Virus record (IMG/VR): IMGVR_UViG_3300010379_000002
Direction: 5' to 3' (one strand)
Length of the DNA stretch: 64,000 bases
DNA from: an uncultured virus (IMG/VR IMGVR_UViG_3300010379_000002)
Taxonomy: Duplodnaviria; Heunggongvirae; Uroviricota; Caudoviricetes
This document shows, one piece after another, positions 1 to 64,000 of the stretch. The number at the start of each line of letters is the position of its first letter. Within the stretch, counting starts at the first letter, position 1. The notes beneath the pieces are model-generated. The model had not been told where the DNA came from. It was given only the letters and a program-made list of their open reading frames with translations, and ran no database searches. Both the position numbers and the translations under genes were made by a program.

Positions 1-212
1 AATCTCACGTACCAGTGTGGCAATAGTTAACACTGATATAGATCAATCGTTCCTGAAAATAGAAAATATATATGTGATTGCAAGTGTTTATCACTAGTCC
101 GTGACCTCCCATTTTTCTAGGATGGCCCTCCTTTTAACCCGCCCAGCCGAGCAAAGGCAACTTCGGCCCTTTCTACCGCGTCGCGCATGGCCATGTTTGA
201 TAGGCATAACCC

Positions 213-557
213 TCACCCCTTATGATCGTGCCACGTGCCGCCGCCGTCGTGTGAATGGTGACCTTGGGCGAGCGCCTGCCGGTCAACCGACCGACCAGCC
301 AATTGTTCAGCCTTCATGATGGCGAGCTTCGCTTGTTGTGAGCCGGTCGCCATGATGCGGCGGTACGCGCACGCGTCGGTCACGCCGTCTCGGTCCGTGC
401 CGTCGAAGCCGACGAAAGTGATCGCACCTTGCGGTCCGATCTTGGGCTTGATCCGACCAGCGGCGAGACCTTGTGAGAGCTTCTCGACCGCCTTGCGGAC
501 TTCCGCAGCCCGCTCCTGGATCGTCTGACGCGGTTTCAGTCTGGTATCGCAGGGCAT
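213..557 (-). CDS. Hypothetical protein, last gene of the AAA ATPase operon (His-rich C-terminus)
   Basis: ORF starting MPCDTR, with a GGGAGG Shine-Dalgarno just after the stop of the upstream gene; C-terminal HHSHDGGGTWHDH. Confidence 0.7.
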   Translation of the reverse strand: MPCDTRLKPRQTIQERAAEVRKAVEKLSQGLAAGRIKPKIGPQGAITFVGFDGTDRDGVTDACAYRRIMATGSQQAKLAIMKAEQLAGRSVDRQALAQGHHSHDGGGTWHDHKG

Positions 558-568
558 GATAGCCTCCC

Positions 569-1318
569 TCAAGCCGCAGCGGTTTCAAGGTCGAGTTCAC
601 GACCGACCAGGATCGGCTCCGCAACTTCGCGAGCGGGGTCCAGGTCGAGGAACGCGGTGCGTGCTTCGTTCAGCGTGGCGATAGCCCGCTGGTCGATTGT
701 GATGGCGGCTGTCTCGCCAGCCTTGACGATCTTCCGCGCCTGCTCGCGAACCGCCTTGACGGCGAGTTCGATGCGGACCTGTGCCTCGGGAGACAGCATG
801 TTGCCGATTTGCTTTAGCTCGTTGGCGCTCTTGCGAATCTTCTCGACATCAAGCGCCTCAAGGCCTTCCTTCATGTCGGCGATCAGGTCGCGAACCTCGC
901 CGCTAATCGCCTGCACGGCTTTCACGTCATCGGACGCGACGCGACCGGTGAGAACAAAGCAATGCACGCGGGTCAGCTTGGCTTCGCGATTGAAGTCCTC
1001 GCAGAGCTTGCGGGCTTCGTCGGCGGCGCGGTCAAGATCGGGCGCGCCGGTCTCCGGACACAACAGCCCGAATGCGGTCTTGGTGCAGACGGACGTAACG
1101 AGCGCCCGCGCCTTCGAACGAACCTGAGAGGCACGCTCGAATTCCGCCGCATCGGTGATAGTGCGTTCGGTTTCCCATTTGGCCTTGAGACCACCTTCGG
1201 TCTCGTGCTCGGCCTCCAGGGTGTTCTTCACATAGAACACGTTGCCCTTCACGCTGGTATTCAGAGCGACCAGCAAGCCGGGACGCAGCGTGTTGGAGGC
1301 TGGAATGTTCGTTGTCAT
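569..1318 (-). CDS. Hypothetical helical protein coupled to the AAA ATPase
   Basis: 249-aa ORF with normal composition, co-oriented between the AAA gene and 213-557. Confidence 0.75.
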   Translation of the reverse strand: MTTNIPASNTLRPGLLVALNTSVKGNVFYVKNTLEAEHETEGGLKAKWETERTITDAAEFERASQVRSKARALVTSVCTKTAFGLLCPETGAPDLDRAADEARKLCEDFNREAKLTRVHCFVLTGRVASDDVKAVQAISGEVRDLIADMKEGLEALDVEKIRKSANELKQIGNMLSPEAQVRIELAVKAVREQARKIVKAGETAAITIDQRAIATLNEARTAFLDLDPAREVAEPILVGRELDLETAAA

Positions 1319-1398
1319 TTTCGTCGTCCTTGTGCTGTAGTGTTGGGGTTATAGCAGACCGGCGACGCCCTGTGTGGAAAACCGCCGGTCTTGGTTAC

Positions 1399-2997
1399 TC
1401 AAATGCCAAGGCTCCGAACTGGCGCCTGGACCTTGGTTTGGATAGCCTTGGTCGCCGGGCGCGCGCGACCCTTTGCCCAAGTCCGCAGAGCTTGAATCTT
1501 CTCGGAGGCAGTCGTGGTCAATGGGACAACGGTGCCAGCCGCTTCGATCAAGTCGGCGGTAGTGATTTCGCGAGCGCCGTCATTGAACGCCGTAAACAGG
1601 GCGTCCGGGACGATGGCAGCAATTTCGGCGCCCGTGTATTCCGGACACTTCTCGGCGACGGCTGCGAAGTCGATCTTGGCTTTGGGGCGTCCGTACTTGA
1701 CGAGAGCCGCCTTGAGCACCGCCTTGCGTTCCTCGGCGTTCGGAACGTCAACGAACCAGATTTCGTCGAAGCGGCCCTTCCGCAACAGTTCGGGCGGAAG
1801 GCTCGTAATGTCGTTCGCGGTCGCGAAGATAAATGCTTGACCGCGACGCTCTTGCATCCACGTCAGGATCGCGCCGAGGGCGTCGGCGGACACGCCGCCG
1901 TCAGCCGAGCCGCTCGTGGCGCCTTGCAGGCTCTTTTCTATTTCGTCGAGCCACACAACGCATCTACCTACGGCCTCAATAACCCTGAGCGCCTTACGCA
2001 AGTTGCCTTCGGACTCGCCGACAAACTTGCCTTTGAGCGCGCCCAGGTCGAGCTTCAAGAGCGGAATGCGATAGGCGGTCGAGGTAGCCTGAGCAAGCAG
2101 TGTCTTGCCGCAGCCGGAAACGCCTACGGTCAGGACGCCTTGCGGAGCGGGCAGACCATATTCGCGCGCCTCTTTGCTGTAGGCGCTCTTGCGCAGCATG
2201 AGCCACGCCTTGATGTTTTCGAGTCCGCCAACGGCGTCCAGACCGTTCGGGAGCGGGTCGTACCATTCGAGTACCTTTTCCCTTGCGATCACGCGCTTTT
2301 TCTCGGAGGCGACAAGCACCGGGTCGATCTTGCGCGTCTGTACAAGCGAACGCGCGAAACAGCCTTGTGCTTCCTCGCCGCTCAGACCGATGGCGGCTTC
2401 GATAGCAGCTTCACGCACGCCATTCGGCGCAGCGACCGAGCGCAACGGGTTGCCTTCCTTGTCGGTCTCGGGCAACGTGCTGATAGCGGTGTCGAGAATG
2501 GCGGCGATTTCCGTGCGATCCGGCAGCGGCCATTCAATAACGGTGGCTTGACCGGTCAAGTCCGGCGGCACGTCAGAGTTCGGGGTAAGAACAATGATCG
2601 GCTGCGCGCGCTCACGCGGGGGGAACAGCCGGGCGAGGTTGCGGAGTTGACGGAGCGGCTTGGCGCCCATCGGACCAGCGAGCCACACCGGCAAGTCGCG
2701 AAGAATCCACACGCCGCGCTCGGAGCCTTCTTTCGTGGCGCGGTCGCCGATGGCATTCAGCGTCGCTTCAAGGTCCTCTGAACCGACCGACTCTTTCTTG
2801 CCGGCGATATTCGTGACGCCTTGCGCAACGTCCCAAAAGTGTGCGGGGTATCCAGCCGCAGCGGCGGCTTCGGCGATGAAGCCCTCAACACGGGCTTCCT
2901 CCTTGGTCACAATCCAGATGAAAGGATTGCGCGCCCTCAACAGTGCGGACAAGTCAGCCGCTTGCTGTTGACCTTTGCTCAGTGTTGTCGTCGTCAT
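1399..2997 (-). CDS. AAA+ ATPase, Ycf46/SpoVK-like
   Basis: Walker A GVSGCGKT, Walker B VVWLDEIEK, SRH ATAN...LPPELLRKGRFDE, degenerate N-terminal AAA domain. Start moved to MTTTTLSK (2997) because of the GAGGAC RBS; the upstream ORF extension looks non-coding. Confidence 0.9.
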   Translation of the reverse strand: MTTTTLSKGQQQAADLSALLRARNPFIWIVTKEEARVEGFIAEAAAAAGYPAHFWDVAQGVTNIAGKKESVGSEDLEATLNAIGDRATKEGSERGVWILRDLPVWLAGPMGAKPLRQLRNLARLFPPRERAQPIIVLTPNSDVPPDLTGQATVIEWPLPDRTEIAAILDTAISTLPETDKEGNPLRSVAAPNGVREAAIEAAIGLSGEEAQGCFARSLVQTRKIDPVLVASEKKRVIAREKVLEWYDPLPNGLDAVGGLENIKAWLMLRKSAYSKEAREYGLPAPQGVLTVGVSGCGKTLLAQATSTAYRIPLLKLDLGALKGKFVGESEGNLRKALRVIEAVGRCVVWLDEIEKSLQGATSGSADGGVSADALGAILTWMQERRGQAFIFATANDITSLPPELLRKGRFDEIWFVDVPNAEERKAVLKAALVKYGRPKAKIDFAAVAEKCPEYTGAEIAAIVPDALFTAFNDGAREITTADLIEAAGTVVPLTTTASEKIQALRTWAKGRARPATKAIQTKVQAPVRSLGI

Positions 2998-3019
2998 ATC
3001 GTCCTCATGCTGGTTAGAG

Positions 3020-4566
3020 AGAGAAAATCTCGTGGGTGGAAAATATCTTCTCCCGTAGACGCTGGCAATAGCTACGTGGGGAGATTTGCCGGTCCTGGTT
3101 AACATCCGGTAAAAGCGAAATTTTCCACTCGGCGACCGGTTTCCGGGTCTGACTGTGGAAAACCTCGGCGCTGGCGGGGGGATAGCTGAGCAAGCGTGCG
3201 CCTGGGACCGGGAGCCGGTATAGGAGAGCCAAGCGGACAAAACGCATCCAGAGGCTTCCTTACGAGACTGCGGGGCGTATCCGGGATATGCCCCAAATTG
3301 GGACGACTCGTACCCGATCCGGGGGATGTTCCCGCTCGGGTCCTTTTGACTCCCGGAGGGGCTTTTCAAGCGGAATTGTTCCTGATAGGGTACACGAATG
3401 CTGTTGCGCGACAAACCCCCGGCGGCTCAAGCGGCCGAACGACATCGAAACCGCCGTAATAAGGCGGAACGTAAAGGCTTCGTCCCGCCGCCGCCAGAAA
3501 GCGAATGCCCGCCTCGGCCTGCTGACAATCGCTGTCAAATCCCTTCCTGTCGGCGGCAGGTCTCCTACCCCCTGACAATGGATCACGATCACGAAACCGG
3601 CCAGTTTCGCGGATGGATATGCCAGCCGTGTAATGGCATGTTGGGGTGGTGGGGTGACAACGTTGCAGGCTTAGAGGCAGTTTTAGCCTACCTAAAAGCC
3701 ACCGTTCGCTGACTTTACCAAATGTCAACCATAGCTGACAAATCGCCTGTCAGACCCCCTAGCAGAGACCCTCTTTTCGTGCCATCTTCGGGGTGTCGAA
3801 ACGGACTTGAAGGACGCCACCGGACGAGGCGGAAATCTCCGGGGTCTGAATGCGGCAAGGGTTCCTGGCCCGAACCGATACCTAAAAGCTCCCAGGAAGC
3901 GCCGCGAGGGCGGCGATCTAATCGGGCCGGTCTTTGGTCCGTCACCCGAACCCTCAAGAATCTGGAAGGCGGCGGCAATGCACCTTCCGAGCCTCTCAGG
4001 GGGCTTTAAGCGGCGAGACCAGCGGTCGCTCCGTAGACATCAGGGCAAGGCTTCCCGTGTGAAGCCGCACCGGCTTAACTGCCGGGCTTGGTTAGGAGCT
4101 AGAGGGATCGTAGACCCGCACCTGAGACTTACGGCGAGGCTCTAGCCTCGAACCCCGTGTCGGGCACATGCCGGTTCTTACCGGAGCCGCCTGCCCCGAC
4201 AGACCCGAGAGGGCGTCGCGATTTGCATCCCGGCCGGATGCCTTGGTGGCGCGAGCACGGGGTTCGAGAGTAGAACTAGGGAAGTGGTTTCGCCATACTC
4301 GGAGTGCGGATGGGAAGTTCCTGCTCTCCGATCTAAACACGGCTCCCGGCGGAGTGCGATTAGCGCAATAAGTCGCGCCGCCTGGACCGTGCCTCGGAGC
4401 GGGCCGATCAGGGACCATGCTTTGTCCCGGCGCCGCTCTCAGGCACGGTCCGAACTCCCCTTCAGCGACTCCAGCGTTAGGAGGAATCGGGCACATCGCA
4501 GGGGACGGCTGCGCAGCGGGGAGACAACCCCGCCCGCCCCAAGAGCCGGGATCGCAACCCGGTCCA
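3020..4566 (+). ncRNA. Candidate large structured RNA (one RNA with an embedded ORF, or two RNAs of ~370 and ~840 nt)
   Basis: No credible ORF except 3398-3712. Many nested stems (3034-44/3120-30, 3272-81/3285-94, 3750-58/3841-49, 4147-59/4256-68, 4384-94/4441-51), G-U wobbles that work only on the + strand, and GNRA loops. Confidence 0.55.
3398..3712 (+). CDS. Endonuclease VII-family (His-Me finger) nuclease
   Basis: C-x4-C...DHDHETGQFRGWICQPCN...LG...D motif of the Endonuclease_7 family. Confidence 0.85.
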   Translation: MLLRDKPPAAQAAERHRNRRNKAERKGFVPPPPESECPPRPADNRCQIPSCRRQVSYPLTMDHDHETGQFRGWICQPCNGMLGWWGDNVAGLEAVLAYLKATVR

Positions 4567-5218
4567 CTACATCATCGCTCGCCGAGTGTTCTGTCCGGCG
4601 ATCAGCCGATCAAACACATCCAGATTGCCGCACGTCGGTCGGACTGCGTGCGCGGCGGCGAGCCGCGTTTCGAGCGCCTCATAGGCTTCGGGATCGACGA
4701 AGTGACAACCACCGTGCGAGCACGGCCAGCCATAACTAGGACTTGTCTCCCCGCACAGGCAAACTTCCTGCGCCATTGTACATAACCTCCTCGGCAATTG
4801 CGTCGAAGCGTTTTCCGGCGGTGGCGGCTCTAGCCTCGGCGCGATTCTTCGCGAGACGCGCCTCAAAGTCTTTCCGCAGCGGTGTCGGGTCTTTGTTGAT
4901 TCGTTGCCGAAAAGCGACGAGTCGCTGCGCCTCAAGCTCGGCTTTTGCCTGCTCAAATGATCTATCCGGTTTGTTATACCAGCGGTCGGCCATCGGGCGC
5001 ATACCTTTGCGCGGCTTCCCATCGCCGCTTGAAGCCTTCGCGCTGGTCGGCACGGGCGAAGGGACTGTCGTCAAGGGCGTACCAAAGCCGCGAGTAATAG
5101 CACTGACCGCCAGCTTCAATAAAGACTTCGGAGAACGGTTCACGTTTGACACCCTCCCAATGAACTTCGCGCCGGACGATCCGGATGTCCGTTATCTCCG
5201 GCGGCAAGGTAGTCACCC

Positions 5219-5821
5219 TCACGGATACCACCCTTGTTCGATGTCACACGCACAGTGCAGGATACTCTCGTGCGCGAGTTGCACGAAGCCATACTCATGC
5301 GCGGGCACATAAAAGTTGAGGTTGCCAAGTCGGCGCAGCGGATTGTCCGGCTCGAAGCCGGAGAGCGTGATAACTAAGCAATCGAAAGCGCGCGCAGCGT
5401 GCACAGCGTCAAGAATGTTCGGCGACTTGCCGCTGCACGACATAGCGACAACGATGTCGTTGGAAGTGCCGTGCATCAGTTCAAGTTGCTTAGTGAAGTT
5501 GGCTTCGGGACCAAAATCGTTCGTATGCGATGTGAGCGCCACAGCGTCGGTGAGCGCAATAGACGGCCAACCGGCGAGCGAGAAGTCGGTGGCGATGTGC
5601 ATGGCGGTGGCGAGCGACCCGCCGTTGCCGAATAAGATGAAGCGCCCCGGTCGAACGCTATCTTTAATGCGTAACTTCGCCGCCCCTCGGATCGACAGTA
5701 TGCCACTGTCCAGGCTCAATGCGCTCGACTCCATTGTCTCGGCGTTGAGCGGGACCGTCACCAAGGTCGAAGCGGTCACCTGTTGCAACCGGGCGATCCA
5801 TGATTGCGTGAAGTCGATCAT
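5219..5821 (-). CDS. gmhA: SIS-domain phosphoheptose isomerase (GmhA-like)
   Basis: GNGGS...H.ATD, ND(F)G, SCSGKSPN motifs, C-terminal Q..H..ILH. Confidence 0.8.
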   Translation of the reverse strand: MIDFTQSWIARLQQVTASTLVTVPLNAETMESSALSLDSGILSIRGAAKLRIKDSVRPGRFILFGNGGSLATAMHIATDFSLAGWPSIALTDAVALTSHTNDFGPEANFTKQLELMHGTSNDIVVAMSCSGKSPNILDAVHAARAFDCLVITLSGFEPDNPLRRLGNLNFYVPAHEYGFVQLAHESILHCACDIEQGWYP

Positions 5822-6291
5822 CGGTGGGTGCCTCGGGCACGTTTGCGATCATCGCCTTTGCCCCTATTGCCAGAAGAAGCATCAGGATCATGTACAGTTG
5901 CAACGCTGTCAACGGCGACATTGCTCGACTCTTTCGATGGGATCGGCTCGATCTTGATTTCCTCGACGAGCTTGATAGCGCGCCGACGCTGAATGCGCAA
6001 GGGTAGAATATAAACATTGCTCTTGGGGTACGAGACGATGCGGGTCTCTTTCACCATGCGCCGCCGGAACATGGCAGTTGACCGCTCATTGCGCCACACA
6101 CGTTCGATGATCTTGCCACTCTCAAGGCTGTATGCCGTCGTGTGGACGAGACCGCAGTCGCAGCACACGGAAAAGCGGACGCCGCCGAGCGGCACGACAC
6201 GCGGCTCGCCCGGCTCGGGGCGATAGTAGTTCGACGCGCGCCCGAGCTTCGGTTCGGTCTTGTGTTTCTTGCCGTAGTTAAGTTTGCTCAC
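5818..6291 (-). CDS. Hypothetical protein (CCDCGLVH motif)
   Basis: 157-aa ORF with 4-nt overlaps to both neighbours. Confidence 0.6.
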
Positions 6292-6572
6292 CCTAGCATC
6301 CCAAGCGCCGCCAAATAGGTTTCGAGAATCGCCTCGGCTTCCTTGCGCTCGTTAATGTCCAGCTTGCGCAGCCGAACGACGGTGCGCAACGCCTTCACAT
6401 CGAAGCCATTGCCTTTGGCTTCCGCGTATACGTCACGGATGTCGTCGGCGAGAGCCTTCTTCTCCTCCTCAAGTCGCTCGACGCGCTCGACGAACGCCTT
6501 GAGTTGATCCTTGACGACTCGACGCGCGGTCGGTTCGTCCATGGTCGCGGTTCCGGTTGTGGCGGTTGCCAT
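6288..6572 (-). CDS. gapR: GapR/DUF2312 nucleoid-associated protein
   Basis: [48 protein letters not shown]...[13 protein letters not shown] is the DUF2312 signature. Confidence 0.92.
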
Positions 6573-6597
6573 CGGGGACTTCCTTTCGTCGAGGTTG

Positions 6598-6768
6598 CTA
6601 TGCTACACGCTTCAAGATTTCGGCTAGAGCCTCTTTATATCCTCCGATCACGACTTGCATGTACGGGAAGTCGGGACCGAGATAACTTTGTTTTCGAGTC
6701 CTATTGTCTTGCCAATACCAGTATTTGTGACCCTTGACAATCTTCGACACGAAAGACCCATACTCCAT
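6598..6768 (-). CDS. Small 56-aa protein not in the ORF track ([33 protein letters not shown]...)
   Basis: Translated by hand. The KG..YWY.Q......Y.GPD pattern resembles small beta-rich DNA-binding modules (DUF6788-like). Confidence 0.55.
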
Positions 6769-7007
6769 CTGAGCTTCGTTGCAATGTCAATGGCTTCTTT
6801 CGGGTCACCGCCGACGCCCCTTGACTGTTGCGCGGCGTTCTTTGTTCGCTGCATACATGCGGTTCAGTTCCGTGCACCAACGCTCGGCTTGCGCGCTGCT
6901 CTTGGTGGTCATGGAGACCGGATACTCTTGCCCGTCCGGACCGGCGGTCACCACCCAATAGTCAACGCCGCGCGCACCGCTACCGGACTTCACGACATAC
7001 GGGTTGC

Positions 7008-7589
7008 TCATGCAGTCATCCTCGCTTCCATGACGCGGCGGAGCCGCACATCCATGGCGTCGGTGCCTTGGTACGGAGTCATGTCCAGGTTGAACGGGAC
7101 GCGGCGAATGCGCTCGTCCTCGGCTCGTTTGATTTGGGTGAGCATGAAACGGTTGTAAGAGACGAGACCGCTCGGACCGTATTGGAGCCTCACGCCGTAT
7201 TCCTCGGCGCATGTGGCGACGCCGTGCGCGGGGAAGTATGGTTCGTCGTTGGCTCTCAGCATACACAAGAGACTCAGCAATAGTTCAAGCTCTCGGCCTT
7301 GAAGTTCGTTCAGGGCGTCGAGAATAGCCTTCTCGACTTTCTCATGGAGGAACAGGAAGCGATCACAATCTATCAGCTTGCCGAGCCACTGCCACTTTTG
7401 TAGATCGCGATCAATGAAGATCATCATGCCGTCTTTGCTGTAGCCGGCAAGATAGGGAATGTCCCAATCCCGAGTATTGAGTACCGGGTTGCGCCGCATG
7501 TAGCGGTCCACTTGAGGAAGCTGAATGATCTTGTTGGCTTCATTCAACGTGAACTTGACTGGAACGTTCTTGTCGCCGGTTGACATCAC
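7008..7589 (-). CDS. Hypothetical protein, possible metal-binding enzyme (HExxE...H...E)
   Basis: 193-aa ORF with FLHEKVEK and AHGVATCAEE. Confidence 0.6.
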   Translation of the reverse strand: MMSTGDKNVPVKFTLNEANKIIQLPQVDRYMRRNPVLNTRDWDIPYLAGYSKDGMMIFIDRDLQKWQWLGKLIDCDRFLFLHEKVEKAILDALNELQGRELELLLSLLCMLRANDEPYFPAHGVATCAEEYGVRLQYGPSGLVSYNRFMLTQIKRAEDERIRRVPFNLDMTPYQGTDAMDVRLRRVMEARMTA

Positions 7590-8011
7590 TGCACCAACGA
7601 AAATCCGAGCGCGGTGGCGAACTCGGCGTTGCCTGTGGGCAGGCGGTCGCCGGGGAAGCTGACGATGATGTCACCGAGCAAATGCTGTTTGCTCGCACCT
7701 TCGTAAACCCATTGCCAGCCGGGTTGATCCTTGTAGTGGACTGCGCGCCGGAGATTGCCGTCGCTGAGACGGGCGAGAATCCGAACTTCTTTGAGCATGT
7801 TATTTTCCCTTCCAGGAGCTTACGGTTTCGAGTAGGACTGCCAAAGCAACCGCCGCCAGTCCAGTCAAAAATATGAGCGCGGCGCCCGCAAAGAGCACAG
7901 CCCACCCGAACCACAACGGCAATAAGACAAGCCACCACGACCAAGTGATGACCCCGGCGAGCTTGAGTCCAATAAAAAGCAGACCAAGCAACGAAAGAAA
8001 AGTTGAGATAC

Positions 8012-8530
8012 TCATGCGATCCCCCGTAGTCGGTCGAGTTCAGTCGGCGGGATTTCAACTGTCTCGCCGTTCGGTAGTGCGCGGAAATACTTGCCGGTTG
8101 CCGGGTTGTGGAAAATCTCCATGTCCGCGCCAGGAACCGTCCCGATCTTCGGCGGTGAGTTGTCTTGCGCCACGTCGAGACCGCCGTCAACCTTTTCTTG
8201 GTTGCGCTTAGCGAAGTGCTCCGGCGGCCTCGCCAGCACGCGCGCAAGCTCCATTTCGAGCAAGCCGTCCGGTTCCGTGTTACTGAGCACGGCGCACAGA
8301 ATGTTCGTTGTCAAGAGGACGCCGCCGATTTCTTGCATCGGCTCGCCGGATGGTCGCTTGTAAACGGTATCGGTGCAAAGGTCCACCTTGTCCTGCGGGA
8401 CGCCGACCGCTTGGCAAAGCTCGACAGCCTCCTCCAAAATGCGGAGCGCCCTGGTCGGGATATTGGCGACGTGATCGAGACCGAAAGCCCTAACAGCCCA
8501 TTCGCAGGCGAGACGGGACAAGATACTCAT
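8012..8530 (-). CDS. MazG-like NTP pyrophosphohydrolase fold protein
   Basis: LRILEEAVEL...QEIGGV pattern (EExxE...ExxG). Confidence 0.55.
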   Translation of the reverse strand: MSILSRLACEWAVRAFGLDHVANIPTRALRILEEAVELCQAVGVPQDKVDLCTDTVYKRPSGEPMQEIGGVLLTTNILCAVLSNTEPDGLLEMELARVLARPPEHFAKRNQEKVDGGLDVAQDNSPPKIGTVPGADMEIFHNPATGKYFRALPNGETVEIPPTELDRLRGIA

Positions 8531-8770
8531 GAGGACTCCGCTTCGGCGAAACCTCGCCGGGGTGGCATTGGATCATCTTCCACTTGCCCGACCACACAGC
8601 ACACAGAACGGCATGGAGGGGGTTTGTCACGCGTTGACCGTCCATACCAAACATCCGACCGACTGGCAAGAGGCTCCCTTCATGCAAAACAGTGAACTTC
8701 GCATTGGCGGGATCGGAGTCGTGCCGGTCCTGGTCGGTCAGAATGGTGTGCGGCGGAACGATGATCGGCT

Positions 8771-9124
8771 TCACCGGACCCTCCTCGGGGGTTTTTCGGG
8801 ATGCTCTATCGCGTTCCAGACGCCGGTCGGCTGACCGTAGACGTGGCGAATGGAGTGAACCTCGTAGTTAATAATGGCATCCGCCGGAAGGGCATTCGCG
8901 AGGCAGACTTGCCAACGCCGCCAATGCGTCAGAGCTTTGCCGTGGCGGTTTTTCCAGTCTACCCGGAATTGTACTGTGAGAATGTGTCGGCCGCCGAACT
9001 CCAATGCGTCTTGAAGGTTCCGGGCGAAGTATGTCCCCTTGCGGAACCCGTTACGCAGGATCGAGCGCGCCTTGCGCGCGCTGGTCGTCCCATGCCACCA
9101 AATTATTTGCGGAGGACTGCTCAT
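8771..9124 (-). CDS. Putative ADP-ribosyltransferase-fold protein
   Basis: WHGT...ILRNGF...GTYFA...A..FG matches the H-Y strands of ART/PARP-like domains. Start placed at MSSPPQ, overlapping the upstream stop. Confidence 0.5.
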   Translation of the reverse strand: MSSPPQIIWWHGTTSARKARSILRNGFRKGTYFARNLQDALEFGGRHILTVQFRVDWKNRHGKALTHWRRWQVCLANALPADAIINYEVHSIRHVYGQPTGVWNAIEHPEKPPRRVR

Positions 9125-10629
9125 TTTCGGCGCATCGCAAGGTAAGTACCGGCGAACGCCCCGGCGGCGGCTGGTATGAGCATGATTGGGTCGTGGACAT
9201 AGCTCAAGATCACCCCGCCTTGGAGTATCAGGCACCCCGCCGCGTAGCCGGATGCCCACCATGGGCGCTGAGTTGCGACTGCCATAGTGTAGCGCGTGAA
9301 TACGAAGTCTAACGCGACCATACCGAAGAACGCTATGAACGCTTCCCTCATGCGCGCCGCACTTCGGCGCGACGGCGGCTCGGCGTTTCGCCCGGCAGTT
9401 TCGGACCAAAACCCCCGCCGGGGAAGTGCTGTAGCTCTAGCGGCTCGGTGAGCGCGTCGAGCGCGGTGTCATTGATCTTGCGCATCGCCTCGCGTAATTC
9501 GCAGATTTCGTGGATTGCTCCCTCGACCAACTCTTTTTGGTGTGTCGCGCCAGCCCGAGCTAGATCGTCGGCGACTCTCTGTAGCGGCAAGAGATTTACG
9601 CGCCTTATCATTTGACCATCGGCCTTCCGTGTTGGATGGTGAGTTCCTCGGGCTTTCGACCTAGTTGGCGCGCGGCTCTGTCGATGACGCGGGCTTTGTG
9701 ACCCATCGCCTGTCGCTCGCGCCCGAGCGCCGTAAGCTCGCCCTTCGCGTCGAGTATACCATGACCTTGCAGGATTTCAATGGCGAGCGCGTGCGCCTTG
9801 TCGGGCGCATGACCTTTGGCTCGGAGTTGGTGTTCCAAGCTATCGGAAATGCCAGCCGACCATTTGCCGGTGGAATCACGCGGCTGAGTAGGGCTGTACA
9901 TGCCACCCTTCAAAGCAGAGCGCAAGCAAGCCCTGCCACACGGCGATGAAGCCGACGAACAGAAGAATCATCATTTTCATTCCCCTTGTTGAAACTTGTG
10001 GCGGAAGTTGTCAAGTGCGAGTATCTTCGGCTTCGGACCCGCCATCGTTTGAGGCGAAGGACGTTCGGACGGAAAGGCATTGGGGTTTTCGGTTTCTCGG
10101 CGGATCATTTCGTCGAGCCAAATCTGGACGGTCTCCCATCGCTCAAGATCGCCGCAGGTCACGTCGCCGTCTGGCGTGCTGATGGGTCGGCTATCCTCGA
10201 TAGACCAAGCAAGATCGGTGGTGACCGGAAACGCGCGGACGAAGATGCCTTCTTGCGCAATGATACCCCATGCAACAATTGGAGCGGTCTCGAACCGACC
10301 ACCCTTGAAATAGTACAACACATCCCATCCGGGGAGTGCCATAACGAATGCAACCTCGTCGGTCATTCTGTGTCACTCATTCGGGACGGGGGGCTTCACT
10401 TCCTCTTTACCGGTAGGCGTGGTGGGTGTCAACCCGGCGCTCGGGCGCGGACGTGGGCGTGGTCCGGATGTTTGGGCAACCGGGAAATTCTGACGAAACG
10501 GACTAGGTTCGGTTTTTGGATTCTGCGTCCATGCGAGAAAACGGTGCATCGTCTCTAACATCTGCTCGCGGCGACGCGCGCACCCCTCACAATCTTTCAG
10601 GTCTTTAAGCAGCCCCATCGTGTCCTCCA

Positions 10630-12099
10630 TTATACATTAGTCGCCTCTAACATTTTGCGCAGGCCGTGACCAGTCACCGCATCGGCAAGCGAGATATTCC
10701 CATCTATGATCTGCCAAAGCCGATCATCCACTGTGCCAAAATGCCGCACCCTCACGATGGCGACGCTTTTGCCGCCTTTAATCGTGGCGCGCTCCTCGGC
10801 TTGCGCCATCATCCGGGCGTTCGGGTTCGCTGACATAAAAATGACTGCATCTGCCGTTGAGAAGTCTAAGCCCTCTCCGCCGCAGTCCGGCGTCCCGATC
10901 ATCACGCTATTGTCGGAGGGCTTCAAGAAGATGGCTCGGTTCGCCTCCCGCTGAGTGGTCGTAAAGTCACCCCAATACTCAAGCACGTGCTCGCCGCGCT
11001 TCCGCAGCTTGGCGGCGAGCCGCCGACACTCCTCTTTGTAGCGGCACCACACAAGCGACTTGCCGGGCAGTGTGCCGTCGATTTCGTCGATCACCGCGTC
11101 GTAGATCGGAGCGTCGGAGTCTATGGTCCGTATCACTTTGGACTTGGTGTCCATGATGAAGCCGCTGAGGATTTGCTGCAACTTCATCATCCTTGGACCA
11201 GCATCCTTGACCGCGACGTTGGTGTCCTCCACTTCGGCAAGATGGTCGGCTACCATTTGCAGGTACGCTTTGCGCTGCACTTCTCCCATGACGACCGGGC
11301 GCTCGGTGCGGATCAGTTCGGGCATATCGCCAAGCTCGGAGCGAAGCACGAGGCTCGACCATTTGGCGATTTCTCTCGTTAGCTGGTCGAGATTCAGGTA
11401 TCGCTTGACTTTTTCACGTTGACGAAAGCCGGGCTTGCCGATTGGCTGGAACTCAGCAAATTGTTTTTTGAAAGCCTTGAGCGTTCCGTAGCCGAGCGCG
11501 CCGGGCGCCAGCAACTCATACTGACTGAACGCGCGGAGCGGTCCGGTAAGGATCGGCGTGCCACTCTCAGTGCGCACCGCGTTGGCGTGATATGAGAGAT
11601 TGCGCGCTCGGCGAGTGCGCTTAGCGTCCGGGTGTCCGAAGTGGTGAGCCTCGGAGACGATCAGCATGTAGCGGTGGTGGCAAGACCGCAGGAATTGCTT
11701 GATGGCGACCTTGCAGTCGTCGTGAGTCAACGCCTCCATATTGATGCAGAACCACCGCAGCGTCTCGGCGCGAGGCACGATGAATTCAGTCCACCGTTGC
11801 TGTTGTGCCGGAGCGAACCGCTGCGGGGTAGACCACGCAAACGTGCGATGCCGGTACTTGGTCCAAGCCCAGGTCGGGATTTCGTTGCGCGCGTAATTCA
11901 GGTGCACGCCGTTCGGCGCGATGACGATGACGCCCTCAACATCGCCCTTGCCGAACCGATAGCAGGCGACATCAATGACGCCCCGTGACTTGCCTGAGCG
12001 CATAGGCCAGATGTACGCTCGGCTGCGCCGGTCTCGGTGCTCGTCAAACTCTTTTTGCTGATGCGCCCAACGCGGTGAGCTTGCTTTATTAGGAGCCAT
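10630..12099 (-). CDS. SNF2-like SF2 helicase with altered motifs
   Basis: MRSGKS (motif I), IVSEAHH (II), SGTP (III), KLQQI, GGEGLD (V), QAEERA (VI). Confidence 0.85.
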   Translation of the reverse strand: MAPNKASSPRWAHQQKEFDEHRDRRSRAYIWPMRSGKSRGVIDVACYRFGKGDVEGVIVIAPNGVHLNYARNEIPTWAWTKYRHRTFAWSTPQRFAPAQQQRWTEFIVPRAETLRWFCINMEALTHDDCKVAIKQFLRSCHHRYMLIVSEAHHFGHPDAKRTRRARNLSYHANAVRTESGTPILTGPLRAFSQYELLAPGALGYGTLKAFKKQFAEFQPIGKPGFRQREKVKRYLNLDQLTREIAKWSSLVLRSELGDMPELIRTERPVVMGEVQRKAYLQMVADHLAEVEDTNVAVKDAGPRMMKLQQILSGFIMDTKSKVIRTIDSDAPIYDAVIDEIDGTLPGKSLVWCRYKEECRRLAAKLRKRGEHVLEYWGDFTTTQREANRAIFLKPSDNSVMIGTPDCGGEGLDFSTADAVIFMSANPNARMMAQAEERATIKGGKSVAIVRVRHFGTVDDRLWQIIDGNISLADAVTGHGLRKMLEATNV

Positions 12100-12105
12100 A
12101 TAGAG

Positions 12106-12585
12106 TTAACCATCAGTTACGAGACTCGGCAATGGGATCGGCCGCCGTGACTTTGGCAACGGACGCTGAATCTTGCCGCTTTCGACGCCGCGCCAGTATT
12201 TCCACCAAATCAACAGTTGATCCGTGTCCTCGACCCGGCCGCTCCATACTGCATCGGTGGTTTGGGCGTCAAACATCGGCAACAAGTCGCGCACGCGCGC
12301 GTCGCTTATGACCAAATCAGCTTCCGGCACCGGGAGCGGTTCATAAACAAAATCATCGACCGCCAAGAACGGATAACGTTCAAGCTCGTTCTGAGTGCGT
12401 TTGGTCTGTTTGCGTTCTTCCCACTCGGGGGTCGCGCGAACGTGCTCGACGCGCTCACGCTTTCCACTTTCTCCCCAATTAAGAGTCTGAGCCGGGCCAA
12501 TCTGCTTATGGATGCGGCGCCACTCGTTTCGTTTGAACTCGGCATCCGTGCGTCGGCGCCGCTCTTTATCGGCGCTACTTAACAT
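12106..12585 (-). CDS. Hypothetical protein
   Basis: 159-aa ORF tightly packed between ALDH and the helicase. Confidence 0.6.
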   Translation of the reverse strand: MLSSADKERRRRTDAEFKRNEWRRIHKQIGPAQTLNWGESGKRERVEHVRATPEWEERKQTKRTQNELERYPFLAVDDFVYEPLPVPEADLVISDARVRDLLPMFDAQTTDAVWSGRVEDTDQLLIWWKYWRGVESGKIQRPLPKSRRPIPLPSLVTDG

Positions 12586-14062
12586 CGAACTTTACGCCTT
12601 GTGCAAGTGGCAACTGTGTCCCAAAATTGATCGTATTGGTAGCTCGGCGCATGTACGCCTTCCAGGCATCGGAGCCAGCTTCGCGCCCGCCGCCGGTTTC
12701 CTTCTCGCCGCCGAAAGCACCGCCAATCTCGGCGCCCGAAGGTCCGATGTTCACGTTGGCGATGCCGCAGTCGGAACCCGCGATAAACCGCTCCGCCTCG
12801 CGCATGTCAAGCGTGAAGATCGAGGAGCTAAGACCCGAACTCACAGCATTGTTCATTCGGATTGCTTCGTCAAGATCGGAGTAGCGCATCACATACAGGA
12901 TCGGCGCGAAAGTCTCCCGCAACACCGGACCGACCTGTGCAGGCATTTCGCACAGCGCCGGGCGCACATAGTAACCGGCATTGGGTCCGCGCACGCCACC
13001 AAGGATAAAGCTACAACCGGCTGCGTTCGCCTCATAGAGTGCCTGCCACATGGCGGTGTAGGCGTGCCCGTCAATGAGCGGTCCGACCAGTGTCCCGGCG
13101 TCGCGTGGGTCCCCTACCGTGATCGTCGCATACACTGCGACAAGTCGCCGCATGAGTTCGTCATAGATGCTATCGTGCACGATCAGGCGCCGCAGCGTCG
13201 TGCAACGTTGACCGGCGGTGCCCATGGCGGCGAAGGCGGCGGCGCGCACAGTCATATCCAAGTCGGCGGACGGCGCCACGATGGCGGCATTATTGCCACC
13301 TAGTTCGAGGATGGCGCGGGCAAACCGAGCGGCAAGTTGTGGAACAATCTCACGCCCCATGGCGGTCGATCCCGTCGCCGACACGACCGCGATACGGGGA
13401 TCAGTGATGAGTTTGCGACCAACAACGCCGATCAAGAGCGATGAAAGACCGGCGGGTGCATCGCCAAACCGCCGCATCGCGCGTTCGAGGATGGCTTGCG
13501 TCGCCAGTGCGGTGAGTGGGGTCTTGGTCGAGGGCTTCCAGATAATCGGATCGCCGCAGACGAGGGCGAGTGCCGCGTTCCAAGCCCACACTGCAACCGG
13601 GAAGTTGAACGCGGAGATAATGCCGCATACGCCGAGCGGATGCCACGTCTCCATCATTCGGTGCTTAGGTCGCTCGGTCGCAATGGTGAGACCATAGAGT
13701 TGTCGCGACAGTCCGACCGCGAAGTCGCAAATGTCGATCATTTCCTGGACTTCGCCGAGACCTTCCGAAATGATTTTGCCGGTTTCCAGCGTCACGAGGC
13801 GTCCCAGGTCGGCTTTCGCGGCTCGTAATTCATTCCCGAGCAGACGAACTAACTCGCCGCGTCGGGGTGCCGGCACCGCACGCCACACTGCGAATGCGCG
13901 GACGGCTTGATCCATGATGGCGTCAGCTTCGGTCACCGACGTAGGCTCGACATGGGCAATAATTTCGCCTGTGATCGGAGAAACGACTTCGTGACCTTCG
14001 CCGCTCAACGTGCCTGTGAGGAGGCGGTCAAGAATGCCTTGGACTTCGAGGCGCACAGTCAT
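12575..14062 (-). CDS. Aldehyde dehydrogenase family 7 (aminoadipate-semialdehyde/P6C dehydrogenase, AmaB/Pcd-like)
   Basis: GEVQEMIDICDFAVGLSRQLYG, SAFNFP, ELGGNNA, GQRCT (catalytic Cys), GAEIGGAFGGEKETGGGRE, C-terminal LPLAQG. Confidence 0.92.
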   Translation of the reverse strand: MTVRLEVQGILDRLLTGTLSGEGHEVVSPITGEIIAHVEPTSVTEADAIMDQAVRAFAVWRAVPAPRRGELVRLLGNELRAAKADLGRLVTLETGKIISEGLGEVQEMIDICDFAVGLSRQLYGLTIATERPKHRMMETWHPLGVCGIISAFNFPVAVWAWNAALALVCGDPIIWKPSTKTPLTALATQAILERAMRRFGDAPAGLSSLLIGVVGRKLITDPRIAVVSATGSTAMGREIVPQLAARFARAILELGGNNAAIVAPSADLDMTVRAAAFAAMGTAGQRCTTLRRLIVHDSIYDELMRRLVAVYATITVGDPRDAGTLVGPLIDGHAYTAMWQALYEANAAGCSFILGGVRGPNAGYYVRPALCEMPAQVGPVLRETFAPILYVMRYSDLDEAIRMNNAVSSGLSSSIFTLDMREAERFIAGSDCGIANVNIGPSGAEIGGAFGGEKETGGGREAGSDAWKAYMRRATNTINFGTQLPLAQGVKFDVK

Positions 14063-14376
14063 GTATCACTCTCCGGCGTAGCGGGCGTTGCGTTCCTTAA
14101 TCCGCTCGCGCTCGCGCTCTTGCCGGTTCCATTCGGTGTGGGCGGACTCCGCCGCTTCGGCGCATTCCGGGCAGTGATAGGTCCATTTGCCGCCGGTACG
14201 CTTGAATGACCGCCAGCCGAGCACCTGAGCCGCCGTCCAGCACGCCGTAAAGTCGCTGGCATGTTCGGGCACCTTTTTGAGATTGCGCTCCGAGCCAGGA
14301 CTGAAATGATGCTCGTGCTGGCATTCCAAAGTGTCACAATAGAAAACGATGCGGTTAACGTCAGGTTGATCCCAAC

Positions 14377-15330
14377 TCATTGTACTGCCTCTGTTTCGCC
14401 CGATCCGATCATGACTTCTTCGATGCCGGGCGTAGCAAGCTCGAAGGTCCCGTGTATCCATTTCCATGCCGGGCGCGGGAACGAGCCAGCCGCCGTGTCG
14501 CGCACCATCATGCCGTTCGGCGAGCGCAACGCCACGCGCCCCACGCCACCCCGCAAATCAACCTCCGCTAAGTCGGTGATTATCTTCGGCTCAACTTCGC
14601 CCTTTTGCGCGATGTCACTGCCTCCGGTTCGGAACGGGAACTCTTTGAATGTCGAATGCGTCGGCACGCCCCACCCACTGCGCAGGTATTGATGCTTGCC
14701 GAAAATCATCTTTGAGAAGTTCGCGTAGCGCATGAGAAATTGCTGCTCGGAGACGGCCGGCGACCATGGCTCGATCCGGATACCGAGCGGCTCAAGCGCA
14801 TGACCCCAATCGAGACCGCTATCGCTCATAAGCTGCGCGCGCTCATCTATGATGATTCGCGAGTCGAGTTCATCCTGCCATTCCGGGATCGGGATGTCGC
14901 CAAAGCCGTACCAGGAGCGAATGACCTGAGTGATTGCCTTGTCCCATTTGCGGTACTCGGGCATGTATTGCTTGACCGGGCGCGGGATGTCCACAAGGTA
15001 GGCTTCGGCTGCGTCGTGCATCAAAATTTGCAGGCAGTCGTGCGGGGTGCCTTTTCGGACCTTCTCGACATAGTTCGCGAGCAGGCAACAATGCTGCGCT
15101 GTGTTGTACTGCGGCGATGTCGATCCGGAGTAGCGGTTTTGACCGCTCAGATTGTGCGCGATGTCGATAATGGAGATAAGCTCCGGCCTCGGGTGGAGCG
15201 GCCAGAAAGGTCGCCCCGTGTAGGTCTCGATAAACTCCGCCGCCTTGTACTCGGTCTCGTGGGGGTCTTTCGGCGCGGGTGGCGCTAGGCCGAACCGCAT
15301 GTCGCCGATACTTCCGCTAACCAAAACCAT
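14377..15330 (-). CDS. HD-domain 5'-deoxynucleotidase (YfbR-like) with C-terminal extension
   Basis: DIAHNLS..NRY.G, AQHC, LMHDAAEAYLVDIPRPVK. Confidence 0.85.
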   Translation of the reverse strand: MVLVSGSIGDMRFGLAPPAPKDPHETEYKAAEFIETYTGRPFWPLHPRPELISIIDIAHNLSGQNRYSGSTSPQYNTAQHCCLLANYVEKVRKGTPHDCLQILMHDAAEAYLVDIPRPVKQYMPEYRKWDKAITQVIRSWYGFGDIPIPEWQDELDSRIIIDERAQLMSDSGLDWGHALEPLGIRIEPWSPAVSEQQFLMRYANFSKMIFGKHQYLRSGWGVPTHSTFKEFPFRTGGSDIAQKGEVEPKIITDLAEVDLRGGVGRVALRSPNGMMVRDTAAGSFPRPAWKWIHGTFELATPGIEEVMIGSGETEAVQ

Positions 15331-15674
15331 TCATTTGATCCCTTCGAGTTTGTCGTAGTTCCCCATCAAGTGCATCGCTACGTCGTAGATTTCTTCGCAT
15401 TGCAGGATCATGTAGCCGAGCGGGTCCTTCTGACCGGGATTCTTGTAGAGGGTGAGCCGCAGTTTCTTTTCTTCTTCAATAGTCGCTGTCGAATATGAGA
15501 CCGCTTCTAACTCCGGGTCCTCTAGCGGATTTTTCGCCCGCTGTCGAGTGGTTGTGGCTCGGAGAACGTCCACAGCATCCAGCATAGTCGCCCGTCGTAG
15601 ACTCGACGGTTCATCCTCAGCGGCAAACTTGCTGAGCAATTCGATTAACAGGTGCGTACCCGGCTGTGATTGGG

Positions 15675-18600
15675 TCATTTGCGCAGCCGTGGGCCTATCC
15701 AGCCCTCCGCCTCTATTGGCATCCCCGGCGCCCATATTGGAACCTCGCTCATGATAGACTCAAACTCGGAAACCTTCATGGTTCCGATGGGGGCTTCCGC
15801 GATAACCTCGTCGTGAATACTCAAGAGTAAATCGAACCGCTCGTCTTGGTCAACCCTATACATCGCTTCGGCGAGAAGGTCCCGGCTCGACGCTTGGTCG
15901 GCGTTTTCAGTGAGCGACCCACCGTGCGTTCCGAGCCTTTTCCACTCTTTCGTGACGATGTGGCGCCCCATGAACGACAGGTGGGGCGACAGGAAGGTTT
16001 CGGGTTGTTCGCCATTCAGGGTCTTGCGTTGACGCTCGGCAATCTGCTCGGCGTGGCGCTTGACCCGGCTCATGGGGACGCCGATCTTCGACTGGAACGT
16101 CACCAAGCACGGTGTTCCACGCTCATTCTTCGCCATGTAGCGATAATTGATCCGTTCGTGGACTTCGGGATCAAGATATGCAAGCAGACGACCGCTCGGC
16201 AACCGACAATGTAAGAAGCGCCCGTTGACAAAGTAAGAGACTTGGCCGGGACCGGGAATAGCAACGTGCTCGTCGCCCTCTTGCACCGCTGCGATGGCGG
16301 CGCGTTCGATTGCTTTCCACAGCACCGGCATTTCGGGACATTGCTTCTTACGGTAGATTTGAACGACCTTCTTGCAGAATGCATCGTCGAGCCAAATACC
16401 TTCCTCGTTCCAGACGGTAAGTTGGAACTTCTCCCATCCCATATTGTACCCGAGGCCCAAAACCGAATTATGAACAATTAGAGGTCCAACATCTGTTATA
16501 ATAGTGAAACGGCGCCTAGGACCGGCATTTGCAATGTCGTAGACACGCTTCAAGATACGCGATCCGTCTGCGCAAGTCTGCAACCGTTGGACGGTTTGCC
16601 ATATTTTGTTTTTTAGTTGTGAAATGCAAATTCCCTGGTTGATAGCCTCGGTCATTGTTTTTACGATCAAGTTCGAGAATGGAGTTGTCCCACCCCGGTA
16701 GCGTGACCAAATACCTGAGAAATTTTCGTCTATCCTTAAGCCAAGCGGGCCAGACTTTGATCCCCCGCTTTCCGTAGTGCTCCCATGCCGGGTTGCCAGA
16801 ACTTGAACATCGTCCAATGCAAGCTGAAATCCTGTTAAGGAGCCGAACCCGATGAGCGTCGTTGGGCACGATGTCAGCATACCCCCAAAAATGCTTTCTC
16901 CAATGCCCCGCAGCTTTTTTAGCGCATTTATTACATCGAGTCGAACGTCCGGCACGCAGGTTTGGAAAATAGACCAAATGAAACGGAGCGCCGCATGAAC
17001 ATGAGGCGACCGCGCCGACAACCCCGCCACGGATTCCGTATGCGTACCCCCGGATGGTAAGTTCCCCGAAGCGTACGCCAATGCTCGGAGGCTTATATTT
17101 TCGTCTTGTGCCAGCGATTCCCAATGATACCAATTTCCCCCACCGGACACCGGGTGCTCCGGGGTTGCCCATGTTCCTCCGAACAAACAAACCTCTCTTA
17201 CGCCCCGATCTACTAGACCGTCGTGTGTTACCCATTCTTTACCATCCCATAGCCGATCACTAGCGAGAACTTCGACTATAGGCATAATACCCCGATCCGT
17301 CAATACTCTAGTGTCGGCGGCGAAGCATTTTTTACCTAGTTGCCTCTCCATCTTGTCAGCCTTTGTTATTTCTCGACCGTATATGGCACTTGCCATCGCG
17401 AGATACGGATCGCCCTTATTTCGGAACAAGTCGAGTTGCGATGTACAATTAGCCATCCATGCGAGCTTGCGCGCTTCGATGGCTTTGAAGTCGGCTGCAT
17501 ACAGTTCCTTGCCGTCGCTGGCGATCAATGCCCCGCGACACGCCTTCGCGAGAGCCGGCAGCGGCGCGCCCTCGATCAACGTAATGAAGTCCAGGTCGAG
17601 GTCGCCTAATTCGTCTCGGGTGAGCAGGGTTTCCCACACACTCGGTTTTTCGCCGCGCTCGGGATCATCTTTGTCGGCGAGGGTGTACTCCCCCATTTCT
17701 TTCATGTAGCCACGCACGAAGTTATGGGGCTGGACGCCTTGCCCCGACCAGCGGCCTGTGCGGTCGGCACCGTTATAGAGCATGATGTCGTGCAGCCGAC
17801 CATCTGGACACACGGAATCTCTCATGGTCTTGAACTTGGCGACTGACGACCGGTTGACTTCGAGGCAGATTTCCATTGCCTTCTTAAGCGTAGCACCTAT
17901 AGTTCCTCGGCTCTGCCAGAGCTTGTCCATTTCGGGCTTGCGCGCAACCTTAGCTTCCTCGGCGGCTTTCGTAGGGACACCATGTAAAGCGAAACTGAGC
18001 GTGTCGGCTCGCGTGTCGGCGAGCGGTTCCATTGCGCTGTCTACCAGCGCGCGAGACTTGCTCGGCTGAGTTGTTTTATTAAGTTCGGCTACTTGTTCAT
18101 TCGCCCAGGCACGGAACGCGATTCGTTTGGAGCCTCCGAGCACTCGACCGCCGGTCAGGTCTTGCATTTCGCCGTCTAGCCGCACGACTTCGCGTCGGCA
18201 TAACTCGATAGCATCTTCGGCGGCGGCTTTGTCGAGCTTGATCCCGCGCATGTTCATGCGGAAGTCCATCCGCCAGTATTCAAGCTCGCGCTCGGTCATT
18301 TCCGGGCAGAAGTCGGACAGCGCACGTTCGGTGCGCACATCCTGCGCGCAGTAATTCCAGTTGCGGCGATGCTCAATTTCTTCCTCGCACCAAGTCAGTT
18401 CGGTTGAGGGCACCACGCCTTTCTTCTTGCGCGGCTTCATCGGTTTCGAGAGCTTGTTGATTAACCGGGAGCCATCCACATCTTTACGTTCGGTCAAGCC
18501 GATGTCGTTCGCCGCGTCGCCCAACTTGCGGCGCAGCGAGAGGCACGACGCCTTCGCGGCGGAGCAGCGCATCTGCTCCACTTGCAGCGGCACATCAAAC

Positions 18601-18902
18601 AACTCGGGAAACTCGCGCATGAGCACGAAGTTCCAGATGACGTATTCGAACTTGGCGTTGTGCGCTTCGACAAGCTCGCCGCCCTTGATGCGCTCGATCA
18701 GTTCGTCGGGGCGCTCGCTTCGCTCGGTCCAGCAAACGCCCTTGTCCTCATGGCGTCGGTGCCACAGATGGACTTCCTCGTCGTGATTGTAAGCCCAACA
18801 CATGCAGAGGACAGCCGTGGAGGCGTCCCACGCATAGCGGCACGCCCCGAGCTTCGTCAGATCAACAGGAGAACGAGTCTCGAAGTCCAGATACACGGTC
18901 AT
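15675..18902 (-). CDS. polA: Family A DNA polymerase with 3'-5' exonuclease, intein-containing (1075-aa precursor, ~788 aa spliced)
   Basis: Exo I LDFET, AHNAKFE; TGRWSG..VQPHN; motif A ADFKAIEAR; motif B RQLGKK|SVLGLGY split by the intein; motif C IHDE. Confidence 0.95.
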   Translation of the reverse strand: MTVYLDFETRSPVDLTKLGACRYAWDASTAVLCMCWAYNHDEEVHLWHRRHEDKGVCWTERSERPDELIERIKGGELVEAHNAKFEYVIWNFVLMREFPELFDVPLQVEQMRCSAAKASCLSLRRKLGDAANDIGLTERKDVDGSRLINKLSKPMKPRKKKGVVPSTELTWCEEEIEHRRNWNYCAQDVRTERALSDFCPEMTERELEYWRMDFRMNMRGIKLDKAAAEDAIELCRREVVRLDGEMQDLTGGRVLGGSKRIAFRAWANEQVAELNKTTQPSKSRALVDSAMEPLADTRADTLSFALHGVPTKAAEEAKVARKPEMDKLWQSRGTIGATLKKAMEICLEVNRSSVAKFKTMRDSVCPDGRLHDIMLYNGADRTGRWSGQGVQPHNFVRGYMKEMGEYTLADKDDPERGEKPSVWETLLTRDELGDLDLDFITLIEGAPLPALAKACRGALIASDGKELYAADFKAIEARKLAWMANCTSQLDLFRNKGDPYLAMASAIYGREITKADKMERQLGKKCFAADTRVLTDRGIMPIVEVLASDRLWDGKEWVTHDGLVDRGVREVCLFGGTWATPEHPVSGGGNWYHWESLAQDENISLRALAYASGNLPSGGTHTESVAGLSARSPHVHAALRFIWSIFQTCVPDVRLDVINALKKLRGIGESIFGGMLTSCPTTLIGFGSLTGFQLALDDVQVLATRHGSTTESGGSKSGPLGLRIDENFSGIWSRYRGGTTPFSNLIVKTMTEAINQGICISQLKNKIWQTVQRLQTCADGSRILKRVYDIANAGPRRRFTIITDVGPLIVHNSVLGLGYNMGWEKFQLTVWNEEGIWLDDAFCKKVVQIYRKKQCPEMPVLWKAIERAAIAAVQEGDEHVAIPGPGQVSYFVNGRFLHCRLPSGRLLAYLDPEVHERINYRYMAKNERGTPCLVTFQSKIGVPMSRVKRHAEQIAERQRKTLNGEQPETFLSPHLSFMGRHIVTKEWKRLGTHGGSLTENADQASSRDLLAEAMYRVDQDERFDLLLSIHDEVIAEAPIGTMKVSEFESIMSEVPIWAPGMPIEAEGWIGPRLRK
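16467..17327 (-). mobile_element. Intein (287 aa) in polymerase motif B
   Basis: Block A CFAADTRVLTDRG (Cys526), block B ATPEHP, block F VYDI, block G IVHN followed by extein Ser. Confidence 0.93.
16516..17235 (-). CDS. HNH homing endonuclease encoded out of frame inside the intein
   Basis: G.RFGELT, CSCG, STRCNKC, RC......W.HYGKRGIKV...W, LDRKNNDRGYQPGNLHFTT..QN..N. Lies in the -1 frame relative to the polymerase; alternative start ATG at 17172. Confidence 0.88.
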   Translation of the reverse strand: MGNTRRSSRSGRKRGLFVRRNMGNPGAPGVRWGKLVSLGIAGTRRKYKPPSIGVRFGELTIRGYAYGIRGGVVGAVASCSCGAPFHLVYFPNLRAGRSTRCNKCAKKAAGHWRKHFWGYADIVPNDAHRVRLLNRISACIGRCSSSGNPAWEHYGKRGIKVWPAWLKDRRKFLRYLVTLPGWDNSILELDRKNNDRGYQPGNLHFTTKKQNMANRPTVADLRRRIAYLEACLRHCKCRS

Positions 18903-18942
18903 CTGTACCTCGCCCGATAAGATGTCAATTTTCGACGACCCA

Positions 18943-19368
18943 TCACGCCTTCACTCCTGGGAGCCGTTTAATCCAGTAGCCCCGCCGAGGGGCGAGCACC
19001 CGTTTCATATGCGTGTCATGTACTTCGAACTCGCCGTCATGGGCGATGATCGCGAATGCGTGATCGGCGGTCTCCACCACTATGCGTCCATTGTTCGGAA
19101 GTACGGCGGAGCTTATGAACCGAAATCCAAGCTCAGCCATGTACACCTTGAACCATGGGTATGCTGTGACGATACCGTTCTCGGGACTCGGACGGCGCTT
19201 GCTGTGGCGCACACGGCCGGTCTGGTAGCGGAGCCTGTTGTAGACTTCCCTGTACGGGCGCTCGGCTGCAATGGCGATGGCACGCACCACGCAATCACCT
19301 GCGTCGCCCTCGAAGCCCGCCGCCGCCCGACCACCGTCTGTTTCGACGAATTTCAGATTTTCGCCCAC
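18943..19368 (-). CDS. Phage hypothetical protein (GDCVVRAIAIA)
   Basis: DGGR..AG..G..GDCVVRA motif and a later His; possibly a cysteine-peptidase-like fold. Confidence 0.6.
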   Translation of the reverse strand: MGENLKFVETDGGRAAAGFEGDAGDCVVRAIAIAAERPYREVYNRLRYQTGRVRHSKRRPSPENGIVTAYPWFKVYMAELGFRFISSAVLPNNGRIVVETADHAFAIIAHDGEFEVHDTHMKRVLAPRRGYWIKRLPGVKA

Positions 19369-20069
19369 TCAGCCGCCTCGTGGTAAATTTGCTCGATAGA
19401 CTTCCTGCCGGGTCCGAGGTTCCAAGGTTCGATGCGCGCTCGGTTCGCCCGCATCAGAGGATAAATGGTCCCGTCTTGCAGTGAGCGGTTGACGATGACA
19501 AACGACGGAACCTTCGCAATCTGCGCCGCGCAGTTGAAGCAACTCAGTGTCCCAATAAACTTGCGAGCGCGTTGAGCAACCGCGACATGCAGCCGCAACT
19601 TAGGAGGCAGGTCATCTTGGGTTTCACTGCCAAGCAGTATCGTTCGTATCCGAGCCTCACGCAATGCGGCAAGTAACACACCCCACTTCGCCGGGATTTT
19701 GTGGGGGTGCGATCCGAACATATGGACCGCGACGTAAGGCTCGCGCATGACATCGGCGAGAATGCGCTGTTCGTCGGCGTCGAGCACAATCTCAGGAGCC
19801 GCCCACTTCAAACCCGAGATATGGCTGTGATTGAGTCGCCGAAAGCCGGGGAAGCAGGGAATCGGTCGCGACCTATACACAACGCTATCTATGTGCTGCA
19901 TACCGGCGAACAAATCGACGGAGAACTCGTGATTGCCTGCGACCTGTAGCATGGTCGTGTGATCGCCACGCGATTTCAGGTCGGCAAAGTACCCCAAGTC
20001 GTTGCCCGGCTGTGCCATGCGCAAGAGCATGTCGCCGACGCCGCCATTCAGGGTCGCATAGATGTTCAT
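19353..20069 (-). CDS. GT-B glycosyltransferase, GT9 (heptosyltransferase)-like
   Basis: N-terminal GGVGD, YVAVH, FIGTLS...AAQ..KVPS, typical of GT9-like proteins. Confidence 0.6.
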   Translation of the reverse strand: MNIYATLNGGVGDMLLRMAQPGNDLGYFADLKSRGDHTTMLQVAGNHEFSVDLFAGMQHIDSVVYRSRPIPCFPGFRRLNHSHISGLKWAAPEIVLDADEQRILADVMREPYVAVHMFGSHPHKIPAKWGVLLAALREARIRTILLGSETQDDLPPKLRLHVAVAQRARKFIGTLSCFNCAAQIAKVPSFVIVNRSLQDGTIYPLMRANRARIEPWNLGPGRKSIEQIYHEAAEWAKI

Positions 20070-20326
20070 TACTTTCTCGTCATCGGTATCGAGTCATCGC
20101 GGGGTGGCTTCTTCGTTGGCTCCGGGGGAGCCTCATAAGGTACAACGCGGAGCGTCGGGGCAAGAAACTCAGTGAATGCTTCGCGCAACTCTTGACGCGC
20201 GTCGATCACGTTGATGAATTCTTTGGACGGCGCTGGATGCCCTTGGGCCGCGCAAACTGCGACGGTCAGACTCTCGACGGCCTCGGCGGCACGCTCAATT
20301 TTGAAATTTACAACTGCTTTGCTCAT

Positions 20327-20540
20327 GCTGCCCTGTGAGCTTGTGGTGACGCCATCCGCCTCTCCGGGAGAAAGTGACGGAAGCGTAGGTTACTCTACGC
20401 TTCCGTTCGGCCAGTCCAGTCCTTAGCTTGGCTGTTGCTCCCGATAACATCGGGAGGCGGCAAGTTCGGAAAGGACCCCTAGCAGTGGGGCGAGCCGCGT
20501 GCGCACGCGGAAGGCCTGTTCCCCGCCCCACTGTGTTTGC
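20327..20540. ncRNA. Candidate structured intergenic RNA
   Basis: Perfect stems 20377-88/20395-406, 20438-45/20449-56, 20419-24/20471-76 and 20483-92/20524-33. Confidence 0.45.
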
Positions 20541-21215
20541 TTACTCGAAGTCGGCGGCGGTGTCCTCGACGGCCTCTGTGCCGCCAGCATCGCTCTCGTC
20601 GGCAAACTCCTCGGTGTCTGCGCCGAAGTCGTCTGCGGCCGAACGAACCGAGTCAAGACGCTCGCCTTCGCTCAGCTTCTTCAAGCTGTTCAGCCCGAGC
20701 GCAATGCCCTTGCCGATATTGTTGAACGCGAACGGCGTGACCGTCGCCCGCGCGTAACAGCCGGCGTAGAACTCGTCGGCACCGATGCCGGTGTTCAGAT
20801 CGCGTGCGTGCACCACTTGTGGCTTCACTTTCTTCGCCGACATGGTGACGTAGACAATACCCGGACCGTAGCCCGTGTATTCCTTTTCTTCGCCGCGATG
20901 GAAGGGCAGCTTGTAGACGCTGCGATCCAGTTCCCCCATCGGCTTTTTGAAGGCGTCCATGGAGACCCGATTGCACTCGGCGATCAACGCCGCCCAATAG
21001 TCCTTCTCTTGCTTGGACCAAGATTCGGGCACCTTGATAAGAGTGCCGGTGCCGCCGGTCTTGAGAGGGCCGACCGCGAAGCCTTCGAACAGTGCAGCGC
21101 AAGAAAAGCGGGCACTCTCCTCGCTCTGTCCCTGAAACACGCGCTTTTCAAATACGTCCGGGAACGATACCCGGAAGCGCGGCGTGATGAGTCGTTTTCT
21201 CGTTGCTTTTGCCAT
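20541..21215 (-). CDS. DUF2815 single-stranded DNA-binding protein
   Basis: RVSFPDVF, FYAGCYARA...F.FNN..KGIALGLN...GERL...AADDF, acidic tail ending in FE. Confidence 0.88.
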   Translation of the reverse strand: MAKATRKRLITPRFRVSFPDVFEKRVFQGQSEESARFSCAALFEGFAVGPLKTGGTGTLIKVPESWSKQEKDYWAALIAECNRVSMDAFKKPMGELDRSVYKLPFHRGEEKEYTGYGPGIVYVTMSAKKVKPQVVHARDLNTGIGADEFYAGCYARATVTPFAFNNIGKGIALGLNSLKKLSEGERLDSVRSAADDFGADTEEFADESDAGGTEAVEDTAADFE

Positions 21216-21335
21216 GAGACCACATCCTTTCTCTGTTCACTGTTTCAACAAGTCTTAGGCAACTGTTTGATGACTGTTTTTGTTGGTATTGTCAAGTCGA
21301 ACTGTCTTTACGCAATGCGAGACATGCTTTTCCGG

Positions 21336-21364
21336 TTGACACCCAAGCCTACTAGCACTATATT
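21336..21364 (+). promoter_or_regulatory. Sigma70-type promoter, probably leaderless
   Basis: TTGACA-N17-TATATT, 6 nt before ATG 21371. Confidence 0.6.
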
Positions 21365-21370
21365 GGACTC

Positions 21371-21755
21371 ATGACAATAGCCGCCTCACGCCATGACATT
21401 TTCCAGTGGGAAAACCAGCCTTTCCCGCGCACCCTGCCACAGTTCCAAAAACTGTTCCCGGATGACGCTGCTTGCGCCAAATGGCTTGAAGGCGTGAAGT
21501 ATCCGGGCGGGTGCTCCGATGCCGCCATTGTCAAGCGGACGCGCCGCTGACCGCCGGAACGGTTATGCAGGACACCAGGACGCCACTGGCGACTTGGTTT
21601 TGGGGTGCCTACCTTGCGGCAACCTCGACTCCGGGCATTTCGACAGTGCAGTTCCAGCGCCAGCTTGGTCTTAGACGCGAAACCGCTTTCCAAATCCTGC
21701 ACAAGCTCCGCGCTGGAATGGTGCGCCCTAACCGCGATCCCATTGGCGGCAATCT
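21371..21755 (+). pseudogene. IS1595-family transposase remnant (internal deletion with frameshift, truncated)
   Basis: FPRTLPQFQKLFPDDAACAKWLEGVKYPGG, then in another frame RCRHC...TAGTVM..TRTPL..WF...GIS..Q.QRQLGL..ETA...LHKLR.GM. The DDE domain is absent. Confidence 0.85.
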
Positions 21756-22292
21756 GGCGCGAGATAGATTCTGCCGGTGCTCAAATGAGCGCGGTGGCTT
21801 TTTCTTCCCAAGTTGAGCGCGAGATATTCTCATACGCGCTTCTGGCCCATGTCTAGGACCGCGCATTTTTTCTATCGACTCGGGCGAATGTTTACGCCCT
21901 GTAAGAGTTGCAGCTATTCGGGCACGCGTCTCGGTAGTCTGTGGATGTCTTTTTCCGCGCATAGCCTGAGACTGTTTTTCAAGACTTCGCGGCAGTCTAT
22001 TTTTACCGTTGCGCCCGCGCTCCCCGCCAGCCGCTAAATTCAAACCAAGAGGCCAACGAGTTTGAAAGACTTCAATAGCGCGCGGTTCAAGTCCATAAAG
22101 ATATTCCGAAGTCCCAACAACAAGAACACAAAGTGCGACCTGCTCACGACCGACTAACCGAATAGCCGAACCAACCTCGGTTCTCGCCGCGCAATGTTGT
22201 TGAAATCGCCGTCTCGCGTTTAGCGCGACCCCGATATACGCCCGGCCATTCGGAAATGTCAGTTTGTAGAGTTCAGCCACGGTGTAACCCAA
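21609..22292 (-). CDS. GIY-YIG homing endonuclease with NUMOD3 repeats
   Basis: LYKLTFPNGRAYIG...RRF.QH, LN...GG, repeats such as HSPESIEKM and ETRARIAA..TGRK. Confidence 0.85.
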   Translation of the reverse strand: MGYTVAELYKLTFPNGRAYIGVALNARRRFQQHCAARTEVGSAIRLVGREQVALCVLVVGTSEYLYGLEPRAIEVFQTRWPLGLNLAAGGERGRNGKNRLPRSLEKQSQAMRGKRHPQTTETRARIAATLTGRKHSPESIEKMRGPRHGPEARMRISRAQLGKKKPPRSFEHRQNLSRARLPPMGSRLGRTIPARSLCRIWKAVSRLRPSWRWNCTVEMPGVEVAAR

Positions 22293-22454
22293 CTAGACTA
22301 GGCAAGGATGTGTGTGGCCGATTTGCAACGGCCTGTCAAGTGTCTGATTTCGTTTTAGATTTATTCGGAGAGTAGTTAAGAACGGGGCACGTTGTACAAA
22401 AACAAATCGGCGACCGCGCGAGTCGCCGATTTGATGAACTCAAGAACGTTTGTA

Positions 22455-23879
22455 TCAGTCGTCAGTGTCCGGCTTCGGCGGATACGGCCAATACACATCG
22501 CGAAGCCGCTTGTAGTCTTGATGATCCTTCGGCCATTCGAACACAAGACTGCTCGACTTGATCTTATTCGCCGCTCCGAGTCGCGCGTTATAGCCGATCT
22601 TCTTCGTCTCCAAGAAGGGGCCGCCCATCAACCACGCTAGATGCCGGGGCTGAGCCTTCCTAATTTCGCGGTCGGCCGCGTTAGAGAAGGCGTCCTTGTG
22701 AAGTGCTCCCGGCGTCATCCCGTTCATAGTCTCGCGTAGCCGATCACTTGCGTTTTTGGTCCTAAAAACCGCGCGATTGCGGCCGATCAGCACAGCAAGA
22801 AATGCCATATGAGTGCTGGTGACATTTGGGGAGCTGCCCCACGAAGTATTCTTGACATGGTTGAGTACCAAATCAAGCACATCCGTTGTCTCGTCGCCCA
22901 TATACCACGCAAGCACGCAAGCATTGAGCGATATATGGTGACCTTTTGCCGCCTTTCGACCGCCGGTAATCTCGAACTTATTTTTCTCGACACACGTCAT
23001 TATCTTGTCGGTCATTTCGTTAGTGCCACGATCCGCAAGCCATTCGTCGAGCGGCGAACCTTTAGTGCGCTCTTTCAGGTCCCATTTATACCAGTCGCGC
23101 TCCTTCTCGTATGACAGGTCAACGGCGAGCCGCACCGGCAAGGAAGTAACCGGGCGATCCTTCTGTTGCTCCGCCATCCACCACCGACCAGCGCCACAAA
23201 TGATATTGATACGGCCTGTTTTGGAGTTGAGGTTTCCGACGAGAGGGTCCATGATCGACAGGTCAAAACCCCCGCGACGCCGCAGATGCCCGTTAAGAGC
23301 GTTGCGGCGTGTCTGGTTTTTCCATGGCGAGCGGTTGCCGTGGTAGTCCGGCAAATCAAAGAGAGAAACCCTGACCCACTTGACAACGAATAACCCGGCC
23401 GCCCACGGCGGGCACCGGCCAAGGTCCGGCGGCAATGCCGCCTCCGTAAACGGTATGTCCGGGATAATCACCTTATCGGCGAATGCGCCGGGAGCACCTG
23501 TACGGCGCATACGACCTTCCTTTATCGCCGTTTCCTTAGCCGCGATAGCCTCTCTCAACTTTGCGCCTATCACACCCTCGGTTCTAGTTTGGTCTAACAT
23601 GTTCATACTCCTACCGCCGTAGCGGTCTACTGACGGCCACATATACGTGGCGTCGTTGTCAAGAAAACGAAGTCCGTCATTGTCGCGTAACCTTTCGAGA
23701 CAACACCGAGATGTAGCCTCATAAGATTCCACGTGTTTGAGAGGACGACATTGGTCTCGCAAAGGCTTACCAATTCTGTAAACATCCTCAAGACGAAACT
23801 CGCGTCCGCGCTCTATATCGCCGCCCCTATCACGGGGCAGGATTCTAGCTCTGAGCAGCGTCGTGAATCTCGGAATCAT
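22455..23879 (-). CDS. Protein with a putative DpnI-C-like winged helix and a ParB/Srx-like domain
   Basis: N-terminal EFRLEDVY...R..LERLRD...LRFL....Y; central INIICGAGRW resembles the ParB/Srx IIDGxxR motif. Confidence 0.5.
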   Translation of the reverse strand: MIPRFTTLLRARILPRDRGGDIERGREFRLEDVYRIGKPLRDQCRPLKHVESYEATSRCCLERLRDNDGLRFLDNDATYMWPSVDRYGGRSMNMLDQTRTEGVIGAKLREAIAAKETAIKEGRMRRTGAPGAFADKVIIPDIPFTEAALPPDLGRCPPWAAGLFVVKWVRVSLFDLPDYHGNRSPWKNQTRRNALNGHLRRRGGFDLSIMDPLVGNLNSKTGRINIICGAGRWWMAEQQKDRPVTSLPVRLAVDLSYEKERDWYKWDLKERTKGSPLDEWLADRGTNEMTDKIMTCVEKNKFEITGGRKAAKGHHISLNACVLAWYMGDETTDVLDLVLNHVKNTSWGSSPNVTSTHMAFLAVLIGRNRAVFRTKNASDRLRETMNGMTPGALHKDAFSNAADREIRKAQPRHLAWLMGGPFLETKKIGYNARLGAANKIKSSSLVFEWPKDHQDYKRLRDVYWPYPPKPDTDD

Positions 23880-24068
23880 GGAATCGTGTAACCACGCCTG
23901 AGTCTAAGTGTCAAGTGGCTGACAAGAATCGTGACCAAAAACCGCTCTTAGCGGGGAATTGTTGGCTCGTACCTCGTCAGCCGTTCGCATTGATTCAGAC
24001 TTCGGACTCGGCGTCAATAGGCATCAATCCAGATGGTTAACGCAACGTAGCTGAGCGGTGGGAGATCA

Positions 24069-24650
24069 TTAGGCACTCGGCGGCAGTGGAACGATACAGT
24101 AGACGATCTTTATTTGACCGGCGTCCATGCCCTCACTCGGATAGCCGACCTTCGCGAATAGCCACGCCGTCTTGGTCGGATTGCCTTCAATCTCGCGCGT
24201 GATCTTGTTGCCGGAAAAATGGAACGTCAGATTGCCGGTGATCGCCGGGCGATACTTCGGAGTGTAATGGGTCGAACCGTCCGCTTCCTTGCCGTTTGGC
24301 ACCATGATGATCTTTGCGCTCGGGTCTATAACATGCGCGGTGCCGTTCTCCTCTTTGCCACTGTGCGGCGGATAGGCATCCTCGTCGATGATGATCGGGT
24401 AGCCATCGCCAGCATTGCAACAACTCTGCGGCGCCGCTTCGACGACGGTGCCGTTTGCCTTGTCATCCACGACATCAGTGCGCGTGAGCGCCTCAAACCA
24501 CCGAGCGCGGTCCTCATCAATATACTCGATATTGTCAGTCGGATCGGCCGGACGATCAAACCCTTGCGCACGAACGATGCTGTAGCCTAGGCCGTAAAAC
24601 AGCCCCAAGGAAGCGGTGCGAGCGAGAAACGAGCGTCGGTTCACGGCCAT
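24069..24650 (-). CDS. Putative Tat-exported protein (SCC motif)
   Basis: NRRSFL twin-arginine motif plus a hydrophobic stretch; SCCNAGD; C-terminal YCIVP. Confidence 0.65.
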   Translation of the reverse strand: MAVNRRSFLARTASLGLFYGLGYSIVRAQGFDRPADPTDNIEYIDEDRARWFEALTRTDVVDDKANGTVVEAAPQSCCNAGDGYPIIIDEDAYPPHSGKEENGTAHVIDPSAKIIMVPNGKEADGSTHYTPKYRPAITGNLTFHFSGNKITREIEGNPTKTAWLFAKVGYPSEGMDAGQIKIVYCIVPLPPSA

Positions 24651-25297
24651 AGACATACCACAATATAGAGGGTGCCAAAAAACAAACCGATGGCGAGCAA
24701 CAGCCGCGACATGCGGATAGCGCCACGCCCGCGTCGGAAGCGTTCTTCCTCGCCCTCCTCGGTGCCCCACGGATGCGCGACGCACGGCGCATCGCAGTCG
24801 GGATCGTTCTCGCAACAGATAAAACGCTCCATGCGATACCCTGGATATTCTCGATTGTTGCCGCCCTGTCGCCAGCCCTGTAGATCGCTGTCAGGATAAT
24901 AGCGGTCACCCACTGTCACGCCTCCTTGTGCTGGTTCTCGTCAGTTATTTGGCCCACAGCTTCCTTGAGCAAAGCATCAGCGTCAGGGAGGCTCAAGTCC
25001 TCAAAGACATTCCCACTACTCGGCGTCACGGGAATGAACTCAGGCACAACACCCACGGAAACCGGCGGCTGTTGGCCGACACAGCAAAGCTCGACGACGC
25101 CGCCGCCATTGAGTAGCGCCAATTCTTCGGCGTCCGGCTTCCACGCGCTGTAATGGTAGTTATAGAGACCGACCGGCTCGACACGCACCGGCAGCGTGCC
25201 GCATGGACCGTCGCGCTCCTCATCCCAATTACGCGGCTTAGCGAAGTCGGCGTTTGATCCTCTAACATTTACCCATTTCATAGATGTCCTCCTTTGC

Positions 25298-26632
25298 TCA
25301 TGTCCCGAACTCCTCCTCGTCATTCCCAAAGTCAGATGCGGCAATGCTCACAGGATCGACCGCATCCCGTGCGTCAGTGCCGGGCGCAATGCTGAGCTTG
25401 CCGGGCGGTTTCTTCGCAAGCGAGTCAACGATCTTCTTGAGCGTCTTTTTGTCTTTGCCAGGGATCGTCGTCTTTTCGATTTGCGCGGGTGACTTCATCC
25501 TCGGCGCCGCGAACAAATAATCGTCAGAGATACCCCACTTTTCATTGAATACACCCTGCACCGTTACTTCGTCGGGCGACCACGCCCGGTTTGACTTGCC
25601 GCGTACCAGCTTCCAGTCACCCACTGGATTGCGATTACAAAGTTCGATCTGAATGCGAGCGCGGATGTCGCGTGCCCACTGGTCGAGCAACGGAATCCAT
25701 CTAGCCTTGCGGGCGAGCGCCGCACGGTATTCGGTTGGTTCGTCGTAAACTTCCGGTCCCCCCTTGTCTAAAGCCAACTGCGGCACCGGCAAGAACTCCT
25801 CCGGGTCCGCCCCAAAGTCGGCGGCGGCTTCGTCCTTGGCGAGCGCCTCAAAGGCTTCACAATTCACCTTGGCCGGGCAATACATGCACCACTCGCCAGC
25901 CCGCAACGGCGCGTTCGGTGCCGACGTTGCGTCGGCTGCTTTCTTCAATTCGACTTCGAAAGTCAGCAACTCGTCACGCGTGTAGATCGCGGTACGGATA
26001 ATACCATCTTCGTGCGTGGCGTTTGGCTGCACAAGATGCACCACCACGCCGAGCGCCTCGGGGTGCTCGTGGAGCAATCCCACAGCATAGTTCTTCATCT
26101 GCTCATTGTCCAACACTTCGACGATCACGCGACCATTTTTGTAGTCGAGCAAATGAATCCAGCCGTCGCCGAGCGGATCGTTGTCGATCAGCGTCACGTC
26201 GGCGGTGCCCCCGAGACGTGAGTCGAGCCACGTCATATCGAGGAAGCGTTCAGTGAAGATCGCCGGATCAACCATTTCGGCGGTGAGGCGGTCAACCTCG
26301 TCGATCATGGTTTGCACGCCGTAGACCATTTCGTCGTTCACCGGGAACGCAAACCAGCCCGGCTTTTCGGACAACGCCAGCGGATCGTCGCTCGCGAAGA
26401 TCAGCGTTTCCTCCTCGCCGGCTTGCTGGACCTGGACGATGTAGCCCCGAAACGCCTCGGCATTTCGGTCGCCTTTTTCGAGCATGAACTGGATGACTTT
26501 ATGCGCCGCCGTGCCCATCATGGCGGGCATACCAGCTTGGTTCGGCTCGTCGCCGATCTTGCGGATCGAACCGGGACAGTGCATCCAACGCGAAGCACTG
26601 CTAGGACTAAGTTTCGCGTGCTTACCCGCCAT
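25298..26632 (-). CDS. DUF2800 Cas4-like PD-(D/E)XK nuclease
   Basis: HAKLSPSSASRWMHCPGS, GTAAH, GTAD, DYKNG, Q...YA.G, WCMYCPAK..C, KLVRG..NR.W. Confidence 0.9.
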   Translation of the reverse strand: MAGKHAKLSPSSASRWMHCPGSIRKIGDEPNQAGMPAMMGTAAHKVIQFMLEKGDRNAEAFRGYIVQVQQAGEEETLIFASDDPLALSEKPGWFAFPVNDEMVYGVQTMIDEVDRLTAEMVDPAIFTERFLDMTWLDSRLGGTADVTLIDNDPLGDGWIHLLDYKNGRVIVEVLDNEQMKNYAVGLLHEHPEALGVVVHLVQPNATHEDGIIRTAIYTRDELLTFEVELKKAADATSAPNAPLRAGEWCMYCPAKVNCEAFEALAKDEAAADFGADPEEFLPVPQLALDKGGPEVYDEPTEYRAALARKARWIPLLDQWARDIRARIQIELCNRNPVGDWKLVRGKSNRAWSPDEVTVQGVFNEKWGISDDYLFAAPRMKSPAQIEKTTIPGKDKKTLKKIVDSLAKKPPGKLSIAPGTDARDAVDPVSIAASDFGNDEEEFGT

Positions 26633-27074
26633 AACGTGTCTCCGCTACTTGCTTAGCTTCTCTGGCTGTTTGGAAATGACCGAGCGACTTAAACCGACCG
26701 GCGTCCCGGCAATATGCTTGCCATTTTCGCCGGGACGGACGATAGCGCACATTCCTTATTCCCGATGACGAGTCATATCGTACACCGACGTTGCGTCGGT
26801 TAGCGGGCACGTCGCGGTATTGGAGATTTCTTAGTGCATTGTGCGCACGATTACGGTCTTTGTGGTCACTTTCGAGGTTGCTTTCGCCCCTAAAGCACGC
26901 GAGAACAACCCTATGAACGCGCAGAGTCAAATATCCGCTACCCATCCAGAACGAGAAGATGCGATAGCCATCCTTATCCGGGCGGTCTTTTAGTTGTCGC
27001 CCATTTCGGAATACGCGACCGTCGCGGGTCGCGGACAAACCGGGGATTGATGGATGCTTAGCGTGTTGAGTCAT
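26622..27074 (-). CDS. HNH endonuclease with AP2-like C-terminus
   Basis: VHRVV...F...DHKDRNRAHNALRNL, SGIRNV...KWQA...SLGHF.T..EA. Confidence 0.85.
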   Translation of the reverse strand: MTQHAKHPSIPGLSATRDGRVFRNGRQLKDRPDKDGYRIFSFWMGSGYLTLRVHRVVLACFRGESNLESDHKDRNRAHNALRNLQYRDVPANRRNVGVRYDSSSGIRNVRYRPSRRKWQAYCRDAGRFKSLGHFQTAREAKQVAETRYGG

Positions 27075-28193
27075 CTACTTTCTCGCAGGTAAAATTCGGC
27101 ATTGCCCGCTTTCGGCGCGGCTGTTGCATTTCTCGGGGCAACGATGCGAAGCCTCGAACGCACTGCCAACTACAGAAGTCGGACAGATCAGTTAAAAAGA
27201 AAATCAGGCATCGACATCTTCCGGTTCGAGAGCCGCTACAAAAATCTCCTCACCGATGATTGGAGGAGTCAGTCCTGATTGTTTGACCCCCAGGACTATG
27301 CAAGGGCCGCCGCCTTCGAACTCGTAACGGGTCTTGCGAGAGACGTTGCCGACCCGCTTGGAGACTTCGATGGCTTTGACGCGCAACGTACCAAAGCCTT
27401 GCGACGCGTACCACGCCGCCTTCTTCGCAGCACGCTCGGGGTCGATGGGGTAGCGAGACACGTCGGGCGCATCCGGACCATACTTGGCTGTGAAAGCGTC
27501 GAACGCCTCGTTCAACTCAGAGAAGTCGTCCTCGATCCACACCGGCTCGTCGGGGAAGATGGATTTAGTGCCGAACTTGGTGTCCAATGCGTCGATCAAC
27601 TCGGCCTCTGACATCCGGCTCGGCTCTCGCATTTCACTGTCCTCGGTGTGACCCATTATTCTATCTCCTCATACACTACTTCAACGCATCCATCTGGCGT
27701 GCGCTTGACTGCGATGCGCTCGCCCTTAGGTGGCGCGGGTATCTCATGTGTCGTCGAGTGCTCCCGAGCCTTGATGACCGCTTGCGCAGAACCATCGGGT
27801 CGGAAAAACACTACAATATCGCACGTCGGATCGGTCACGGCAAGCACTCGGCGCGTCATTGTTTCGTCCTCAAAATCTGTTGCTTCACTTGGTCTGGCGT
27901 CGGCGCCAAGCGCTTAGTCAGTTTATTGATGAAGTCAAATTGCGCTTTTATCATAGCTTTGCACGCGGTATCCAACATCATGCCGGGCATTTCGCTTCCG
28001 TGCGTGCTGAGCGTATGCCAGGACCCTCTCGGGTTCATGTTGTCCTTATTGGTGCGTGTGAACTGCTCGACGCGGAACGTACAGAAGTCCTGTTTGGCGG
28101 AGACACGAAAGATGCGCGTCGGATGCGCGAATACGAATGCCACGAAGCCGGGATCAGTCTGGTTAAGCAGGTCGGCGAGCGCCTGGGGTATGT

Positions 28194-28739
28194 TCATGCC
28201 GCGACGGCGACTAGCCGCTCCCTTGGATACGCCCATCTAATCGGCTCGGCTTGTTGCCACGGGCGCTCAAGATATGCAAGCCATATTTTTGCTCCGCGAA
28301 CACCGTTCGCTGCCGTCTGCCCGGTATTGCATTGGTGACAGCACCACCCACGAAACCGACCTGTTTCATGGCAATGATCGAAATGAAATCCGCGAGTTGA
28401 TTTTTGGTTGCAACATTCACATAAATCGGGAGGTAAGCGATTCGGTATTTCAATCCACATTCCTGAGTCATAAGCTATTTTTCGCGCTCGATTTTCAAGT
28501 TTAGCCCGATATTTCTTCATTCGCGCGCCTATCTGTACTTTGTTTTGGGCATAATAGCGCCGACTCTTAACCTGCATAGGCACTTTGTTCTCGGCATATT
28601 GCGCAGCCTTTATCTTCTTTACTCGTGTTCGGTTTTGAGCGTACCACGCAGCCGACGTTTCCTCTCTCCGCCTCTTAACCTCTGGTCGAGCACGGTATGC
28701 GGCGTCCTTCTTTCTTCGCGTGACCCTCTTTTCGATCAT
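28194..28739 (-). CDS. Endonuclease VII-family nuclease
   Basis: Basic helical repeats, then CECC...DHCHETGRFRGWCCHQCN. Confidence 0.85.
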   Translation of the reverse strand: MIEKRVTRRKKDAAYRARPEVKRRREETSAAWYAQNRTRVKKIKAAQYAENKVPMQVKSRRYYAQNKVQIGARMKKYRAKLENRARKIAYDSGMWIEIPNRLPPDLCECCNQKSTRGFHFDHCHETGRFRGWCCHQCNTGQTAANGVRGAKIWLAYLERPWQQAEPIRWAYPRERLVAVAA

Positions 28740-29764
28740 GCAAATCCTCGGCCAAAACGATTTTTCACAAAAGCCTCAAGAGGGATGTTCTCTTGCCGAA
28801 TGAAACCGCGCTGTTCTATCGCGCCTTCGGTCAATAAGTCAAGCACCGCACAAGTTGCACCCGCCGTCGTCGTCTGTAAGGCGCTGCGACCGGGCACGCC
28901 GAGCACTACTTTGGAATAGGTCAACTGCCGAAGCAGGCCGCCGCCAATGCCGGTCGCCGAAATCGAAATCAAAACGACATCTTGATCTATTAACGGCAGA
29001 GCGCGTGCGAGCGCGTTCTTAAGTTCGACACGGCTAAGTCCCATGTCCTCTATTAAAAACCGCATGAGCTTCGCGTGTCCGGGATACCGGATGGTCTTGT
29101 AGTTGATCGTCCGGGCTTTGGGAAACGAATCGCAAAGCGTGCCAATACCTCCGGCGGTAGTGAACGCCTCATACTGACCGCCCTCGACGGTCAGTTCCTC
29201 AACATCGACAAGCGGAGGCACTTTGCAGTGCTCGCCTTCACGCACTACGTCAGCCCATCCGTGGTACTGATTTACGAGACCGTCAAGATTCCAGGTCTGC
29301 GCGTAGCCGAGCATATTGTTCGGGTGACGCGGGAGCGCCCCGACGCGAATCTTTAGAGTGTCGAGCTTCTCGAATTTACGAGCCATATGCCCGGCTATAA
29401 TCGAGACAACACCCGGCGCCAATCCGCATTGCGGAATGATTGCTACGCCACAAGCGGCTTCGCTCATGATTGGCAGAGTCTCGGCAAGGTCGCGCAACTC
29501 GCGGGTAACTTCGACATCCTCAGTCATGTCGAGATAGTGGGCACCACCCAACACAGCCTTCGTAGCAAGCGGAACTGATGTGAAGTATGGCGCCGCATTG
29601 ATAACTGCGAACGCGCCGACAAGATCATCGTCGTCCAACACGTCTTTTGCCACGACTTCATATCGCAGCGGAGCGGGGTTCTTGAGGATCGCCGCAATAG
29701 TCGAGCCGACACGCCCGAGACCTTGAAGCGCGATCTTCTTAAGTTGGGGTTGTTCATCGGTCAT
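28736..29764 (-). CDS. Saccharopine dehydrogenase-like protein / lysine 6-dehydrogenase
   Basis: GLGRVG Rossmann motif, HYLDMTEDV, IPQCGLAPG, RVGALP, DGLVNQY, EAFTTAGG, YKTIRYPGH. Confidence 0.85.
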   Translation of the reverse strand: MTDEQPQLKKIALQGLGRVGSTIAAILKNPAPLRYEVVAKDVLDDDDLVGAFAVINAAPYFTSVPLATKAVLGGAHYLDMTEDVEVTRELRDLAETLPIMSEAACGVAIIPQCGLAPGVVSIIAGHMARKFEKLDTLKIRVGALPRHPNNMLGYAQTWNLDGLVNQYHGWADVVREGEHCKVPPLVDVEELTVEGGQYEAFTTAGGIGTLCDSFPKARTINYKTIRYPGHAKLMRFLIEDMGLSRVELKNALARALPLIDQDVVLISISATGIGGGLLRQLTYSKVVLGVPGRSALQTTTAGATCAVLDLLTEGAIEQRGFIRQENIPLEAFVKNRFGRGFA

Positions 29765-30458
29765 GATTTGAGCCGCTTTTTGATCCATTTGATTTGATGT
29801 TCAAGATCGTCGATGACACTGAGCGCGTACACATCGGCTGATGCTTTGTAGTAGTCGGGATTCCACATGCCTTCCGTCAACGTCACAAGCGTCATACTTA
29901 TGGTACGACCCATACGTGAAATATGCCGAGTGAACTCGGCATTCGTGAGTGGCTGTTTGGGGGACTTGCTCATGAGTCGCTTCCGACTAGATGCTTCGAT
30001 CCTTCGTACCAACGCCGCAATAAGCCTAGTTCGTGGGTCACTGTCAAGAGCTTCGGCTCGGTTTTATCCAAAATGTTGCGGGCTGAGCAGGCGTCGGCGC
30101 TCGCTGGCTTGATCGACTCCATGAGTTGCAGGTAGGCACTAACGACATCGGCTTTGCTGCGCTTCATGAGGCTGCGGTAGGACACTCGATAGTTGATCGT
30201 AACGATGCTCATAGCGCCTTGTCCGACGTGTCCGCGAGTTCCGCGTACCGAGCGTTTACTCCCGCGAGATAGTACCACCATTCGTCAGGCACCGGGTTAA
30301 TGTGATTCCGAACATAGATAAACGTTGGTCGCTCACCGTCGATTTGATCGGGTGTAAACGCCGCACGTAGCGGAGACATCAAGAATGTGCGGCGACAGAA
30401 CTCGGCAACCTCCGTCTGTTGACCGAAGTAGCAGTAGACCGGCGGCGTCGATAAAGCA

Positions 30459-31001
30459 TCAAGATCGTTTCGCACGACCACGCCCCGGCTGCGGATGCTT
30501 GTCATCAAACAGTTTACGCACATGCACCGGGGGACGACAATGAATGTTGCGCTTGCACGCTATCTCGACCGCTTGACGTGCTGTCGCGCCTGCATCCATA
30601 GCCGCGAGCGCGTAGTCTGCGCCGGAGCCACATGCGGCATATCCGCCCATAGTGGCGGCAGGCCACACGCCCATATCTGTCTCGACATCTTCTTCGGTGG
30701 GGTAGCCCGCGTCATCGACGCGACCAGCCGAAATCATCCACACGCCACCGCGCGGAAATGCAAGCAAGCCTTCGTAGCCGAGTTTGGTCGCGATCAGTTG
30801 TTGCCGGGTCGGGAGCTTGGCGGGGTCGCGAATTTTATCGAGGAGAACTTCCATTTCGCGACCGTCGTTATCGCCGGCACCGCCGAGCAATGCTCCGCTC
30901 GACAGCCGCTTAATCTTTATCATGCTGACGGTTTGCGTGCCTTGACTAGCCCAACACGAGTCGCAAGCCATTACGCCTGCACGCCACACAATGATCGTCA
31001 T
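30459..31001 (-). CDS. Ntn-hydrolase, HslV/proteasome-beta-like peptidase
   Basis: M-T start (Thr nucleophile), ACDS, K, GAG, ACGSGA.YALAAM..GA.A.QAVEIA. Confidence 0.8.
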   Translation of the reverse strand: MTIIVWRAGVMACDSCWASQGTQTVSMIKIKRLSSGALLGGAGDNDGREMEVLLDKIRDPAKLPTRQQLIATKLGYEGLLAFPRGGVWMISAGRVDDAGYPTEEDVETDMGVWPAATMGGYAACGSGADYALAAMDAGATARQAVEIACKRNIHCRPPVHVRKLFDDKHPQPGRGRAKRS

Positions 31002-31192
31002 AACACCGTCCCCCGTTATTCGTCGAACTTCGGCTCCCTCCGTTTGCGGCGTCGGGACGGCCACTTTGCATCGCGTGCGGCATTGCGCCGCGCTCCTCGA
31101 TACGTCTCCGCCGGACGCGATCCGCGTCCGGTGGGGGCTTCGTGCGTCACGCCGAAGTAGCTCAGCGTGCGCGCGCTTCGCAGCATTGGCAT

Positions 31193-31579
31193 TTAGAATT
31201 GCACCGCCGGTTGATCGCCCGTGTACGGCTGAGTAGCGGGATCGCGGGACGTGCGCGTGGTGTCTGCACCTTGCGCAATGAGCCGCTTGATTTCCTGCCG
31301 GATATACGCCGCAGCGACCGCAAGGTTCGCCACGTCGGACCCGTAGTCTCGGAAGCCGGACCAGTCGGCCGGATAAACGTTCGGCGCTCCGCCAAACGTA
31401 TTAGCCTCGCCATCGCGTCGCAGCAAGAGAGCCTCCAACTGCGCGAGACCAGCGCGGAGCAACTGACCTTGAGTAGAGTCGGCGCGTTCGTTCGCGACGC
31501 CCCACATTTGATCCTGCCGAGCGACTTCGCCGGCAATGATCGCATCGGCGTCTTGCGCCGCTGTAATGTAGTCTGCCAT
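31193..31579 (-). CDS. Phage protein, possibly MazG-like (E..RQ...WG)
   Basis: EVARQDQMWG...NLAVAAAYI..EI.RL. Confidence 0.5.
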   Translation of the reverse strand: MADYITAAQDADAIIAGEVARQDQMWGVANERADSTQGQLLRAGLAQLEALLLRRDGEANTFGGAPNVYPADWSGFRDYGSDVANLAVAAAYIRQEIKRLIAQGADTTRTSRDPATQPYTGDQPAVQF

Positions 31580-31606
31580 GGGACTTCCTTTCCAGTTGGT
31601 GGGTGG

Positions 31607-32182
<576 letters not shown>

Positions 32183-33150
32183 TGGGGTCCTCTTGGGGTT
32201 TGATATGTGGCCGGCGACTGTCGCCGAGCGGCGGAAGATCGGTGGCGGTGTCGAGGTCCTCTTGCGTCACACCTTCGGGCAACTGGTTAGCGCGTGCGCG
32301 TTCGTATACCTCAGCCGTAACACCCGGCGCAAGTACCGGCGGTTCGGCGGGAATAGGATGAAGATCAGCCTCGGCACCGGATAAGCCGGTCTCCGGATTG
32401 ACTTCTTCGGAAGGCTTGATATAGGCAAGTTGGCAGATGCCATAGAGCACGTTCGGTGCCTTACGGGCGATGACCTTGATGTTGCGGTCCATGAGGGGCG
32501 CAATCTCGTCGGCGAGGCCGAGCGGCAGGTAGCCGATCTTACGGTTACCGCCGGGCGTAGCCACAACGACCATAACATCGTTCGCGTAAACTTTGCTGGT
32601 CGGCTCGCGGAGAAGCGTGAGAGGCTGACCCTGCCGCAGCTTTTGAGTAATGGCATACGCGCCCATGATAAGCGATGTGCGCGCGAGCGTGAAATCTTTG
32701 GTTACTTGATTTGGGCTTGCCATGGTCACGCAGCCTCCCGTTCCTTGCCTGCACACAATTATCGACCTGCCATTTGATTGAAACGCAACGCCCGAAGTAG
32801 AGCTTTTGGTGGCATCTGAGACCACAGCGCATCCTCTTGCCCGAAATTGGTGAGCCGCTCGATCAGCGCAGACCAGTAGACTTCGGGAAAATCAGAACCA
32901 GAGTTCGCTTCCGGTATCCCGGTCACAGCCACCAAAATCTCGCATGTCTTGACACCGCCAAACTTATAAACATGAGCATAGATCGCGGCGTTAAGGTCCG
33001 AACGTGTGAACTTGCGCATGGTAAAACCTCCATTAAAAGGTCTGAGCGCGCCAGCTTGTCACCACTTTTTTCGCTCATGGTGCCGACTCACCTTTGCGGC
33101 TGTTCGGCTTCAAGGCTGAATTACGGGACTGTGCCCCGCGCTCATTCTCG

Positions 33151-33762
33151 TTACAGGTCCTCGCCGGAGCCACCTTCGGGCGGTTCGTCCGCTTCCGCAG
33201 TCCCGGCGCTCGCGCCGGAAGTATCGACCGCCTCGCCCAAGTCGTCGGTGACAACGACCGTCCCGGCTGATGTAGCCTTTGGCGGGTGAAGCGCGTGGGT
33301 AGCCGCCGCGACAACCGCGTCGTAGAGAGGCGGCTTCAAATCCCGAACCGCGCCGACGCCGCCAACTTTCGCCATGATGGCGAGAGCCGCTTCCTTGTTC
33401 TGCGCGTTCTTAACGGCCTTTAACGCCTCCACCACATCGCCGTAGGTGTTCTTGCCGTTCGGGTCCTTGGTGTCTCTGGCTGGTCCATCCGCCGGAACCG
33501 TAGTCGTGGCAGCGGTCTTTGGAGTAGCCGCCGCAGGCTTGGTCGGCGTAGCGGGCTTGGTGCCAGCCGCCGGAGTCGCCTTCGGAGCAGTCGCCGGCTT
33601 GGACGCGCCAGTCGCCGGAGCAGTCGCCGGTTTGCCAGTTGCCGCAGTGGATGGTGTTTGGGTGGGTGTCGATTTGCCGGTTGTTTTGCCGGCTACGCCG
33701 CTCTTGATAGTAACCAAGGCTTCGATCGCGACCGCGATACGAGTCAGGAGAGCATCAGACAT
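33151..33762 (-). CDS. Ala/Thr/Pro-rich protein with a small C-terminal helical domain
   Basis: Long low-complexity linker, then TYGDVVEAL...G...VRDL.P..YDAVV. Confidence 0.75.
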   Translation of the reverse strand: MSDALLTRIAVAIEALVTIKSGVAGKTTGKSTPTQTPSTAATGKPATAPATGASKPATAPKATPAAGTKPATPTKPAAATPKTAATTTVPADGPARDTKDPNGKNTYGDVVEALKAVKNAQNKEAALAIMAKVGGVGAVRDLKPPLYDAVVAAATHALHPPKATSAGTVVVTDDLGEAVDTSGASAGTAEADEPPEGGSGEDL

Positions 33763-33888
33763 TTGGGGACTTCCTTCTGTTGCAAGCGGAATTTTGGACG
33801 GCGCAGTGTCGGGTGTCAATCACCAGAGAGGCCATACGTTCTTTTTGCGCGCGCGGTCCTCTCTCCGCCGTCCAAGCAAACCCGTACA

Positions 33889-34506
33889 TCATGGACCGCA
33901 CCCCGTCAAGTGGGTCGGCGGTCCGTGAGCAGATATTTTTTGCGGTCCTGAATGATGGTGGTGACCGCCGCTGTGGTGATGGTGGTGATGACCGCCTGAA
34001 TGATGGTGGTGGTGGTGGTGGTGCGTCTTAGACTTGTGGTGGTGCGACACGATAAACTTGTAAACGTGCGCGTCCTTCATCTTCGTAAACATCGACCGCC
34101 TGAGCTTCGCCTTCGTTTTAGCGGAAATCGCGTGACCGGCGTAACGCTTCTTAATGGTCGAGAGCTTGTTAACGGAGTCGGCGATGATGCGTTTTGCCTT
34201 CGCCTCGTCAACGGTCGAGGCGTAAATGGTCGGCGCAACGAAACGCTTAAGGAAGTCGGCGCGCCTCGCACCGTCGCTCGTTTTAGTTATTTGTTTGGTC
34301 GGCAGACACGGAAAATCTGACAAACCCAAATTCAGAATCGGCCGCGCTACCTCATACGGGTTCGGCGCGGGCGATGAATGCTCTTGTTGGTAGGTAATCG
34401 TTTTAGCGAAATAATCATCAACGCCGGTCGCGTGCAAACCAACGACGAGGACGCCGATGGCGAGTGCAACTCCGATCAAACGATTCAATATCTTGGGGGC
34501 TTCCAT
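33889..34506 (-). CDS. Secreted or membrane-anchored protein with poly-His tail
   Basis: N-terminal hydrophobic segment; HHHKSKTH8SGGH6SGGH4SG. Confidence 0.7.
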   Translation of the reverse strand: MEAPKILNRLIGVALAIGVLVVGLHATGVDDYFAKTITYQQEHSSPAPNPYEVARPILNLGLSDFPCLPTKQITKTSDGARRADFLKRFVAPTIYASTVDEAKAKRIIADSVNKLSTIKKRYAGHAISAKTKAKLRRSMFTKMKDAHVYKFIVSHHHKSKTHHHHHHHHSGGHHHHHHSGGHHHHSGPQKISAHGPPTHLTGCGP

Positions 34507-34513
34507 GGCACGC

Positions 34514-34543
34514 ACTCTACGCGTATTTTTCTTCGTGTGTCAA
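34514..34543 (-). promoter_or_regulatory. Sigma70-type promoter, probably leaderless
   Basis: TTGACA-N18-TAGAGT, 7 nt before ATG 34506. Confidence 0.55.
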
Positions 34544-34620
34544 GTGCGATTGACTGTTGCGTTGTTTTGAATCATCTGCTATCGAACACCGTCCCCCCGC
34601 CACTGTCATGAGGCATCCCT

Positions 34621-37305
34621 ATGAATCCCGGAGACACCCTTACTAACGTTGCGTTCAAAAATTTGCAGGCTCACCCAAACTGGTTCATTTTCCCGATCCG
34701 CTCGCTCAAGAAAGACCCGCCGTGCATTCCCTTGGGACCCGGCCTGGAACAAGCGTCCAACGACATCATTCAAATCCGCAAGTGGAACTCGGCGTACCGC
34801 AACTGCAATTGGGGCTTGGCCCTCAAGAAGTCCGGAGTCGTTGTCGTCGATGGCGACATGAAGCCCGGCAAAGTCGGCGAGCAAACACTCGAAAATCTTT
34901 TCGCTAAGCACGGCGCTTTCCCGCCAACGTTTATCGTGCGCACGCCGAGCGGCGGCTTCCACTTCTATTTTGAGGAGGCCAACGGAGTTACCCACAAGTG
35001 CCGGCTCGGGGTCAATGGCTTTGGTCGGGACGTGGACTCGCCCAACTACGTGCTGTTGCCCGGTTGCGTGACTGACGACGATCCGGCCGCCCGTCAAGTT
35101 GCTGGTACTTATGAAGCCATCAACGACGAACGCATAGCGCCAACGCCAGACTGGTTTGGTCTTTATCTCCGCAACACCAATCAAGCGGAGGCGGACCAAA
35201 CCCCGGTGATCGAGTTGGACACCGACGCGAATGTCGAGTGGGCTATCGACTATCTCAAAACCGATGCGCCGCCCGCTATCCAAGGCAACAACGGCGAGAA
35301 CACACTGTTGATGGTCGCTGGCGTCTTGAAGGACCACGGCATATCGGAAAGCAACTCGGTCAATCTTCTTCTCGAACACTACAATCCACGATGCGTGCCG
35401 CAATGGGAGGCGTTTGAAGGGGCGCCCGCAGACCGGCTCGACGTGAAAGTCCACAACGCGTGGCTCTACCTCAAAGAAACACAACCGGGCGCGGCTACTG
35501 CCGCCGCTGACTATGAGGGGAATGACGAACCGACTCCGGAGAATTGGGGCGCCAACTATGAAGTCGGCGATGGCGGAGTGGTCCGGTTCCAGCCTTCGGA
35601 CGCCGTGCTCGCTGCGCAAAAGGAATGGCGCAAAACATTCAAGGACAAAAAGCAAGCGGTCACTGACGCCCCCGGTAACGAAAGCGACGAAGGGACACGT
35701 TTGCAAGGGGAAGCGGCTAAAGCCGCTGCACAAGCCACGGCGGAGGATGACTCGTGGCTGAACGAGTCGGCTGTTGTAGAGGAGGAGGATGCGCCGGCCG
35801 CCGCGCCCGCCGACACCGCTGCGCCGGAGCGCGAACCTTGGGACGATGATGAACCATCCACCAACACTCCGATGATCCTCCTCGGCGAAATCGACGAGTC
35901 GGTGAAGCCGGATTACACCGTTCACAAGACGAAGGACGGCAAGACTTGGGGCGCGCTCACCGAACTGTGCAATCGTTGGGTTTGGGTCACCGGTATCAAG
36001 CGATTCATCAACCGGCTTAAACCTACGATGAATTGGGAGGGTTCGCAGTTCGACTCGGAATTCAACTATCTTTGCCCCAAGGGAGCCTCGTCCATATCGC
36101 GGTATCTGTTCAAGCGGAAAGACATTCTGCGCCGCTTCAACGTCATTGCCTTTCGCCCCGGTCACCCGGAAATCAATGGCTCCGAGTATAATGTATGGCG
36201 CCCAAGTCCGGTCACTCCAATGCCCGGCGATACGACGCTGTGGAACAAACATCTTGAGTATCTGTTTCCGGACCCTAACGACCGCAACGCCGTGCTGAAT
36301 TGGATGGCGTGGGTCATTCAAAACCCCTCGCGCAAACCCAATCACGCGCTCCTCATTGTCGGTCGCGAAACCGGCACCGGCAAAAGCTGGATCGCCCGCG
36401 TCATGGAGCAAATCATCGGGGAGAACAACACACAGCGCCCGAAGAACTCGTCGATGGGCGGTGACTTCAACTCGTGGCTCAAAGACTGCCGCCTGTGCCT
36501 CCTCGAAGAAGTGATGCAGGTCGGGCGCCGCGAGAACATCAATGCCATGCGCGACCTTATCACCGAGACATCTGTCGAAGTGAACATGAAAGGTATCCCG
36601 GCGTTCAAAATTCCGAACTACGCCGCCATGTTGGGGATCACCAATCACACGGATGCGCTCCCGGTTGACGACAAGGATCGGCGTTGGTTCATTATCGAGA
36701 CCCTCGCGGAGACAAAAGCTCCCGACGAGGAAGCTGCTTACTACGCTCCGCTGCTCGCCGCCGTCCCTGATGAACCGGGTATGCCCGCGCGCGACCCCGA
36801 CATGGTGCCCGCGATATACCAAGAACTTTTGGATCGCAAGATCGGGGACTTCCCGCTGGTTACCAAGGACCGGGCCGGCAACGAAGTAAAGATCATCTAC
36901 AACGGGCTTAGCCGAGCACCATGGTCCGCAGCGAAGGAAACCATGATCGAACTGTCGCGCACCGACGCGGAGACATGGCTTATTGAAAACGAAGGCAACG
37001 TCCCACTGACTCGCAACGTCGTCACCATCACCGACATTGTGGAGGCAATGCCGTCCACGATTCAGCGAGCCAATCGACTGACGACAGCGACCGTCCCGAA
37101 CTTTCTCCGGGACCGGCTGCGGGGGATCAAACACCCAAAACAAGTGCGCCTGAGTTTCGGGCAGAAGATTCGTGTGTGGGTCCTGCATGGTCGCTACGCT
37201 ATGCTCAAAGATCGTCTCGCAGAACAGTACGAGAGTGAGCGTAAGGCCAGCAATAAGCAAGCGGATGCTCAGCGCGCCAGCGACTTTGAGGGCGTCGAAA
37301 ATTAA
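34621..37305 (+). CDS. Bifunctional Prim-Pol primase-polymerase fused to an SF3/DUF5906-type helicase
   Basis: NWGL....SGVVVVDGD, TPSGGFHFYF, YVLLPG; primase C-terminal region; GRETGTGKS, LLEE, ITNH.DAL...DRRW. Confidence 0.9.
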   Translation: MNPGDTLTNVAFKNLQAHPNWFIFPIRSLKKDPPCIPLGPGLEQASNDIIQIRKWNSAYRNCNWGLALKKSGVVVVDGDMKPGKVGEQTLENLFAKHGAFPPTFIVRTPSGGFHFYFEEANGVTHKCRLGVNGFGRDVDSPNYVLLPGCVTDDDPAARQVAGTYEAINDERIAPTPDWFGLYLRNTNQAEADQTPVIELDTDANVEWAIDYLKTDAPPAIQGNNGENTLLMVAGVLKDHGISESNSVNLLLEHYNPRCVPQWEAFEGAPADRLDVKVHNAWLYLKETQPGAATAAADYEGNDEPTPENWGANYEVGDGGVVRFQPSDAVLAAQKEWRKTFKDKKQAVTDAPGNESDEGTRLQGEAAKAAAQATAEDDSWLNESAVVEEEDAPAAAPADTAAPEREPWDDDEPSTNTPMILLGEIDESVKPDYTVHKTKDGKTWGALTELCNRWVWVTGIKRFINRLKPTMNWEGSQFDSEFNYLCPKGASSISRYLFKRKDILRRFNVIAFRPGHPEINGSEYNVWRPSPVTPMPGDTTLWNKHLEYLFPDPNDRNAVLNWMAWVIQNPSRKPNHALLIVGRETGTGKSWIARVMEQIIGENNTQRPKNSSMGGDFNSWLKDCRLCLLEEVMQVGRRENINAMRDLITETSVEVNMKGIPAFKIPNYAAMLGITNHTDALPVDDKDRRWFIIETLAETKAPDEEAAYYAPLLAAVPDEPGMPARDPDMVPAIYQELLDRKIGDFPLVTKDRAGNEVKIIYNGLSRAPWSAAKETMIELSRTDAETWLIENEGNVPLTRNVVTITDIVEAMPSTIQRANRLTTATVPNFLRDRLRGIKHPKQVRLSFGQKIRVWVLHGRYAMLKDRLAEQYESERKASNKQADAQRASDFEGVEN

Positions 37306-39174
37306 GTCTGATGCATCGAGACCGCAACTGACCAAAGCTCGATAGCCGCGCGCACGTGAGCCACTGCCGCGAGGCGGTGCGTCCAGTCATACCCCTTCGG
37401 GTTCAATGCCGTCTCAATCGCCCGCAGATGGGCGCTCATTGCGGCTTTCACCACCGGCTTCTCCATAGTCGGATAACCGGTTGCGAGCGCACCCTTGGCG
37501 ACGCCGAGCAGAATAGTAGCCGCTCGGCGACCCTCTTCGTGCACAAGCGCGACGTGCGCTCGATTATCATAAGGCGCGACCAGGGCTGCGTGTTGGATCA
37601 GAACCGGATCGCCCTTAAGGATCGACTCAAGCGCCCGCAACGCGAAATGCAGCCCGTAAGGCATCCGGGGCGTCAGCTTGGCTGGCAGCGGTGGCATCGG
37701 GGACGCCCCGACCGCCGCGACGTGTGTGTAGCATCAAAGCAACCACTTGCTCACACGAAACGACAAGTGCATCATAACACCGCGGCTCAAGATTGCGAAC
37801 ACTCATCGCACCCGCACTCCTGAGAAGGGTGAGAGCTTGATCTTTGCCGCAGACGTTGCGAACGAGGTGGAGCGCCTCGACCACATCACTGTAGGTAGCC
37901 GCGCCGCCGGGCGCCTTTGTGCCGGGTGCCGGCCATACCTCGGTCTCGCTCGCATTCGGGGGTGTGAAGCCCGGCTTCACATGCGGCTCGATCCCCATGT
38001 CGGGGATGTAGACCCCGGTACGGTCAGCGAAAGCCTGTGCGCGTTTGTGAGTGGCCTTTGCCTTTGCCGCCTTCGTTTTAGCTTTAGTCGTCATCGTCAA
38101 CTCCCTTGTTATCGGCAACCTTCAATATGGAGACGGTTCGGCTCCCTTATTAAAGGTTAGCCGTCATAGCGCAGACTACCGAACAAGCCGCCAATGAAGA
38201 AGATGACGGCGGTGTGCGGATCGGAGAATATCAGGAACCCCTTCTTGCTGTTGTCCTTGCCGCGTTCAAACAGCGTACCTGCATGATCGAGCGCCTCAGC
38301 GAGTGTCGGCAACCACGTCCGCTGATAAGCATCAACACCGATCACACAATAACGGTCAACGACCGGCTTGCCGTCCCATGTACGCGGAGTCGGCGGCACA
38401 GGCGGGGAGAGCGCCTTGGTTACACGGTCGATCAAATCGCTCAGAGCACCGCCTCCGGAGAGTGAGAGGCTCCCCCAATCGGCCGCCCACTTGTTAACGA
38501 GAGCAGTGGCAGTGGCTCGTGTGGGATTAGACATCGTGTCGTTCATGGGATCGTTCCTTTGTTTCCAAACGGGAGTGAAGTACAGACATCCTTCCGGTCG
38601 AAGTTTCTCCGCCACGCAAAAGCAATATGATTTCGAACAATGGCCGATCACCATATTATCCCAAACAATTGTGTAGCCGAAGCGTATCGCGTCGTTCCAG
38701 TCGGCGAGCACTTGACGATTGCGTTTGCTCTCGATTTCGTTGAACGGTCCTTGCTCGACCGTCGCGTCGATGTCGGCTTGTACTTCGTCGAGAGTCCGGA
38801 TGTCCGGCTTCAAACAAACATCATGCTCCGGCCTCATGCCCGGTCCGAGCGAAATGCTCCACGAGAGTACCGGCTCGCCGCATCGGTAGCACTTTCCTGG
38901 TCCGATGCTGGTCATAATACTGTCACCGGCTCGGTCCATTCGAAGTACGGACGCCCAACGTACTCATTCTTCAACTCCGCGAGCATCCGATTGGCGCGCG
39001 CCACTTCTTCCTGGGTCTGCTTGCCGTCAATGAATTCGATGTCGATCAGGACCAACTCTGCAATCGTATCCGTATCTTTTTCAATCTTATTCCAAACGCT
39101 GCCGGTATCCACGGCAGGCAACACACGAATACGTGTGCCGCCTCGACCGAACCGTCTCGGTGTGCCCCACTGGC

Positions 39175-39651
39175 TCATTTGAAGTTACTCAAGCGGAACG
39201 CGAAAGGAAGCAACGTGCCGAGTGTCCACATCCCTCGATACGTGTCGTCCTCACTGTACGAAAAGATTGGCGTGTCATCGTCCGTGAGTTCGACAAGCAA
39301 CTGCCGACAGTGACCACAGGGAAGGATCGGGTCCTTATCACAGGCGCCGCCGACTACGACAACAGCGTCGAGCGGGGCAGCACCTTCCTCGGCGATCATG
39401 GCACCGATGGCTGCTTGCTCGGCGTGAATCGTATGGTTGAAAGCCGGGTCCTCGAAGTTGGTCCCGACATAGAAATGATGACCCTTGATTTGCTCTAGGC
39501 GCTCAGTGGCGGCGAAGTGGCGGGAGCTAAGGATAGCTGCGCCGACCTTGAAGTTGGAAATTGGACAGTGCGAACGCTCGCGCGCGCCGAACGCCATATT
39601 GCGAAGCGTCTCGCGCACCATTTCATCGTAGGTGGTAACTGTGAGCTTCAT
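39175..39651 (-). CDS. cdd: Cytidine deaminase
   Basis: S.F.VGAA, G.N.E, HAEQAAI, PCGHCRQ.L.E, LLPFAF. Confidence 0.9.
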   Translation of the reverse strand: MKLTVTTYDEMVRETLRNMAFGARERSHCPISNFKVGAAILSSRHFAATERLEQIKGHHFYVGTNFEDPAFNHTIHAEQAAIGAMIAEEGAAPLDAVVVVGGACDKDPILPCGHCRQLLVELTDDDTPIFSYSEDDTYRGMWTLGTLLPFAFRLSNFK

Positions 39652-40835
39652 TTGCTCGGCTCACGATCCCTGTTGCTCACGTGAGTCTCTAGGCGCCGCC
39701 CATCCGGAGCTATATCCATTTTCACACGATGCGGTATAGCTTTCTCGATAGCCCCCTTGAGCGGATCGTTGGGGTCGCCTTTGATGTCGAGATTAAGCCG
39801 GGCGGCTAGTTCGGCGTCGGCAGCTTCGTGCATATTCTTTGCTACGTCGCTGACAGACTGACGTGTTGCCCGGACAGCGGATTGAGTCGGTGTCAATGTT
39901 CGTGGAAGTAGGTCCGATTTAGGTAGTTTCATTTGGCGACGGGCCTCTTGGTTTCAGTAATCCCATATTCGGAAGCGTTGAGCTTGGTGACGGTGTACAG
40001 GTTGTCCCCGCACCAAATGTTGAACTTGTCGCCGTTCTTCGCTTGGACACCATCGGGCACGAGCCACTCAATAACCCCGGCCTTCGCTCTGTCCCGCTCG
40101 GATTGTGCGCAACGAAGCGTGTGTTCGGCGCTCCTGACCTCCGCCTCGGCTTGTTCCCAAAAGGTGATGCGGCGACTTGTCTCGTCGGCCGCTGTAGGTG
40201 ACACGGTGTCGGGGGCGCCCATCACTCACACCAACATTTGATTACGTCGTGACCGTGACCGTCCGTACCGGTGACCTGACAAGTCCAGCGGAACTGGTCG
40301 CCGCATTGATCCGCTGCCGCTGGCAAAAGCGCGGCGATCAAGAGCGTCGCTGCAAACACGATCCTCAATGCCATGTCACACTCCCAAAAAGCGTCCCGAG
40401 TATCGGAAACCGTATAGCCCAACTCAACCAAGGCTGTCCGGCGTCGTCGCGCTTAAAACGGAATTTCATCGTCCTCTGCCTGTCGCTCTGCGGGAGTCAT
40501 TTGCGCCCGTTTAGCGCGATAGTCAAGTGCCCGGCGGATGTCGGCGACCGAGTGCCGGTGAAGAAGCCAATCCCGACCCTCCTGCCGTGCAACAATGTAC
40601 CCCATTCGTAGCGCCTTGACAATCCACTGCCCCGCCTCGTGCGGGTTTTGGTAAACGACCATGCACATTCGACCGTTGTCGATGATTGAGTGCACCGGCA
40701 GCGCGCACGGTCCCTCCTTGGCTTTATGCCACACCGCCAATTTGTACGGCGGCAGACGCGAGACCTGCAAAAGTTCGTCAGTGATCGCCTGGGCGATGTC
40801 GGAGTCGTTCGCGGTTAATGGCAGGTCGTCTATCT

Positions 40836-41097
40836 TCATGAACGATCACCGTACCAAAGCACTACACCCCACGAAACCGTTTCAGTCCCATAGATCAGTG
40901 TGAGCAGCCAATCAAACCCATGCAGCCCGGTTAGATACGTGTAGAGGCAGATACACCCCACAAACACCACCCATGCTATACTCAGCGGCGTACCGCTCGA
41001 TTGCCCGGTGCGAATACAACGAATAGCAGCCGGAATCGCCGCAAAAGCGAAGCAAGCACCGCCGATGAACCCAAATACAGACCAAAGCCAATTCATG
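40836..41097 (-). CDS. PQ-loop/SemiSWEET-like small membrane protein
   Basis: Three predicted TM helices, G.IG...FA...IP...R..RT..S.G pattern. Confidence 0.6.
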
Positions 41098-44000
41098 ACG
41101 CCGCCCTCGATAATGGGCAGTGCGGCGGGTAACCGAAGTGTACGCACAAGCCGGGGTGCTTACACTCGGGGCAGATGATCGTGCACTCGGGGTTACCAAA
41201 AAACTCGCAAGCGCCCACGCCGGGACAGCCGTGTGGCTCACAATGCGGGCACTGTGTCTGTTTATTCCGTGGCGAAGTCATCGCTTCGTTCCCCGGTCAT
41301 CATCGCTCGCTCGGGATACATGCCGACCGTTGCGATATACTCGTCGCGTTTCAGTCGATCAGCCGCATAGTAATGCGCCTTGCCACCTTGCTTATGTGGT
41401 TGTGATGGCAAAGCCTGAGTCTGCCACTGCCGCACGGCACCACGCCGTTCCTTTTTCATTGCTTTGCTCGCTGGTCGTCAGACGGCGTCCATATGCCCTG
41501 CCGGTAGTGTGCGGCCAAACGCCGCGCCACAAACGGATCGCTCTGCTCGCGCTCGGCGACGCGCCCGATTGCCTTGTAGATGTCGAGCGGCACCGTGACG
41601 TGCGCAGGCGCGGCGACTGGCGTCGGCGGCGGGAGGGCGTCATCCTCGATCATTTGGCTTTTCTGTGCGTGCTGTACGCGCTGATGACGTGAGGATTCGG
41701 CATGTGGAAAAGCGCGCACTGCTCGCGGTCCCAATCGTTCTTGAGACACAGACAATCGGCGCCAAGCTCGCACACACGGTCGTCTTTTAATGCGGTGAAG
41801 TCAGTCATCGCGGCCCCGTGGATTGAGGAGGCATCGTCGATTTGTGGTGCGAGCAGTAGTGCTGGTCACCGTGGCTGATTGACTGCCATACTGGTTCGAG
41901 TGTGCACATGCCATCGTAGATGCGGTTCGGCTCATTGTTGCGAATGTGGTCATCGACGAATATCTTTTTGAACGACTGACAGTTGACGCAACGCGGCTCA
42001 CGACCTTCGCCCATCATCGGTAACTCCATACGAGTATGAGCAGGGAGAGATACAAAACGCTCGCCGTGAAGCCAATCCAAAACCTACGCCACCACTCGCG
42101 CCTGCTCATTGCATTCGTCCTGGAACTTCCTTGCCGCGCAGCGCCGCCTTGTACGCCGGATAGTACGAGTCAACGTAAGCCTTGCGGAACGCCTCGCTGT
42201 CACGATTGCGGTTCGCTCGATAGCCGGCGGTTGTTGCGACTTGACGAGCAATCTCGATTGCGCGGTCATGCGCACTGTGGCGCTTTTCGTTCGGTGTCGG
42301 CTCTGTCATGTCTCTATCCCGCCCGGCGCTGTCCACTCCGCCGGGTCCTCCATAATGGCTCTGCGCAGACTGGCGAATATCTCTGGCGCCAGTTCAGCCT
42401 CACATGCTTCGCGCACTTGAGGTGCGGCGTCAAGAGGCCGCCGGAACAGCCGATAGCGCAACGCGGCGTCGTTGTGCGCCAGTCCATAGACCAGCCCGAG
42501 GGCGAAATCGCGGTCGCTCATTTTTCTTCAACCACTGCAACATACTCGCCGTATGAGTCACTCTCGGCGCGATGCGAGAACACACTGATGATGCGGATTG
42601 TCTCGGGGCAGGTCGCGATATTGTTTAGCCAGCCCTCCATGTCGAGGGGTCGCTCTGATGCGGACTTGGTGTAGACGCGAATACTCACTGCGGCGCCCCG
42701 CCAAAGAAGTACACCACGGTCACGAGCACGCCGAACATAATCGCGTTGATGACGATCTTGCGCGTGCGCGTGAGCACGGACGGAAACAGCCACGCAATGA
42801 AGTCGGCGACGTTCATCGTGCGTGAGCAGAGGCTCTTCTTAGCCCGAAGCTCGCCGCCTTGTTCGGCAGAGAACTTTTTGACTTCTTCGGTTGCTCGCGC
42901 CAGTGCGTTAGTCAACACATCTACTGCCTTGCGGGCTTGCCCAAGCTGATAACGTGTGACATCTAGCAGTGTCTTTCCTGTCATCGGCTGCTTATTGTCC
43001 CTTTCCGACAACGTACCATTCAATGTTGCCCGGTACTGTGCTAAGTTTTCGTCGGCGTACTTAAGGGCTTGGCGAGAGAGGATAGGCTGCTTGTGTATCA
43101 GGGCATTATACGCCTGGGGTTTCGCCCCGCAACGCTTGGGATTCGTGAGGTCCTTCTCGTTTATCTCGAAGCGTTCGGCGATCTTCGTATAGTTCGGGCC
43201 TCGACCACCTTTCTTAGCGGCATCCCTAGCCGCCGCCACGGCGGCTCGCGCCATAGCGAGTCGCTTTTGCCCGCGAATGTTTTTCGCCTTCGCGTACATC
43301 TTATCGAGCTGGCTTAGTCATGAACCCATGCACTCCCGGAGACGAATACATGATGTTGTCCGGCGGCGTTGTTTTGATGGATTTCGCGTAGGTAGTTCAA
43401 TTCAACGAGGCGATCAACGCACGCGAGCATGTTCCATGAGTCTCCGCCACCGATCAGCAATTCTTGTGACCGCACCGCGCCTGCGAGCTTGATGCACTTC
43501 TCCGCTTTATCGCGGATCATGAGAAACTGTCGCTGTCCTGCGTCGGTGAACAACACAGCCTTTTGCATTTGATAGTCGTAGCTCATTTGTACCTCGCGTC
43601 GATTGCGACCAGAATTAGCGTACCTCATCGCGACGGCGATGTTCATTTCATCCTCAGTAGCACGGCTCGTCGAGCCTGGACTTGCGCTGGTCAATCATCG
43701 CATTGCCTTGATACGTTCCGGTCGTGTGGCGTTCATTTGGATCAGGTCGTCGAGTGTGAGCGGATCAGGGTGCATGATGGTGATTCGGCCGTGCGCCGCT
43801 TCGAGTATCTCGCGGGCGCCTGTATGGTGCGATTGATACTCGGATCGAAGAACCTGGATTTGTTCGTCTCTGACGATAGGTGTGTGCATTTTGCGCTCGT
43901 GTGCAGCTTGCAGCGTGTCACGTATGAGACCGATTTCGTCAGTTGTCAAGCGATGGTTGCCGAGCCAATGACTCGGGTTGTTGTTAAACAATGCGGCGAG

Positions 44001-45108
44001 GCGTGCTTCGTCACTCATTCCCAATGCTCCGTTTTGTCTGGTCCAAGCCAGCCGTTGAGCCGCACAAGCCGCTCGATTGCTTCGAGTCCTGCTTTCTCGA
44101 AAGCCGCTGCTTTCTCGTCGGGTGTTGTCGCCTCGCGTGCGGCGCGCGTGGCGCAGTCATAGGGACTGCCAGGACCGTACTTGTCTTTCATGGCGCACCG
44201 AACAGCTTGCAATCGGCGATGACTTGCTTGCAACCTTTGATGACCGGATCGAAGCGATCCGGGTATAGGTCTTTGAGTGAATGCACGCCGCCATTGAACA
44301 CGAGCACGCCCTTGGCAAGTGCGAAGCACGCATCGTAGTGGTTTCGATCCAGCGCGACGACAGCCAACATTGCTTTCTTCACGTCCTGACGTTCTGTCAT
44401 TTTGTGACCTAGATTGTAGGGATGTGACCTTTCTTGCAAATTTCTCGACGCAACCGCGCCGCCTCTTGGTCGTTCCACTCTTTATTTCGCGATTGCCGCT
44501 CATCGTCGGCAATACGCGCCAACTGCTCGCGAAGTTCACGCACTTTGCACTCACTGTCGCTTTCAAAGGCCGGAAAGTAGAGGTCTGCTATGTCTGCTAT
44601 TGTTTTCATGATTCTAACCCTTGCATGTTGAAACCGGATAAGCATGTTTTGTGAGCTTCGTTGCTCGGTCGAGTGCGGCAGCGGCATCGGTTTTGTAGTC
44701 ATAGGGACCGGTCTCGATTCCGTTGTGATCCGAGAAGTACCAGCCGATGCGCTTGTAAAAGGGTCCAATAAGCGGGGTCATGGTCCAACCAACAGTTCAT
44801 TGCGGATTACATCGTCGAAGATTTCGGTGATGAAGTCCTGGCCATATGTTCGGCTCAACTGTTGCAAGAGCAGCCGCCGGCGAAAACCTCTGGCTCGATT
44901 AGCGTACCATCTTCGAACATCGCAGGCAACTCACCAGTCTCCATTGCCGTCGCCATTTCGCTCATGGCACGCGAGCGGGACCAGCCCGTCCGGGGCCGTG
45001 ACGAGCTTGAGGGCTTCCTCGAAGTTCATCTTACGGTTCAACAACGGATGTGGATTGGCAAGCATACGTTTGTCAGTCAGTGGATGAGGGTTGTCGAGCA
45101 GTTTCGTT

Positions 45109-45765
45109 TTAGTCATCCCACGGTTCCTGTATCTGGGTTGGTGTCTCGCGGTCGATGTAGACCGTTTTACTATCCTCACTGACGCCGTTGCCCCCACCCC
45201 CGCCCTCTCCTGTGGGAACTATCGGAAAAGTCTGTGCAACGAACTGAGGAATTGTCAGTTCGAGGAAATCGTCGAGAGTCCAATAGATCATACCTCCGAG
45301 GTCCATTGAGGGATGATTAGAGAAACGTCCTGGGCCTCCCCAATCCTTCCCGTCGTAGAACTTTGGGCGGAGATTTTGGACCTGTTGCCAAAGGTATTTT
45401 TGAGTGTTTTCTTCGTAGATGCAAAGCCAAACAGGAACGCCAATATCTTTGTAGAAGCGATGATATGCTCGAAATAAACGCATCCCTATTCCGTGTTCCA
45501 GTTTGCCGGAAATGCGGCCGGGTTCGGCATGACCTTTCGATTTCACTTCTATCCTGGCTGACCCGCGCTTATTAGGCCAGACGCACTCCAAGTCCGGGAG
45601 GATGATGGAATCACCATCCAGTGTTCCGATTCGCGGCGCACGCATGTTACCTTCGGGAGAGACTTGAAAATCGGTAACAAAACATCTTTCTTGCCGAAGT
45701 GCTCTAGCAACTTCGTGCTGGCGCGCTAAACCACGTTTGAATTCGTCAGTTTCCCGGATGTTCAT
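45109..45765 (-). CDS. PD-(D/E)XK restriction-like nuclease
   Basis: LPDL...RIEVKSK core motif; good RBS. Confidence 0.7.
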   Translation of the reverse strand: MNIRETDEFKRGLARQHEVARALRQERCFVTDFQVSPEGNMRAPRIGTLDGDSIILPDLECVWPNKRGSARIEVKSKGHAEPGRISGKLEHGIGMRLFRAYHRFYKDIGVPVWLCIYEENTQKYLWQQVQNLRPKFYDGKDWGGPGRFSNHPSMDLGGMIYWTLDDFLELTIPQFVAQTFPIVPTGEGGGGGNGVSEDSKTVYIDRETPTQIQEPWDD

Positions 45766-45837
45766 GGGGGACTCTCCTATGGTCGGTGATTCTGGTCAAG
45801 ACGCCTATGGCATATTCAACTCATGCTGTCAAATCGG

Positions 45838-45866
45838 TTGACGTGTCTTGGATATTCTGCTAGTCA
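45838..45866 (+). promoter_or_regulatory. Sigma70-type promoter for the methyltransferase
   Basis: TTGACG-N17-TAGTCA. Confidence 0.5.
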
Positions 45867-45892
45867 AATCTACCCCAACCGGAGACTCCCCC

Positions 45893-46981
45893 ATGCTCGA
45901 ATTTCACCCTATTGCCAATGTGTTCCCGCTGATTGAAGGCGAGGAGTTCAACCAGCTTGTCGCCGATATTGCCGCCAACGGTGTCAACGAGCCGATTTGG
46001 CTGTACGAGGATAAAATCCTCGACGGCCGGAACCGGGCAAGTGCCGCCGAAGCGGCGGAAGTTGAGTGTCCGACGCGATTGTATGAGGGTGAGGACCCGG
46101 TGGGTTTTGTGATTTCAGCTAACCTCCGGCGTCGGCACCTGGATACTAGTCAGCGGGCGATGTGCGCCGCGCGGATTGCCGACCTTCCTAAAGGCGCAAA
46201 CCAGCATGACCAAATTCGGTCACCCTCCCGTGAGCAAGCCTCAGAAATGCTTAATGTTGGCAAATCAACGGTGCAACTCGCGCGGGATGTGCAGCAGAAT
46301 GGTGTGCCTGAACTTGGTGCTGCTGTGGATCGAGGCGAAATCGCCGTCTCGACAGCCGCCGAAATTACCAGCCTGCCGCCCGAGGAACAGTCGGAACTTG
46401 TGGCGCGTGGGCGCGATGAAATCCTCGCCGCCGCCAAGCGTATCCGCGCGGAAACTCAACGAGGCACTACTGGAACTGGCGAGAACGAGTGGTATACGCC
46501 GAAGATTTGGATTGATCGGGTACGCGCTGTGCTTGGCGAGATTGATCTTGGGCCGACGAGTTCGGAACAAGCCAACAAAGTTGTCGGAGCGAAGGACATC
46601 TTCACCAAGGAAACCAATGGTTTAGACAAGGAGTGGTGGGGGCGTGTCTACATGAACCCACCGTATAGTCAGCCGTTAATCGAGCAATTCATGTTGAAGA
46701 TGGTGGAGGAAGTCGCATCCGGCCGAGTAGAGGAGGCAATCACCCTCACTCACAACTACACCGACACGAAATGGTTTCAAATTGCCGCACAGGCAAGCTC
46801 GGCGATTTGCTTCACTCGCGGACGCGTGAAGTTTTATAGCCCGGATGGCACCGTGGCAGCGCCGACTCAAGGACAGGCATTCATGTATTTTGGGACCAAC
46901 GTCGAGAAGTTTGTTGATATTTTTGGGGCGCCGGAAGTCGGATTTGTCCGAGTCGCGCCGTTTGACCCGCTCGGTTTGTGA
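45893..46981 (+). CDS. ParB-like N-terminal domain fused to a phage Dam-type N6-adenine DNA methyltransferase
   Basis: HP.A..FP...ILDGRNR...SANLRRRHL..SQRAM, HTH; then EWYTP, IDL.P, W.GRVYMNPPYS, GRVKF. Confidence 0.88.
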   Translation: MLEFHPIANVFPLIEGEEFNQLVADIAANGVNEPIWLYEDKILDGRNRASAAEAAEVECPTRLYEGEDPVGFVISANLRRRHLDTSQRAMCAARIADLPKGANQHDQIRSPSREQASEMLNVGKSTVQLARDVQQNGVPELGAAVDRGEIAVSTAAEITSLPPEEQSELVARGRDEILAAAKRIRAETQRGTTGTGENEWYTPKIWIDRVRAVLGEIDLGPTSSEQANKVVGAKDIFTKETNGLDKEWWGRVYMNPPYSQPLIEQFMLKMVEEVASGRVEEAITLTHNYTDTKWFQIAAQASSAICFTRGRVKFYSPDGTVAAPTQGQAFMYFGTNVEKFVDIFGAPEVGFVRVAPFDPLGL

Positions 46982-47025
46982 GCGCAACATCCGCCATATG
47001 CCGGCGCCTCGAAATGTCTCGACCG

Positions 47026-47475
47026 TCATATCTCGTCCCATGGTGGCTCCTCGGGTTTCTGTATCTTGGTGAGTGTGTCACCACCAACGTCGAGTTCATC
47101 GACGGTCGGTCGTATCCAGTTGCACGGACCATCCCCGCAATCACACTCGGCGCAGCGTTGGCGTCGTTCCCCGACCGGCGGTTTCTGTATCTTGGTTATG
47201 CGCTGAGGCGTTCCGTTGCGCACTTTGAAGTTGGCGGCTTGTGCCCGCGTCACCCAATCGTCGGCAATGAGGGGATCGTTTGTGGCGATACCGGTGCGCC
47301 CGCCGGAGCGCCAAGTCAACTCAAAAGGGCAGTTGTTCGTGTCGATCAGCCTCACAAGTCGCTTGCTTATGACGACAGACGGTCGGAACCGATACGTGTG
47401 CTTTTTGCCGACCGCGTACTTGTTGCCCTGCATTCGAGCCGCGATGCGGTGGCGTTGCTCTATGCTCAATGTCAT
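47026..47475 (-). CDS. Hypothetical protein (NUMOD3-like N-terminus, duplicated TKIQKP)
   Basis: ORF downstream of a TTGACA-N17-TACGCG promoter; internal repeat. Confidence 0.55.
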   Translation of the reverse strand: MTLSIEQRHRIAARMQGNKYAVGKKHTYRFRPSVVISKRLVRLIDTNNCPFELTWRSGGRTGIATNDPLIADDWVTRAQAANFKVRNGTPQRITKIQKPPVGERRQRCAECDCGDGPCNWIRPTVDELDVGGDTLTKIQKPEEPPWDEI

Positions 47476-47479
47476 GTGT

Positions 47480-48790
47480 GACCGCGTACTCCCGTTTTCA
47501 GGTCATGTCAAGTGCCTCAGCGTTGCCTCAGCGTTTCACAGGTCTATGATACAGTAAAACGTTTTGTTAGATCAAGGGGTTAACATATCTGTATCAAGGT
47601 GCCTCTATATTTATAGGGGTATAGGGTAAAACAGTATATAGAAGGGGGTGTGTGCCGTCGCGCGCTGTCTGTGCGTGTGTGCGGAGCGACTTAGGCCTGT
47701 TTTAGTGAGGAACCCTGATACAGTTCGACTTTCGCTTACGCGATCATGGACTTAGACTGTATCATGGTCCTGTGACAAGCCGATCCACGTCGATCCACGC
47801 CTCGCAGCGGTCTACCCCATATACAGGTTGACTTTTTGGTCGAAACATCCCGCGTCACCCTTACTGGCTCTAAAACCTCGCGCGCGCACTGAAACGAGGG
47901 GTCAATGGCGTCGAAACTCACCGTTTTCACCGACTCCGCAGGCAGTTAACCATGATCCCGACCGGTGGGGAGCCTATTCATGGTGTCGAATTAAGCTCAA
48001 CAACCCATTAACCATCGCGCGGCGGCGCCGTTAACCCCCGGCTGCGGCTGGCGCTGCGCCGTTAACCCCCGGCGGCGGCGGCTCGGTGCCGTTAACGTAA
48101 ATAGTCAACCACTCCAATACGTTAACAGGCGTGTAGACGGTGCGCCGGACAGCCTGGGCGCCGCTTCGAGCGTGCCGCTTTGGCACATTCACCATGTTTC
48201 TTACCGTTAATTCTTTAGTTTAACCAACGGGTTAGGGCTGCTCATCCTGCGGCAAAGCGCGGCGCCGCTGCGTTTACCACGTTCATTACCCCTAACCCTT
48301 AGCCCTGGCGGGGGCAGTGGAAGCGGGACGGTAACCATGGGGGGTGGCGGGGGCGAGGCTCACTGAGACGGTTGAGTTCCTAAGCCTCGATAGGTCACCC
48401 CCTCCATTTTTCAAGGGAGGGCCAGCTACGGGGTGGTTAACGCGCGGCGGCGGCAAAACGCAAACGCTATACGGTCAGCCTTATGCGCTCGCGCCCGTTT
48501 TTATCGCTAAAACGAGAACCCTTTTCGTTTTAGAGAAAAAGGAAGCCGGGACGCTCCTCGTTTTAGAAAAAATAGAAAAAGGATTTCCGCGAAAACGAGG
48601 AATAGTCCTAAAACGAGCGTGCAATTTGAGCAGCACATCTTGACGAGAACCTTTGTTTCGTGCAACAGAACGCACCGCCGCTCTGCCCCCGGCACTTGAC
48701 CGGGAATGAGTCGGCGCACCGAGGCGACCCGGCCGTTCTGTTCCCCCTCGACCGGGGTCGTCTCCTCCACAAAGGAATGGATCAATGTAC
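47480..48790. other. Non-coding strand-switch region: putative origin or packaging/terminal region
   Basis: AT-rich patches, TGATACAG/CTGTATCA inverted pairs, phased CGTTAAC, CTAAAACGAG cluster with A-tracts. Confidence 0.6.
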
Positions 48791-48826
48791 GGATGGTGAC
48801 AGACTCGCCTGCTACCGCTGACTCGT

Positions 48827-49108
48827 TTGAACATATCGGAGGGTATCGCCTCGGTCTACTCCGGCGGTCGCACCGCCAACGGAGAGCACGCCCGCCCGAG
48901 CGGCTTGACGGCGGCGCACCGCACGCTTCCGTTTGGCGCCAGGGTCCGCGTGACCAATCACCACAATGGGCGATCCGCCGTCGTGCGGATCAATGATCGT
49001 GGTCCGTTCATTCGCGGTCGCATCATTGATGTGATGCCGGCGGTCGCGCGCATCCTCGGCTTCGATGGTCTCGCACCGGTAACAGTCACGGTTGCGGGAC
49101 GATCCTAA
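48827..49108 (+). CDS. rlpA: RlpA-like double-psi beta-barrel lytic transglycosylase, lacking a signal peptide
   Basis: GIASVY....TANGE....LTAAHRTLPFG..VRVTN..NGRS.VVRINDRGPF..GRIID. Confidence 0.85.
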   Translation: MNISEGIASVYSGGRTANGEHARPSGLTAAHRTLPFGARVRVTNHHNGRSAVVRINDRGPFIRGRIIDVMPAVARILGFDGLAPVTVTVAGRS

Positions 49109-49302
49109 ACTTGCTATAAGCTGAACCTTCGAACCAAGGAGAGTCACATGAGAACCAAAGCATTCCGCGCTTACGCCCGCCGCGTCGTAAAAGCAGCACT
49201 CGCCGGCAACCTCGACGCCATTCGTACCCTTGGTGCACTGGTACTCGCGCTCGATCATCCGGTACTGCGATGAAATGATACTCCCAGGCAGACTTTAACG
49301 AC

Positions 49303-50367
49303 ATGCAAATCTTGACCTACAAATATCGCTTGAAAGACCGCCGCGCCGCAACGGCACTTCGCGGCCACGCTTTCCAATGCAATCAAATATGGAACCGGTG
49401 CGCTGCCCAGCACCGCGACACGCTCAACCGCTACCGGGCGGGAGCGCCAAAACGAAAATGGCTCTCACACTTTGATATTGCCAAGACATTCAAGGGCTAC
49501 GGACGAGAGATCGGACTACATCAACAGACTATCGGCTCAATCTGTGAGCAATGGGTCCGCAACCGCTCGACTCGTTTCCGCGCCAGCTATGGCCCTAAAC
49601 GCGCGCTTGGCTGGATACCGTTTCAAAAGCAGTCGCGCCAGATTAAGAACAACTCGATTTGGTATCTCGGCAAGCAATATCGCTTCTTTGGCAGCAAGCG
49701 GCGACCACTGCCTGACAACGCGAAGGGTGGCTATTTCACTGAGGATGCACTTGGCCGCTGGTACGTTTGTTTTCACGTCGAGGTAGAGCGCAAGCCATGT
49801 GTCGGCAACGCTGAGATCGGCATTGATCTGGGCTTAAAATCATTCGCTACGCTGAGCAACGGCGAGAAGATCGAAGCGCCGCAAATCTACCGGCGTTACG
49901 AGGGTCGGTTAGCCGTGGCGCAGCGTGCTCACAATAGGCAGCGCGTGCGGCGACTCCATGCCAAGATTGCGAATTGCCGCAGAGACTTTCTACACAAGAC
50001 TAGCACGGACCTTTCCGCTCGATACGCGCTAATCGCGGTTGGAGATGTGAACGCGAAACAGCTTGCACAGACACGGATGGCAAAATCCGTGCTCGATGCA
50101 GGTTGGTCTACTTTCCGCTCAATGCTGAAATACAAGTCCGCTGGATACTTGGAGGTAGACGAAAAATTCACGACCCAAACCTGTTCTCAGTGCGGTGCGT
50201 TGCCGCCAGAGAGGCCGAAAGGTATCGCAGGGCTTGGAATAAGGACGTGGCAATGTTCAGCATGTGGTACAGACCACGACCGCGACGTGAATAGCGCGCT
50301 GAACATTCTCGCCATTGCCGCCCGAAGTGCTGCGGGTCCAGTTGTGGAAAGCCGGGTAGCCACATGA
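49303..50367 (+). mobile_element. tnpB: TnpB RNA-guided endonuclease (IS200/IS605 family) with no adjacent TnpA
   Basis: TYKYRL, GIDLGLK (RuvC-I), VGD and VDE..TTQTCSQC, CSAC...DRDVNSALNI (RuvC-III). Confidence 0.92.
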
Positions 50368-50576
50368 CTGCGTGTGGAAACCGGATAAGCACGCTGCAAC
50401 TCCTTCCTGACGAAAATCTGCACGCCGGACGAGGTTGCGCGCGAGGCGGAAAAGTTCGCCCCCGCGACAACTTCGGGACGGCGGCCGCGCGGCGTGCACT
50501 CCATTCATTAGTTCATCACAAGCTGCTCATGCAGATGGGTGAAGGCGGCCGGGGCGAGGCGCGGCGGTCTCGCCTC

Positions 50577-50605
50577 TTGACGCCCGCTCGTTTTAGGTCT
50601 AGTCA
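50577..50605 (+). promoter_or_regulatory. Sigma70-type promoter with TCGTTTTAG in the spacer
   Basis: TTGACG-N17-TAGTCA. Confidence 0.55.
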
Positions 50606-52050
50606 GATGTTCTATCCCTTCGGGGACCTGGGGCTGAGTCGGCGGGTCAGAGTAGCGTTGCTCAACGTCCGGCTCAGTCTGAAACCTGCGAACCGAGTGA
50701 ACCAGTGAAAACATCAGCCCCTATCTACAAGACCAAGATCAAGCCTGTCAAAATCAAACCGATCAAGCCGCATCCCGGTCCGCGCAAGACTTACAAAGCC
50801 GGTACGTTCGGCGCCGCGCGCGCCGCTGAGAATATCACGCTGAATGCCATCCAGAAGATGATCCGCTCCGGTTCTCCGGGCCAGCGCACCACACTGCGGC
50901 GCGGCTATCAGGAGCGGGGCCTCCTCGGAAAGTAAATTCATGCCGCGCGGACGACCACCCAATCCGCGCCGCGCTGCGGCGCGAGCAGCCGGCGAACGCA
51001 CTTACGCCGACGAGTTCCCATGCGAAGTCTGCGGCACCAATAAACGCTACGTCAGCAACATGGCTTGTATCTCTTGCGCCGTCAGTCGCGGGCAGGACCG
51101 CTACCGGGGACTTGACGAAGAACAAAAAGCGGCGCAGAAGCTCCGCGACCACAATCGTCACGCGGCGAACTTACTTAAGGACACCGAATGAGCTTTTGGA
51201 AGAAATCCCTTGCAGCAGACGGAACGACACCGGCTGACATCGCCAAGCTACTCATCCTCACCGCGTTCGCATGTGTTGGCGCGCTCGTCGTCGTCGGCAC
51301 ATGGGTTGCAGACCTGACCGTGAGTATGTTCCGATGAAAACTTGGTATCACGCGCAGTGGATACTTTTCGATATGGCGGCTCGACGCGTCCGATTCGATG
51401 GAACTGAGGACCGAGAAAGCACCGTCAGTGTATATCTCGACTATGATATTGGCAGTTGGAGTTTCGGCGTTCGCTTCCAGCCGGACCCGTGCTGGTACGA
51501 TTTCAATCTCGACTTAGGACCGCTGTCGCTGTCTGCGATCTACTGGCGGAAGCCGGTGGCTGTACTCGACCCACCTGTCAGGATGACCACCATATGAAAA
51601 TCCTCGACGCGCTCAAAGCGGCTGGTGTCAGTGTGAGACCGGGTGTGCTCGACGCGCTTATCAATGGCACCAAAGTCTACATCAACCGGCGCCCGCAGGA
51701 CGGCTCAGTCTACGCGACGGTCCATGACTTCTCTCGGTTCGGCGTCGAGACGCTCAAGGTTGTGCGCGTGCCGCTCAGTTGCTTGGAACCCGAGCAACAT
51801 CCGGACGTGCTCAAGGCATTGGAGCGCGCGCGATGAGAGTTCCCCGCTGCACTTGGCCCGACTGTGACTGTCCAGATAGTCTCTGCCGCGCCTTCGAGTC
51901 GCCCGGTCGCCCGCTCGTGAAGGCGCCCTGGTTTATTTTCTTGTGCGGCGCAGTGACGACCTTGTTCGTCGAGGGGATCATCTTCAAGATGTTTCCGTTC
52001 CTCATATGGGGTGCGGCGTTTTGGTGGGCGTGCAACGGAGGACCGTGCTA

Positions 52051-52617
52051 ATGAATATAATGCTTGACATCGAAACGCTGAGCACGCACCCAACAAACTC
52101 GGTGGTGCTGAGCATTGGTGTGATGTCCTTCCTCATGCGCGAGGTAGCGCCAACGATCACCGGACACAGCCTATGGGTCCTCAGTCTGAACGAACAGATC
52201 GCGGAAGGTCGCGACATAAGCGCCGAGACTTTGGATTTTTGGGCTGAGCAACCAGCCGCCGCAAAAGATCACTGGCGCCATGGCGAGGCGATACCGGTTG
52301 TCACGGCACTGTCACGACTCACTGCGTTCATTCAGCCAAATCCCAAGCCGGACTATCCGCCGATATGGGCGAACGGGATTTGCTTTGACATCGGCAATCT
52401 CGAAAGCCTTTACCGCTCGTACTCCATGCCGCTCCCATGGAAGTACAACGATCCGCGCGATGCGCGTACTGTCTATCGCGTGCTTCCGAAGTTACGCGAA
52501 CGTCCGCCATATGTGGATACTACCGGCGCCATGCACGACCCCATCGTGGATTGCACTAATCAGATTTGGGGTCTATGGGAGCACTGGTCCTTCCCGGAAG
52601 GGGGCAAACTTTCATGA
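52051..52617 (+). CDS. DEDDh 3'-5' exonuclease (DUF5051/Rv2179c-like)
   Basis: MLDIETL, IWANG..FD..NL, PWKY...RD.RT, HDPIVDC..Q. Confidence 0.88.
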   Translation: MNIMLDIETLSTHPTNSVVLSIGVMSFLMREVAPTITGHSLWVLSLNEQIAEGRDISAETLDFWAEQPAAAKDHWRHGEAIPVVTALSRLTAFIQPNPKPDYPPIWANGICFDIGNLESLYRSYSMPLPWKYNDPRDARTVYRVLPKLRERPPYVDTTGAMHDPIVDCTNQIWGLWEHWSFPEGGKLS

Positions 52618-55600
52618 GCATGTCAATCTGGAAACATGGTCTGCGGAACATCAACGAGCAAGCGATCAAGGTGCCACGAGGCGCCAAGATTCTCAGCACC
52701 GGCTTGCAAGACAAGGACTGGTGTCCCTGCGGAGCTTGCCGCTATACCGGCTACGAGCACAAGTCAGTTCGCCTTGTGCTTTCGTGCGGTCATGAACAAG
52801 TGCGCAAGGCGAGTGCAGGTGTCCCGGCACGAGCGCGCTGCAAAGATTGCGAGCGGGAAAAACAATGAGTGATGAACTTAAGTTCGCTGACCAGACGTAC
52901 ATAGACCGCTTCCTCAAGCCGAATCAGAGGGTGCCGACGCCCGAAGATCGTTCGCCGGAAACTATGAAGGCTATTCGTGAGGCGCGGGAGAAGCGCAAAG
53001 CCGCGAGCAAGGCGGCGCTCTATGCTTTCGGAAGGCGGCAACCGACATGACGCTCAAATTGCACGCGCCCGGCATATGGGTCACCGAGTACATCAACATC
53101 TTCGAACTACCGCAAGACCCAAACCGCAAGACCAAGACTTGGGTCGTGCGAGGCAAGTATGGTGCGACGCTCGGCGGCGTCGTATGGTTCAACAGGTGGC
53201 GCCAGTACGCGTTCCAGCCGAACCCTAAATGCGTATTCGAGGAAGATTGTCTGCGCGACATTGCGCAGTTCGTGGAGGAGAGAACCTATGAGCACAAACA
53301 CCCGGCGGAGTTTCCTGGGGTTCCTAACGCTGACGCCGGCAGTGGCGCTGTCAGTGGGGGCGAAGCAGGTTGACAGGAACTTCGAGTTGTTGCATGAACG
53401 ACTCGTGAAGCTAGAGCAGGGAGACGAGAAACCATGAGCGACTTCCTATTCAAGTGCAAGTCCGCCGACAAGTACCAAGCCAAGTTTGCGCCGAAGTGCA
53501 ATGACGGCAAAGGCTGCGTCATTTGTAACCAGAAGTGGGCGCAGGCTCAGAAAAAGAGGAAGCGCAAATGAACCGAGCACTTTCCTCGTTCCTCTACGTG
53601 CTGTCCAGCTTCGGGCTACTGGCACTGTTCCCATTGCTCGGCATCCTTGGCTTCGCATTGTTCGGCGTTGTTGGTTCATGTCATGAGGTACATCATCATA
53701 GCGATACTCGCGTTGTTGCTCGGCGGCGGCCTTGAGTATGAGCGCGGTCGAGTCCACTACGCCTACGAGCTTGGCAACGCCTACGGCTGTGGCGCGCTCG
53801 CCGAGCGACGAGCGGAATCAGACCACCCCGAAAACACGCCCGAGCGTCCGTGGTGCGCGCAGTATCGTAAGATTTGGGAGAGCGAGTGAACATGAAGCGC
53901 GGGCGACAGGATGCAATCAGAATGAAGCGCGGCATCGTCGTAGCGATCTTCGCCCTGTGCGTGTTCTTTCTATTCAGCATTTTTTGGATGGTGATAGATG
54001 ATCGCCATCAAACTGAACTAGGCACCGCCTACGGCTGCGGCAAAATCGCCGGGCGGTATCTTGAATCGCCTACGGAGGACCCTCTCGACGCGGAGGAACG
54101 CCCGTGGTGCGTTCGGTATCATCAACTATGGGAAATAAAATGATGCACGCGCAGGAGAACGACGAATGAACCTAGATCAGCAAGACTTGCAGCAAGAGTT
54201 CGGCAACAGCACAGTGCATATGATCTCGCATAAGTGCATCATCCTGCTACTGTGCAAAGACAACAAGCTCCGCGCTGTCATGGAGGAGGACGACTTTCCG
54301 GATCGTCCCGCTGGCGCCGCGTGGCCGCTTCCCGCTATCCGCATCTTTGATGACACTGACGATGCGGTCCAGTTCTCCTGTGATGGTCCGCTACAGGACG
54401 AGACGTTCCAGATCGTCGAGCTTGAGGACACAGGCATCTACGATCCGCCTGAGAGCGAGCGGCAATGACTCTCCGGTATCTCGAAGTAAACGAATGGTAT
54501 CCTGTTCTCGAACTCAGTGATGAACAAGGGGTTTGGTCGTCACCCGCCGAGTTCACTGATGAGGAGCTTGCGGACTTCGAGCGAGTGTGCAAAGAGTTCG
54601 ACGACTGGCAGCAAAAACTCGCCGCGCGCTTTGGCGAGGTTCCACACCACTACAAGTGAGGATCGAATGAGTGACAGCCTTAAATTCTGTATTGTCCACA
54701 AAGAGGGAGACGAAGAATATCCTTGGGAACTCAAAGAGTGGGTGGTAGCTCCTCGTTGGTTCGGGCTACGTTGTAATTGGGTGACCGTCGCCACCGCGCG
54801 CAGCGAGCACGACATCATGAGCGCAATGAAGCAACGCAGCGTCCCGACTACCACACGCAAATACTATGACAAGCACGGGGACGAGGATGTCGGCGGTGGC
54901 TGGTGATCCTAAGTGTCCAATGTGCGGCGGTAAGCTAGACCACGACGAAGTGGACATTGGCGTCGGCGTACAGTGGGGTCCTGAATACTGCATCGACTGC
55001 GGGTGGTGCGCCGACTGCGGCGACGAGCTTTTGGATGAAAACTTTGACGACGAGAACTGGCGATGAATAGTCACCCTTATCGACCAATGCGAACGCCATG
55101 GCGCGCGTTTTTCGATTGGGTCCTGTGGCTCATTATGCCTTCGCACAGCTATTGCTGCGTCGACACCGACAGCATGGGATGTCCGGCGCGCTGGCGGCCG
55201 GGACACATCACGCGATTGTGGACTGCCGAGTACGACTCGAAGTGCGATCAGAAAGGCTATACTTACGCTGACATCCGCTATGACGACGGCGCCGACGACC
55301 GTCATCCGTATATGCAGGCGGGCGGATTACGACAGCGGTGCATGTTCTTCAATGAGGAGAACCAGCGGTTCGAGTACACGATATGAAGTGGGTTGAGTTA
55401 ATCGTAGTCCAGGTGCTCTGCGCGACCATCATCGGATGGTGCGCGCTGTACTGGTACGCCATGGCGACGTGTCCGGGATGGCTCTATCTTCCGCACGCCA
55501 CTGTATGTGTGTGTGGAATTGACATGGAAGCCATAGTCAGCAAGCAAGGCGGCCGGCTCCTAATTATCGACAAAGATACCGGCAAGAAGCTCTACTGTCC

Positions 55601-57089
55601 GCCCGACTTCATCCGCCACAAAGATCGCGTGGCTCTCAGTCAGTTGGCGATCACGTTCAATGCCCGGCAGCGGGTGGACATTGAGTTCATTTTGATCTAT
55701 GAAGCCGCAGCGATCTACACGGACCGCCGCGATAATGTACCCAAGAGGACACCATGACACGCGACCAGATGCGAGAGATTCTCGCCGACGAGCTTACCAA
55801 GGCGGCACTTGACGAGAAGTTGGCCCCGCCGCACATGATCGAAGCCATCCGCAAGGGTGAGCATGGTCCCGGTATCGAGGGTGCGCTCCGGGCAATGGAA
55901 CGCGCCGCCGATCAGGCAGTCACCGAGCATCTGCAACGAAACGCGGAGATTGCGTTGACCGCCGAGAAGGGCGAATGACCACATCGCGCCAAATCGAGGC
56001 TGCTTGTCGAGCTTACCTCATGTACTCGGGTGGAGATTATATCTCGTCCGGTCACATGAAGGCTTGTCTCGACGCAGCCGAGCGCGAGCGTATCGAGGAG
56101 CAGCGGGAGGCGTGCGATCACCCGCAGCGATTCGGGAAGGGCGAATTCAACGACGACGGAACCATTGCTGTAACCTGGAACTGTAGCGCCTGTGGCAAGA
56201 CCTGGACATCGACAGAGCCAGCGCACAAGCCCCCACGGTGAATGATGCCTAACCTTGGACACGAACTAGGTTTGCACGAGGCTGACCGCGCCGGATTTGA
56301 GCGCGGCGCGCGCGGCGAAGTATATGAGCCGTGTCCGTATACGCGTGAGGATTATGCGCACGCGTTCTTCGAAGGCTGGCAACGCGGGTGCCGGTGGCGT
56401 GCATCAAAGATAGGTGTTCCGTCAAAGGACTTCGACAAGTTGCGCAGCAAGAAGAACAAGAAACGCTGGAACCGAGCCACACGCGGCGGCTTTGGGAGGA
56501 TGTGATGCTGAAACTGGATGCAACCCCGGACGAAATCAACGCACATAATGCCAGCGTCTACAAAGAGCTTTACCACAATCGAGGGCGCCATCTGCTTTTC
56601 CTCTACACGTTCATATTCAGTACGTTTGCTGGCGCGCTATTCGAGTAGTGGGGGATACGATGACCACAGTCAAAGAACTTCGCCACCATTTCGATACCAC
56701 GCCCGAAGGTCAGCAAGCCACCAAAGAAAGAGCCGCAGGTCGCATCGTGATCGACGACTTCGACGAGTCCTTGCAAGGTTTGATCGACAAGGGACTAGCC
56801 GTGCGTGTCGGCAACGAGGTTGAAATCACGCCGAAGGGCATCCGCTTCTTCGAGGAGGAAACTTTGCGGAGGAAGCAATGAACGAGGACTTGTTTGCGGC
56901 GGCGCGCGCCGAGGCGCGGAGCGGTCCGGAGTTTTGCGAGCGGTGCTCCAGCAAGGGATGGTTGCTTTGCGAGCGGGCGTATCATGGCGAGCGCAGCGAG
57001 TTTTGGAAAGAGACGTGCCCGGATTGCCACGGCTCCGGGAAGAACTTGCTTGGCGGAGCGGCTGACGCGACGGTGCAGGCTGCGGGGGC

Positions 57090-57118
57090 TTGACAGGCAA
57101 AACGGACCGAACTAAGTT
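57090..57118 (+). promoter_or_regulatory. Sigma70-type promoter
   Basis: TTGACA-N17-TAAGTT. Confidence 0.55.
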
Positions 57119-57236
57119 AGCCTGACACAAGGTTCGCTGCGATGATCCAAGCACTCACTGCCCAGGAGGCTCGGCATGAAGAACTAACCCCACGTCTCAT
57201 TGTAGATCAGAGCTATGTTGATGAACAGATGATATG

Positions 57237-57272
57237 GGCCGCTTCCCGGACTTGGACCGGGGGCGGCCTTTG
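57237..57272 (+). terminator. GC-rich hairpin, possible intrinsic terminator
   Basis: GGCCGCTTCCCGG-loop-CCGGGGGCGGCC followed by only a short T run. Confidence 0.45.
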
Positions 57273-57333
57273 CTCTTGACAAGACGCCCGCTGTCTGAGT
57301 AGTGTGCCCGCCGACAACCGAAGGGGAAGTCCC

Positions 57334-57852
57334 ATGGAAAAGCGAAATGATTTTGGTCCCGCCGCGATTGTGTTCGCGCTCGGTCTCGCCATCGCCGCGA
57401 TGTTGTGGGCAGTTAAGCCGTCGCACAGCGCCGAACTCGACGGCGGCACCGTGCTTAAGTATGCCATCGCTCTGCCCGGCGACGGCGGTACGAAGGTCGT
57501 CGCCACGGAGATACCGGCAAGACCGTGCGTCGGACCGACCTGTTTGCTCCCCTGGAAGATCGGGATCGCGATGGGTCTCAAACCGGGACCCGATGAACCG
57601 CCGGTCTTGATGACATATGGCGTCGTTCAACAAGGCTTCGAGACAGAAGCCGAGTGTCGAGGTAAGAAGGGTCTCGGCGATCCGCGCCTCAAGAAAATCA
57701 ACTCCACATTCCAGGCGAAGATGTCACAGAAGCTCGGTTTGCCGCCGGAGGCTATCGTCATCTTTATGGACTGCCTTGACTCGACCAAGATTCCCCCGCC
57801 CCCATCGAAGAAGCCCGAGCCGAAGTTGGCGCCGGGGGAGGAAAGAATTTAA
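57334..57852 (+). CDS. Putative secreted protein
   Basis: Signal-peptide-like N-terminus ending SHSA; own promoter TTGACA-N18-TAGTGT at 57276-57305. Confidence 0.65.
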   Translation: MEKRNDFGPAAIVFALGLAIAAMLWAVKPSHSAELDGGTVLKYAIALPGDGGTKVVATEIPARPCVGPTCLLPWKIGIAMGLKPGPDEPPVLMTYGVVQQGFETEAECRGKKGLGDPRLKKINSTFQAKMSQKLGLPPEAIVIFMDCLDSTKIPPPPSKKPEPKLAPGEERI

Positions 57853-57854
57853 CC

Positions 57855-58298
57855 ATGTACGGACAGCGTTATCAAGGTGAGCCGTGTCGGCGCGGCCACT
57901 CAGGCGAACGCTACGTCAGTAACGATGGATGCGTTGATTGTGTGCTGCAATGGGCATCCGCTCGGCGTCGCACTAGAGGCGAGAAAGTTCGCCCTACGGG
58001 ATCGGTCAATGAGCTACACCGCGAAGCTAAAGCGCGCCGAAAAGGATACGCGCCTCCGCCGCGTGAGGTAGATTGTCCGCCGCGTCCGGCAGATGGTAAG
58101 TGCCAAAGTTGCAAACGAGTGCGCCCGCTAGTGCTCGACCACGATCATTTCACCGGAGCGTTTCGCGGCTGGACTTGTCGCCATTGCAACGTCGGGATTG
58201 GCGTGCTAGGTGATACCGTAGCGGACTTGCAGCGGGCACTCGCTTACCTGCTACGCCACTATGCTCCTGAGTACGAAATAAGAACAGATACGCGATAG
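57855..58298 (+). CDS. Endonuclease VII-family nuclease with N-terminal Zn module
   Basis: PC.RGH..ERYVSN..C..C, then CQSC...LDHDH.TG.FRGW.C..CN..IG...D. Confidence 0.88.
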   Translation: MYGQRYQGEPCRRGHSGERYVSNDGCVDCVLQWASARRRTRGEKVRPTGSVNELHREAKARRKGYAPPPREVDCPPRPADGKCQSCKRVRPLVLDHDHFTGAFRGWTCRHCNVGIGVLGDTVADLQRALAYLLRHYAPEYEIRTDTR

Positions 58299-61200
58299 TT
58301 ATGGTTCAGGTACGCAAAAGTTCGAAATTGAAGCCCGGTCCGCGTCACCGCAGCGCCGAAGCGAAGGCGCTCGCCTTGAAGCACTTTCGTCAGCGCAAGT
58401 TGCCGAATAAGAAGCGGGACGTGGCTCAAAGCCTACAACATCCCGACGATTGGGATTGGTATCCAGACGAGGGCGATCATGGTTGTTGAGCGGCTCACCG
58501 ATTCTCGATACCGCGAACTCGTGTTACTTAGGGACAACATCCCCGCCGACTTGCTATGGGCGTGGCGGAATTGTTGTTGGAGTTCCGCATGTCAGAGCGG
58601 CAAAGCCAAAACCTGTCAACGCTGTTGGGAGAAGCGCGATGGCTGTTGAAGGTTTCGCGACGCCCGGCGGCGCCAAAGAGACGATGGTCGCCAACATTTC
58701 AACCACAACGCGCTTCCCTGTGGAGCGCGCCGACAACGCAACGAGGCCCCCAATGACCCGCGAACCGTGGGATGAGGACGACGAGCCGGCACCCCCGCCG
58801 CCTCCGCCGCCCGCTCCTGTTACTATCTCGAAAGCCCGCACCCCCTTGCGCGATGCGCTTGAGGCACAACTCGCTGCGAAGCGAGCGCAGAGTCCAGGAG
58901 GCGGCACCGGAGGCGCGCCGCGTGGCAATCCCGCTGTCTCGCACACACCGAGCGCGATGCGAATGCAACTTGAAGCGGAGCTTATGCGGCGACAGGGCGG
59001 CGCCCCGCCTATGAGACCGCGTGTCATCCACGCAGGCGGCGGTGGCGGTTACGATCCGCCAGAGGGTGTTGGCTCCGGCGCGCCTCCGCCCGGCGGCGTG
59101 AAAGTGCGATGATCCACGAGGATGTGGTCACTTTGCTCGACACTCTTGCGTTTGGGGTCGTCGTCAGCATGGCTGTGTATCGCTCGATTGACGCTGTTTG
59201 GATCGGCGACTGGATCGGCATCTGGCGCGTGCTCGAAGTTCTTGTAGCTTTCGTCGTAGCCATCGTAGGCGCAAATCTCATAGGACAACATCTATGGGCG
59301 GGTTAAGTCGGCGCAGTCTGTTCGCGGGATTGTTTACGGCGCCAGTCGCTATTGCAGCCGGGATGCCGCTCGGCATGTGGGAGCGGTTTCGGACGTATTG
59401 TGTTGGGTTCAGTGGGATCGTCCCTGTCGTCAACATGACGGTCGAGAACACGGGGGAGTCTGCCTATGCAGCGCACAAGCGGCAATATCCATTTGGTGCG
59501 TACAAGACGGCGCGGGGTCAAACTATCGGTCGAGCCAGACACGCGGCGCTCAACCACGAACTCATGCAAGAGTACGGTTTGCCTGAGTTTCGAGACCTGA
59601 GCGCGTGGTCCAGGAACGTGCTTGAACAGGGGCGGGTATGTACGTGTTCCCGTCCGAACAGTCCTACGGCGAGCGTGTCGCACGGGAGTATTACGGATGG
59701 CAATAGTAGGCGATCTGATTAGTGCAATCGAAACGCTCCGAACAAGGGTGGTCGATCAAGACTCTCCGCGTCTTTATATGAACGATGCCGAGTACGTGTA
59801 CTTCAAAGCGCACGAGTGGATTGACTTTGGAATCGGCATCGAGAAGCGCCGATTCACGAATGCGCAATGCTGTGCGGATACCGGCATTCCGGCGCATGTC
59901 GAAGTTCTTGTAACTCCGCCGACGTATCCAGGAGCGGCAACATGATCGAGGAAGCACTTTACTGTCTCGTCCGCATCGCCTTCGATCTGACGCGCCCGCT
60001 GTTAGCGGCGGAGCATCGCTGGAACCGGAACACGTGCGACGCGGTGCACAATCTTGACATCGCACTCTTGGAGTTGGAGCACGCACATGGGCGACGTGGT
60101 TGAGTTCAAGAGGCCGAGCAAGCCGAGGACCCCGAGCAAGTTCGACGAGCTTTTTGGTTTCGCCGACCTGCCAGACGAGGACTACGAACAAATCCAAAAG
60201 ACGCTGCAAGTGATCTTTGCCATGAGTGAGGACGAGGAATCTGTGAATGTGATCCCGTTCCCGACGCGCCGCGACTTGGCTGAGGATGCGGCGGTTGAAC
60301 TCGTCCGGATGATCGCCGACCGGCACGTCGCGGCTGGACTGCGACCGACGCACGCGCTTAAGCGGATCAATCCAAAGGGCGAACCATTCATCGGTCGGTG
60401 CATTCTGTGCGGGCGCTCCGGCTTCACGGCAGAGGACGCACACAAGGACTGCACCTATGGACGACCTGAAAACAGCCCTGAAAATCCTGTGGGACGGCGC
60501 GCGTAAGGATCCGATCAACGGCGCGATGCTCCCGCTCATTGGCGTCGCCATTCTACTTTGGCTTTGGTGTCTGGGGTGGTTGACTTGGGATGTGATCCAT
60601 GTGCTCGTATGCCATGATCTGTGCTGAGCGCGCCTACACGATGCGCCTTAACGGCTTCACGTCGTCACTACGGTATACGTTCCCGGAGTGTGTTGCATTC
60701 ATGCGGCGGATGCCGTACAAGCCAAAATCAAACTACAACGAAAAGGTCAAGATCGAAGTCTTGTTTGACGACGTGGTGATTTATACCGACATCCGATCAT
60801 GACGATAGACGAGGACATTGAGCGTCTCGAAGGTCCGCGCTGGTTGGTACTGGCACTACAAAGCGCCGAGACGAAGATGTGGAAACGCTCGTACCTGATG
60901 GCGCTCTACGCGCTCAACGTGGTACGGAGCCGCGCGCCTAAGCCGCAGCCCATGACGTTTTTCTACGACCCGCCGGGCAGTGAGTGGCGCGGCTGATATG
61001 GTTAAGCGCGTCACGAAGTACCGGCGATACGTTCCCGCATATCGGAAAGACCTGCGCTGGCGAGCGACAACATGCAACCCGGCTTGGATTTTCGCGTTCC
61101 TCGAAGCGCGTGACCGGCTCCTTCGTTATAACTATCTCAGCAAAGTAGATATAACTGGTTTCGGCGGCTGGAAGGTTAACAGGGTGAGCCGGGCCGAGCT

Positions 61201-64000
61201 TGACAGGTTCTTTTCAGACGAGTAGACATCGCCGCACGTCAAACCCCTACGAGGAGAAGTCCCCTATGACGATCTTACGATTGGTTGCATCCATTGTCGC
61301 CATCACGGCGGTCCTTACGTCGGGGCTGATGCAGTTCGTCGAGTCACTTGCAAAGTCCGCGCCCGCAGCGATGGGAGGGCTTAAGTGACCCTCCCCACCG
61401 AACCGGGTGAGCGACTTGCCGCCGAGGAATACGAAATCATCAAAATGGTGATCGTGACTCTCGGCGTGGGAGCCGCCCTCGTGTTCTTGCTTGGCGGTCT
61501 CGGTCTGCTATGAAAACGGGGCGCACGCGCACCAAGCGTGCGCCTTCCCTTACCTGTTACGACTTGTACTCGGCATACGCCGATGTGCTCACGAGGAAAA
61601 CGAAGATGCGTCTCATTGATTTCGTAGGTCCAGACAAAGGCTGGAAGCCGCGCTGGAATAAGCGCGTCGGCACGTACTGTTCGCCGCGCTGCGGCGCTGG
61701 CTGCACTAGAGCCGCTTGGCGGGAGGCATTTCAGGCTGGTAAGGCGCTCGCAGAGAAGATGGGCACCGGCTGGAAGTGGGTCGTTTGGGAAAACCTTGGC
61801 TGGCACTACAAAGCCGTCAAGGGCGTCGTCGAAATCTATCCGAATATACGGCACAAGAATCATCAGTTGAAGATCATCGGGTATACCTGCTTCATCAACA
61901 GCGCGCACCAATACATCGGAGACGGAAAATCGGCAAGCCTCGCGCTCGCGCGGGCGCTGTTGGGCGCGACCCGCGCCACCGACAAGATCATGAGTGACAT
62001 AGGAGCGGCGGGAAATGGCTAAGATGCCGGAGCCGATCAAGACGAAATCCGGCCGCACAATTCTGCCGGCGCCGCGTATGGAAAGCGAGACAGTGAGTCC
62101 GGCGAAGCGTCGCAAGCAATGGGGCACAGCATTTGCGGACACCGAGGCACGTGAACAGGTCGTTCGGCAGCGGACGCTCGCACAGCGTTGCATGATTCAT
62201 GCCGACAAGATGCAAGGCGAAGGGTGGTACGTGACCGCGAATGTGCTGGCGGCTGCGGCGGAGGCGCTCGACGCCGCCGATACGCTGCGCAAGACTTTGC
62301 CGAGCCACTGGCACGATGATGCGGTTACGAACTTCGACGATGCGGTAAGTCCGCCCGGCATCGACGCGGGGACTGGTCTGCCCGGCGTTGGTTACCCGGC
62401 AAATCTTATCGACATGGAGACGCACTCTAAAGGTCGATCCGCGTGCACGCCACAGCGACGGCGAAGTGCCGGGGCAAATCGCGGTCGGCGACTATCAGGT
62501 TCGTTTTAGTGAAAAAACCGCGCGGAAGGGACGGGAGGAGGGTTCCTGGGGTATTTATCTGCGAGACTACAACGTCCGGCTCGCTTTATTCGCCGAAAAC
62601 AGTGCCAGCCTCCGCCGTGCATTGACCAAGATGTTCGATGCGGCTCATGCGGCGAAGAAATCCGGGAGCGGGATACGTGGCATTATAGCGCGCTCGGAGG
62701 CATACTCTCCGCCGCGCCACAAGTCCGGGAGGATCAAGGATTGAGCGCAGCCCTTCGGTCGAGACGAATAGCGAACGAAAAAGCCGCGCGCGAGCGAGCG
62801 CGCGAGCGAGTACATATTCCGGAAAACCGCGTGTTGGATCGAAACTATGTGATCCCGCTCGGCTTGCAATGCAAGTTGGTCTCGATTATAGTTCATATCG
62901 AGGAAGGCGGCACGGCTGACGGTAGTGAGCATGCTTATCCGGTTTAGACATGCAGGAGCTAGATGTTGATGACTGATAAAATTGACGACGAAATGCGCAA
63001 GCGGCTGGCTGCCATACTTGAGGCTGGCATATCTGATGATACCATGAAGGCCATCAATAAGCAGGTCGAGCATATCCGGTGTGACATCGAGGATGATGTG
63101 ATGTACCGGCTAAAGGACGATCTCGCCCCAAACCTCGCCGCTTTTGCTGCCGATATGGCACAGCGCGCCGTCGAAATGTTGCTTGAGGGTAATGACGATC
63201 AAATGCGGCGCTACCTGTCCTGCGAAAAGCGCGGCGAGGATGGTCAATATATTGGGTGGACCGGGCGCTATGATCCAAAAGCATGGGGTGCGCGGCGGGA
63301 TATTTCCGAACAGCACCCAATCATTCATGGCAAACTATTCGAGCAGGGGTGCGTTGCGCTGCGCAAGCGGATTGTGGACGCCCACCGCGAGTTGCTGGCA
63401 AACGAGCGCATTCTTGATCTTGAAGATCAGGTTAAATCACTGGTCGCCCAAGTGAACAAGGCTAACGCCGAGAAAGAAAGAATGTGGGAGCGTCTTGGTC
63501 ATCTTGAAACGCGGGGATAGTAGTTGCATGTCTAAACCGGATAAGCATGGTAGTGAGGGCGGGCACCCGTTCGATTGGATCGCCCTTCGCGGGCTGCTCG
63601 CCGATCCCGAAGTTCGAGCCTGGGTTGCCGAAATGACTCGGCTCGGGTTCGCGCCAGTGAAACGCGAACGGGATCGGAGAATCGCAGACGCTTGGCGAGA
63701 GCACGATCAGAAAGTCGCAAAGGCTCGGAGGAAGTGATGACTCAGGAACAACTCGTGACAGAGGCCGACGAGGCGGACGACGATGCTTTCGATACCATGA
63801 TGTCGGCGCTCGACGTGTTTTTCCATGTTGCCAAGTGCCCGAACCACTCGAAAGAGGAACGGCAAGAGGCACTCAAAGAAGCGGCGGATGCTTTCGCAGC
63901 CTACGTCGGCTATGACCCGCTCACCGGACCGGAAAATGGGACGGAAGCTGCGGCGAGAGAAGTTGTCGCAGACCTTATCGAGAAATATGTACCGAAGGAC

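Follow-up and report, generated by a model that had tools for sequence, protein, structure and literature searches.

The gap of 1569 nt (positions 2998-4566) that separates two minus-strand genes in the window, by which we mean the whole 64,000-nt stretch of phage DNA analyzed here, is probably a composite locus, in which a control region for the neighboring AAA gene and a mobile endonuclease VII (EndoVII) gene are combined with two or more plus-strand RNA modules that are folded, conserved and independent of one another. The modules recur in related phages, the changes between their copies include compensatory ones that preserve pairing, and part of one module is present in environmental RNA libraries. 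These observations bear on an initial annotation that had seen in the gap a candidate giant structured RNA with the nuclease ORF embedded in it.

Results

The gap is bordered on the left by a AAA+ ATPase gene (1399..2997, minus strand; Pfam PF00004, E 1.9e-23, plus AAA_lid_3; PHROG 8638, E 3e-168), whose product is 48% identical to gp96 of Mycobacterium phage Corndog, where no gap like this one was found ahead of gp96, and on the right by a small Cys-rich gene (4567..4776, minus strand) without a Pfam or PHROG family match. Conserved blocks of the gap, patchy and collinear, were found in two related phages, L030 and G002. L030 shares both flanking genes with the window (48-49% identity for the protein at the position equivalent to the Cys-rich one) and its blocks are collinear with those of the window across the whole gap; of 42 AAA-bearing metagenome loci, L030 and L016 alone carry the blocks, L016 being from the same phage as the window. 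G002 (locus L077) is the one of 73 pattern matches in viral contigs that carries them, and as a whole it contains neither a match to the left conserved region described below nor the AAA gene. A nucleotide search with the gap found no match in 50,697 GenBank phage records, the nearest record (G001) being without this part of the genome; viral contigs yielded no match to the EndoVII protein, just two unrelated loci for the hairpin stem DNA pattern, none for two block DNA patterns, and a single 10-residue match for the Cys-rich protein, searched alone or aligned. Nucleotide likeness to the gap was absent from twelve AAA-bearing viral loci, in which synteny is lost upstream of AAA, and a fuzzy block search across the collected loci returned the window, L016 and L030 only. 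One match of the Cys-rich protein in genome contigs, at a single Firmicutes MAG locus, was discarded as spurious. Since only three loci were found, the covariation reported here rests on three sequences, aligned via anchors and a covariance model (the long inserts of the window are not alignable by MAFFT), and the helices were picked after all three had been inspected.

The leftmost part of the gap appears to belong to the AAA gene. A promoter scan revealed a sigma-70-like minus-strand promoter at 3040..3068 (TTGCCA, 17 nt, TATTTT), and the aligned place in L030 has the same layout (TTGCCC, 17 nt, TACTTA), which suggests that this element acts as the AAA promoter. Three GTGGAAAA/TTTTCCAC 8-mers form a cluster at 3036..3162 (3036-43 plus, 3121-28 minus, 3155-62 plus), the latter two constituting an inverted repeat whose 26-nt spacer holds GACC-N7-GGTC; repeat, spacer length and inner motif are also found in L030. 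GTGGAAAA has 7 matches in the window versus 2.03 expected, a count of 7 being reached by 1 of 100 shuffles. It may resemble the DnaA box TTATCCACA, and the cluster probably works at the DNA level as a set of candidate protein-binding sites. Two of the stems listed in the initial annotation, TCTCGT 3028-33/ACGAGA 3262-67 and GGGTGGAAAAT 3034-44/ATTTTCCACTC 3120-30, are located exactly where it placed them, but these leftmost stems overlap the promoter and the repeated 8-mer and find a simpler explanation as DNA signals. A left conserved region, common to L030 only, extends over 3090..3348 (GGTTAAC, CCGGGAGCCGG, TAGGAGA, CCGATCCGG, ATGTTCCCG), its consensus fold having a z of -3.0 forward and -2.7 reverse at an SCI of 0.27. 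A 13-nt inverted repeat, 3126-38/4576-88, was set aside as near chance level by estimate.

The first RNA module, element 1, has as its core a four-helix junction (3995..4126, plus strand) that is conserved in all three phages and consists of helix Px (3996-4000 with 4121-4125), the hairpin GACC-AGC-GGTC (4017-4027), helix Py (4028-4031 with 4096-4099), which encloses a variable domain, and the hairpin GGG-N8-CCC (4104-4117). A covariance model, R1, for which L030 and G002 were the sole input and the window was left out, matches the window at 3996-4125 over its full length (48.7 bits, E 1.4e-11) and gives 3 matches in 418,611 bases (35 sources searched, of about 139 loci). Pairing holds in 46 of 47 cells, and both sides have changed in 4 of 16 pairs as against 0-2 in six slid controls, 4 such compensatory pairs being reached by 7 of 500 shuffles. 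The consensus-fold z is modest (-2.24 plus versus -2.34 minus), and the alignment of L030 with G002 gives a z of -2.0 versus +0.46, with a compensatory count as high in 40 of 200 shuffled alignments. The helix GCTAGAG/CTCTAGC (4098-104 with 4140-46, plus strand), also correctly placed by the initial annotation, crosses Px, thereby suggesting a pseudoknot or an alternative fold; G002 has UAGAGGG/CCCUCUA, about 60 nt apart, at the matching place, and because the 5' arm is invariant the helix can show no covariation. The upstream part of element 1 (3717..3994, plus strand; blocks AATGTCA, GTCAG and CATCTTC; fold z -1.32) includes about 145 nt present in this phage only, and of a long-range helix CCCGCTTG/CAAGCGGG predicted in L030 and G002 the window retains just 5 of 8 pairs. 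The domain closed by a 13-bp stem (4147..4268, plus strand) is likewise confined to this phage, L030 retaining only its 5' arm motif GAACCCGTG, immediately ahead of a 117-aa ORF. Element 1 has the helix order of a cloverleaf, but its joiners measure 16 nt and 3 nt and its second helix is capped by a loop of 3 nt, and ARAGORN reports 0 tRNA or tmRNA genes in the window.

The second module, element 2, opens with the block G hairpin (4299..4331, plus strand), which has the invariant interior AGTGCGGAnGGGAAGTnCCTGCTCT and is shared by the window, L030 and G002; over its 11 pairs, 32 of 33 cells are paired and 3 pairs are compensatory, versus 0 in six slid controls, and the consensus fold reaches an SCI of 1.02 and a z of -5.96. 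A second conserved hairpin, GGCGG-AG-TGCGATT...GTCGCG-CCGCC (4344..4387, plus strand), is 88% identical over 43 nt to its G002 counterpart (L133 8843-8883) and was not found in L030. The stretch 4306..4554 is present as RNA, one contig per run, in two peat metatranscriptomes (X18, 4307-4550, 0 mismatches; X19, 4306-4554, 1 mismatch), both from one study and with contigs that carry no strand, the plus strand being the likely one. Elsewhere in 1400-6000, RNA cover is limited to 36 nt at 1762-1797, where 5 letters mismatch; the gap from 2998 to 4305 has none, which is uninformative either way. The contigs begin at 4306/7, within the covarying hairpin (5' arm 4299-4304), an offset that stems either from processing of the RNA or from contigs that fall short of its true end. 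No terminator follows 4554 in the window, whereas in L030 a 12-bp stem leads into TTTTTCTTTT in plus orientation and in G002 a T-run comes after hairpin 2 on the opposite strand. A target search with the block G stretch within the window returned chance-level 9-10-mers only.

The plus strand, which the initial annotation had proposed, is indeed the better supported one. All 6 one-sided pair changes in element 1 and block G are G-U on the plus strand and would be A-C on the minus strand, the inserted ORFs (EndoVII in the window, the 117-aa ORF in L030) are on the plus strand, the L030 stem has the same orientation, and the modules of G002 are co-oriented with neighboring genes. The thermodynamic preference is mixed, 4306-4554 favoring plus and 4251-4500 minus, and the promoter scan found no plus-strand promoter. 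The data show that the RNA modules are conserved, that they covary and that RNA libraries contain part of them; their strand, transcript ends and function we infer.

We regard as unlikely that the gap is instead a DNA-level control or replication-origin region, in which the palindromes GGTTAAC, GACC-AGC-GGTC, TTTTCCAC-N26-GTGGAAAA and CCGATCCGG would serve proteins as binding sites and the RNA contig would be a stable fragment of the minus-strand operon transcript. Such a reading would accommodate the enrichment and clustering of GTGGAAAA, the impossibility of an RNA hairpin for GGTTAAC, consensus folds that are nearly equal on both strands, the better folding of 4251-4500 on the minus strand, and a contig edge lying, in the minus-strand reading, 13-17 nt past the stop codon of 4567-4776; DNA sites, however, have no need of the two-sided changes that preserve pairing in Px, Py and the block G stem, nor would they explain why one-sided changes are invariably G-U on the plus strand, why helix arms stay paired despite inserts of 40 to about 100 nt, or why the modules are present in G002 without the AAA gene.

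Quite unlikely, too, is that the modules are cis-acting mRNA parts of small phage ORFs (leaders, processing or stabilizing hairpins, terminators), with element 1 as a riboswitch-like leader whose CUAGAG switches between two partners. Element 1 does lie about 185 nt ahead of the 117-aa ORF in L030 and about 77 nt ahead of a 56-aa ORF in G002, yet these downstream ORFs are mutually unrelated, and the window has no credible ORF after either element. In G002, block G followed by GAATTTTT stands directly past the stop of a gene and about 100 nt ahead of a 50-aa ORF similar to the C-terminal portion of the L030 ORF (73% at the DNA level, 134 nt), and CUAGAG has two possible partners, one within the junction and the other a CUCUAG further downstream; conversely, the accumulating RNA contains no credible gene: its one overlapping ORF, 4284-4739 (151 aa), lacks a Pfam family and continues into the minus-strand gene, and the frame plot over this RNA is flat to about 4450.

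The single giant ornate plus-strand RNA of 1.2-1.5 kb, of the GOLLD/ROOL size class and with the nuclease ORF in a loop, fares considerably worse and is in our opinion very unlikely. The stems on which it was built exist: TCAGACCCC 3750-58/GGGGTCTGA 3841-49 and the CCC-GAGA-GGG and GC-GCGA-GC loops are all in place, and a repeat search recovered the 13-bp (4147-59/4256-68) and 11-bp (4384-94/4441-51) stems as extended inverted repeats. The statement that the region is nearly all nested helices nevertheless holds against shuffled controls solely at 4251-4554, with z values of -4.30 (plus) and -2.84 (minus) for 4306-4554 and -3.24 and -4.09 for 4251-4500, and fails over 3745-4290, where 3745-3992 gives -1.32 and -0.83 (equalled by 20 and 47 of 200 shuffles) and 3993-4290 gives -1.48 and -1.61; the leftmost segment, 2998-3397, gives -2.45 and -1.31. 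In a sliding scan of 1-10,750 (250-nt windows, 25 shuffles each), coding windows went down to -2.7 and -3.3, matching most gap windows, and these values together with the weak z outside 4251-4554 indicate that most of the stems are to be expected at 60% G+C. The same repeat search showed GGGTCTGA at 3145 and 3842 to be a direct repeat, and a pairing across the ORF, of GGGTCTGAC 3145-53 with GTCAGACCC 3749-57, was rejected, L030 having lost it as read from its sequence. A giant RNA could draw on the z of the whole 854-nt right part (-4.11 versus shuffles), on that of L030 (-3.85 across 761 nt) and on the collinearity of the blocks through the entire gap, but in the window the signal comes from 4251-4554, the RNA contigs span only about 245 nt, and the positions of the ORFs differ from phage to phage. 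In G002, block G (L133 8114-8152) and hairpin 2 lie about 1.8-2.5 kb ahead of element 1 (10650-10890), in the order opposite to that of the window, with the left region missing and with several plus-strand ORFs of 78-139 aa in between, one of them carrying Pfam DUF7717; opposite order and an ORF-bearing spacing of about 1.8 kb argue for independent small plus-strand RNAs rather than for one GOLLD/ROOL-class molecule. At the gathering scores, the whole 64-kb window has 0 matches in Rfam 15 (GOLLD, ROOL, OLE, raiA and HEARO included), in keeping with the earlier failure to place the RNA in a known family; with E relaxed to 10, 2800-4800 yielded no more than 4 matches, all to microRNA, IRES and sRNA models and scoring 17-21 bits, and a search of G002 and L030 had the same kind of result.

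There is only the slimmest chance that decayed or unrecognized protein-coding sequence fills the gap: ORFs of 95-151 aa exist on both strands, but the GC frame plot is flat across 3700-4450, the five ORFs in or overlapping the gap (3722-4009, 3807-4145, 4092-4496, 4284-4739 and 4567-4776) have no Pfam match, and tblastx of the gap against the homologous L030 gap found no conserved reading frame inside it. The region is thus, as first described, without coding except for the EndoVII ORF; ORF 4736-5152, just past the gap, also has no Pfam family.

The EndoVII ORF (3398-3712, 104 aa; PF02945, E 1.8e-15, as sole domain; six PHROG endonuclease VII families) is part of an inserted plus-strand cassette, 3349..3716. 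In L030 the cassette is missing and its flanks (...ATGTTCCCG..CGG...CTTT and AATGTCA...) are directly joined, so that the RNA blocks are kept without the ORF at that place, while an EndoVII copy of its own lies elsewhere (8485-8682); the window has paralogues at 57993-58250 (plus, 54%) and 28266-28412 (minus, 41%), and L016 has one more. Absence at a clean junction and paralogues elsewhere point to a mobile insertion and not, as had been envisaged, to the RNA partner of a nuclease. A contig of DNA run X11 joins 3348 to 3774, skipping 425 nt, which would amount to loss of the cassette; we do not rely on this junction because its shorter side is only 24 letters long. That the gap holds an intron-like ribozyme which carries a homing endonuclease, or else a guide RNA with which the nuclease would work (HEARO/IscB-like), is a reading suggested by an HNH-superfamily-type nuclease ORF within structured non-coding sequence on the same strand, but it is largely refuted and now scarcely credible, for no group I/II, HEARO or other Rfam match appears up to E 10, no plus-strand host gene or reading frame spans the gap (the minus-strand orientation of both flanking genes leaves no exons), the 104-aa ORF has the EndoVII domain only, whereas IscB/TnpB guide RNAs lie next to an ORF with a RuvC-type domain, the L030 blocks do without it, the EndoVII paralogues share with the gap nothing outside the ORF itself, and a TnpB-like gene of the window, 45 kb off, has no sequence in common with it.

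Discussion

In the composite locus that we favor, the left ~170 nt would be the AAA control region, with the minus-strand promoter and GTGGAAAA repeats that probably bind a protein as DNA, and the remainder a small plus-strand island, antisense within a minus-strand operon, containing two or more independent RNA modules. Element 1 may be a junction that binds a protein or a ligand and takes effect in cis, on its carrier transcript. Element 2, starting with the conserved hairpin at 4299-4331, would accumulate in the form of a stable RNA, about 245-250 nt long (4306-4554), owing its survival to the helices that close its 3' end, and could work as a trans-acting phage small RNA whose invariant GGGAAGUnCCUGCUCU, inside the hairpin, offers a contact surface for a target RNA or protein. 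The EndoVII gene would be a free-standing, homing-type selfish gene that has inserted between conserved blocks, leaving both modules uncut, and that is presumably expressed via plus-strand transcription of the island. A bolder proposal, which we put forward as a possibility well short of probable, is that of a portable RNA island with two new phage RNA families, a ligand- or protein-sensing four-helix junction (with an invariant core and with CUAGAG forming a switch or a pseudoknot) and a small RNA that is stable, ~250 nt long and equipped with an invariant contact stretch, which would move with small ORFs as loose modules and offer homing endonuclease genes a safe landing site.

These findings illustrate that caution should be taken with long lists of nested stems, which are expected by chance in G+C-rich DNA; at this locus, signal and noise were separated only through comparison with relatives. 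Soil and lake phage genomes are annotated almost entirely by their protein genes, and the gap studied here holds small conserved folded RNAs, part of the locus being contained in environmental RNA. The two motifs, unmatched in Rfam, are candidate phage regulators of infection, and one of them is abundant enough to be assembled from small metatranscriptomes in which phage mRNA does not assemble. The locus is also a clear example of a selfish nuclease gene within non-coding RNA territory.

As to known systems, the locus resembles GOLLD and ROOL, which are associated with phages and with prophages (for the latter, PMC5737381), in being non-coding, phage-borne and rich in helices; it differs from them in that no model matches, in that its conserved units are separable and of about 35-130 nt, and in that association with tRNA genes is absent. 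Proteo-phage-1 RNA (RF03044), like the modules a small phage-associated RNA motif, has a match just 5' of block G in L030 (3807-3878; 26.6 bits, E 0.005 in a 251-nt search) that is below its gathering score of 42, and no match in the window or G002; a full-text literature search for it by name gave no match, and the motif is described in PMC5737381. A literature search on the element 1 and block G motifs likewise found nothing. Some small RNAs act through a conserved seed. Element 2 differs from these in that its window copy has no terminator and its target search gave only 9-10-mers, and resembles them in being discrete, abundant and about 250 nt long, with a conserved 5' hairpin that holds an invariant pyrimidine-rich stretch and, in its L030 version, a terminal intrinsic terminator. 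The seg and mob genes of T4 are free-standing homing endonuclease genes of phages. Although the EndoVII site is non-coding and neither in nor beside an essential gene, the gene, a candidate for homing, shares with them two marks of their kind, a nuclease domain in a small ORF and presence or absence between close relatives at a precise, clean junction, as well as the occurrence of several diverged copies per genome and a position between conserved blocks.

Results

Two minus-strand genes enclose a gap of 1569 nt (2998-4566): on the left, at 1399-2997, that of an AAA+ ATPase (Pfam AAA, E 1.9e-23) and on the right, at 4567-4776, that of a Cys-rich protein of 69 aa. The gap is a composite that combines a region of promoter and repeat sequences with a selfish nuclease gene and two or more small, conserved RNA modules. 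Within this phage genome piece of ~60% G+C, the sole recognisable gene inside the gap is a 104-aa endonuclease VII (EndoVII) ORF at 3398-3712 on the plus strand (PF02945, E 1.8e-15); Pfam searches with six further ORFs in or beside the gap returned no family for any, and the GC frame plot is flat across 3700-4450. The initial annotation had taken the gap for a candidate giant structured plus-strand RNA with the nuclease embedded in it, and every stem that we re-read lies where it had been placed; the observation is real, yet over-read.

The gap sequence is absent from all 12 AAA-related viral loci, and blastn against 42 AAA-bearing metagenome loci returned only L016 (the same phage), L030, a match to the EndoVII ORF in L020 and a further weak match. 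In L030 the gap is bordered by the same two genes (AAA protein 64%, Cys-rich protein 48-49% identical), between which short conserved blocks are collinear with those of the window and tblastx reveals no conserved reading frame. A pattern scan for GGGAAGTnCCTGCTCT returned 73 loci, a single one of which was real, namely L077, part of the complete 117-kb phage G002, which has many genes in common with the window at 35-63% identity and in which a search for an AAA homologue found none. The window ATPase shares 48% of its residues with gp96 of Mycobacterium phage Corndog and its relatives; upstream of gp96 Corndog has no comparable gap. Two further observations concern G002: the 354-aa TnpB-like gene at 49303-50367 (plus strand; Pfam OrfB_IS605, E 6e-17; Cas12f1-like TNB, E 6e-19) has five tblastn matches there at 32-63% identity, and window 21395-21761, which holds no gene on the crude gene map, is 71-74% identical in nucleotides to G002 8816-9246 in reverse orientation, contains a 101-aa ORF with 69% protein identity and is probably an overlooked gene.

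In L030, ATGTTCCCGnnCGGnnnCTTT is directly joined to AATGTCA with nothing between, and in the window the same two blocks are separated by 3349-3716, a cassette consisting of a 49-nt leader and the EndoVII ORF whose right end is the stop codon. Further copies, with their identity to the gap ORF, lie at window 57993-58250 (plus strand, 54%), at 28266-28412 (minus strand, 41%) and, in the same phage, at L016 8374-8592 (52%); the copies in L016 and L030 occupy other positions. Because the L030 flanks abut without the cassette and diverged copies occur elsewhere, we regard the gene as inserted, and its presence or absence together with its scattered copies is the pattern of a putative free-standing homing-type gene. 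Whether homologues lack the ORF, a point raised by the initial annotation, is answered by this L030 junction; the RNA can therefore do without the nuclease, and the proposal that EndoVII is its partner is not supported, since L030 keeps the blocks with no ORF between them. One contig from lake-water DNA (run X11) links 3348 to 3774, with just 24 letters on its shorter side, and would be a variant lacking the cassette plus 57 nt more.

The left end of the gap looks like a set of candidate DNA-level signals. A promoter scan identified, ~36 nt upstream of the AAA start, the minus-strand sequence TTGCCA-17-TATTTT (3068-3040), and the aligned position of L030 reads TTGCCC-17-TACTTA; since this layout recurs, what had been described as a GGCAA loop and a GGGTGGAAAAT stem arm correspond to the -35 and -10 boxes of the predicted AAA promoter. 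The window contains 7 copies of the 8-mer GTGGAAAA, which we take to resemble a DnaA box, where 2.03 are expected (a count of 7 is attained in 1 of 100 shuffles); three copies fall inside 3036-3162, and the pair at 3121/3155 preserves in L030 both its 26-nt spacing and an inner GACC-N7-GGTC. This region is common to the window and L030 only, being absent from G002, as is the AAA gene, and its consensus fold gives z -3.0 and -2.7 on the two strands with SCI 0.27.

Element 1, a four-helix junction at 3995-4126, carries a motif common to L030, G002 and the window, AAGCGGnnAGA(C/T)CAGCGGTCG ... CTAGAGGG-N7/8-(C/T)CCGCAC(C/T)TG. Helix Px closes the entire element (UCAGG/CCUGA in the window, ACAGG/CCUGU in L030, UCAAG/CUUGA in G002), Py (GCUC/GAGC, GGGC/GCCC and GGGU/GCCC, respectively) encloses a domain, 40 to ~100 nt long, in which all three phages differ, and the hairpins are GACC-AGC-GGUC and GGG-loop-YCC. 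We trained a covariance model on L030 and G002, leaving out the window; over 418,611 bases (35 of ~139 collected sources, including the entire window and all of G002), it matched only its two parents and window 3996-4125, the latter at full length with 48.7 bits (E 1.4e-11). In the alignment of these three sequences, with helices picked with all three in view, 46 of 47 cells are paired, the lone exception being an A-C due to gap placement in G002, and 4 of 16 pairs are altered on both sides, which 7 of 500 shuffles equal; slid controls had 22-52% of cells paired and 0-2 both-sided changes. The consensus-fold z is -2.24 forward and -2.34 reverse; for L030 and G002 over the longer element 1 it is -2.0 forward and +0.46 reverse, with 40 of 200 shuffled alignments equalling the compensatory-pair count. 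The GCTAGAG/CTCTAGC helix of the initial annotation crosses Px and has a counterpart at the matching place in G002 (UAGAGGG/CCCUCUA), and we therefore read it as a pseudoknot or alternative fold. At 11440-11530 of the G002 locus L133, a second GACCAGCGGTCGG precedes a long hairpin and a T-run that lie right before the next gene; the model, run over G002, gave this stretch no score.

Element 2 starts at the hairpin 4299-4331 (block G), whose interior is invariant and whose 6-bp outer stem differs among the window (UCGGAG/CUCCGA), L030 (CCGUAG/CUGCGG) and G002 (CGGCAG/CUGCCG). Of the 33 cells in its 11 pairs, 32 are paired, with 3 both-sided changes (0 in six slid controls), SCI 1.02 and z -5.96. 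A second hairpin, 4344-4387, shares 88% identity with G002 across 43 nt, and a predicted helix closes 4340-4547. In L030, block G is followed by one further hairpin and then, in the same orientation, by a textbook terminator (12-bp stem plus TTTTTCTTTT) whose sequence overlaps the convergent Cys-rich gene at its end. A small protein family ending in VHEAAARAARDVLAHGLQTS..GSRLD adjoins block G at L030 3885-4238 (minus) and L133 8251-8403 (plus), on opposite sides in the two phages, and matched no family in Pfam and PHROG.

Among 24 public runs, 20 of which contain part of the stretch, two are RNA libraries (85 and 248 million letters), both peat metatranscriptomes from two samples of one study. 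Compared to 1400-6000, each yielded a single good contig, 4307-4550 (X18; 244 nt, 0 mismatches) and 4306-4554 (X19; 1 mismatch), ending shortly after the closing helix; the only other RNA match covers 36 nt at 1762-1797, with 5 mismatches. Two small libraries yielded the same ~245 nt but no neighbouring phage gene, which points to an abundant, discrete RNA whose strand and exact ends the contigs do not give. The contigs start at 4306/7, within the covarying stem, possibly by processing or short assembly.

Discussion

A single giant RNA is contradicted by G002, where the order is block G (L133 8114-8152), a 50-aa ORF, another ORF, hairpin 2 (8843-8883), several ORFs and element 1 (10650-10890). 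L030 runs from element 1 through a 117-aa ORF, the C-terminal part of which resembles the 50-aa ORF (73% DNA match, 134 nt), to a Proteo-phage-1-like stretch, block G and the terminator, and the window from the EndoVII gene through element 1 and a private 13-bp-stem domain to element 2. Because the order varies and genes split the modules, we consider them separate units.

Folding of the gap, described as nearly all nested helices, exceeds chance only in part. The fold of 3713-4566 has z -4.11 (plus) and -3.17 (minus; 20 shuffles per strand), and when this part is divided the signal is confined to 4306-4554 (-4.30/-2.84) and 4251-4500 (-3.24/-4.09), whereas 3745-3992 (-1.32/-0.83) and 3993-4290 (-1.48/-1.61) are matched or beaten by 12-47 of 200 shuffles; 2998-3397 gives -2.45/-1.31. 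As 3745-4290 is weak and certain coding windows reach -2.7 and -3.3 when the first 10.7 kb are scanned in sliding windows (25 shuffles), nested helices across the gap are expected of such base composition.

Transcription from the plus strand, as initially proposed, seems to us a good deal likelier than the reverse. All six one-sided changes in element 1 and block G are G-U or U-G on the plus strand and A-C on the minus strand, the island-borne ORFs of the window and L030 and the L030 terminator are on the plus strand, and the G002 modules run with their neighbouring genes; against this, fold z-scores disagree, so that thermodynamics by themselves leave the strand undecided, the scan found no plus-strand promoter, and in G002 a T-run on the opposite strand follows hairpin 2. 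In the reading that we favour, supported by three loci, element 2 would act in trans as a stable small RNA, and element 1 would be a cis-acting binding junction.

Both modules lie outside every Rfam family, and one occurs in environmental RNA. The comparison with known families envisaged by the initial annotation, cmscan of the entire window against 4227 Rfam families, gave no match at gathering scores and, up to E 10, four matches of 17-21 bits, all to unrelated models; ARAGORN found no tRNA or tmRNA in the window. In L030, positions 3807-3878 (minus strand of the locus), immediately 5' of the block G hairpin, score 26.6 bits with Proteo-phage-1 (sub-threshold against a gathering score of 42). 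The 3' consensus of this Rfam model, CCGGCAGCC, looks like the 5' arm of the G002 block G hairpin, and the Proteo-phage-1-like stretch and the hairpin may belong together in a single, larger motif.
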